Origin: Eledone cirrhosa
Lineage: Eukaryota
Direction of reading: 5' to 3'
NCBI GenBank assembly: GCA_964016885.1
Contig: OZ024743.1
Span: 112,902,001 to 112,966,000 of the forward strand
DNA length: 64,000 bases
Position 1 is the stretch's first letter, and every line of letters begins with the position of its first letter. This document shows, piece after piece, positions 1 through 64,000 of the stretch. Position numbers and translations under genes: made by a program. Under the pieces are notes generated by a model. That model was not told the origin of the DNA, did no database searches, and saw only the letters and a program-made list of their open reading frames with translations.

Positions 1-640
1 TTATGTATATTGATGTCTTCCACATCGCTGTAGCTTTTAATGTATTTATTATCGGGGCTATCATTTTTACGGATTGCATTTTACAGTGTTTTGGCCACTA
101 TATCATGCCTCATAGGTAGATAGTACCGCGATGACATCTTTGGACAGCTGCTGATGACATGGGTGACATCTTCGATGTTAATTCTGCAGAGTCTGCACTT
201 GTTATAAGTGTTTTGCCTGCAATCCTATCTCTTTTGTGAATCAGGTATTTCGTGTTAATTTCCTGTTTTTTTTGGATTGCAAAAGCGTATCCTTCAAAGT
301 GGGATCCAATATAGCGGTTGTTGATTCAAGATAGACTACTTTCCTTATCTATATTACTCTCACTCTGGAGCTTTCTGGCAACATATCCATGCATGATTTT
401 TTTGCTGATAAAGCATGCAGTTTTTCATCCATGGATTCACTGCAATACTGCTGAGGGACTTCCCTGTGTGTGAGTTTTTGATTATCACACAGGGAATATC
501 TCTGTATGTGTGTATGTATGCATGTAAGAACCCGTGACTCCAGGTTCAGTCGTAGGGGAACTGCTGTGATTACTACGTTTCTTGGGCATTTATAAATCCT
601 GGCAGAGCCCATCCATCTCCATGTCTGGATGCAACCTATT
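1..640 (-). mobile_element. Degenerate R4/Dong-like non-LTR retrotransposon fragment (post-RT region and CCHC zinc knuckle)
   Basis: Minus-strand translation with stops and frameshifts gives DKESSLS*INNRYIGSHFEGYAFAIQ..QEINTKYL and NKCRLCRINIEDVTHVISSCPKMSSRYYLPMRHDIVAK. These motifs are typical of R4-clade RLE elements. The element continues beyond the window start. Confidence 0.75.
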
Positions 641-812
641 TATTTCACAGAAGGTGCGAGTGAGTAAGAGAGGAATTGAGAAAATGATATAGAAAATATG
701 AAAGACAAAAATTCATTCGGCGGGTTTTGATTTCAGAGAGCAGGGAGCCAAAATGAATACCGCAAAATAGTCTATCTAACGTTCTAACGATTCTGCCGAT
801 TACTGACTATGT

Positions 813-1005
813 AATAATTGTTTCTACGTTTGGCTCAAGCCCAGCAAATACCCCCAGTGTATTACTGGTGCTTTATTTTATCGACCCGGTAAGAATGAAA
901 GGCAAAGTTAACCTCGGCGGGATGTGAAATCAGAACGTAAACGGCCATAACTCTATGCTGCAAAGCATGGTGTCTGACGCTCTACCGATACTGCCAATCC
1001 AATAC
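813..1005 (-). mobile_element. tRNA-derived SINE (abundant family with GCCTTTCATCCTTACGGGGTCGATAAAATAAAGTACC central domain)
   Basis: Matches the many other copies in the window; degenerate B box. The central domain resembles the Meta/MESC-type SINE domain (assignment from memory, uncertain). Confidence 0.8.
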
Positions 1006-2249
1006 CTTTACTATGTTATAATGTCGAAGTTAATAAATAAAATTCTAGTCCAATACTAGGGTCGATTCCTCCTCTTTAAATCTGTCTCATTTCCTCCTCC
1101 CTCCTTCTCTCTCTCTTTCTCTCTCTCTCTCTCACTCTCTCTCTTTCCTTCACTGGAAGAAATCGGTTGTGATCATACCTGGAGAGGAATGGACTCCACC
1201 AGGTTTAAAATACTGAAGAAAGACAGTAGGTCAATACAGCACCCCTACCATTCTATTGAGAGTTATAGATCGATACATTCAATCATTACATAATAACTGT
1301 TTGTAACAATAATTCGCATTTTTTGCTACTTCTTTTTTGCTGTTTTGTTTTTGTTTGGTTTTTCTTTTGTTTGTTTGTTTTTGTTTTTTTTTGTTGTTTT
1401 TTTGTTGTTTTGTTGTTTTTTGTTTTGTTGTTGTTGTTTTTTTGGGGGGCGTCCTATTGACAAAATTATTAATTTAGTATTTATTCTGTCTCTACGTTTT
1501 AAGTTCAAATCTCGCCTTTCATCCTTCTCGAGCGGATAAAATAAACACACCTGTCCGAAATGGTCGGATGGCAGAATTTATGAGAGAACTAGACAAAATT
1601 CCTTGCAGTAATTGTTCTGGCTCTTTGGGTTCTGAGTTCACTATTGATTATATAGGTACCAAACGATATTGACCCTTTCCTTTCTCTTGGAAAGTGTCGG
1701 AGACGTTGAGAGAAGAAAGTTACACAGGCAATTGCAGGTCTCCTTTGAAAATCTTTACCCAATGCTCACAATAGTGAGAGATGGGGAGAGCGGGAGCGAC
1801 AGGGGCAGTAACAGTGGGAGTTTGATTATCTTATGTTCAGACCTGGTGTATATATGTCTATATAAGAGAGAATGAGTCTAAAAGCTATGGATGCCAATGG
1901 TTAGCATTGAATGAACAAAGCTTGTTTCAAGAAAAGCAGCCAGTAAAAATATTGGAACAGTTTTTTCAAGTACCTTACACAAATACATCTAAGAAAATTG
2001 TCTTGTGCTATTTAGTTATTGCCCTTGATATGTGTTAACTTCTTAAGAATATATATAATTAAGAATATATATAATTATATTCTTAAGATAAATTTATGAC
2101 TTCTTATAAAATAACTTATGGTTTATGTTTTAATCATATTCTTAAGATAAAAATTCTTTTAACTTTATAACATTTATGACTCCTCATAAAATTTTTTATT
2201 AAAAAAATTTTTTTTAATTTTTTTATGTATACTTGGAGTCATTTGAGTT

Positions 2250-2460
2250 CTTAAAAAATCACTTCTAACTTCCTTTATACTTCCTTACTGTTTTTATAAT
2301 CTAATTAAGTAGTTATTCCTATGTAAACTCGTACATTTTCATAAATTTGGAATTATTTGAATGTTTAAGTTTTGACTTACAACTATTAATAAATATAATT
2401 TTGCCAAACTTACTTTAATCAAATAAACTATACTAGATTTTCTCCAATGTAAAATACTAT
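2250..2460 (-). pseudogene. Possible degenerate GIY-YIG endonuclease of a Penelope-like element
   Basis: Minus strand reads KSSIVYLIKVS and then, after a frameshift, NVRVYIGITT, resembling the VY...YIG motifs of PLE endonucleases. The region is very AT-rich and interrupted. Confidence 0.35.
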
Positions 2461-3125
2461 TCATTTAAATAATTTATAATCCATAACATACCCATCTAAA
2501 CCAATATATTATTACTAATACAACTTAATATAATATAAATACTTCTGTTTTCATTTTCATTTTTTATTTGAATATTAATATTAAATTAAATTTTTAATAT
2601 TAAAGTAAATTTTAATCTTTAATTTTGATTTTTAATTTTTAATTTTTAATTTTTATTTTAAATAATATTTTTAAATATTTAATTTTCAACTTATCATTAT
2701 AAATATTATAATATTATAATCACAACGTAATGAACCCTACATTCTGAATATTATTCTTTCGCGTTAATTTTATTTCTTCTTTCACCTCTTCTTTCACTTA
2801 GATATATGTACGTCCTGTATATTCTTCCATTAACATTTATTTCCTCGTTCACTTTGATTATCTTCACTATCACTATGTATAATCGTTCTTTCTTTCTTCT
2901 CTCGTTCTCCTTCCTTTTCTTCTCTCTCCCTTACATATCCTCTTCTTCCAACAGTTTAATTTAAATAAACCGTTATCTTCTCAATTTTTCGGACACTCAT
3001 TTGCATACTCACTTATAACTTTGTATTACCCTCAATAAAATATTATCTCCACTATCCAGGAAGCTCCAACCGTTGTGGTTGTCTTTTTTCCGGGTATGTC
3101 AATATTTATTTATAAAACAAATCTG

Positions 3126-3191
3126 TATTTTATCTGATGAAAGCGCACCATAATTTGCCTTAGTTGCCCTTCAAATATATATAATAAAATA
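3126..3191 (+). ncRNA. Degenerate type I hammerhead ribozyme (G12 replaced by C)
   Basis: Stem I TATTTTAT/ATAAAATA (8 bp), CTGATGA at 3134-3140, imperfect stem II AAGCGCACC/GTTGCCCTT, CAAA instead of GAAA, palindromic stem III ATATATAT, cleavage triplet ATA. Confidence 0.55.
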
Positions 3192-3235
3192 AATATGGTT
3201 TTATAAATATAGTTTCCATTTATTAATATATTGTA

Positions 3236-3286
<51 letters not shown>

Positions 3287-3289
<3 letters not shown>

Positions 3290-3471
3290 AACGAGTAGGA
3301 CCCCGACGGCTGAGCTCAAGCCGTTTCGACGGGTAATTCTGGAATTAACCGTCGAAACGGCTTGAGCTCAGCCGTCGGGGTCCTACTCGTTCCTATTATC
3401 CACTCTACTACCCTAAGTATTGAGTACTTTGGTGCGTTATGGTCTATCTGGTTCCTTACCACATTTCCTTC

Positions 3472-3473
<2 letters not shown>
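3287..3473 (+). mobile_element. TA-embedded PLE-like terminal repeat fragment (family F) with fold-back inversion and 3' part of a hammerhead
   Basis: Perfect inverted arms at about 3289-3332 and 3349-3392. Stem II GACGG.TAATTC/GAATTA.CCGTC, GAAA at 3354, stem III ACGGCT/AGCCGT, GTC at 3374-3376. The CTGANGA box is absent. A second fragment lies at 48878-48936. Confidence 0.7.
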
Positions 3474-3534
<61 letters not shown>

Positions 3535-3836
3535 ATAAATGCGAAACAAGGCCTTGTCGGCTTATCTCCCCTTGTTTGCTGAGATTAAGGTAAGTTAGTT
3601 TGTCACTACTCTAAAACAATAGCATACGGTCTTCAAAATGCTTTTAATTAAGCATAAAGTGTATTGCAAAATACATTATATATACATTCATATATATATT
3701 GCTATTTCAGAGCTCCAATTCTAATTTTTAATTTCTGCCTGACCGGCAACCGCTCTGTATAATCAGTTCCTGATTATTTACTAGAATTCTATAAGAATAT
3801 AACATCAGTGATCTCAGTAGAAAGGAGGGAGTAGTT

Positions 3837-3881
3837 AGCCTTGATAAGCATCAATAATTGCGAAACAAGGCCTTATCGGCT
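3837..3881 (+). ncRNA. Type I hammerhead ribozyme, U3-A8 variant (copy with stem III mismatch, AUC site)
   Basis: AGCC-TTGATAA-GCA(tcaataat)TGC-GAAA-CAAGGCCTT-ATC-GGCT. Confidence 0.7.
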
Positions 3882-4155
3882 TATCTCCCCCTGTTTGCTG
3901 AGATTAAAGTAAGTGAGTTTGTCACTACTCTAAAACAATAGCATACGGTCTTCAAAATGCTTTTAATTAAGCATAAAGTGTATTGCAAAATACATTATAT
4001 ATACATTCATATATATATTGCTATTTCAGAGCTCCAATTCTAATTTTTAATTTCTGCCTGACCGGCAACCGCTCTGTATAATCAGTTCCTGATTATTTAC
4101 TAGAATTCTATAAGAATATAACATCAGTGATCTCAGTAGACAGGAGGGAGTAGTT

Positions 4156-4200
4156 AGCCTTGATAAGCATCAATAAATGCGAAACAAGGCCTTGTCGGCT
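4156..4200 (+). ncRNA. Type I hammerhead ribozyme, U3-A8 core variant
   Basis: Stem I AGCC/GGCT, core TTGATAA, stem II GCAT/ATGC with CAATAA loop, GAAA, 12-nt palindromic stem III ACAAGGCCTTGT. Predicted cleavage after GTC (4196). Confidence 0.85.
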
Positions 4201-4361
4201 TATCTACCCTTGTTTGCTGAGATTAAAGTAAGTGAGTTTGTCACTACTCTAAAACAATAGCATACGGTCTTCAAAATGCTTTTAATTAAGCATTAAGTGT
4301 ATTGCAAAATACATTATATATACATTCATATATATATTGCTATTTCAGAGCTCCAATTCTA

Positions 4362-4486
<125 letters not shown>

Positions 4487-4757
4487 TGTGTGTGTGTGTG
4501 TGTGTGTGTATAGAATTACAATTTAGCTTCAGGCATAGTTGTATACTGGTATGTATTAGAATTTCATATTTCAGAAGAAATACGGTATGTTTATAATAAA
4601 CATAAAGAGAGCCGTAGCTATGTATATAAAATTTAGAATGGTTGTCCAAAAAGGAACAGAAAATAACCACATTTATAAAAGGGTCGCTATACATTAGTGG
4701 AGAGGGTACATAGTTATTTTCGTTTGTTTGAAATCATATAAAATACACACACATACA

Positions 4758-4822
<65 letters not shown>

Positions 4823-4825
4823 GAA

Positions 4826-5020
4826 TAACCAGATGAGAGAAAAACCACAAACCCTCTATCTCAATTCTACTTTTCAAAAGCATAACAACTGTGAAACCGG
4901 TAAAGGTAACAAATAAATATTCTTAAAAAGACTCCTGTTGCATTTTCGATTTCTTTTCCTTATACTTTCACTCGTGTAGGACATCTCGTTTTTTTTTTTT
5001 TTCATTTCAAAATAAACCTC
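4826..5020 (+). mobile_element. Fragment of microsatellite-embedded family C repeat
   Basis: GAAAAACCACAAACCCTC...ACCGGTAAAGG...GTTGCATTTTCGATT is shared with the copies at 19659-20032, 32140-33320 and 49036-49360. Confidence 0.75.
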
Positions 5021-5109
5021 ATGTTCTTATATGTATATATATATATATACAGGGTTTCTCCAAAAATACACTCTTCAACACCACTCTAATCAAAGTATAT
5101 ATATATATA

Positions 5110-6005
5110 CTAACCGAATTACCCGCGCCTTGCTGCGTTTCACACATTTTTTGTAAGAAAATGATGATTGATTTTAAATCAGTGATATAATTTATGGAGA
5201 AAAATTCAATATTACTCAATGTAAAATGTAATGCATGAAAAATTGGAAAACATTATTTTTTAACATAATAAATACATGAAAATATATTTCATACTTTGTC
5301 CTAATGAAGAACTTCAGGGTAAACAACATTTCTTGTCTTTCTTTGATTGGCTAAAATGTAGAGATTTTTTGAAGTTCCAGTCCTTGAAAGCCACATAAAA
5401 CATGCCATGACTGAAACATGGGTTTGTCAGATCTATACCAATAGTTTTGAAAGGTTGACCTTGACTCTTATTGAAGCTCATGGCAAAGCATGGCCTCACT
5501 GGGAAATGCAGCCTCTTAAATGTAAAAGGCAACTCGCTATCACTTGATATAAGTGGAATCCTCGGAATGAGAAGAACTTGACATTTGTAAGCCCAGAATA
5601 TAATGGTTGCTTCAATCAAGTTCTCATACAATCTTGTTACAACATATCTTGTTCCATTTATTAGCCAAATTTTTCACTATTGGGGGTTTAACCCCCATTA
5701 GGGTGTCTTAATATTATTGAAATTTGCTAAAAGTTTGTTAATAGGCATCATATCTTGACATTTACCTATGGTTTAAATTTCATATAAATCGAAGGGAAAA
5801 CATTTTCAGCGGGGGTTTTCAGTGGGGGTTTGTGCCCCCGGAGAACGCTTTGATGAAAATGAAATATACTTATCCAAGTACCCTGGGCAATGTAGTTTCA
5901 GAATATATGTGGTTATGGGCGTCTATCTCCAAAACCATAGGAGGAGTTCGTGAACAAACAAACAAAAAAACAAACAGACAGGAACTAGAACTTTATATAT
6001 AGAGA
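5110..6005 (-). mobile_element. Non-autonomous Helitron with PIF1 helicase C-terminal fragment
   Basis: 5' A|TC at 6005. The 3' end has a GC-rich subterminal segment followed by TTAG|T at 5110. ORF 5314-5631 contains RLHFPVRPCFAMSFNKSQGQ..IGIDL..CFSHGMFYVA (PIF1/Helitron helicase C-terminal motifs). Confidence 0.85.
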
Positions 6006-7212
6006 TGTGTGTGTATCAGGGTAGACCAGACACATATTTGTACACACATAGAGGGGTCCAAGGGCATGTTTGTTGCGTGTGCTTATTGTGTTCTTAGCAC
6101 GTTGGCAATCTTACGCTATTGCTGTTTTAGACAATCATTTGTATCAAGGAAAAATCTAAATTTCTATTTAGTATCACATAAATTAAATGATTTCTTTTTA
6201 CCACTCAGAGCAGTAAAAAAAACATTTTGAATCCTAAACGTCTACTGAAGTATTTTTTATACAACAAAATAATGTTTATCTCCACTTGTGAAGGTAAAAC
6301 ATGTCTAATAGTCTTGCAATAGAATTCATCACTATGGCTTTGGTGAGATGAAAGTTTTATGATGTATTACTTAATTACAGCTATGTGAATTACCTCATAG
6401 AAATAACAGGCTTTTAAGCCAACACAGTGCTATACTGTTTTATGTTTGGTTGTTTTGTTTGTTTTATTTTTTCAACTTCGACAGCATAACACAAAGTTGA
6501 CCGCGGCAGGATTTGAACTCAGGGAACAGAAAGACGGTACAAATACCGCACCAGAATCGTAATTCAAATATTCGACATTTTGGTTACCCTGCCAATACAA
6601 GGAAGAGGTAGTATGATATACAGATGTGTTGGTTTCAAACATACGTACAAGGTCACAGACATTTGTATGGAGTGTAGAACTGTTTATATTGACCGCAGTA
6701 CTTCAATGTTATATGTTGAAATACAAAATTGACTATGGCAGGAATTGAACTCAGAGCCATTGTGAAAGAAAGCACATAAGATTTTAGAAACATTTTGAAA
6801 TTTATCAAAACGGTTTGATACTAACTACAGACATGTTGTTAGACGGTTTTATATGAAAGGGGTTAGCAAGCCGTAACTAACCATGGTCGGGCATTTTATT
6901 CGACTTTGTATCGTTTCTTCCAATCTCTCCACCACCACGACCCAATTATACATATTAATATAATAAAGAGACTTTCGAAATAGTAAACAGTAAAACCTTT
7001 CTAGGCGGTAATTTAATAGGTTGTACGGCTTGGGAATCTACCTTAATTATTCTAATGTTTATATATCCATTATTGATATAGTTGTAATTTTTGTGTGTAA
7101 AGCTGGGGATGAAGGGGAATAATATATAGATACCAAAATTTTAAACTAGGGAGATGGGTATTTAAACAGAAAGAGAGAGATATATACACATATATAATGA
7201 ATATATATATGG

Positions 7213-7470
7213 TATTAGTATTGGTGCTCTGAAATAGCGATGTATACACGAATGTATGTATAGTATATTTGGCAATCTACTGTATGTTTAGGGTTAAAAC
7301 ATTTTGAAGACCATTCGCTGAGTTTTAATTTAGTGACTATATCACTTACTTATTCTCAGCAATAAGTAAGTGACATAGTCACTACTTTAAAACTCATAGC
7401 GAATGGTCTTCAAAATGTTTTAAATTAAACATACAGTATATTGACAGATATATTATACATACATTCGTAT
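7213..7470. mobile_element. Fold-back copy of family A 3' region (diverged)
   Basis: Inverted arms around 7370. GGTCTTCAAAATG, AGTAAGTGA..GTCACTA and GCTATTTCAGAGCACCAATACTAAT match the 319-bp unit. Confidence 0.7.
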
Positions 7471-7699
7471 ATATATATATGTTTTTTTATGTTTTATGTG
7501 TATACGTTCGTATGTGTGCGGGTACAGGCGTTGCGTAGGTTTTTGTATGTGCATGCGTGTTTTTTTGTGTACGTGCTTGTATTTTCATACCCATGGCGGG
7601 GTGTTTTCGCGTATGCATGTGTATCTACGTATATGGATGCGTGCATGTATATATTTAATTATTGTTGATTTCAACAACCTCTATAATTTATTTACATTA

Positions 7700-8752
7700 T
7701 TCTTAACTCTGAAGCCGAGAATCATTCGGTTTCCTAAATAGAATTTTAGTCTACAACTTCAGTTATACCATTAACGTGGTTTTGTCTTTGCGTGTAATTG
7801 TTCTCAACGTTCCACATAATGACGTATTATCTTCATTTTTTTTTCGTTCATTGCCAGAGAACGTCTTCACGAACCACCTAATAGAATATTAGTCTACGAG
7901 GGCAAAAGGCCAGATAGCATGACGATCTTCCCGTTCAGCGGTGGCAAACCCCTTGTCTGGGATGCCACTTGCACCGACACTTTCTGCAGCCGCAACCTGG
8001 TGGAGTCTGCGACTGACCCAAGTTCTGCTGCACGTCGGGCTGAGGGGGCCAAACTCCTCAAATACCGGTCGCTCTCCGACAGGTTTGCGGTCGTACCCTC
8101 TGGCAGTGGAGACATCTGGTGCCCTCGGCCCCAGGGTTACCTCCTTACTCACCACCATAGGCGTTGAGCTGACCAGCCGCAGGTGTGAGCCCCGCGAGTT
8201 GGAATGGCTTTTCCAGCGCGTCTCCCTTGCCGTCCTCCGGGGAAACGCCTTCTCCATTCTGTCCACCGGGGCTATGGGTGGCCCCATCGCGTACCAATAC
8301 ATTAGTTAAATACCATTCTTTCATCTGATATATGTACACATATAGTCCGTATGACACAATTAATAAACTAAAAGAAGGTTTTAATTGTATATATGTATTT
8401 ATACCATAAACGTGGTTTTGTCTTTGCGTGTAATTGTTTTAACCGCTCCAAACAATAACGTATTATCTTCGTTTTTTTCCGTTCTTTGCCAGGGAACGTT
8501 TCCACGAACCAAAGTATCGTCTTCCTGTCTTACTTCGGTGGCAATGTTTTTCAAAATATTTACTTCTGCGTTCACAGATTGATTTTATTAGTTTCAGAAG
8601 ATCCCGTTATGGGTGAAAGAAGCGATTCTTTGCTTAAACTTTAATCTGTTATTTTAATAAATATTTGCTCTACGGTTCTTATATATTTTATATATATTTA
8701 TCCTTATCGAGGACTCTTTGGATATTAGTCTTCAAATGTTATTATTGTTACT
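7700..8752 (+). mobile_element. Family D TA-associated repeat interrupted by a CRE-like insertion
   Basis: Segments 7700-7893 and 8398-8752 are colinear with the uninterrupted copy at 48315-48865. Confidence 0.75.
7894..8395 (+). mobile_element. CRE-clade-like non-LTR retrotransposon 3' fragment (restriction-like endonuclease)
   Basis: GKRPDSMTIFPFSGGKPLVWDATCTDT...AE..K..KY...LAVETSG...WLFQRVSLAVLRGN with one frameshift, followed by a probable 3' UTR with AATAAA. Confidence 0.8.
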
Positions 8753-8755
8753 ATA

Positions 8756-8835
<80 letters not shown>

Positions 8836-8839
<4 letters not shown>

Positions 8840-8950
8840 TGAAACAAAATGAAAACGAAATTTCATTTCTCACTCTTAGTATGGCACTTACTTAAATGTA
8901 AGTATGCATGTATACGTACATACATATATGTATACAGACGTACAGTAGCA

Positions 8951-9026
<76 letters not shown>

Positions 9027-10075
9027 TATATACATATGCATACAGGTACACATACATATATGCACGTATCAGTTTAGCGGCGCTTATTATAACGTCGCTT
9101 TGTTCGTTTGTAAACAAACTGAACAGCCTGAATTTATGCCATACGGTGTTAAGGCAACCACGTCACCTTTTTGTTCAACACTGACACAGGAACGATGTAC
9201 TAGTTTCAAGCTTGTTAGCTATCGTCAGCACCGTTTACCCATCTGCCAGATAGTTGAACGTTCGAAAGTATATACTTTCCTTATGAAAATTAAAGGCTGA
9301 GCAGCCTAATTTGCATATTGAGTGAGTTAAATCGGTCAGGCATACCGAAAACGATAAATTGAAACAAAATGAAAACGAAATTTCATTTCTCACTCTTAGT
9401 ATGGCACTTACTTAAATGTAAGTATGCATGTATACGTACATACATATATGTATACAGACGTACAGTAGCATGCATATATATATATATACATATATATATA
9501 CATATGCATACAGGTACACATACATATATGCACGTATCAGTTTAGCGGCGCTTATTATAACGTCGCTTTGTTCGTTTGTAAACAAACTGAACAGCCTGAA
9601 TTTATGCCATACGGTGTTAAGGCAACCACGTCACCTTTTTGTTCAACACTGACACAGGAACGATGTACTAGTTTCAAGCTTGTTAGCTATCATCAGCACC
9701 GTTTACCCATCTGCCAGATAGTTGAACGTTCGAAAGTATATACTTTCCTTATGAAAATTAACGGCTGAGCAGCCTAATTTGCATATTGAGTGAGTTAAAT
9801 CGGTCAGGCATACCGAAAACGATAAATTGAAACAAAATGAAAACGAAATTTCATTTCTCACTCTTAGTATGGCACTTACTTAAATGTAAGTATGCATGTA
9901 TACGTACATACATATATGTATACAGACGTACAGTAGCATACATATATATATATATATATACATATATATATACATATGCATACAGGTACACATACATATA
10001 TGCACGTATCAGTTTAGCGGCGCTTATTATAACGTCGCTTTGTTCGTTTGTAAACAAACTGAACAGCGTGAATTT

Positions 10076-10081
<6 letters not shown>
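8836..10081 (+). repeat. Head-to-tail ~470-bp structured units, about 2.5 copies (family B)
   Basis: AAATTGAAACAAAATGAAAACG recurs at about 8836, 9356 and 9825. Flanked by (TA)n; many hairpins. Confidence 0.85.
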
Positions 10082-10394
<313 letters not shown>

Positions 10395-10395
10395 T

Positions 10396-10496
<101 letters not shown>

Positions 10497-10689
10497 ATAT
10501 GTATATATTTATATATATATATGTATATATTTATATATATATATGTATATATTTATATATATATATGTATATATATATGTATATATTTATATATATATAT
10601 ATGTATATATTTATATATATATGTATATATTTATATATAGATATATAGATATATATATATATGTATATATTTATATATATGTATATATT

Positions 10690-10784
<95 letters not shown>

Positions 10785-10838
10785 TTATTAAAATAACAGA
10801 TTAAAATAACAGATTAATCTGTTATTTTAATAAATATT

Positions 10839-10901
<63 letters not shown>

Positions 10902-10930
10902 GTATATATTTATATATATATGTATATATT

Positions 10931-11565
<635 letters not shown>

Positions 11566-11681
11566 TATATATATGTATACATATATATGTCTGTATGCTT
11601 AAAGTAAACGGAAACTTCAAAGAACACAACACAGTGCAATGAAGAAATATATTAGTTTAACTTTGATATAATAGGAAAAGA

Positions 11682-11719
11682 GTCTTTACGTTTCAGACAC
11701 TAGTCCTTCATCAGAAGAC
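11682..11719 (-). ncRNA. Minimal type I hammerhead ribozyme (family E, PLE type)
   Basis: Minus strand GTCTT-CTGATGA-A-GGAC(TAGT)GTCT-GAAACGTA-AAGAC: 5-bp stem I, palindromic ACGT stem III, GUA cleavage site. Confidence 0.8.
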
Positions 11720-12031
11720 AGGACGAGAAATAAAAGATGAGAAAGAAAGATAGAGAGTAAAAGGAAGGAAAAAGAATGTTTTTAAGAAAAAAGCACGTAT
11801 GTAACAGGTAAAATACCGATCTCTATACTATGAACACTTCATATATGTGTGTATATATTTATATATATTTATGTATATATATATATATATATATATAGGC
11901 AGTTGTTACGAGTTGCTCCCTTCTGGACCATCTTTGAGATCTCGGGATATGCAAACTTTGTGCAACCATCACATGCCGCCCAGGATCGGTCACAGATCTA
12001 TCACCAGTTCTCCGAGCGTTGGATTGAGACT

Positions 12032-12114
<83 letters not shown>

Positions 12115-12141
12115 ATGTGTGTGTAGATACTTTATTTTTTT

Positions 12142-12189
<48 letters not shown>

Positions 12190-12252
12190 GATACTTTATT
12201 TTTTTTTATATATATATATGTATATGTGTGTGTGTGTGTATGTATATATATG

Positions 12253-12287
<35 letters not shown>

Positions 12288-12289
12288 GT

Positions 12290-12480
12290 AAAATGTAAAC
12301 AGAAAAACAACACAGACGGTACAGTATATGGAAGGAATATATTAAGTTAAAGTTTTGGACGCTAGTCCTTCATCAGAAGAAAGAATGAGAAATCAGATAG
12401 ATTGAAGGGACGGGCGGGATGGAATTGGAAAAAAAGTCTTTAGATAAAAATAGCAGATGTCAACATTCATGTTGACATCT
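12290..12480 (-). mobile_element. Family E repeat with disrupted hammerhead
   Basis: CTGATGAAGGACTAGCGTCCAAAAC (G12 lost, downstream deletion). Otherwise similar to 59370-59650. Confidence 0.7.
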
Positions 12481-12511
12481 CTTGGAAAATATATATATAT
12501 ATATATATATA

Positions 12512-12725
12512 TATTGGAAAATGTGTGAGATCCTTGGTACAGTTAGGTATATTTGAAAAAAAGGAAAAGAATGACTTCACTTGTAGTGTTAAAACATTTT
12601 TTGATTTAATTTTATAATATTATATCATGAGTTGGTTGATCTACCAACTCATAATATTATAATATTGTAAAATTAAATCAAAAAAATGTTTTAACACTAC
12701 AAGTGTTTTCCTTTTTTTCAAAAAT
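12512..12725. repeat. TA-embedded fold-back element (family J)
   Basis: Inverted arms at about 12551-12636 and 12643-12724 around GAGTTGGTTGATCTACCAACTC. The minus strand ends TTTTCCAAT|ATAT. Confidence 0.7.
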
Positions 12726-12777
12726 ATATATATATGCATATATATGCACATATATATGCATACCTTTTCACGCACAC

Positions 12778-12814
<37 letters not shown>

Positions 12815-12818
<4 letters not shown>

Positions 12819-13322
12819 GGAAAAAATGAAACGAAATTTCATTTCCCACTCTTAGTACGGTTGTTACTTAAATATAAGTATGTACACGTACATACATATA
12901 TGTATACAGAAGTACAGTAGCATGTATATATATATACATACATGCACACATATATATATATGTACGTATGGATTCACCGAACATTTATTATAATGCTCGG
13001 TGTGTTTGTAAGCAAACATCCCGTATTAAGCCGTAGTGTCTAGCAACCATCGTTGCTCGTTTGTTCAACACTGACAAAGGAACGCTGTACTAGTTTCAAG
13101 CTTATTAGTTATCGTCAGCAACGTATACCTTCCTGCCAGATTGTTGAACGTATATACTTACCTTATGCATATTAACGGCTGAGTAGCCCAATTTGCATAT
13201 CGATTATAATAAATGTTCGGTGAATCCATACGTACATATATATATATATGTGTGCATGTATGTACATATATATACATACTACTGTACGTCTGTATACATA
13301 TATGTATGTACGTGTACATACT

Positions 13323-13325
<3 letters not shown>
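12815..13325 (+). mobile_element. Family B diverged subfamily with terminal inversion
   Basis: Homologous to 8836-10081. Segment 13203-13325 is an inverted copy of about 12873-12992. Confidence 0.8.
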
Positions 13326-13383
<58 letters not shown>

Positions 13384-13727
13384 TTGTGTCTATGTATGAT
13401 TTTGTTCAATATACCTACGGATAAATTAAAGCGCCCGCTGTCGGCTACTTACGAACCTAAGATGCAGCGCATGACTGCTGGACATGATATCCATTCATTT
13501 AGATACAACTCTCTACCATTTACACAAAAGAAAATCATTCTACGGAAAACAGTTTGAAGCAACAAATTTTCCAAAGACTCTCTGCCAATTAATTTCATTT
13601 TAAGAAACTGCAATTAACATTTTCGGTAATAAATTAGAGGTTATGGCGGATATGGCGGACATTAATCTTATGCCTAATTTAAGATGATGGAAGGGCCAAA
13701 GATAGGCATATATATATATATATATAT

Positions 13728-13794
<67 letters not shown>

Positions 13795-13947
13795 GAGGGA
13801 GAGAGAGAGAGACTGAGTATGTGCGTATATATGCTTGTGTGTGTATGTGTGGAGAGAGAGAGATAAGTTGATAGATATAGAGAGGGGGAGAGAAGTCTAT
13901 ACGTAATGAAAGGTAGAAAGGTATATTGACGGAAAGATAGATAGATA

Positions 13948-16900
13948 TGTTTCTTTATTAGCCACAGGGGCACAAAAGAAGAGGACAAATACAAAGGGGG
14001 AAGTTTACATACAATAAAAACGTGTAAGATATTATCACAAATGCAATTGAAAAGTTAATCGATTTTCCCCAATAGGGGGAGACATTTCATATGGGTAACA
14101 CACACCCATGAAAAAATGTGCAACCCTCATCTCCAGGAGTACGAAAAGAGTTAGTACCCCTTTCCTCTCTTCCTCCTTTTCCTCAACCTACAGGCTGATA
14201 TAGAGAGAAGGCCCATTCACTCGGGCCATTCTCGCCACTTTCACCCACCTTTCATAAAACTTGCTGGGGTACAGCACCTCACTCTCCATCCTGATTCTTC
14301 TTCCAAAGTGGTATTTGAAAAAAAGAATCAGTTGTTGGCCGGAGAGAAAGGTGTCTGACCTCAGCCCTTTTAATCTAGTCCACCATACAATCTCTTTCGC
14401 CATAGCTATCACAAAAAGGAAAACAGCCTCTCCTTCGTTTTTGAAGGAGGGTGGCGGTTTGATCATGACAATGGACTCAGTGGTCAACCGGATTGGTCCA
14501 ACCCGAGAAAATAGTCGTTTTACATAGCCCCACAGGTCGGTAACGCCCGGGCAGTTTACAAATGTGTGCGCGACGGTTTCCTCGTCGCGCACCTCATCTC
14601 GGACAGATCTTTTTCGAAGGATCCCTACCCGAGCGCCCGTGTCTGTAGAGCTTGTCTCGAACTGGTAGAGCTCCTCGGTAGCACTGCCAGGCCAGGGACT
14701 TTTGGAAGTTGTCCATCGGTCCCGGGCGGAAGGTCCTACCAAAGAGACTGGCCAGTTCGTCCTTCTCTACGCCCAGAGTTTCTCCGAGCGCGTCGTCGCA
14801 GTTGCTGCGGACCAACCCTCTATAGAATGTCGAAGTGGAGTCTCCACTGATCGCCGAGTCCGTTTGCCAGAGGACTGTGAGCGTCTGAGCACATTCGATG
14901 TGCCAGTCGCCCATTTTCCTCGATCTTTGCTTGACCCAGGACTGCAGCTCGGTCAGCGAGACGAGTCGTGGGAAGGCTCGCCTCACGAACGGGGCCACAC
15001 CGGTTGTCCGGTGAGGAATACGTGGAGGTGCCGCAGTCTGAGCGCGTGTTTGCGCATTGTCAGCCACGGCATTCCCAGCCCTCCGTTTGAAGGGTGTTAG
15101 CAGCAGATGGATCACTCACCAAAGGAGCCGTTTCTTCTAAAGGAATTGGAAGAGCGCGTGCTCCATTTTGGCGAGCGTTTTGGCTGGACAAGGCACGACG
15201 GACAAGCGGTAGTAGATGACGGACGCTATAAAAGTGTTCGCCACCTTTCAAGGATAGCTGGCACTCGGCCCACTTCTGGGTGAGCGCAAACACCTTGGCC
15301 GTCACCTCCTTCCAGTTCTTCTCCACCTGGAGGTCTGTACCAAACCAGACCCCGAGCAGCTTTACCGGTCCTTCCGTCCAGCGTCCGACGACGTCATCGG
15401 AAAGCATCGGTTTGCCTCTCCACGTTCCGAATTGCAAACCGACGGATTTGTTCCGGTTCAGCTTCGCTCCTGTGAACCTTTCGTATTCCTCCAGTAAGGT
15501 GCCGCTCTCCCCGATTTGCTCGACACCATTACTGTCTCGTCGTCGGCGTAGACCGACGCCGCTTTTCGCAGTCCCGGTTCCAAAGGGATGCCCTGCAATA
15601 GCTCCAACTTCCGCAGTAGTGGCTCGAGAGTCAGTACGTACAGAAGACAGGAGAGAAGGCATCCCTGTCGGTATGGATCGCGTGATATGGAACGGCTCCG
15701 ATAGGTAGACGTTCACCTTGACCCTTGAGCAGATGTTGCTGCTGTGCATTGCAGCAATCCAGCCCCTGAACGCGGGTCCGAAGCCTGCCGTCTCGAGCAC
15801 CGCATCCAGGTAACGATGGTCAACCCTATCGAAAGCCTTAGACTGATCCAAGTTGATCAGGGCCCCACCGAAGCCGGGTTTACACCCTACCCTCTCTATA
15901 ATGTATCGCATGAGGTGGAGGTTGTCATGTATGGACCTGGTCGGGATTGCGCATGTCTGCGTTTCTCCCACCAGGTTTTCGACGACAAGCGCCAGCCTCT
16001 TTGCCAACACCTTGGCCAAAATCTGTAACTCTGTATTGAGCAGTGTTATTGGCCGGAAGTTGCCTATGTCATCCCCCTCATTCTCGTCCTTCCTGACTAA
16101 TGTGACTACGCCCCTGGTCACAGAACTGGGAATTCTCCTGTTCTGCTGCCAGTTGCAGTAGACCGCTTCCAGGAGACCGGAGAACAAGTCCGGCATTGCT
16201 ACGTAAAATTCGTAGGGTAGACCGTCGAGACCTGGATATTTGCGTTTGCTGCATTGGCTCAGCGCGTCCCCTATCTCAGCGGCCGAAATCGGCCTTTCGC
16301 AGAACTTCGCCTCGCTGTCCGAGAGTCGCGGTAGGCCGTCAAGGTATGGACCGAAATCCATAGCCACTCCCGGCGCGCCGCCCTGCCCTATCAAATGAGC
16401 AAAGTGCCGCTGAAAGTCCGCGCACATCTGCTTCGGCTCATGTATCACGCGTCCGTCATGGTCCTTCAAAGACCGTATCGTGGACTTGTTGCCAATTTTC
16501 GCCTCCGTCACTCTAGCCCAGCTAACAGCTTTGTCTCCCTCGTTTTCCAGAGCACGTATTTTGTTTCTGACAATGCAGCATTCATGCTTTGCATCGAAGA
16601 ACTGGTCCAAGGCTGTTCTCGTAGCTCGCACGCTAGCTACGTTGCCACTCCTAAGTGCCTCTTCTATTTTATCTACCAGTTCCTTTTCGGTCTTATTTCT
16701 ATCTAACACTAATTCTTTACTAAAACCTATCGAGTCTAATCTAACTGCCCTCTTCAGAGAGTACCACCATTTGTTGTTGACAATGGCCCCGTCAAGCGCT
16801 GCTTAACTTAAGTGCTAATCCGTCTACTGTAGGCTTTGCATGTCGGTAACGACAAGTTCAGCTTCCAGTAGCCGGGTCCCTGTCTATGGGTTTTGTCAAG

Positions 16901-17256
16901 GTTGATTAAGCAGGTCACTAATTTGTGATCTGAATAGGCAACCATGAACATTTGTGGACAGCTTAACATGTCCCTATCATTCTTTCTAACTAGAAACCTA
17001 GGTACGATCTAGATGTTCCGCTACGATTAGTCCACGTCCACAGTGACACAGTCGGAAAATCTAGTCGATATCTATCGGCCAGGTCAAATCGGCCGATTAA
17101 CTGTTTGAGGCTGTTACACCCCCTCTATCGGAACATGCTCCCACATAGTCCCAACATGCATCTAGGATTCCATTCCAGTCCCCCACTAACAGCAGGGAGC
17201 GGGACGTCCCCAGAAAAGTCTGTAGACGTTTGAAGAAGTCTGGCCGCGGTGTCCCG
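13948..17256 (-). mobile_element. Tx1-clade non-LTR retrotransposon, 5'-truncated and decayed ORF2 (APE, RT, zinc knuckle)
   Basis: YSDHKLV..GPGYWKLN, PGLDGLPYEFY, NFRPITLLNTE, LDQSKAFDRV, frameshifted QGC/YADD region, ICPR..EETVAH. The 3' end is AATAAAGAAAC followed by (TATC)n, and the 5' end abuts (GATA)n at 17257-17354. Confidence 0.92.
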
Positions 17257-17344
<88 letters not shown>

Positions 17345-17739
17345 GATAGATAGAGGAAACGAAGGAATGAAAGAAAGAAATTATATGTAAAAGAGTATTA
17401 AATCAAATGTGTTTAAATCTCTATCCATTCTTCTCCCTTCATCAACACATGTTTACACATACAAAAATGGGTCAAATAGAAATTGCCATCAAATCTCCCT
17501 CATCATACACACTACCGTCTTAAAAAGATCACTTTAGATAATCTCGTCATGGCGTTACTGCACAAGGTGAAAAATGGTAGAGTCACGACTGGAGTACCTT
17601 TCGTATACATGACGCTGTTGTTCGTTTGTTCTTTGTTTGACTATGTATATTTCTTATGTGAGCGATTGTATCTTTGTGTTATATGCGTGACGATGAGACC
17701 AGAACCAACGATCTCATTTCCATTTTCGTCATATGCAGG

Positions 17740-17940
17740 GAAGCGGATTGGCAGTATCGGTATGGCGTCAGATACCATCCTTTGCAGCATAGAGTTATGG
17801 CCCTTTATGATCTAAGTTCAAATTCTGCCGAGGTTAACTTTGCCTTTCATCCTTGCGGGGTCGATAAAATAAAGTACCAGTTACGCACTGGAGTCGATTT
17901 AATCGACTCCCCCCCCCCCCCCCAGAATTGTTGGCCTTGT
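17740..17940 (+). mobile_element. tRNA-derived SINE (same family as 813-1005)
   Basis: TGGCAGTATCGGT A-box-like, GTTCAAATTC B box, GCCTTTCATCC..GGGGTCGATAAAA core. Confidence 0.85.
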
Positions 17941-18189
17941 GCGGGATTTGAACTCAGATCATAAAGGGCCGTAACCGTAATAATGAAACACCCGAAATCT
18001 ATCCTACCGTGATCACTTGACATCAGCTTTTTTTCTCAATTCCGGTTTCCTAACCAATCACATTACTTCATTTAATACTTATGCCAGGAGACAGCAGCCC
18101 GGCTGAGGAAAGTACCTGTGATGATAGGGTTCAACTTTTTTCTCTTTCCCCGCTCACTAAAATAAAATTATGACCGTTAAAATCAAATG

Positions 18190-18400
18190 CAATTTCCTCC
18201 TAACATATTTTCTTTTAATTTGATACTTCTTTTTTCCCTTGCTAAATTTCGGTTTAGATATTTAACAAATGTTATTTCCCGTATTTTTCTAAATATTTCG
18301 TTACGCTTATCATTTATCAGTTTAAATAATCATAAAGAGAATACCTACTATACACCTTTTACCTTTATTACGATAAATTGTTTTTGATATATGTTGTGAA
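18190..18400 (-). pseudogene. Possible PLE GIY-YIG C-terminal remnant
   Basis: Minus strand LFKLINDKRNEIFRKIREITFVKYLNRNL resembles the R..RE..FI....P.LN tail of PLE endonucleases; weak similarity. Confidence 0.25.
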
Positions 18401-18826
18401 GTTCGCATAATTCCAAGAATGTTTATTACTCTTTCAATTATAACGGTCAATATCCAATTCCACATCCTTTAACGTCAATTATTTAACCAAATAATTCTTT
18501 AGATGTTTAAATTTTTCAGCTTTACGATATTCGCTATATATAATTGCACCATAAATGATATTTAAGCTTCTTTAATTAAATTTATTTTATCGTATAACTC
18601 TGTACGTTTTAAACATATTTATCCATATTCAGAGGTTTTATTTCGTATTTATAGATTCAAGATAACTAACGATATATACTCTTTTAATTTCTACTCATCT
18701 CTTTTCAATTAAGTATTTTTGATTTCCAATATCTATATAGCAGATTTTGCTTTGATATAAAGTTGATCTCACATCCCTTTGTAATTGTGAAATTTATAAA
18801 TATATATTATATATATATATACAAAC

Positions 18827-18900
<74 letters not shown>

Positions 18901-18947
18901 CTCTTTCTCTCTCTCTCTCTCTTTCTGTGGGTGTGCATACATATATC

Positions 18948-18980
<33 letters not shown>

Positions 18981-19542
18981 GCATATATACATATATACAT
19001 ATATATTTATTTATTTATACATACATATATATATATATACATATATACATATATATATATTTATTTATTTATACATACATATATATATATGTATAAATAT
19101 ATATGTGTGTGTATGTGTGTGTATGTGTGTGTGTGTATGTATGTATGTATGTATGTATGTATGTACATATGACGGTAAATGTTATTCGTTCTTGAGTATT
19201 CAATTGAATAACTCACACAATCAATATGTCGGTACAAGTTCGAATCATTCGAGCATCAGGGATGTAGTTTTACATTAATATAAAGATTCACTCCACAACT
19301 TCCCCCTACCCTAGAATCGACCCTAGGGAGTATCCAAGAGTCGATAAAAATAATTGCTTTAGTTCAAAATCAGGACCACAGTTAGAATCTTACCGGGCGT
19401 GCTGTTCCTCGGCTGTTTCAATCATCTTTATCACACCGGACATCGTATAAATATATGCGTTTGTAGGCGTGTTAATGTGTATGGGAAAGGCCTCTTATGT
19501 TGCTGCTGTTGCTCTTAATGCCATTGTTGATTGCTCTGTTGT

Positions 19543-20091
<549 letters not shown>

Positions 20092-20243
20092 GACAGGGGT
20101 GGAGAAAAAAATGGCTTCACTTGTGCTTTCAAGAAATTTATTTTCTTCACAAAATCCAAAAAGAATTTTTTTCCGGATTAGAAAAAATTTTTTTTTTAAA
20201 AGAAAAATTTTTATAAATTAAGTCGTTGGTTGTTGGTTAGGTC

Positions 20244-20285
<42 letters not shown>

Positions 20286-20291
20286 TATATA

Positions 20292-20872
20292 TAAGTATGT
20301 ACACATACATACATATATGTATACAGACGTACAGTAGTATGTATATATATATACATACATGCAAACATACATATATGTACGTATGGATTCACTGAACATT
20401 TATTATAATGCTCGGTGTGTTTGTAAACAAACATCCCGAATTAAGCCGTAGTGTCTAGCAACCACCGTTGCTCGTTTGTTCAACACTGACAAAGGAACGC
20501 TGTACTAGTTTCAAGCTTATTAGATATCGTCAACAACGTATACCTTCCTGCCAGATTGTTGAACATATATACTTACCTTATGCATATTAACGGCTGAGTA
20601 GCCCAATTTTCATATCGAGTAGGTTAATCGCCCGGGTGCACCGAAAACGATAAACGGAAAAAATGAAACAAAATTTCATTTCCCACTCTTAGTACGGCTG
20701 TTACTTAAATATAAGTATGTACACGTACATACATATATGTATACAGACGTACAGTAGTATATATATATATATATACATACATGCACACATATATGTATGT
20801 ACACGTACATACTTATATTTAAGTAACAGCCGTACTAAGAGTGGGAAATGAAATTTTGTTTCATTTTTTCCG
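20292..20872 (+). mobile_element. Family B copy (one unit plus inverted terminal segment)
   Basis: Nearly identical to 12815-13202. Segment 20795-20872 inverts 20655-20732. Confidence 0.8.
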
Positions 20873-21001
20873 ATTATATATATGTGTGTGTATATATATA
20901 TACATATATATATATAAAAGGAACGATCGACTTTCGTCAAATCGGACCGAGGGAACAATGTTTCCGTTGGTCTTTCCAATTGCTAATACTATCTATCGGT
21001 C

Positions 21002-21284
21002 GCAACTCCAGGTAGAAGGAGCAACGTGAAATAAAGTGTCTTGCTCAAGGACATAACGCATCGCCTGGTCTAGGAATCGAACTCACAACCTTACGATTGC
21101 GAATCCAATTCTCTAACCACTCCGCCACACGCCTTCATATATATATGTGAAGGTGTGTGGCGGAGTGTTTAGACAATTGGATTCGCAATCGTAAGGTTGT
21201 GAGTTCGATTCCTAGACCAGGCGATGCGTTATGTCCTTGAGCAAGACACTTTATTTCACGTTGCTCCTTCTACCTGGAGTTGCA
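21002..21284. mobile_element. Head-to-head inverted pair of tRNA-derived CORE-like SINE 5' halves
   Basis: GTGGCGGAGTGGTTAG A box, GAGTTCGATTCC B box, GTCCTTGAGCAAGACACT core-like segment. Arms at 21002-21137 and 21148-21284 surround a short TA run. Confidence 0.8.
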
Positions 21285-21379
21285 ATGTTTCCGAACACGG
21301 AAGAGCCGAACTCCCACTGTCATCGCTTCCATCTTTCTCGCCCTCTCCATCTCTCTGTATAGTAAGCAAATGGAGTCCC

Positions 21380-21900
21380 ACGTGCTGGCCGCCCCATAGC
21401 CTCGGCGAACAGAGTGGAGAAGGCGTATCCCCGGAGGATGGTACGGAAGATGCTCTGGAAGAGCCATTCCATCTCGCGAGGCTCACACCTGCGGCTGGCC
21501 AGCTCAGCTCCTATGGTGGTGAGAAGGGAGGTAGCTCTAGGGCCAAGGACACCAGAAGTCTCCACTGCCAAGGGCACGACCGGAAACTTGTCGGAGAGTG
21601 ACCGGTACTTGGATAGTTTACTCTCCTCAGCCCGAAGTGCAGCAGAACCTGGGTTAGTCGCAGACTGCACCAGGTTGAGGCTGGAGAGTGTGTCGCTACA
21701 AGTGGCATCCCAGACGAAGGGGTTTGCCACCGCGGAACGGGAAGATGGTCATACTGTCTGCTCTTTTGCCGTCCCCTCGGTCCAGCAGGCTCAAGCTGGG
21801 AGGAGAAGCCTGCAGCATCTAAGCCATACTTTATGACCTCGTTGAGGGCAGCATGGCGTGGAAGTCGGCCGGCACTATAGCGATAGGAAAGCCGGTAGTA
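21380..21900 (-). mobile_element. CRE-like RLE endonuclease fragment
   Basis: SAGRLPRHAALNEVIKYGLDAAGFSSQLEP...WDATCSDTLS...KYRSLSD..LAVETSG...WLFQ, with frameshifts. Confidence 0.8.
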
Positions 21901-23144
21901 ATTCCTCTACTGCCACTCGCTCATTCATTCTCGATTTGTTTTTTTTCACTTCCTGTCGCGTTACATGGAATAGAAAAATACACACCAGAAAATATTTTGT
22001 GATATAAAGTGTGTGTGTGCGAATGCCTACATATTTTTGTGTACTGTGGAATATCGATAGTTTTTCACATATAGCCAGCCTAACGTATTCAATATTTTAT
22101 ACCATTCAAAAACCTATGTTTTCTTTTGTTAGTTTCTTTTGTTAGTTTCTTTTATATGTATGACTAGTTTTTTTCTTCATTGAATGATGAAAATATTCAT
22201 TATATACCTTGAAATAAGTCGAATCACCATCAACTGTGCAACATTTCATATTTATTGGATAACATAATTATGTCAGCTACTCATGAACTTTGCCTTGTTT
22301 AATATTTTAAATTCTAGAGGTCTCGATTTACATATATTTCCACAGTCATAATAATCCATCCAACACACCTATTTTAAACACCTCTAGTGTATATTTAATA
22401 CACATACTAGTATTGATCTAACCTTGACACTATATTTAGTCTGCTACCTTTTCTCTTCCTTTTTACCATATATTGATTTTTGGTAATAGCCCAGCTATTT
22501 CTATTCATTGCTCGCATTATTAGCCCAGCCATTTCTATATATTGATTTTTATAATATTCTTGCTAGAAGAGGTGATTTCACAGAACTGATAGATCGTTGG
22601 AGGAAATGCTAAGCAACCTTTAGTAACGTTCCGGGTTCAAATCTCACCCTTCATCTCATCTCATTACCGTTCATATTTTCGGGGGTTGATAAAATAAAGT
22701 ACAAATCAAGTACTGGGGCTAATTTAATCAACATTCCCCTTCCTCCAAACAATGGTGGCCCGTGCTTAAATCAGAAATCAATAATATCCCTGCTAAAGTG
22801 ATGGATTGGCAAAATTTGTTGCGCGTTGGACAAAATGCTTTGCAGCATTTAGTTACGTCCCTTTACCTTCTGAGATCAAATCCCACCGAGGTCAACTGTG
22901 CATTTCTTTCTTACGGTGTCGAGAATATAATCTACCAGCCATGTCCTGGGATCAATGTAATTAACTTTTCCCTCCGTCCCATATTTCTATATAATGGTTT
23001 CAATAATAGCCCAGTTATTTATATATCCATTCGTCTGTTATTCTAATGCAACATTCAATCCAACCTGTTATTTACAATTGACAAATCATGGTATTCATCC
23101 CTATCAATTTATAAAGTAGATCTCGGTTTATTATAATTTGAAAA

Positions 23145-23590
23145 AGGGTGGTGCATTGGCAGTATCGGTAGAGGGTTCGACGACATGCTTTGCAGCATAG
23201 AGTTACGGCCCTTTATGATCTGAGTTCAAATCCCGTCGAGGTTAACTTTGCCTTTCATCCTTACCGGGTCGATAAAATAAAGAACCAGTAACATACTGGG
23301 GTCGATTTAATTGACTTTCTCCTCCCTCAAAATTGCTGGCCTTGTGCCTAAAGTAGAAACAATTATTATACTTTGGAAAAAGGCGATGTATTGGCTGTAT
23401 CGATAGAACGTCAGACAGCATGCTTACCGGCATAATTACGGCCTTTTACGTTCTGATTTCAAATGCCACCGAGGTTAACATTGCGTTTCATCCTAACGGG
23501 CTGGATAAAATAAAGTACCAGTAATGCACTGGTACTTGACTTTCCCCTCCCCTTCAAATTGCTGGCTTTGTGCCTAAAGTAGAAACTAGT
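23145..23590 (+). mobile_element. Two tandem SINE copies (813-1005 family)
   Basis: Two head-to-tail copies with B box and core domain; older copies lie upstream at about 22600-22975. Confidence 0.8.
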
Positions 23591-24709
23591 GTTATGATTT
23601 GAAAAAGTAGTATTTGCAAAACAAGTCTCATTCAACCTTATTAAACGACATCTAACTCTACTTCATTGAGAGGCGACTTTCAGTTAAGGATTTTATATTA
23701 CACTTAACTATATCTATATTGATATACGTATATATATAACTAAATTGTACATTATATTTGTATAATGTATAGTATATTCATATAGTATATCTGTATTTAT
23801 GTATATCAACTGTGTGTATGTATGTATATGTATGTATAAAGACGAAAATCTGGAGAATTCTAGGCCCCTTCAGGCATAAAAGCCGAATATTATATCACTA
23901 TAATGGATGCATTCCATAACATCTTAACTATAATAAAGGAAGATCTGCGGGATTGCGTCCAGAATATATTTTTTTACCCCGTTTGTAAAATAAGTTGGAT
24001 TACTTTGAATAAATAATGAATGAATATTACATAATTTATGTGCTAAATTTCGTGGCTGTTGATTAAATATATTTTATAGCTTATTTAAAGATCTTTAAAA
24101 TTCAATTCTTTAAAATTATCAAATGTCAACACTTCCGGTTAGCGGCCGTTATATTATAACACTTATAATCGCATATATTTCCATCGCTAATTTTCTCCTA
24201 ATGCAGTTTATATATAATGTCGTCTTTTTTTTAAATATATCATGGATTACTGATTACAGAGGACAGTGTAACATAGGCTTTGTTCAATTTCTGTGTATAT
24301 TGTCAATTACGATTTTATTTGATGTATCATATTTACATGCATATATATTTGTGTATAATATCAATATACACACTGCACATGCTAGCAGAAAACCACCCAA
24401 TTCCCTCGGTTGTTACTGTAGATTTGTCCATTGTATGTAAGCAGTCGTTCGGGTCATAAAACCTATCAGTGATGTCTTCATAACAATCCGTCGTGTAGGT
24501 GAATCATCAGTAAAAACTAAAACCAGGATAAGATATCTTCCTGGACTGAAGTGTATTCTATACCCAGTGCCCAGTGATATCTCCATAACAAATCCGTCGT
24601 GTGGGTTGGTCATTAGTAAAACTTAAACCTACTCATTTTCTTCGGTTAGAGTATTTATTCTATATAAAGTTTTCAATGATAATGATGTTTCTGAAGCAAT
24701 CATATCGTT

Positions 24710-24900
24710 AAATACCATGTATACTTTAGGGACGGGCATCTAAGCTGTAGTTTAATCTAGTTAATCCATTTTTCGCTTCTCTATTCTATAATCCTGTGGG
24801 GTAACAAATATTTCATCTTCAATCGAGAAATCATTTTAGCTTGTTATGCATTGACCTTGCAGAAATTCCCTTAATACAAGTTTGCGTGACATGATTATTA
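24710..24900 (-). pseudogene. Possible decayed Neptune-like PLE endonuclease C-terminus
   Basis: With frameshifts reads NREAK(W)ITRLN...HGI(N), like RE..WI..L.T..P.GLN. Followed by a ~60-bp direct repeat at about 24467 and 24573. Confidence 0.25.
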
Positions 24901-25071
24901 CATTGTTTAACCTTCCTTACTTTATCTTGAGCAAGACAACTTCTTTCTCTTTAAGGGTATATTCAACTATTCCAATTTTGATACCTAAAACTTTTTACTT
25001 TGTCATCCGCTCTGTTTGTCATATTTTTTCACTTTCATTTACCTTGCTTGTTTGTTTGTTTGTTTGTTTTT

Positions 25072-25126
<55 letters not shown>

Positions 25127-25163
25127 TCTCTCTCTCTCTCTGTCTCTCTTTCTCTCTATCTCC

Positions 25164-25195
<32 letters not shown>

Positions 25196-25288
25196 ACCCC
25201 CTCTCTCTCTCTCTCTCTCTTTCTGACGCTCACTCTACCTCTCCCTCTTTTTCTGACTCTCTCTCTCCCTCTCTCTCCTTTTCCCCCC

Positions 25289-25327
<39 letters not shown>

Positions 25328-25433
25328 CTCATTTTCTTACCTTTTTTTCTGTATAATTTATCAAATATTGTTTTTTTTTCTGACTCTTTCTCTATTTCTC
25401 TCTCTCTCCTTCTCTCTCTTCTCTCTCTCTCTC

Positions 25434-25483
<50 letters not shown>

Positions 25484-28400
25484 TCTCTCACCCTCGCTGA
25501 TACAGTCTTTTATTTTCTTCTCTCAGTCTCATTAGCAATGTTTTGAGTATTCACTAAACCATTGATTATGTCGATTTGGGCAAAACGCCATTAATCATCA
25601 TTTCATTTGGCAAATATCTTTTTTATTCTTGAAACAAAATTATGACATGGTTCCCGCCTCAAGGATAAGATGTTAGATGCGTAAGTTAGCTGCATTATTC
25701 TGATCTCATTGGATCCGAATGTCGTATATTCTATCATATGACTGCTGTTGGCAACACATCATTGCCAACAATCTTATCTTACTTGGCTCTATTTTTCTAA
25801 TGGGTAATTTCCATTTTACTCAAAAGAAGAGTGTCCTTCCGTTGATACTACTCCGCCGCATATCCATCAACAATGACCAGCTCCCAGGGGGAGAGGGAGT
25901 CTAGGAAATAGATCATACTTTATAGCTAGTAAACTGCAGTGACATTTAAATAACGTTATAAGGAGCATAGAATTGAATCAGCTAAAAATGTTTAATGTCC
26001 TTCCCGGAAAGCAAACAAACAAATTAAACAAGTTAGTCAACATGGCGGATATCTATTCATCCCACAGGCAAGTCGCAATGAATTATGGGAAAACATTTAT
26101 TGCCACCAAGGAAAATAACGATGATAGCAAACATTTTCACGGAAACGAACAGTTGATGTATTGACTGAGTGAATTTTCTTCTCTTTCTGGCTTTGCCAGT
26201 CAGGAGTTCGTACCTCGTTAGAAAAACTTACTTTATTTTCCTGAGCGAAGCAATTAACACTGCTCGTTTTCATCTACGATATATAGGAAAACGACGGTGC
26301 CGAACAAAAAAAAGTTAAAAAAACAAAGTGAGACATTTCAAATTGCGTTCAGTTAATTTATTCTTATATAAAAAGACGTAGAATTATTGAATCATTGTTA
26401 AAAACAATTCCATCTCATAATAAACTTAACATTTAGACGTGATTTTCTATTTTAGGTACAATAGTTTCTTAAATAACATAACACTTGGCTTAAATATACA
26501 TGGAATACCTCTAAATTCTCAATCTTTTCTTAGACTTTTTTATCTTCGTTATAAATGTATAATGGTCACTGTGAATAGTAGGTTTGTATCGATCAGCACC
26601 AGGATGAATCTGATTGATAAAAAAAACAGCAACCGTATATGTTTGTGCGAGCTCAATTTGCCTTTTATTTCTGAAGGGCCGTTAAAATAGGCACCGGCTT
26701 TGGACTTACTTAGCGCCGTCATTTTCGAACTCTTTCCATATTTAATATTCAACCGCATTGATCCTTGTTATTCAAATGTTATGACTTTCTCTGACCACTA
26801 ATTATCACTTGAATGAAGCTCCTTCCATGAACATCTCATCGTTTCTAGTATATTATATCCAGATATAAAACTTTGTTTTTTAATATACAAGCAAAACCAA
26901 ATACAAGCAAACTCCCAATCCTCATTTGAACTACACTACAAATTAATAAGATCGTACAGCTGTTGTCTTAAAGAACAGCCAGCAATGTACACTGCATCAT
27001 CCATTTCACCTCGCTAATCTTCTTTATCTGACAAGAAATGCGCAGATAAGTGCAACAGTCCGAGGGCTGAGAATACTGAAGGTTTCGACGGCTACCGGCG
27101 ACATGAGGTCAGGTCATTAATTACTAGCATTTAAATTGTGTTATCCAGTATATTGATCCATGACATATTAGAAAGATATATATGTATGGACGGATGGATT
27201 CCTAACTCGTGGTGGAGTCGTAGAGGCGCTGTGGTGAAATAGGACGTGTCTTAGACATTTTAAATATGACGGAGCCCATCTCCTCTCCAGATCTGAACAC
27301 AAATATTGAAAAATACCCACCCCAGTACTGCACTGATAATTTTATCGACCTCGAAAGGACGAAAGGCTAAGTTGACCTCGGTGTAATTTGAACTCAGAAT
27401 GTAGAGAGCTTGAAAGAATACCGCAAAACATTCTACCCGACGTTCAAACGACTCCGGTAATTCGTCGCCTGCTAGAAAGGTATAGTTTTGTTTAACCCAA
27501 GGCAAATTATCATTTATAATCATCCAGCCATTATTATAAGTTCATGAACTTAACACCACATTATACAGCGTCTTCTTTTCTATGAATGTAGCATGTAATT
27601 TAAAGGGGACTTAGCTGCTATTTCTGGAAAGTCAATCGACCATAGACTCTTTCACTGGCTTGTCAGTGATGAACTGAATAACGTGTACAAATAATTATTT
27701 CTGAATTGAAATTAGCCTCTTAGTCATTTGTTGTTGATGCTGTTGCTGCGGTTGTTCTCGTTGCTGCTGTCATTGTTGTTGCTGCTGCGATTGTTGTTGT
27801 TGTTACTATAGTTGTTGTTGTTATTTATGATAGTTCATATTAGTATTGTCAGTAGTAATATTTATTGTAATGTTCGTGGTGTATGGTGACGTCCTTGCAA
27901 CCCGAGAGTAGAAGAGGTAATTGCTAATGTTGAAGTTGTTTCCGTTTTTCTCGGTGACCCTGTTATTATATCTGTTGATGTTATTATTACTATTTTTTGT
28001 GAAGCAGTAGTAGTAGTCATAGTAGTAGTTGCTTTTTTGAAATTAAAGTTTATTACAATATTATACAAAAGGTTCTAAAAAAGCTTTCTATGATACATAT
28101 TTTTAATGTAAGAATATAAAAAAATATTTAAGGCTGAATAACAACAGATAAGTATCAGTAATAACCTGAGGTCCATTTAACCAAATATACAAAGTTGGGG
28201 GGGGGGGGGTTGCAAAATCTTCAAATCTCAATTTTAAAAATCGAAATGGAAATCCCAACCTTAAATACTAAACAAAAAATAAAGAAAAGAAACATTGAAT
28301 TGTGTGGGTTCGCAGTCGGTCTGGACAATGAGCACTTAGTTTTTAACTGAATTCCTAGTTGTAAAATCGTGTTACAGGCCGACTATTCTACAGACACGTG

Positions 28401-29536
28401 TATCCCTAACGCAATTCTTATACTGATTTTAATATGAGACACTGTGATAAGGCAGGATCTTTCAAATTCCAAGTAGAATGCAATGTGAAAGAGATAGGGA
28501 ATGATGAAGAATCGGCCCCGGTACAAGTGCTTTATATATCGACTACGAAAGTCTGAACAGCAAAGTTAATATATATGGATTTGAACATGGAACTCCAACA
28601 AGAAACGAATTTTATCCGGTGATCTAACGATGTTGCTAACGCGTTAGTAGTGCAGTGTTGTTTTAAATGTAACACAAAAATAGGATTGTCATGGCTGGAA
28701 GTATTTAACTTTAGCTCTGCTCCAGTAAAGTGAACTTGTGTCTAAAGAAACGGACGAGTGTGTACATTCTTTGGTGATTAAGAAATGTCTTTCACAACTA
28801 CTTGCTTTCGAGTTCACTCTCGCTGTATGTCGTTTTCTAGCATACCGTCGGCTTTACAAATATCTTTCCAGTGGAATCTGGTAGACGGAAACTACGAGGA
28901 ATCCCGTCATGTGAGTGTATGTATATTTTCGGTAATGCATACAGGCGAATGGTGTAAATACTAGGGAGAACGTTAATAAATCGTTGCTTTTGAACAAAAT
29001 ACTTTATAGTAGTATTTATTCAGCTCGAGTTCTTCAGATGATTCCTTGTCACTTTTTTCGCCGTAAATACAAGAAACCAATGTTTTGCTTGTTAGAAAGC
29101 TGTAACGACGCTATTGTTCATAAAACGTGATATAAAATAATAATTAACATTATATTTTGCCTTTTATGTAGAAAGAAATGTTTGTCCACACCTACGCCCG
29201 TCTCAGTTTAACTTTCTGTTTTAGCCTATAGTGTAGTTAAACGAAAAAATATTTTAAGAATTTTGGAAATTATGAAAAAGTGTACGTATCTATTTTTGAA
29301 ATAATATCAATTTTTCACAATTATGAATCTTGTGCTGTCGAATTTTATATATTTGTTATATATACATACATATATATATAGTAGCTCAGAAGATAAAAAA
29401 TGTTCATCTTTTATGTGTTGATATTACTTATCATTCTCAACGTCATCACCTTTACTGTCATCATTATCATCACCACCTTTGCAACATTATCACCGTTATC
29501 ATCTTTGTATTATCATCTTCACAATCATTATCACCT

Positions 29537-29718
29537 TTGGCAGTATCGGTACAGAGTCGGACGCCATGTTTTGACATATAGAGTTACGGCCCTTGCCATT
29601 CTGAGTTCAAATCCCGCCGAGGTTAACTTTGCCTTTCACCCTTACGGGGTCGATAAAATAAAGTACCAGTAATACACTGGTTATTTGCTGGCCTTGTGCC
29701 AAAAGTAGAAACAATTAT
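29537..29718 (+). mobile_element. SINE (813-1005 family, short-tail subtype)
   Basis: B box GAGTTCAAATCCC, core domain, tail GGCCTTGTGCCAAAAGTAGAAACAATTAT. Confidence 0.85.
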
Positions 29719-29947
29719 CACCTTTATATCATAACAATCAACAGCATCATCGACAGCATCATCGATTATCATCATCAATAACTCTATCACAATCATCATC
29801 AGCAACGCACTCTCGCCATTATCTTCACTTTCGCCATTGCCATCATCACCATCACAATGATTACCAACATTATTGACACCTTCAACATCTAATTTTTATA
29901 TATTTGCTTCCTCTTTCTCCTCTCTCTCGCTCGCTCTCTCTCTCTCT

Positions 29948-29978
<31 letters not shown>

Positions 29979-30186
29979 CACCTTCTCCCCTGCATGCTAC
30001 ACTCTTCTTCCACCTACATCTGTTTCTACTCGTTATCTCTCTTCCACTCCACATATACCAATTTTCAATTGCTATAATATTACACTTATATTTCAATAAA
30101 CTCTCAGAAATTCCGCAATAAAATAACAAATGCAGTCGCCGGTGGAACAGAGCACCAGGTACAGTTATTCTGTCATACAAATGTTA

Positions 30187-30298
<112 letters not shown>

Positions 30299-30481
30299 AT
30301 GGAACTCCAAGGTGAAGAATTTTAAGACATTTTATTTATCTTACAAATGTTTCAAAATAAATAAGCGGAAAAGTAGAAATGTTGAAAACGCTCGCTCAAG
30401 CTCCATATATTGAGATGTGTCCATGCGTTACAATCTGAGCCTTGATTTAAGGAACTTGATATTAAACATTTTCACTCAATC

Positions 30482-30625
<144 letters not shown>

Positions 30626-30731
30626 GTTAAGACACTTTTCATATTATATCAAGCTTAAAACTAATAATATATTTCTTCATCGAGGTGTATCATTTGTTTT
30701 GTTATTTCCGTCTGCCTTTTTGCACACACAC

Positions 30732-30786
<55 letters not shown>

Positions 30787-30819
30787 AACAGGCAGATAGA
30801 AATAGCAAAGCAAACGTTT

Positions 30820-30875
<56 letters not shown>

Positions 30876-30880
<5 letters not shown>

Positions 30881-31250
30881 GAAATATATAGCTTTCACCG
30901 TATTTTTGACTAAAGGAATTTTAGCTTGATAACGGGGTTTAGAACCCTCAGATAAATGGAAAAAGATGAGTATTGACGTACATGGGAGTCGAACCCACAT
31001 CTGTGGTTATCGCGACCACTGTGCTACCATTACACCAAGTGTTGGTGTAATGGTAGCAGAGTTGTCGCGATAACCACAGATGTGGGTTCGACTCCCATGT
31101 ACGTCAATACTCATCTTTTTCCATTTATCTGAGGGTTCTAAACCCCGTTATCAAGCTAAAATTCCTTTAGTCAAAAATACGGTGAAAGCTATATATTTCC
31201 TAATTTCAAACTCGCTAACTGTTTCAAAACATACTTACTTGATATATATA
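30876..31250. mobile_element. Fold-back element with tRNA-like head (family G)
   Basis: Arms of about 163 bp at 30876-31038 and 31042-31204. TGGTGTAATGGT A box, GTGGT/ACCAC anticodon-like stem, GGGTTCGACTCCC T arm, then TTTTT. Confidence 0.8.
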
Positions 31251-31464
31251 TATATTTCATGATCGAAATTCCCTGTCGATATGTTCACATCTTGAGAAGT
31301 AAGAAATGCGGATCCCTATATTCCCAGCTGAAGCTCCAAGTAATGAGCGTTTGATTCACATAATGCCTAACTCGCACATAAAATTTACAGCATATTTGAT
31401 GGCTCTTTTCTCGAGTTTGAATAGAGCAAATGTTGTTAAGCCTTCTCTAAAGAAGCAGCCGATT

Positions 31465-31870
31465 CCATATTCTCTGAAGGCCAATGATATCACCTAAGTA
31501 GCTTTACACCACACGCTTGATTGAGAAGTTGGAAAGCTTAATTAAGCGGATGCGCTGGAAAGCCTACCGAGTCGAGAACGAAACCACCGGAACACCTGCA
31601 TACGAATGCGGATGTAACTCGCGGAAGTGTTCTCTCCCAGATGAAAAACGAAGAATTTTTAATCCAGCCTCATTAGTATGATGGAAAATTGTAAAGTTCT
31701 CGATATTGTACCAACCCTTTCCTAAAATCTTTCAACAATTTACATATCTTATATGCAATCTTCTAATGTGCGCAGCTTTGCCGGCAAAACAGAATATATT
31801 TTAAATAGTCATTGCTACTTACACAAGGCTCGTAAGAATAACTTTACAAAAACTAAGGACAAGCACAACA
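31465..31870 (+). pseudogene. Penelope-like element ORF N-terminal remnant
   Basis: YSLK... then LYTTRLIEKLESLIKRMRWKAY...NSRKC..., later FAGKT (ADKT-like). These motifs match the N-terminal region preceding the RT in Nematis/Neptune-like PLEs; frameshifted. Confidence 0.7.
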
Positions 31871-32037
31871 TTACAACATAAAATATCATAAATACTTAAG
31901 GGAAAGAACTAGCGGCACTGTTACAAACCGTTCAGATTACCCCGTCCTTACTATGCATTAAAGGACTAAAAGCTTAATTTTCTCTCCAAATGTATATATA
32001 CAGAAAATAATCATATGCATATACATATATACACACA

Positions 32038-33320
<1,283 letters not shown>

Positions 33321-33409
33321 GTGTATATGCACATACACACACATATATATATATATACACACTCGTACACACACACATATATACACTCGTACACACACAC
33401 ACACATGTG

Positions 33410-33790
33410 TCAAAGGTTTTTCATAAACATCCTATATACAACACGTAAATATATATGTATAACGCTATGAAGGAGCACCAATACTAATTTAAGTCGGGCA
33501 GACTCCCGCTCCCTATGCAAATGAGTTTCCTCAGTTCATATACATAGTCGAGAAATCTATAAGATTTTAGCTTATTTTTGTCTCAGCGGAAACTAGGTGG
33601 GTATGCAACTTTAACATCGACCAACAAGTGAGATATAACGTTGGTGTTTACTGAAACTAAGGATGTGTGACGGTGGTCACAAACTTAAAAAATTCGTAGT
33701 GGAAGGCTATCAAATGTTTTTCATAAACATCCTATATACAACACGTACATATATATATATAAAGCTATACTGGAGCACCAATAGTAATTA
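33410..33790 (+). mobile_element. Distant relative of family A (about 300-bp unit plus partial repeat), no hammerhead
   Basis: Direct repeat TTTTTCATAAACATCCTATATACAACACGTA at about 33417 and 33717. Shares TCTATAAGA, TCTCAG.RGAAA, TGTTT.CTGA and GAGCACCAATA.TAAT with family A. Confidence 0.6.
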
Positions 33791-34450
33791 TATATACATA
33801 TATATAATTATATATACGTATATATATATATATATGTTCGTGTGTGTGTATATATATATATGTGTGTTCTTGTGTGTGTATATATATATGTGTGTGAATG
33901 TATATATATAATGCGTGTGTGTATAACATAGATAGATATACACACTCCCAGACACGTATGTGTGTGTGTCTTTATTTCTTTTCTGGGTTTGTCTTTCGTA
34001 TTTTCTATTTGTATTTTTACCTCATATTCCACACCAATGCTTCTACTTACTTTTTCTATCACGTACTGTCTGCCCAGTTTAGCTGCTCTTTTTTATTATT
34101 TATAATCTTATAACTCTTTCTATAATGTTTCTTGTCTTTTTTGCTGTTTGTCTAATTGCTTAGGTGGTTTACTGCTATTTTGTTTATTTTGTTTTGTTTT
34201 TTTTTCTTGCAGGTATTTTTAACTTTTATTTTTTTATTTTATTTTTTTTTTGGCTTTATCATTTCAGGAGTTTAACCTCATTTGATTTATGTTGTGTTCT
34301 GTTGTTTAACATCTTAGCAGCCAAAACCTCCCTAGCTACACATTTCTGTCTTTTTTTCTTGTTATGAATTATTTACACACAAAAGTAATCTGATCGATGA
34401 TGTGAGAATTGGAGAGGAAGAAATAGAGAAAGGGGGGAAAGAGAGAGAGT

Positions 34451-34591
34451 AGACTTACTACGCAGGTCAGTAATATTTGACAGAGAATATACTGGCAAGT
34501 GAAGAGTGAGAGAGTAAACTTACTGTCCAGGTCAGTAATGTTGATAGACAGAGACTAGCGAATGAAAGAGGGGAAATAGAGAGAGAGAGAG

Positions 34592-34645
<54 letters not shown>

Positions 34646-34702
34646 CTTACTGTCCAGGTCAGTAATGTTGATAGACAGAGACTGGTGAATGAGAGAGAGG
34701 AA

Positions 34703-34764
<62 letters not shown>

Positions 34765-34805
34765 CTTACTGTCCAGGTCAGTAATGTTGATAGACAGAGA
34801 CTGGT

Positions 34806-34880
<75 letters not shown>

Positions 34881-34922
34881 CTTACTGTCTAGGTCAGTAA
34901 TGTTGATAGACAGTCTGGCTAG
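34451..34922. repeat. Five copies of a ~45-bp unit interleaved with (GA)n
   Basis: ACTTACTGTCCAGGTCAGTAATGTTGATAGACAG repeated at about 34453 (diverged), 34518, 34645, 34764 and 34880. Confidence 0.9.
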
Positions 34923-35179
34923 AGAGAGATCGTGTGTGTGTGATGGTACAAAGGGGCAGTAGGTTTTTAAAATGCTTGTTGCTATTCAGAAACCTGAATA
35001 AACCTGAAATTTCAAAGGCAACCTCATAAAATACCTATGAAAGCTAAGTTGTTTTTATTTTCCAAATATAGTAGATACAGTTATAAGACAATTGAAATGA
35101 AAAACAAATATATTCAATATACACAATCTCACAATGTCATGAAAAACCATTGACATTATATAAGAATAATTAAGCAACA

Positions 35180-35398
35180 CATAATGGTTTCTGATTTAGA
35201 CACAATTACAACAGTTTTAGGGGAGGGGAAAGTCGATTAAATCGACCCCAGTGCATTACTGGTGCTTTATTTTATCGACCCCGTAAGGATGAATGTCAAA
35301 GCTAACCTCGGCGGGATTTGAACTCAGAACGGGCCGTAACTCTATGCTACAAAACATGTTGTCCGACGCTCTACCGATACTACCAATCCATCGCTCTT
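35180..35398 (-). mobile_element. SINE (813-1005 family)
   Basis: Core TTTATCGACCCCGTAAGGATGAA and B box GGGATTTGAACTC on the plus strand. Confidence 0.85.
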
Positions 35399-35546
35399 AA
35401 GCAGTGCATAATAAAAACAAAATGCACAATTAAAGGGAACAAAAAAATGAAAGGAAAGTAGGAAATGAAAAGAAAAAAGATCAAGCAACGAAAGAAAGGG
35501 AGACGAAGAGCGACAGACACTACACCACAGTCTGAGCGAAGACTCA

Positions 35547-35860
35547 ACCACGCTCCGTGAACAAAGCAGCAAAAGTCTTACCGCGGACAATGGCCAGAGA
35601 CACTCACTGCAACAGCCACCTCATAGGCTCCCACCTCAAGCGGGCCGCCGACTTTCCAGTTTCACGGAGGAAGTCCGCAGTGCGGAGACCAAGAACGCCA
35701 GAGGTCTCAACGGAGAACGGTGCAAGGAGGAAATGATCGGTCAGTCCCTGGTATTTAACTATCTTCCTCTCCTGCACATTGCTGGCAGTTGGGCCCGGGT
35801 TTGTGGCCGAAGCGACAAGGCTTGGGGTGGAGAACGAGTCGCTGCATGTGGCCTCACAAT
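35547..35860 (-). mobile_element. CRE-like RLE endonuclease fragment (diverged subfamily)
   Basis: EATCSDSFSTPSLVASATNPGPTASNVQERKIVKYQGLTDHFLLAPFSVETSGVLG...WLLQ*VSLAIVRG. Confidence 0.75.
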
Positions 35861-36183
35861 GGAATGAACTTCCGTCAATTTCGACGAAGAGTTTTACAGC
35901 TGATCGATCAACGGAACAGCCAGATCGTTAAACTAAAGAAGTGACTGGACATTCCAAAAATGCCTGTACCCATAACTTAACCTTCAGGAAGATTCTCGTA
36001 AGACGGGGACTTTGAGCGTCTTTTATTTTAATATGCATCGCTATATCTGTTTATTGCGTCGTATTGTTTACAACACATACACACATACACACACTCACAC
36101 GTATGTATATGTATGTGTGTATGTATATGTATGTGTGTATGTATCATATATATGTATATAAATATATACGTAGATGGAAAAAA

Positions 36184-37530
36184 TATAGTTGCGTAGCTAT
36201 AGATGCCTAGCTATAGTTGCCTAGCTAGAGTTGCCTAGCTATACTTACCTAGCTATAGTTGCCTAGCTATAGATGCCTAGCTAAAGTTGCCTAGCTATAG
36301 TTACCTAGCTATAGTTGCCTAGCTATAGCTGCCTAGTTATAGTTACATAGTTATAGTTGCCTAGCTGTAGATGCCGAGCTATAGTTGCCTAGCTCTAGTT
36401 ACCTAGCTATAGTTGCCTAGCTATAGTTGCCTAGCTATAGATGCTTAGCTGTAGTTGCCTAGCTATAGTTGCCTAGCTATTGTTGCCTACCTATAGTTGC
36501 CTACCTATAGTTGCCTAGCTGTAGTTGCCTAGCTGTAGTTGCCTAGCTGTAGTTTCCTAGCTATAGTTATCTAGCTATAGTTGCCTACCTATAGTTGCCT
36601 AGCTATAGTTGCCTAGCTGTAGTTGCCTAGCTATAGTTGCATAGCTGTAGTTGCCTAGCTATAGTTGTCTAGCTATAGTTGCCTAGCTATAGTTGCCTAG
36701 CTATAGATGCCTAGCTATAGATGCCTAGCTATAGATGCCTAGTTATTGATACTTACCTATAGTTGCCTAGCTGTAGATGCCGAGCTATAGTTGCCTAGCT
36801 CTAGTTACCTAGCTATAGTTGCCTAGCTATAGTTGCCTAGATATAGTTGCCTAGCTATAGATGCTTAGCTGTAGTTGCCTAGCTATAGTTGCCTAGCTAT
36901 AGTTGCCTAGCTGTAGTTGCTTAGCTGTAGTTGCCTAGCTATAGTTGCCTAGCTATAGTTGCCTAGCTGTAGTTGCCTAACTATAGTTACCTAGCTGTAG
37001 TTGCCTAGCTGTAGTTGCCTAGCTATAGTTGCCTAGCTATAGTTGCCTAGCTATAGTTACCTCGCTATAGTTGCCTATCTATAGTTGCCTAGCTATAGTT
37101 GCCTAGCTATAGATGCTTAGCTGTAATTGCCTAGCTATAGTTGCCTAGCTATAGTTGCCTAGCTATAGTTGCCTAGCTATAGATGCCTAGCTATAGTTGC
37201 CTAGCTATAGATGCCTAGCTATTGATACCTACCTATAGTTGCCTAGCTGTAGATGCCGAGCTATAGTTGCCTAGCTCTAGTTACCTAGCTATAGTTGCCT
37301 AGCTATAGTTGCCTAGCTATAGATGCTTAGCTGTAGTTGCCTAGCTATAGTTGCCTAGCTATTGTTGCCTACCTATAGTTGCCTAGCTGTAGTTGCTTAG
37401 CTGTAGTTGCCTAACTATAGTTACCTAGCTGTAGTTGCCTAACTATAGTTACCTAGCTGTAGTTGCCTAGCTATAGATACCTAGCTATTGATACCTAGCT
37501 ATAGTTGCCTAGCTGTAGTTGCCTAGCTAT
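36184..37530. repeat. 14-bp minisatellite (TAGCTATAGTTGCC)n, about 95 units
   Basis: Directly visible. The variant ATGCCGAG recurs at 36371, 36777 and 37253. Confidence 0.95.
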
Positions 37531-37578
37531 AAACAGATAGATGTAGATATTAAGAGATAGATAGGTAGATGCCCGCTA

Positions 37579-37745
37579 TAATAATTGTTTCTACTTTTGG
37601 CACAAGGCCAGCAATTACACCAGTACATTACTGGTACTTTATTTTATCGACCCCGTAAGGATGAAAGGCAAAGTTAACCTCAGCAGGATTTGAACTCAGA
37701 CCGTAAAGGAGCGTAATTCTATGCTAAAAGCATGGCGTCCGACCC
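37579..37745 (-). mobile_element. SINE (813-1005 family)
   Basis: Core and B box present; 5' end truncated. Confidence 0.8.
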
Positions 37746-38764
37746 ACACGACTAGATAATAGTCTCCGATTAATAACAATGAGTAAATAGCCACCATATT
37801 AACCAGGAGTAGATATTAGTACCACCCTGATATGTGACGTCAGTGGAAAGGTACTTTGAATACAAATAAAATATTGTTTGCAATGTCTCATCTTTATTTT
37901 TCTCTTTTTGATCACAAATTTGTTTATTTTATTTTATTTTCATATATTTTATTTTTCATTTTTTTATTTTTTTTTGTTTTTATTTATTTTTTTTTTTTTT
38001 CATATTTATTTTATTTTTTTATTTTTTGTATGTTTTCTTTAGGTTTTTTTAGTTTTCGTTTTATTTTTTGTTTAATTTTTATTTTTTTATTTTTGGTTTA
38101 TTTAATTTTTTTGTTTGTGGTTTGTTTTTGATTTTTGTTTTTGGCTTATTTTTTTTGTTTTATATTTTTGTTTTTGTTTTTATTTTTTGTTGGTTTATTT
38201 TTGTTTTATTTTTATGTATTCTTTATGTATTGTTTTTTTGTTTGTTTGTTTGTTTGTTTTTTGCTGTATTTTATTTTATGGCCAAGCATGTCATAACAGT
38301 GATTCGTGTCAAATATAACAGTATAGCTATGAGCCTTGCTGTCATTGAGAAAAAGTCATAACGATTCGTAATCAGTTAGAACAATGGGCAGCTGTTTCTG
38401 TCGACATTTTTATTTTGCAGAACTTTCGTGATAAATATTGTTCTGCGACGTGAGCAGAAGATGGGAAGCAAAGCTGTTTACTGTTACAAGTTTATAGAAT
38501 AGAGAGTAGAGGTGTTTGGTGGGGTGATGTGTTTGGTGCTGTGGTGTGATAGGGTGTGGAGCGTCGAGCAGTTAAGTTGCTGTGGTGTGGTGGGATGTGG
38601 AGTGACGGGTGGCGTGTTGGTGTGGTGTGTACTATCCTATGGGTTGGGTTGAGACGGAGGAGGAACTAATATTTCTGCCAAAGTAAATGCATAGCGCTGA
38701 TTAGATGTGAATGCTTCTGTCCATATTGAAATTTATAGAGTTATGGATTGATACAACCTATCCA

Positions 38765-38985
38765 TCTCTCCCTCTCTCCCTTTCCCTTCCTCTCTCGCTC
38801 TCTCTCCCTCTCTCGCACTCTCTCCCTCTACCTTCCTTTGTCGCTCTCTCTCTCTCCCTCTCCTCTACCTTCCTCTGTCGCTCTCTCTCTCCCTCTACCT
38901 TCCTCTGTCGCTCACTCTCTCTCACTGCCCCTCTACCTTCCTCTGTCACTCTCGCTCTCTCTATATATATATATACCTTCCTCTG

Positions 38986-39030
<45 letters not shown>

Positions 39031-39166
39031 ACCTTCCTCTGTCGCTCTCTCTCTCTCTCTCTCACTCCCCCTCTACCTTCCTCTGTCACTCTCGCTCTCT
39101 CTCTATATATATACCTTCCTCTGTCACTCTCTCTCTCTCTCACTCTCCCTCTACCTTCCTCTGTCA

Positions 39167-39199
<33 letters not shown>

Positions 39200-39310
39200 C
39201 CCCTACCTTCCTCTGTCTCTATCTCTCTCCCTCTATCTTTCTCTCTCTCTCTCTCCCTCTATCTTCCTCTCTTTCTCTCTCCCTCTATCTTCCTCTCTGT
39301 CTACCTTCTC
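38765..39310. repeat. Compound CT-rich repeat with unit CTCTACCTTCCTCTGTC(G/A)CT
   Basis: About 10 copies interleaved with (CT)n. Confidence 0.85.
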
Positions 39311-39411
39311 GCCTGCTGTCCTCATTTTCTCTCGCGTGCACTCAATGCCATTTAGTGCATTGTAGAAAGAAAAACAAAGCAACATCTGGTGAAGACCACT
39401 TGCCACATTAC

Positions 39412-39526
39412 CAGTAAACATGTATACAGTTGAATCCCTGATACAGCAACTTTCGTTAGAAACAACAGCCATATCATCCTCAGGTTAACGTTTTGGGTAC
39501 CATCTTCACCGAAACCAGCTCTGGTT
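39412..39526 (-). other. Candidate host-gene exon (115 nt)
   Basis: Acceptor TTTTCTTTCATAG, donor CTG|GTAATG, one open frame (...NLRMIWLLFLTKVAVSGIQLYTCLL) in non-repetitive sequence. No recognisable homology. Confidence 0.2.
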
Positions 39527-39879
39527 CTATGAAAGAAAAGCATCCATTTGAAAAAGTATTCTAGTATATCAAAATCTCCCAACATAAAAGCCATATCTTA
39601 AGATACCATCTTAGTAATTAAATAATTCATTTTAGTAAACCTTTGGTAATTCTTCATTAATCATTTGGAATAGTGTGTTTTATTAGAAATATTGTCACGA
39701 AAGCGTTAATACCCTACCGAACAATAGCATAATTACAAATATTCAATGTCCGAGAGAACAGGATGATCTTGACTGGAAGGCATTCTTTGATCATAGGCTG
39801 GCCATATCAGTGGTTAATCAACGGCAACAAACACATTTTACTCTTTCTCCCATGAAGAAAATTCGAATAAAAATGATTT

Positions 39880-40733
39880 TGTAGAGGGTTAGACATGCTT
39901 TCCAGCATAGTTACGTCCCTTTACGATCTGAGTTCAAATCCAGCCGAGGTTAACTTTGCCTTTCATCCTTACGAGGTCGACAAAATAAAGTACCAGTAAT
40001 GTACTGGGTAATTGCTGGCCTTGTGCCAAAAGTAGAAACAATTATTATAACAAAATTTGTTTGCCTACGAAGCATTGGAAAATTTGAAAACATCGTTGCC
40101 ACTATGCAGATAATAAAAGTTAATAAAAGTTAATAATGGCTTCTTATATAGGCACAAGGCCAGCAATTTGGGGGGAGGGGAAAGTCGATTAAATCGACCC
40201 CAGTGCGTGACTGGTACTTTATTTTATCGACCCCGTAAGGATGAAAGGCAAAGTTAACCTGGGCGGGATTTGAACTCAGATCGTAAAGGGCCGTAACTCT
40301 ATGCTGCAAATGGCGTCCGAACACTCTACCGATACTGCCAATCCACCGCTCTTAATAACCTAAAATAATGGTTGAATAAGACGGGTAATGAATCCCTGGC
40401 GTCCTCAAAAAGTGGACAGAGATGCCTGCGAGGAATCGAACCACACATCTTTAATGTTTTATATATATTTATCGCTGGTATCTTTCATTTAAATAATTGT
40501 TATGTATTTTTAAAACAAATATTTTTTAATGAAAAGGAAAACATGCCTCTGTGAAAAAACGTAAACGAGCTCCCTCAAAATAATTGAATTAATCCGTAGA
40601 ATGGAATAAGAGAGAGAAGCAAAAGAAAGATCGGCAGAATGAGGTCAGCTGGAGGAAGCGTGGCTTGTTTTTAATGAAACAATATCCTGGATAGAAAAAC
40701 ACAAATACGCATGCGCAGTATAATGTTTATATG

Positions 40734-40775
<42 letters not shown>

Positions 40776-41246
40776 GAGTGTGCGCGTATGAGTGTATGTA
40801 TATATACGTATGTGACTATATATATAATGGTTTCTTATATAGGCACAAGGCCAGCAATTTTGGGGAAGGGGAAAGTCGATTAAATCGACCCCAGTGCGTG
40901 ACTGGTACTTTATTTTATCGACCCCGTAAGGATGAAAGACAAAGTTAACCTCGACGGGATTTGAACTCAGATCATAATGGGCCGTAACTCAATGCTTCAA
41001 AGCATGGCATCCGACCCTCTACCGATACTGCCAATCCATTGCCCTGACTAATATAATTGTTTCTACTTTAGGCACAAGGCCAGCAATTACCCAGTGCATT
41101 ACTGGTACTTTATTTTATCGACCCCGTAAGGATGAAAGGCAAAGTCAACCTCGGCGGGATTTGAACTCAGATCGTAAAGGGACATAACTATGCTGGAAAG
41201 CATGGCGTCCGACCCTCTACCGATACTGCCAATCCACTGCCCTGAC
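39880..41246. mobile_element. Cluster of four SINE copies (39880-40048 +, 40131-40355 -, 40826-41048 -, 41054-41246 -)
   Basis: Each copy has a B box and the GCCTTTCATCC/GGATGAAAGGC core. Confidence 0.85.
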
Positions 41247-41507
41247 TATATATAATGTGTGTGAGAGAAATGTTCATAGTGGAAAAAAAACGGTATGGTG
41301 ACTAATCAAGAGAGTAGTCAATATCTGGTTAACTGCAGAGTAGATGAAGTAATGCTGTTTCAAGTCTTTTGGTGGGTATGAGTCAGAAACTTCATTTTGC
41401 GCTGAAGATCGGGAAGGAGAAACTCGGAGCACAGTCTTCTTCTTCTTCTTCTTCTTCTTCTTCTTCTTCTTCTTCTTCTTTCTTTCTTTCTTTCCTTCTT
41501 CTTCTTC

Positions 41508-41556
<49 letters not shown>

Positions 41557-42178
41557 CCTTTCTTCTTCTTTCTCCTTCTTTCGTCTTTCTTCTTTCTTCT
41601 TTCTTCTTTCTTCTTTCTTCTTTCTTCTCTCTTCATATTTCTTCTTCTTTCTTCTTCTTTCTTCTTCTTTCTTCTTCTTTCTTCTTCTTTCTTCTTCTTT
41701 CTTCTTCTTTCTTCTTCTTTCTTCTTCTTTCTTCTTCTTTCTTCTTCTTTCTTCTTCTTTCCTCTTTCTTTTCTCTTCTTCCTATTTCTTCTCTTTCATT
41801 TCTTCTTCTTTTATTTATTCATCCTATTTATTCTTCCTTTCATTTTTTTGTCTTTTTTTTTTCTCTCTCTCTCCTTTTTTTCCTTCTTATGTCGTTCCCA
41901 TTCGAGATGTGATTGATTAGTGAACATAGAAATTCGGAAATTGCCAGTGAATTCCACATCCGCTAACTGAGCTGTGTGTGGTGGGGTAGATGGGTAACGT
42001 AGTGTGATATCATGTTCGCATCAGTATACAGGTACACACAGATGCTAAATGATCGGAGTTTTCACCAGCTCAGAATAGAATTGTTCTTTCAGCGTTCATT
42101 TCATTCATCACTTGATTCTTATATGTATACATATATACGCACCACCACTCCACCGCAACATATGTATATATGTATATA

Positions 42179-42297
<119 letters not shown>

Positions 42298-42419
42298 AAA
42301 GGCGTATACGAACGCGCAGATATTCGCATGTTTACACATATATATATATAAACACGTGTGTGTATGTATATATATATACATATTCATACATATATATACA
42401 TATATATACATATATATAC

Positions 42420-42474
<55 letters not shown>

Positions 42475-42822
42475 CACATACATATATATATATATATATA
42501 TACATATACATACATATATATACATATATATATTTCATGTATACATTATATATATATATACATACATATACATATATATACATATATATACATATATATA
42601 CATATATATACATATGTATACGCATATATATATATATACATATGTACACACATATATATACACATATATACATATATATACATATACATATATATTTATA
42701 CATGTATATACATATACACACACACACACATCTATACATATATATAGATGTGTGTGTGTGTGTAAATGAACACACACATATACACACACATACACAAACA
42801 CACACACACACACACACACACA

Positions 42823-42869
<47 letters not shown>

Positions 42870-43319
42870 TATTTACTCTTATATAGATCGAAAGATTTAA
42901 TTTGAATTAATGCTTTCAAAAATTACTGGAGGATGTTAAGAAAATACAATATCCCTACAACACCCTTCCCTATTTATTCTTTCTTTTTTCTTGTCTTCAT
43001 TTTAGTTGTTTTACGAGCTTTTAAAACCTAATTTCTTCTTTCTTATATTTCATTGTTTTTCATCGTTCTTTTTATAATGTTTTAATTAGCTTGCTTCAGA
43101 ATAGAAAAATAAACCAAGGAAATTGAGAAAGAGAAAATGTATGAATGTATGTATTGATAGATACACCTACATATCTATTTATTTATCTATTTATTTATCT
43201 ACCTATATATTTACCTATTTATCTATCTACCTATTTATCTATCTATCTACTTATCTGTATATCTACCTATCTACCTACCTATCTAGTAATCTACTTGCCT
43301 ATCTACCTACCTATCTATC

Positions 43320-45953
43320 TAGTGACCTGCATGGTCAACCTTGATAGAACCCATAGACAAGGACCCGGCTACTGGAAGCTGAACTTGTCGTTACCGACAT
43401 GCAAAGCCTACTGTAGACGGATTAGCACTTTAGTTAAACAGCAATTGACAGGGGCCATTGTCAACAACAGATGGTGGTACTCTCTCAAGAGGGCAGTTAG
43501 ATTAGACTCGTTAGTTTTTAGTAAAGAATTAGCGTTAGATAGAAATAGGACTGAGAAGGAACTGGTAGATAAAGTAGAAGAGGCAATTAGAAGTGGCAAC
43601 GTAGCCAGCGTGCTAGCAGCGAAAACGGCCTTGGACCAGTTCTTCGACGCAAAGCACGTGGACTGCGTTGTCAAAAGCAAAATACGTGCTCTGGGTAACG
43701 AGGGAGCCAAAGCTGTTAGCTGTGCCCGGTTGACGGAGGCGAAAAGTGGCAACAAGTCCACGATTCGGTCTTTGAAGGACCAAGACGGACGCGTGATACG
43801 TGAGCCGAAGCAGATGTGTGCGGCCTTTCAGCGGCACTTTCCTCAGCTGTTCGGGCAGGGCGGCGCGCCGGGAGGGGCTATGGAATTCGGTCCATACCTC
43901 GACGGCCTGCCGCGACTCTCGGACAGCGAGGCGAAGTTCTGCGAAAGGCCGATTTCAGCCGCTGAGATAGAGGACGCGCTGAGCCAATGAGGCAAACGCA
44001 AATCTCCCGGTCTCGACGGTCTAGCCTACGAATTTTACGTAGCAATGCCGGACTTGTTCTCTGTTCTCCTGGAAGCGGTCTACTGCAACTGGCAGCAGAT
44101 CGGGAGAATTCCCAGTTCTGTGACCAGGGGCGTAGTCACGCTAGTCAGGAAGGACGAGAATAAGGGGGATGACATAGACAACTTCCGGCCCATAACTCTG
44201 CTCAACACAGAGTTACAGATTTTGGCCAAGGTGTTGGCAAAGAGGCTGGCGCTTGTCGTCAAAAACCTAGTGGGAGAAGCGCAGACATGCGCAATCCCGA
44301 CCAGGTCCATACACGACAACTTCCACCTCATGTGATACATCGTAGAGAGGGTTGGGTGTAAACCCGGCTTCGATGGGGCCCTGATCAACTTAGATCAGTC
44401 TAAGGCTTTCGATAGGGTTGACCATCGTTACCTGGATGCGGTGCTCGAGACGGCAGGCTTCGGACCCGTATTCAGGAGCTGGATTGCTGCAATGCACAGC
44501 AGCAACATCTGCTCAAGGGTCAAGGTGAACGGCTACCTCTCGGAGCCGTTCCATATCATGTGATCCATACCGACAGGGATGTCCTCTCTCCTCCCTTCTG
44601 TACGTACTGACTCTCGAGCCACTACTGAGGAAGTTGGAGCTATTGCAGGGCATCCCTCTGGAACCGGGACTGCGGAAAAGAACTGGAACGAGGTGATGGC
44701 CAAGGTGTTTGCACTCACTCAGAAGTGGGCCGAGTGCAAACTATCCTTGAAAGGTCGAGCGGAGGTGGCGAACACTTTTATAGCGTCCGTCATCTACTAC
44801 CGCTTGACCGTCGTGCCTTGTCCAGCCAAAACGCTCACCAAAATGGAGGGCCTGCTCTTCCAATTCCTTTGGAAGAAGCGGGCTCTTTACGTGAGAAGAT
44901 CCATCTGCTGCCAACACCCTTCCAACGGAGGGCTGGGAATGCCGTGGTTAACGATGTGCAAACACGCGCTCAGGCTGCGGCACCTCCACGTATTCCTCAC
45001 CGGACAACCGGTGTGGGCCCCGTTCGTGAGGCGAGCCTTCCCACGACTCGTCTCGCTGATCGAGCTGCAGTCCTGGGTCAAGCAAAGACCGAGGAAAATG
45101 GGCGACTGGCACATCGAATGTGCTCAGGCGCTCACAGCCTTCTGGCAGGCGGACCCGGCGATCATTGGAGACTCCACTTCGACATTCTATAGAGGGTTGG
45201 ACCGCAGCAAGTGCGACGAGGCGCTCGCAGAAACTCTAGGCGTAGAGGAAAACGAACTGGCCAGTCTGTTCGGTAGGACCTACTGCCCGGGACCGATGGA
45301 CAACTTCCAAAAGTCTCTGGCCTGGCAGTGCTACCGAGGAGCTCTACCAGTTCGAGACAAGCTCTAAAGACATGTGCGCCCGGGCAGTGACCCTTCGAAA
45401 AAGATCTGTCCGAGATGCGTGCGAGACGAAGAAACCGTCGCGCACGCATTCGTACACTGCCCGGGCGTTACCGACCTGTGGGGCTATGTAGAACGACTAT
45501 TGTCGCGGGTGGGACCAATCCGGTTGACGACCGAGTCCATTGTCATGATCAAACCGCCACGCTCCTTCAAAAACAAAGGAGAGGCAGTTTTCATTTGTGT
45601 GATAGCTATGGCGAAAGAGGTTGTATGGTGGACGAGGTTAAAAGGGCTGAGGTCAGACACCTTTCTCTCCGGCCAACAACTGATTCTTTTTTTAAAATAC
45701 CACTTTGGAAGAAGAATCAGGATGGAGAGTGAGTTGCTGTACCCCAGCAAGTTTTATGAAAGGTGGGTGAAAGTGGCGAGAATGGCCTGAGTGAATGGGC
45801 CTTCACTCCATATCAGCCTGTAGGTTGAGTAAAAAGATAAGAGAGAAAATGGGTACTCACTCTTCATACTCCTGGAGATGAGGGTTGCACATTTTCTCGG
45901 GGGTATGTGCTACCCATATGTAATGTCTCCCCCTATTGGTGAAAATCGATTAA
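43320..45953 (+). mobile_element. Tx1-clade non-LTR retrotransposon, second decayed copy
   Basis: GPGYWKLN, NFRPITLLNTE, KAFDRV, GGLGMP, CPRCVRDEETVAHAFVHC; in-frame stops. An internal deletion near 44675 removes the YADD region. The 5' end abuts degenerate (TATC/TACC)n, and the 3' UTR is cut at a TA array. Confidence 0.92.
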
Positions 45954-45959
45954 TAGGGA

Positions 45960-46033
<74 letters not shown>

Positions 46034-46092
46034 TAAAAAAATAATGAATAAAACAATGAAACAGTTCCTTATATTAAACAAAAAAAGTTCAT

Positions 46093-46236
46093 TATTTAAC
46101 GATCGTTTCTGGGATATATATGTGTTAGAATTGGCATGTATATTTAACAGATCTATGTACAAAATTATACAAAATTATACAAACTATCAAAATTAAATAT
46201 ACATACCAACTCATATATATGCCGTCTTCAGAAATA
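46093..46236 (-). ncRNA. Type I hammerhead with ~115-nt stem II (inverted copy)
   Basis: Reverse complement of 46240-46383 within the palindrome 46026-46450. Confidence 0.7.
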
Positions 46237-46239
46237 ATG

Positions 46240-46383
46240 TATTTCTGAAGACGGCATATATATGAGTTGGTATGTATATTTAATTTTGATAGTTTGTATA
46301 ATTTTGTATAATTTTGTACATAGATCTGTTAAATATACATGCCAATTCTAACACATATATATCCCAGAAACGATCGTTAAATA
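46240..46383 (+). ncRNA. Type I hammerhead with ~115-nt extended stem II (family H)
   Basis: Stem I TATTT/AAATA and CTGAAGA at 46245-46251. Stem II includes ATATATATG/CATATATAT and a 20-bp helix GAGTTGGTATGTATATTTAA/TTAAATATACATGCCAATTC. GAAA at 46367, palindromic stem III ACGATCGT, GTT site. Confidence 0.72.
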
Positions 46384-46582
46384 ATGAACTTTTTTTGTTT
46401 AATATAAGGAACTGTTTCATTGTTTTATTTATTATTTTTTTAATATTTTATCTTGACTCTGTATTCCGTTTATCTTTCACCGAAAGTGATTTTTCATTGC
46501 ATCTCTTCTTTCCATGATATCCGGATTACATTGAGTTCTTCATACGGATTGGACACTACCGTAAACTCTTGGTAGATTTATC

Positions 46583-46646
<64 letters not shown>

Positions 46647-46685
46647 CTGTGACCTCTTCAGGCAGTCTCTACCACACCAATTCGG

Positions 46686-46743
46686 ACAGCCTGAAGAGGT
46701 CGCAGCCAATGATGACTGACGGCACCGAAATATATATAGCAGT
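46686..46743 (+). ncRNA. Type I hammerhead ribozyme (family I)
   Basis: ACAGC-CTGAAGA-GGT...ACC-GAAA-TATATATA-GCAGT. The inverted partial copy at 46642-46667 preserves ACTGC, which pairs perfectly with GCAGT. Confidence 0.72.
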
Positions 46744-46908
46744 ACATCTTTAATAAACGAAGCCAAATTTTAAATATTTGACCTAATTACTTTATACTAC
46801 ATTACTCCGGAGTAACCAAACCAACCTGCGTACTTCGTCGAGTGCTCCAATCTGCATACTGAGGTGTCGGTAAACAACCAACATATACTCAGAATATATA
46901 TATATATT

Positions 46909-46966
<58 letters not shown>

Positions 46967-47000
46967 TGTATATATATGTATATATATATGAATATATATG

Positions 47001-47033
<33 letters not shown>

Positions 47034-47245
47034 GTACATATATATGTATATATATATACGAATATATATATATATATGTACATATATGTACACTTATATG
47101 TACACATATGTACACTTTTCATATATGTACATATATATACATATTATACACACATATATACATATATATATATACGTATATATATATACACAAACATATA
47201 TATATGTGTGTATATATATATACATACATAGATGTATGTATATAC

Positions 47246-47306
<61 letters not shown>

Positions 47307-47318
47307 CATACATCTATG

Positions 47319-47362
<44 letters not shown>

Positions 47363-47387
47363 TATATGTTTGTGTATATATATATAC

Positions 47388-47445
<58 letters not shown>

Positions 47446-47454
47446 GTGTGTATA

Positions 47455-47517
<63 letters not shown>

Positions 47518-47521
<4 letters not shown>

Positions 47522-48865
47522 TAAAATAACAGATTAAAGTTTAAGCAAAGAATCGCAGCTTTCACCCTTTAACGGGATCTTCTGAAACTAACAAAGACAA
47601 TCTGTAAACGCAGAACTGGATATTTCAAAAAACGTTGCAACCGGAGGAAGATAGGAAGACAATACTTTGGTTCGTGGAAACGTTCCCTGGCAAAGAACGG
47701 GAAAAAAACGAATATAATACGTCATTAATTGGAGCGGTGAAAAACAATTACACGCAAAGACAGAACCACGTTTATGGTATAAAAGAAGTCGTAGACTAAT
47801 GTTATCTTAGGTGGTTCATAGAGACGTTCTCTGGCAATCGATTTGCATAGGTAAGTATATATTACCTGTATGTTTTGTGAAGGTACGTATACTTTCTCAT
47901 ACGTATATTTGATTGATTATGTTATGGCGTATAATTTTTTTATATTTTCTGGTACATAGTGTTTGGTTATGTGTATACCGGAGTTTTGCGTCTGCGTGTG
48001 TATGCAGGTTCGTACGTATGTAGGGTGTGTGTATATGTATACTTCATGTTTTGGCTGACTTACGTCTCCGAACATTTGTGTATTTAGATGTAAGTATGTG
48101 GGTGCGCTTGTTATATACGTATTTATTTATTTATATACGTTTATTTAATTATTTATTTGTATACACGCACACACACACACACACACACATATTTATATTT
48201 GCGTGGCTTGTATACCTCTGGCAGTGTTTTGCGTATGCTTGTGTATGTACGGTTTTGAATGTGTGTATGCATTTATTTAATTTCTATTACCCCTGTATTG
48301 TATTTATTTACTTTATTCTTAACTCTGAAGCGGAGATTCATTCGGTTTTTTAGTTAGAATTTTAGTCTACGACTTCAGTTATACCATTTACGTGGTTTTG
48401 TCTTTGCGTTCTCCACGCTCCACATATGACGTATTATCTTCATTTTTTCCGTTCATTGCCAGAAAACGTCTCTATGAACCACCTAAGAGAATATTAGTCT
48501 ATGACTTCTTTTATACCATAAACGTGGTTCTGTCTTTGCGTGTAATTGTTTTTCACCGCTCCAATTAATGACGTATTATATTCGTTTTTTCCCATTCTTT
48601 GCCAGGGAACGTTTCCACGAACCAAAGTATCGTCTTCCTGTCTTCCTCCGGTTGCAACGTTTTTTGAAATATCCACTTCTGCGTTTACAGATTGACTTTG
48701 TTAGTTTCAGAAGATCTCGTTAAGGGTGAAAGCAGCGATTCTTTGCTTAAACTTTAATCTGTTATTTTAATAAATATTTGCACTACGGTTCTTATATATT
48801 TGATATATATTTATCCTTATCGAGCCCTCTTTGGATTTTAGTCTTCAAATTTATTATTATTACTA
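47518..48865. mobile_element. Family D inverted pair (47518-47838 - and 48315-48865 +) with internal ~135-bp tandem duplication
   Basis: Long inverted arms; both ends abut (TA)n. Confidence 0.8.
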
Positions 48866-48877
48866 TATATATATTTT

Positions 48878-48936
48878 AGTCCAGAATTAGCCGTCGAAAC
48901 GGCTTGAGCTCTGCCGTCGGGATCCTACTCGTTCCT
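48878..48936 (+). mobile_element. Family F fragment (hammerhead 3' half)
   Basis: GAATTAGCCGTC-GAAA-CGGCTTGAGCTCTGCC-GTC-GGGA matches 3342-3394. Confidence 0.7.
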
Positions 48937-48945
48937 ATATATATA

Positions 48946-49033
<88 letters not shown>

Positions 49034-49035
49034 TA

Positions 49036-49360
49036 TAAGGAAAAAAGATGAAATCGAAAATGCAACTGGCGCCTTTTTTTAAATATTTATTTGGTTCCTT
49101 TACCGGTTTCGCAGTTCTTGTGCTTTTCAAAAGTAAAATTGAGATGGAGGGTTTGTGGTTTTAAAAACCACAAACCCTCCATCTCAATTCTACTTTTGAA
49201 AAGCAACAGAACTGCGAAACCGGTAAAGGAAGCAAATAAATATATATTCTTTTTTAAAAGACTGCAGTTGCATTTTCGATTATATCTTTTTTCCTTATAC
49301 TTTCACTCGAGTAGGACATCTCGTTTTTTTTTTCATTTTGTAAAAAAATCTCATTTTCTA
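49036..49360. mobile_element. Family C fold-back palindrome
   Basis: Arms around an apex at about 49162; ends TTTTCTAAT|ATAT. Confidence 0.85.
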
Positions 49361-49369
49361 ATATATATA

Positions 49370-51530
<2,161 letters not shown>

Positions 51531-51549
51531 GTATATGTATATACATGTG

Positions 51550-51580
<31 letters not shown>

Positions 51581-51652
51581 ATATATATATATATATACAC
51601 ATGTGTATATATATATATATATGTAAATATATTTATATGTATATATATGTAC

Positions 51653-51844
<192 letters not shown>

Positions 51845-51873
51845 ATATGTATATATATATATACGTGTGTATG

Positions 51874-51904
<31 letters not shown>

Positions 51905-52825
51905 GAGTATATGCGTATTTATTTATACTCTTTCGATTCGATATGCGAACTAGCGTGAAATTGGTCTTGAATAGCCCAAACGATCGAATACAAGCTCCAG
52001 AACAGTAGATTCTTTTGTTAGAAGCGAAATTGAAAAATGGTAATGATTTTGTCTGAGTCATCACATTTGCTAGCGGCTTATGTTGTTATATTGGTGGTTG
52101 TTGTTATCCTTGTCGTCGTCGTCGTCACCATCATTATTATTATCATCATTGTGGTGCCGGTGCCGGTAACAGAGGGCGGGGGGTCGAGAATAGTCGCAGT
52201 AGTGGTGTTGATGGCGGTGTTGATGGTTTTGGGGAGAATTCTTTTGTAAATCTTATTTGTTTCTTTGCTGTTGTTGTTATATCTTGTGGTGTTCACCATA
52301 AGTTGGTGGGAGGGAGGAGGTGATGACGTTGGTGGGAGGAGGTGATGTCGTTGGTGGGAGGAGGTGATGACGTTGTAGGGAGGGAGCGATGACAGTTATC
52401 AATGGTGTTAGTGATTATTGTTGTTCTAGGTGTTACGATCCGGTTTGTTGTTGTTGTGGATGTTATGGTCCGGTTTTTGTTCTTGTTGTTGTTTTAAATT
52501 TTGTGTTTTTGTCCAAGTTTCTGTTTGTAATGGATAACAATAATAATACGAACAACTCCGTAAATAATATTGATGCTGGGAATAACGATAACGATGATGA
52601 TGATGACGCTAACAATGATAACAGTAAGAGTGATGACAGTGATAATAACACTGATTTAATATTATGACGACAGCAACATTGGCGACGCAACGATGACAAC
52701 TGCATCATTGACAATGGAGGGTTATCAACGACAGTAATATTGACAACCGAATATTGTCAATGAAATAATATTGACAGCGAAGTGATTATAGCAGCAACAT
52801 TGATAATGAAGTAATGATAACAACA

Positions 52826-53358
52826 GTATTGACAATGTGATGTCAATGACAATAATATTGACAATGTGATGTCAATGACAATAATATTGACAATGTGATG
52901 GCAATGACAATAATATTGACAATGTGATGTCAATGACAATAATATTGACAATGTGATGTCAATGGCAATATTGTCAAATTGATGGCAATGACAATAATAT
53001 TGACAATGTGATGTCAATGGCAATATTGACAATGTGATGGCAATGACAATATTGACAATGTGATGGCAATGGCAATATTGACAATGTGATGACAATGACA
53101 ATATTGACAATGTGTTGTCAATGACAATAATATTGACAATGTGATGTCAATGACAATATTGACAATGTGATGGCAATGTCAATATTGACAATGTGATGAC
53201 AATGACAATATTGACAATGTGATGCCAATGACAATAATATTGACAATGTGATGGCAATGACAATATTGACAATGTGATGGCAATGATAATAATATTGATA
53301 ATGTGATGGCAATGACAATAATATTGACAATGTGATGTCAATGACAATTATATTGACA
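52826..53358. repeat. 26/29-bp minisatellite (ATTGACAATGTGATG(G/T)CAATGACAAT[AAT])n
   Basis: Directly visible tandem array; each unit contains an internal inverted ATTGACA/TGTCAAT. Confidence 0.9.
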
Positions 53359-53504
53359 GCAATGTTGACAGTGAGGTGATGACAACTTTGACAACAGTCA
53401 AAATGATAAGGACAGCAGCATTGACAACGAAATTACGATAAGGATTAGACCAATCAAATATCTCCTATAAAATGTATGAGCGATATTAAAACACTGGAAT
53501 TGGA

Positions 53505-55400
53505 GGTGTTATTAGGGTGCCGAACAAAATACCATGTTGTATATGTTCCGGCTTGTCAAATTCTGAGTTTAAATACCGCCAAATTCAACTTTGCCTTTTA
53601 TCGTTCCTGTGTCGATAAAATAAAATAAGAGTCAAATGCTGGAGTTGATCAAATTCCCATCCTGCCAAAATACTGGCCTTTTGCTTAAATTAGAAACCAT
53701 TATTATTTTTACGAGGTTAACTTTGCCTTTCATCCTTACGGGGTCGATAAAATAAAGTACCAGTAATACACTGGGTAATTACTGGCCTTGTGCCTAAAGT
53801 AGAAAGAATTATTATTTTGAGGGTGGTGGATTGGCAGTATCGGTAAAGAGTCGGACGCCATGCTTTGCAGCATAGAGTTACGGCGCTTCACGCTCTGGGT
53901 TCAAATCCCGCCGAGGTTAGCTTTCCCTTTCATCCTTACGGGATCGATAAAATAAGGCACCAGTAATTGCACTGGGGTCGATTTAATCAACTTTCCCCTC
54001 CCCAAAATTGCTGGCCTTGTGCCCATAGTAGAAATAATTATTATTTTTATTATTATTATTATTAATTAGTGCGGTGGATTCACAGTATTGATAGGGCGTT
54101 GGACAAAATGCTTTGCAGTATTTAGTTACTTTCTACGTTCTGAGTTTAAATACTGCCGTGGCCAATTTTGCCTTTCATCCTTCCGAGGTCGATAAAATAA
54201 AGCTCAATTTAACTACTCAGGTTGATATAATCGACTTTACCTTCCCCCCAAAATATTGCTGGCATCGTGCCTAAGTTAGAAACTGTTATTTACATTTTTG
54301 TTTTGTTTTCGTTTGCTTCCTTTTGTTATTTTTTTTTTCATATGGCTTTTCGTGTAATTCTTCCATTTTATAATTTGACCAGGTAATCTTCTCCTATCTG
54401 TCACACTAGTGTCAATAGAAGAAAGCATTATCTTCTTTGTAATAGGGGATTGGCAGAATCAGTAGAACGTCGGACAACATGCTTTCTGGCATAGAGTTAC
54501 GGCCCTTTACGCTCTGAGTTCAAATCTCGCCGAGGTCAACTTTGCCTTTTATCCTTACTGGTTTGAAAAAAGCACCAGTAATGCACTGGGGTCGATTTAA
54601 TCGGTTTTTCCCCCTCCCTCAAATTCCTGGCCTTGTGCCTATAGTAGAAACAATTATATGTGTTATGCGTTTTCACTGCATTGCTACGTGCGGCTCTCTG
54701 GACCTTGGGTGTGTGCAGTGCTTTGTTTGGGTCTTAAACTTTTCAGTGTAGTGAAAGTATTCTACGTAATAGGAGAACAATATATAGTAGTGCGGTTTTC
54801 TAAATGTTGTGTATGGCGAGTTATGAGATTTTAGTTATGAGAGTGATGACAACGATAATACTGATTTAATATTATGACGACAGCAATATTGACGACACAG
54901 TGATGACAACTGCATCCTTGACAATGAATCATTTTAATGATTCTTAACATACTTGTTATTATTATAAGGATTGCAAAGGGCAGTGGATTGGCAGTATGGG
55001 TAGAACGCTGGATACCCTGCTTCGCGGCATAGTTACGCCCCTTTCCGTTTTGAGTTCAAATCCCGCCGAGGTTAGCTTTGCCTTTCATCCTTACAATAAA
55101 TAAAGCGCCAATAATGCACTGGGGTTGATTTAATCGAGCTTCCCCTCCCCTTCAAATTGCAGGTCTTGTGTCAGAAGTAGAAAAAATATAGAGATTGTAA
55201 GGGCCGTTGATAGACAAAGTTGTTAGGTCATCGAATAAATGTTTTTTGCTGTATTTGTGCTGGCTCCCTACGTTCTGAGTTCAAATTCCGCCAAAGTTAG
55301 GTCACCTTTGCCTTTCATCCATCCGAGTTCGATGAAATAAAGTACCAGTCAAATACTGGGGTTGAGCTAATCAACTCTGCGCTTAGCCATAAAAATGTCC
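53505..55400 (+). mobile_element. Cluster of about seven same-orientation SINE copies of different ages
   Basis: Cores at about 53590, 53725, 53925, 54170, 54545, 55080 and 55310. Confidence 0.8.
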
Positions 55401-55599
55401 TTGTTAAAAACAGAAATAAATATTAAAATAAGCCAATATTAAGTTGGTTTGGAAAAGCGTCAGATATAATCACCTTTTCCTCCCCCACTTAATTTTTTAC
55501 CAAAATGAGAAACCATTATAATTATTATAGGAACTTTTCCTGTTTTCAATCCGAACGTTGAGGGGGAGGATTCTTTTGTATGTGGGTGTCCATGTGTAG

Positions 55600-56240
55600 A
55601 CCGCTTCCTCCTCCCAGCACACAGAATGGAGAAAACGTTGCCCAGGAGCATGGTGAGGGAGACGCGTAGGAATAGCCATTCCAACACACGAGGCTCGCTC
55701 CTGTGTCTGACCAACTCAGTTCCGATAGTAATGAGTAGGGATGCGGTCCGCGGCTCAAAAACGCTGGAAGTCTCCACTGCTACAGGCTGGACCACAAGTC
55801 TATCAGAAAGCGTACTTCGACAGTTTGCCCTCTTCGGCCTGATTAGCAGCGAAGACTGAGGTAATCATCGAATGTACCGAGTTGCATTCGACTAAGAGAA
55901 TGTGGCTACATATAGTGTACCAGATGAGGGCCTTACTACTGCGGAACGGGAAGATTGCCATATCACATGGTCTTTTACCAGTCACATGAGCTCGAGCTAG
56001 GAGAGAATCCTGCAGCGTCCAAACCATGCTTTATGATCTCTTTGAAAGCAACATTGAGTGTGAGGGGGCCAGCGCTCCTATGGCATGATTGTTGGTGGAA
56101 GATGAAAGATTCCACATGGGATACGCAGCAGCACTTTTGTGGACGACAGATCCAGAGGGTGAGACTCAAGGAAAACCGATACACAAACAGTCGTTGTCCA
56201 GCTGAGTACCGGTTGGGAGCGAAGGTACGGCGTTGTTTGT
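55600..56240 (-). mobile_element. CRE-like fragment (zinc knuckle region and RLE)
   Basis: CRPQKCCC...HQQSCHRSAG...IIKHGLDAAGF, GKRPCDMAIFPF..KALIW, VAVETS...WLFLRVSL. Confidence 0.75.
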
Positions 56241-57777
56241 CATGTTTACATGTCTGTATACTAAAAGTGGATAAATTTATACATTTACGCAGTCTCGGTT
56301 ATTTCTATTCTGTATATATTAAGATACTTTTGCTATACTGTGTATATAGAAAACATATTACGTTGTACATATATTTGGCGTGTTTAGATTTGTATATACT
56401 AAAAATGTGTAAATTTATATACACATAAATGCAGTTTCATATAGAAAACATATATTAAGCTGTGCGTATATTTGGCATGTTTATGTCTATACTAAAAATG
56501 TGTAAATGTATATACATATTTACGCAGGCTCTGTTACCTCTATACTATATATATACAGATATAACTTTATCTTGGAAATCATGTCTAATGAGCGATTGGT
56601 ATACACTACCATCTCTTGGTATTACAGATCTAATCGCATTAGTGAACTGTTAACTTTAGCTTGAGTTCTTACAGCAACTAGAAATCTAGAAGTAATAAGG
56701 ACTGTCCACTTAATTTGTGTTGTTTGTTTTGTCTTTTTTCTGCATGCATTTATTTCGTCTGAGGACATTATGGAACCTTTTAACGTTAACGATCTTATTC
56801 TCAACTTCGATGCATTTGCTTTCAATGTGATTTAAATTCGTTGATAATGTACAAAGGTTTCGTATTAGCATTTAGGGCCAATTTGAAATGTTTAATCCAA
56901 TTACTCTTTCTAATCAGACCTCCTCTAAAAGTTGGTGTAGAACGTAACTAATAGTTGAATGTTCAATTGTTAGTTAGTTTCAAATGCACATCGGTCCTTG
57001 CTTTGATGCTTCCCAGAACATATCACTATATCTATGAGAAGGGGTTGCTTGCTTCTTGCTAAATCTTTTTCTCTTATAAGAGACAGGAACGAAGTTGATA
57101 TAGAAGCTATACGTTCAACTGTGTGTTACTTTCAACTGAAAGTCGTTGGAAGTAATTTCGCTACTTTTCTGTGTTTAGTAAAGAATTAAGTATATTCTGG
57201 AAGATGGTGTGCCTCAGCATAAGACGTTCGCAGGAGAATAACATCTGTGTATGTTGTTAAAAAGGTGCACTACATATTTTTCATCCCATGTTCATCAGTA
57301 AGGCTGCAATGTATTTGAATATGCAATTTTCACAATTATAGATACCACCACCACCATCACCATCATCGCCGTTTAACGTATATTTTCCATGGTTGTACAG
57401 GTTAGACGAATTGTCATGTTCTGGGACGAGATTAGTCAGAAGAGAACATGTAGCCCATATCTTCCATTCTTTGGTATGTTTAATATAACTGAAGGACTTC
57501 CATATTGGCAACCATTTTACAGCAAGTACGGAAAGGATTTTATCATGGCGACCAGACTAAGACCTATAGGGTGGTCGAAGATGTATATCAACGAAATGAT
57601 ATTGTTAGAAGCCGACACCATCTACATCCTCACAAACATCTCCACCACCACCATCTCCACCACTATCAACATCAACAAATCAAACTTATCATAAAATTCA
57701 CAATAAGCAATTATTTACAAGTTCGGATATTTTGAGCTATGGTATTAGTCGTATATGATAAATTTGGAACAGAATTA

Positions 57778-58203
57778 TAATCGTTTCTACTTTAGGCACA
57801 AGGCCAGTAATTTGAAGGGGCGGGGAAAGTCGACTAAACCGACCCCAGTGCATTACTGATGCTTTATTTTATTGACCCCGTAAGAATGAAAGGCAAAGCT
57901 AACCTCGGTGGGATTTAAACACAGAACGTAAAGAGCTGTAACTCTATACTACAAAGCATGGTGTCCGACTCTTAACCGATACTGCCAATCCATCGCCCTA
58001 AAATAATAATAATTGTTTCTACTTTTTGCACAAGGCCAGCAATTATCTCAGTACATTACTGGTACTTTATTTTATCAACCCAGTAAGGATGAAAGGCAAA
58101 GTTAACCTCGGCGGGATTTGAACTCAGAATGGCAAGGGCCGTAACTCTATACTGCAAAGCATGGCGTCCGACCCTCTACCAATACTGCCAATCCACCCCC
58201 CTT
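57778..58203 (-). mobile_element. Two tandem SINE copies
   Basis: Long- and short-tail subtypes head to tail. Confidence 0.85.
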
Positions 58204-58539
58204 AATAATAATAATGGCTTCTATTTTAAGAAAAAAGCCAGTATTTGTGCTGCGAAACAGGGTGTCCGACGCTCTACCAATATTGTAAATACACCGACAC
58301 ACATTCAAATCTTTTTCCTGTAAAGGCGGTGAATTGGCAGAATCGCTAGAACGTCAAATAGAATGTGTTGCAATATCCGTCTCTCAGTACAATGAGTTCA
58401 AATCCCAACCAGATCAACCTTACCTTTCATACGTTGGAGGTCGATAAAAGCATAATTCCAATGCTAGTGTGCTGGAGAGATACTTCCTCTATCTCTCTTA
58501 CACTTCCCTCTCTCTCTCTCTCTCTCTCTCTCTTACACT

Positions 58540-58574
<35 letters not shown>

Positions 58575-58577
58575 CTT

Positions 58578-58641
<64 letters not shown>

Positions 58642-58681
58642 CTTCCTTCCCTCTCTCTCTCTCTCTCTCTCTCTTACACTT

Positions 58682-58713
<32 letters not shown>

Positions 58714-58830
58714 TACACTTTCCTCCCTCTCTCTCTCTCTCTCCCTATCTCTCTCTTACACTTCCCTCCCTCTCTCTCTCTCTCTCCCCATCTCTCTCTC
58801 TCCCTCTCCCCTTCTCTCTCTATCTATCTA

Positions 58831-58877
<47 letters not shown>

Positions 58878-59294
58878 CACTCACTCTATGTCCCGCTCGC
58901 TTTATATCTCACTCACTCTATCTATCTCGCTCACTCACTCACTCTCTATACAGAGGGGCGTTTGGAGAGATAAGTGTAGATATTAATAGAGAGTGAGAGT
59001 GTATTAGTCTTAGATATAGAGAGTGGCAAAAGTTAATAAGCGGTTGAAGGGTGGGGGTGGAAAATTCTGACAAATTAATAAGCGGGGGTGGGGACGATTG
59101 TTCAAGAGGAGTGTACGTGAATTATTGACGGACGTAAGAATGAAATCTCAATACCGAAGTAGAGTTTAAATATTATTTATTATGGCTAAGCCTTGTTATT
59201 CTGGAGTCTCACCTGCGTACTCACCAGACAAGACTGGTGCTCCCGTAAGTGCGCAGATGAAACTTTAGAGTAACGAAGCTCACCAATAGCCATA

Positions 59295-59374
<80 letters not shown>

Positions 59375-59455
59375 GATAAACAGAAATAACAACACAATCG
59401 GTAGAGTATATGGAAGAAATATATTAGGTTAACGCTTGAAATAGCAGGAAGAGGG

Positions 59456-59491
59456 TCTTAACGTTTCGGACGCTAGTCCTTCATCAGAAGA
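59456..59491 (-). ncRNA. Minimal type I hammerhead ribozyme (family E)
   Basis: TCTT-CTGATGA-A-GGAC(TAGC)GTCC-GAAACGTT-AAGA, within repeat 59370-59650. Confidence 0.78.
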
Positions 59492-59660
59492 AAGAATGAG
59501 AAGTTAGATAGATTGAAGGGACGGGCGAGATGGAACTGGAAAAAATGCATTTAGATAAAAATAACAGATGAACAAATTCGGTATAATAGCAGTTTCTTAC
59601 CAATTGCGAAGAAGTTCGATATAGGGTACAGAGCATAATTGTTATTATTATATATATATA

Positions 59661-59906
59661 CAGTGGCAGTGTAAGTAGGGGGGTCGTGCCCCCTCCAATA
59701 ATTATATTTTCTCCCCAAACTACCAAAACACACATCTATTTGGATATGCGCTACAATTTATGTACATGTTATGTTTATCGCATATTGAAGTTTTCTGGCC
59801 ATTTTAGAGTGTAAAGAGCTACAGTAATCACTACAACTAAATTGTCCAAATTTGCCTCACGGCCCCACCACCACCACCACTACCAGAAATGCTACCACCG
59901 CCCCTG
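59661..59906. mobile_element. Possible hAT-like MITE
   Basis: Imperfect TIRs CAGTGGCAGTG / CACCGCCCCTG; no clear 8-bp TSD. Confidence 0.4.
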
Positions 59907-62607
59907 TCTTATAGATCGAGCTGCTACGTAGAGGCTTCCTTCGATGGCTCAACATAATTTTGAGATATTTGGTTCGCTACTCTCAATCGTTTCGGCCATC
60001 TTATAGTACTTTTAACAAATCCATATTTATATACATATGCACATGTATATATTCATACATGCATTCATTCATAAAAGCACGCATGCGTAGACAAATATTA
60101 CTTTCAAGATATTTAATGGAGGTGAAATCTTGAGATTTATCGTGAATAGATTTCACATCAAAGTATCTCAATTGATTAATCTTGACAATTGGAAACTTTC
60201 AGCGTTTTCCCCTGAAGAGTTCTCGTTATGGAGATCAGGGGACACACAATAGGTTGGGGCGGGTAATGGATAGACACGTTGGTGGGTTGATGAGTGGGTA
60301 GATGGATGGCTAGATAGATGGATGGATGGAAGTATGGGGTGTAGGTAAATAGATTGATGGATGGATAGAGAGGTGGGTAGCTAGATAAGTAGATAGTTAG
60401 GTGGATAGGTAGGTGGGGTAGATGGCTGCGCAGTTCAATATATAGATAGATATATAGATGGGTAGATAGATGCAGAGAGAGATAGGTAAGTAGGCGCTGG
60501 GTAGATAGATGCAGAGAGAGATAGGTAAGTAGGCACATAAATGGTTATGTTGGTGATAGGGATGTGACAGATTAGTAGTTAGGTACGTATGTAAGTATGT
60601 ATGTTTGCATGAAGATCGATATCTGTTTTCGATTAATTAATTGATTTTTATTGATTAGTTGATTGATTAGTTCGTCGAGTGACATATTCTGTGATTAGTG
60701 AGTAAATGAATGAACGAGAAGTGAGGGAATATGTGAAGGGGTAATAACTCTATTAATGTGTATATAAATACAGATAGCTAGATGAGTGAAATGAAAGGAA
60801 GTAATGAAAATAAAATATGTGAGAGAAAGGAAAATATTAGTGAGAGAGAAAAGTGAGACGTGGGAGAGAAATTAGACAGAACAAAAGTTGAAAGAAAAGT
60901 AACAATGAAATAGATTATAGTGTAATGAATTATATGTGTGTGTCTAAACATACACACAAAACGGATTCAGAGACCAGACCAAATCGATGAGTGTGTATGC
61001 ATGTTATCAAATACTACATGGTTCAATGAATCAAACCAATACAGTTTGATCTGAAGGAGGGTAGGCTGCTATTTCTAGCGGGCGACTTGACCATGTGCAG
61101 TTATTTAGATAGATGGATGGATAGATATGTGAAGGGTGAGAAGAGTGGACAGAAAGAAAAAATGAAAGAAGTGGTCACAAATATATTTGTGTTGGAAGGG
61201 CTCAGCTTTTATCGCCTTTTTCATTTGAGAGTAGCAGTTGGATTAGCTGTTCCACTGAGAATCTATCTCAGATAATAAAGACAACCAACAAAAGACTTCT
61301 AACGAATTTTATATTCCATCTTAACAAAGATCACCAGGGACATTTCAGCTGTAATTCGAATATCATCGCATCAAGGATTTTTCCGCTAACGTTGCTGGGG
61401 GTCGGACATCTTTCTAGAAGCTATATTAGGCAGGAAAGCTTTGATGAAAGCCAGATACATAATTAGTAATTTAGAATTGAAGTCCGTGTCATCAAAGATA
61501 TTTGACAGATATTTTGTGCTCCCAGTTAAGTTTCAAGTAAGTAGGATATCAAGCAACGTTCTCCTTAATTCAAAGGTCTTTGCAAGTTTATTGTAAATGA
61601 ATAAAATTTTCTCGTCGTTTTCCTGTCGTAAAGTGTACAATACACAGTGGGATAGAGAAAATTAGTTTATTTGACTTTCACAGTCAGAGAAATACGAAAA
61701 TGATATTTCATCATTTGTAGTGTGTATACGTACACAATTTCAGGAGGCGTTGAATTGGCAGAGACGTGAAAATAAATATCACAAATGCTTTGTGGTATTC
61801 GTTCCAGCTGTTGGGGATATCTAAGTTCAAATCCCGCTGACTTCTTCCAGAGACGGAAAGGGAAAGTGAGAAAGAGATATGGTGGAAGAATCGACCCCTG
61901 CACTGGACTAATACATTTTCATCATTCTCAAAAAGATGAAAAGCAAAATTAACCTCGGTAAGAGAAGGTAAAGAGTTTGCCTTTGCCTTTCATCCTTTTG
62001 AGGTCGATAAAAAAAGTACCAGTCCAGTACCACGGTCACAACCTCCTCTCTCTCTCTCTCTCTCTCTCTCTTCGCTTGAAGAAATCGGTTGGGTTCAAAT
62101 CTGGAAAGGAAATGGGCTCCGCCAGATTTAAAGTCTCCAAAGCACGCTTTATGTCACGGTAGTGTTCTTACAATGTTCCATTCATACAAACATACATATA
62201 TCCATTTGTACATAGCCATATCGACACAGAAACAAGCATAGGCATACACATATACACATACACATATACACACATGCATATTATGTTATTATTTTACTCT
62301 TTTACAGTTTTTAGTCATTGAACTCAAGCCATGCTGGAGCATCTCGAAGGCTTAGTTAACCATATATTTTTCAGTATATCATATTACAAACTGATGTTTG
62401 TCATCGAATTCTATTTTTGGAGCTGCTTACTCATTATTTGTATGTTATAATTTCAACACTTTATATATCAATAAATGTATAGTTACATGACTTGATTGAT
62501 CGATTAATAGATAGATTAGTTAGATAGATGGATACGTATATAGATTAAATGTAATGAAACCTAAAAAGACTATCTCTTTCTTTCTCTTTTTCTTATATGC
62601 AAACGTG

Positions 62608-63347
<740 letters not shown>

Positions 63348-63352
63348 TATAC

Positions 63353-63492
<140 letters not shown>

Positions 63493-63796
63493 TATATATA
63501 TATATATATATTTAGAAGGAACAAGGAGCAGTGGTTACTTGATAAAGTGTATTTATAAATAAAAGGAAAGTATAAACAAGGGACAGGACCCCTCTTCAGT
63601 TGTTTGCTCGAGTTCTCGGACATTTCAACGCATTAAAGACAATCTGTCTATCTCCAGTGCGTCAATAACTTGTGTAAGTTATAAGGAAAAAAGGAGAGAG
63701 AAAAAATAAATTAAAGAAGGGAAAAAGAAAGAGAAAAAAAACGCAGAGAACATACCGATGGGGGGGGGGCACGAGGAGAAGCACATGTATGTAAGT

Positions 63797-63845
<49 letters not shown>

Positions 63846-64000
63846 CAAACCGACGGCTGAACATAAGTCCGAGGCCTTATTGACAGTGAGATAGGGAGAG
63901 CAGATTGTGGGAAATTCACGGAGTCAGAAATATTAATATTTAATATTTCATTTAATAATTATTATTATTGTCCTCTCTCGTCCTTGTTGTACGTATTGAC

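Follow-up and report, generated by a model that had tools for sequence, protein, structure and literature searches.

Animal non-LTR retrozymes and Penelope-like elements (PLEs) are the described systems that lie closest to the repeat reported here. In the axolotl, a U U mismatch lies at the foot of helix II in the retrozyme hammerhead HHR_Amex2; the monomer is cleaved to 22% in an hour and the dimer to a much greater extent, and this U.U hammerhead yields circles (Cervera and de la Pena 2020, PMC7229834). A 2026 preprint (bioRxiv 10.64898/2026.07.22.740005) argues for a PLE origin of animal retrozymes on the grounds of co-occurrence and pLTR homology. One of its nine predicted retrozyme dimers, all from Xenopus, cleaved in vitro, and the preprint calls the mechanism open. 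In both papers the enzyme that moves non-LTR retrozymes is still a candidate or part of a model, and the main text of neither mentions tails or inverted arms (the words inverted, tail and microsatellite have no matches in the main text of PMC7229834).

PLE insertions, as described by Craig et al. (2021, PMC8557442), consist of partial tandems with an inverted 5'-truncated copy and a tail of 30-40 bp that is often confined to one end, and have (TA)n targets. Frangieh et al. (2024, PMC11167929) report on a PLE protein that cuts AT-rich DNA in both strands and extends each of them; they find that copying starts internally at two RNA sites with the tail being the sequence between them, and that the start site is no different between strands. 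For the anole PLE of that study, hammerhead cleavage depends on the protein and is dispensable for insertion in vitro.

Here we analyzed a window of 64,000 nucleotides of Eledone cirrhosa DNA, taken from a 3.0-Gb assembly, together with copies found elsewhere in the genome. The window contains a tandem repeat, which we call family B, whose minus strand carries a type I hammerhead motif. Our literature search, which covered mostly non-subscription papers, found no published description of family B and no work joining a non-LTR retrozyme with inverted, target-primed insertion.

A tandem array with a hammerhead on the minus strand

Tandem-repeat analysis of the window identified a 468-bp unit with 98% matches at 8836-10083, in agreement with an earlier sequence-only reading that had placed a ~470-bp tandem at 8836-10081. 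This insertion, of subfamily B1 and on the minus strand, has 2.55 units: 8836-9355, which includes a 52-bp TA expansion, 9356-9823, and a partial unit at 9824-10083. Apart from the expansion in the leftmost unit, each pairwise comparison of units shows two substitutions. The 5' end of the RNA is truncated at 10083, and its 3' end, at 8836, is the "long" of two fixed ends described below. The TA setting and partial tandem architecture proposed earlier are both present, with unstranded (TA)n tracts at 8752-8835, next to the RNA 3' end and the putative insertion target, and at 10081-10125, next to the truncated 5' end. A "tail" of ~60 nt between the short and long fixed 3' ends (8836-8896, minus strand) contains the AAATGAAA/TTTCATTT hairpin. 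No ORF of at least 150 aa overlaps the array in an ORF scan of the window. A further repeat flanks the array face-on in two copies (8580-8752 and 10126-10260), each of which stops at a TA tract; the left copy has a hammerhead-like stretch at ~8596-8625 with CAGAAGA and a U.U-closed stem. TA tracts seem to accumulate successive insertions.

A second subfamily, B2, is ~75% identical to B1 and occurs at 12816-13203 and 20280-20811, with an inverted arm on each; the arms start at ~13203 and 20795-20811, where inverted ends had been noted near 13203 and 20795. The first B2 insertion (12816-13330, minus strand) joins a minus arm at 12816-13203 with the long end to an inverted plus arm at 13203-13330 with the short end, and its core is intact with a single stem II mismatch. 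In the second (20280-20872, minus strand), the minus arm at 20280-20811 has the short end and the inverted plus arm, reaching ~20872, has the long end. Here the hammerhead is likely inactive, judging from a C3U change plus a stem II mismatch.

The sequence-only reading had found no hammerhead core. A scan of both strands, however, located one on the minus strand at 9228-9198 and again at 9696-9666, with altered copies at 13118 and 20533. Along the minus strand the core runs CUGA(U/C)GA, U-AGCU-AACA-AGCU-U, GAAA, CUAG and UA, and the flanking CGGUG and CAUCG form stem I. Hammerhead 1 (9641-9727 with its extended stem I) has CUGAUGA at 9696-9690, a U.U-closed 4-bp stem II, GAAA at 9675-9672 and a palindromic stem III, with a predicted cut at 9666/9665. 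Hammerhead 2 (9173-9259), whose core is likewise intact, has CUGACGA at 9228-9222 and a predicted cut at 9198/9197. Between the two predicted cuts lies a predicted monomer of 468 nt (9198-9665, minus strand). B1 has the CUGANGA, GAAA and NUH core around a three-way junction, and its open stem I with closed stems II and III gives it type I topology; each unit carries one such hammerhead, with a long stem I, the palindromic stem III ACUAGU and a GUA cut triplet. Families B and C (the latter is described below) both show an A-rich loop 2 and, at a distance of 5-6 bp from the core, an internal loop; these are putative partners in a loop 1-loop 2 tertiary contact. The helices named in the sequence-only reading are present in the sequence, although its "multibranch domain" is the hammerhead read backwards and the helix it gave as GTTCAAC/GTTGAAC forms the outer end of stem I. 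A twister-like interpretation of the plus strand, made by eye, was rejected; it too is the hammerhead core backwards, and no Rfam twister match accompanies it.

The usual G10.1-C11.1 pair is missing, and U.U occupies its place in 18 of 19 aligned copies. In hammerheads this pair is common, though not obligatory. The U.U closure is no bar to membership because the axolotl U.U variant cleaves (PMC7229834). The Rfam comparison proposed in the sequence-only reading gave a weak match: at gathering scores a scan of the window had no match in the array, while at relaxed thresholds Hammerhead_HH9 (RF02275) matched 9648-9710 on the minus strand with 18.5 bits and an E value of 0.043 (gathering score 52). 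With E values up to 10 allowed, the 301 bases at 9540-9840 matched just two families, HH9 and snoJ33. There was no Rfam match on either strand to twister, twister-sister, pistol, hatchet, HDV or hairpin ribozymes, which holds for the classes with an Rfam model. A scan by E value over 8700-13400 was swamped by miRNA matches to AT repeats. The low HH9 score is likely due to the U.U at 10.1/11.1 and to a stem III that is just the palindrome ACUAGU. The ribozyme itself is ordinary, and it illustrates how a U.U-closed hammerhead on the strand that is not read slips past both the eye and the Rfam threshold.

Other repeats were observed in the window. A 319-bp tandem at 3531-4363 (plus strand) is 78% like family C over 155 nt, ends in TA tracts and matches HH9 with an E value of 0.0039. 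At 4160-4196 it has a U3-A8 variant hammerhead (UUGAUAA, a long palindromic stem III and GUC), of which a changed copy lies at 3841; such a core has been described (PMC4209133). Another hammerhead family with a minimal stem III (AACGU[U/A]) is found on the minus strand at 11714, 59487 and ~12360-12385, with GAAA changed to AAAA in the copy near 12370. Broken copies of an RT-coding non-LTR retrotransposon, unrelated to the array, occupy 14188-16802 (minus) and 43145-45367 (plus), and a partial tRNA match at 30982-31037 (minus, 31.9 bits) is possibly a SINE head. Single contigs of 365-486 nt with a depth of 4-10 match the unit in sequencing runs labeled as three other organisms, and may stem from carry-over or from relatives.

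Copy number, conservation and strand

Family B copies are dispersed on both strands of the genome. A 28-base pattern of core plus stem II has 26,187 exact genome matches and its reversed control has 0; a pattern fixed on the flanks alone, with the core left free, has 23,890. Core and stem III are unchanged in ~86 of 100 listed flank-pattern matches, counted by eye. Since the repeat is young, this share reflects intact master copies and not selection on each copy.

For the alignment we used 19 copies, namely the B1 copy of the window and 18 non-redundant copies out of 28 with full flanks (40 were found), chosen by the core pattern with four mismatches allowed. Ten of the 17 core and adjoining columns are invariant, and the others differ in at most two copies except for the free position 7, which is U in 9 copies and C in 10. 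Across 38 pairs, 97.5% of the 717 cells are paired. Both sides changed in only 2 of the 38 pairs, a count that shuffles equal 470 times out of 500, and 20 pairs never vary. Covariation within family B is thus thin, and the covarying helices reported in the sequence-only reading were overstated. The TTATTATAA helix shows double changes at four pairs, at a place where the alignment between subfamilies is uncertain, and several helices beyond the hammerhead are retained. In family C and in a PLE-linked hammerhead of this genome, the core and the U.U closure are kept while pairs of stems I and II are replaced on both sides, and stem III is self-complementary across the sister families (ACUAGU, ACGCGU and AGUACU). 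On the sequences compared, covariation is clearer between families than inside family B.

Family C (L061-L090) is a second U.U hammerhead retrozyme family with a 310-bp unit and head-to-head arrays of more than 10 units; the core pattern that it dominates has 14,706 matches in the genome. When we looked for additional U.U families, requiring a stem II of 14 nt and a base other than C at 15.2, there were 169 matches against 46 for the control, mostly decayed copies or chance.

The structured strand is the minus strand, not the plus strand as previously proposed. For the 93-nt B1 domain the folding z score is -3.31 (minus strand) against -0.87 (plus strand), and for the B2 domain -2.65 against -1.32. 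Among the non-Watson-Crick cells of the 19 copies, 68 are G.U on the minus strand and 6 are G.U on the plus strand. As a circle, the 468-nt monomer reaches -153.0 kcal/mol (z -8.5) on the hammerhead strand and -120.1 kcal/mol (z -4.8) on the other. Self-pairing of monomers is high, with z scores of -8.5 and -7.7 from 30 shuffles each. Circle energy favors the hammerhead strand in all 10 family B monomers but the opposite strand in all five family C monomers, which speaks against energy as the sole evidence for strand. A plus-strand transcript of 9356-9830 would be antisense RNA and would contain no hammerhead.

On its own, a unit is more stable in an inactive fold, with CUG paired to the stem III loop (-20.0 kcal/mol, against -12.5 for the hammerhead fold). 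Two units folded as a double hammerhead reach -41.8 kcal/mol, against a total of -40.0 for separate monomers. The lowest cofold energy of two units, -43.4 kcal/mol, belongs to a structure other than the double hammerhead. The energies of one versus two units fit the dimer model for hammerheads with a short stem III (PMC4209133, PMC6765202).

Fixed ends and Penelope-like elements

Read on the hammerhead strand, all 19 distinct arrays that stop past the terminal motif do so at one shared position with TA-rich sequence adjoining. This long fixed end lies 310 nt downstream of the cut site in B1, and the short fixed end ~60 nt before it, or ~250 nt from the cut site. The motif occurs 54 times: 24 occurrences continue, 15 are long ends and 15 were classed as short, 14 of these within ~15 nt of one site and one running into unrelated sequence.

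Two-armed insertions are arranged head to head with their 3' ends outward. In the first set, seven of the eight with both ends listed combine a long with a short end, and the remaining one combines a short with an atypical end. A second set was drawn from 20 further stretches of the genome match lists, with inverted pairs preferred, and all 12 of its scorable two-armed insertions are long plus short, although two of the 12 (L176) look locally duplicated and L182 partly overlaps the first set. L172 was left out, one of its ends not being found and the other misclassed, and the "long" call for the single-armed L189 in fact continues. Combining both sets, 19 of 20 scorable inverted two-armed insertions have one arm at each fixed site, and no long-long or short-short pair occurs among those scored. 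Paired long and short ends are the "tail" signature of PLEs.

Arms of the same insertion can be nearly identical. Of eight insertions with a hammerhead in both arms, three show 0-1 differences from arm to arm (5 in one unit), where the nearest other insertion differs by 2-13; the other five show 6-41, a count that includes gaps where an arm is cut. The longest arms have up to seven hammerhead units (L182), with 0-1 differences among the units compared. Family B insertions have the partial tandems, 5' truncation, inverted 5' arm and one-end tail of PLEs. As in retrozymes, their tandem units measure a few hundred bp, are non-coding and contain a single type I hammerhead. Perfect head-to-head inverted insertions that adjoin TA sequence, in which our scans found no hammerhead, also lie at 19660-20030, 20920-21290 and 12540-12720, and perhaps reflect the same insertion mode.

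The genome encodes PLEs of its own. A GIY-YIG search returned 10,596 candidates, at least 150 of them over the cut-off (150 were scored, all passing). Three ORFs of 636-1096 aa all contain an RT, and two of the three contain GIY-YIG; in the PLE ORFs of this genome the nuclease is preceded by a CxxxxCxxC motif, which has been assigned to Neptune and Nematis (PMC8557442). Among 20 PLE loci that we retrieved, six arms of five loci have a U.U hammerhead 355-408 nt past the stop codon, and this PLE-linked motif has 5,901 exact copies in the genome. The two inverted PLE arms of L136 also differ in their ends, one being long and the other short. Several further hammerhead-like motifs, in which a U precedes GAAA and another follows A9, were seen in L129, L136, L137 and L126. 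These sequences suggest that U.U closure is common among PLE-type repeats of the genome. Direct homology was not observed: B1 has no significant match to the 3' region of one PLE (best E 0.35), and no pLTR homology to family B was found in 50 GIY-YIG loci taken from the 150 scored of 10,596 candidates. A family B copy is present in 3 of the 50 PLE loci, roughly the chance expectation from its density.

Origin of family B and comparison with known systems

Family B is very probably a hammerhead retrozyme or a derivative of a PLE. As the U.U closure has already been described, and cleaves, in an axolotl retrozyme, we class family B by sequence as a new non-LTR retrozyme family and not as a new ribozyme class. 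What holds of the earlier proposal is that the repeat is a structured RNA, likely with a role in processing tandem transcripts, and that it has the architecture of the hammerhead families; its "new class" is a type I hammerhead on the opposite strand. The repeat is likely a non-LTR retrozyme, that is, a non-coding retroelement whose multimeric transcript is predicted to cut itself into monomers of 420-540 nt, and its insertions suggest copying by Penelope-like elements from two fixed ends.

A further-reaching interpretation, to which we give a probability of roughly 65%, is that family B records an insertion mechanism in which a PLE-type RT-endonuclease primes both cut (TA)n strands and, on circular or multimeric hammerhead RNA, starts from two fixed internal sites separated by 60 nt, with each strand strictly paired to its own site. 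The array would be transcribed by read-through, and neighboring units would join by their self-complementary ACUAGU into a double hammerhead that cuts after GUA, releasing a monomer of 420-540 nt that would then be circularized; that family B forms circles is rather probable. A PLE protein with RT and GIY-YIG endonuclease would bind near the tail hairpins and nick (TA)n, and reverse transcription would start internally, for each target strand at a different place, ~250 or ~310 nt downstream of the cut site. Copying around the circle or along the multimer would produce tandem arms with variable 5' ends, and the insertion would finish by head-to-head joining of the arms or by 5' truncation. The array in the window is a single arm with the long end, and its two intact hammerheads are predicted to be enough to release one monomer. 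Precedents for this explanation can be found in PMC7229834, PMC4209133, PMC8557442, PMC11167929 and bioRxiv 10.64898/2026.07.22.740005.

Most of these steps would be the same if family B were a non-autonomous PLE derivative that moves as an uncut linear multimer, its hammerhead kept but needing protein or rarely cutting; the circle is the only difference. The fixed ends lie 250-310 nt off the cut site and not at it, the monomer prefers an inactive fold, eight of nine Xenopus dimers were uncleaved (bioRxiv 10.64898/2026.07.22.740005), and the protein-dependent hammerhead of the anole PLE could be dispensed with in vitro (PMC11167929), all of which are consistent with such a derivative. Retention of the core across subfamilies and sister families while the stems change argues the other way, as do the cleavage and circles of the axolotl U.U hammerhead (PMC7229834) and the arms of up to seven units with 0-1 differences, which fit one template copied repeatedly. 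We regard the uncut derivative as a possible but distinctly less likely account.

Tandem arrays and inverted arms can also arise and homogenize in DNA, and the unit does vary in length in its internal TA region, so a satellite or fold-back element spread by recombination or slippage, with the hammerhead as a relic, was considered. Copies are dispersed on both strands, however, their 3' ends fall at two precise positions while their 5' ends vary, long and short ends are strictly paired, and the wobble pairs are workable on one strand alone; all of this points to an RNA intermediate, and we regard spread at the DNA level as highly improbable. Least likely of all is a new self-cleaving RNA class, or a second catalytic motif in the unit beside the hammerhead, since despite the strong structure of the whole monomer (and of its plus strand) and the helices kept outside the hammerhead, the domain singled out is the hammerhead's reverse complement, its plus-strand fold is not above chance in either subfamily, plus-strand stability is explained by Watson-Crick symmetry, and self-paired circles are typical for retrozymes (PMC7229834).

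Returning to two-site priming by PLE machinery, the value of family B lies in its insertion ends: there are tens of thousands of young copies, two mapped putative start sites, and PLE ORFs with RT and GIY-YIG in the same genome. The retrozyme class is already known, and the paired-end rule is the main new element. If the two-site reading is true, family B would be direct genomic evidence that PLE machinery mobilizes animal retrozymes, and its pairing rule would be one that is absent from the one in vitro PLE system. The ends make the question of which enzyme moves retrozymes testable.

Family B can be set beside several known systems. Like Rtz_353, the axolotl retrozyme with HHR_Amex2, it consists of short tandem repeats with a type I hammerhead whose helix II is closed by U.U and whose helix III is short, and it has a GC content below 50% and copies in the tens of thousands (PMC7229834). 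The Rtz_353 hammerhead cleaves better as a dimer, as is also predicted for family B. The family B monomer is longer (422-538 nt, compared with ~350 in the axolotl), its stem III is a 6-nt palindrome and it has an internal TA-rich hairpin; its (TA)n targets, inverted arms and two fixed ends are features not found in the main text of PMC7229834. With canonical EN+ PLEs (Neptune/Nematis type; PMC4209133, PMC8557442, PMC11167929), it shares the type I hammerhead and its palindromic helix III. Both have partial tandems, truncation at the 5' end, an inverted 5' copy and, optionally, a tail on one side; both are found at AT-rich or (TA)n targets and, as we infer for family B, start reverse transcription internally. 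Family B differs from these PLEs in having a unit without an ORF and a tail of ~60 nt instead of 30-40. Non-LTR retrozymes of mussel, coral and Xenopus (PMC7229834; bioRxiv 10.64898/2026.07.22.740005) are likewise non-coding, have one type I hammerhead per unit and co-occur with PLEs; for these, expression or pLTR homology has been shown, whereas family B is known from its genomic insertion signature. Hammerhead_HH9 of Rfam (RF02275) has the same type I topology and core, from which family B departs in its short stem III and in lacking G10.1-C11.1.
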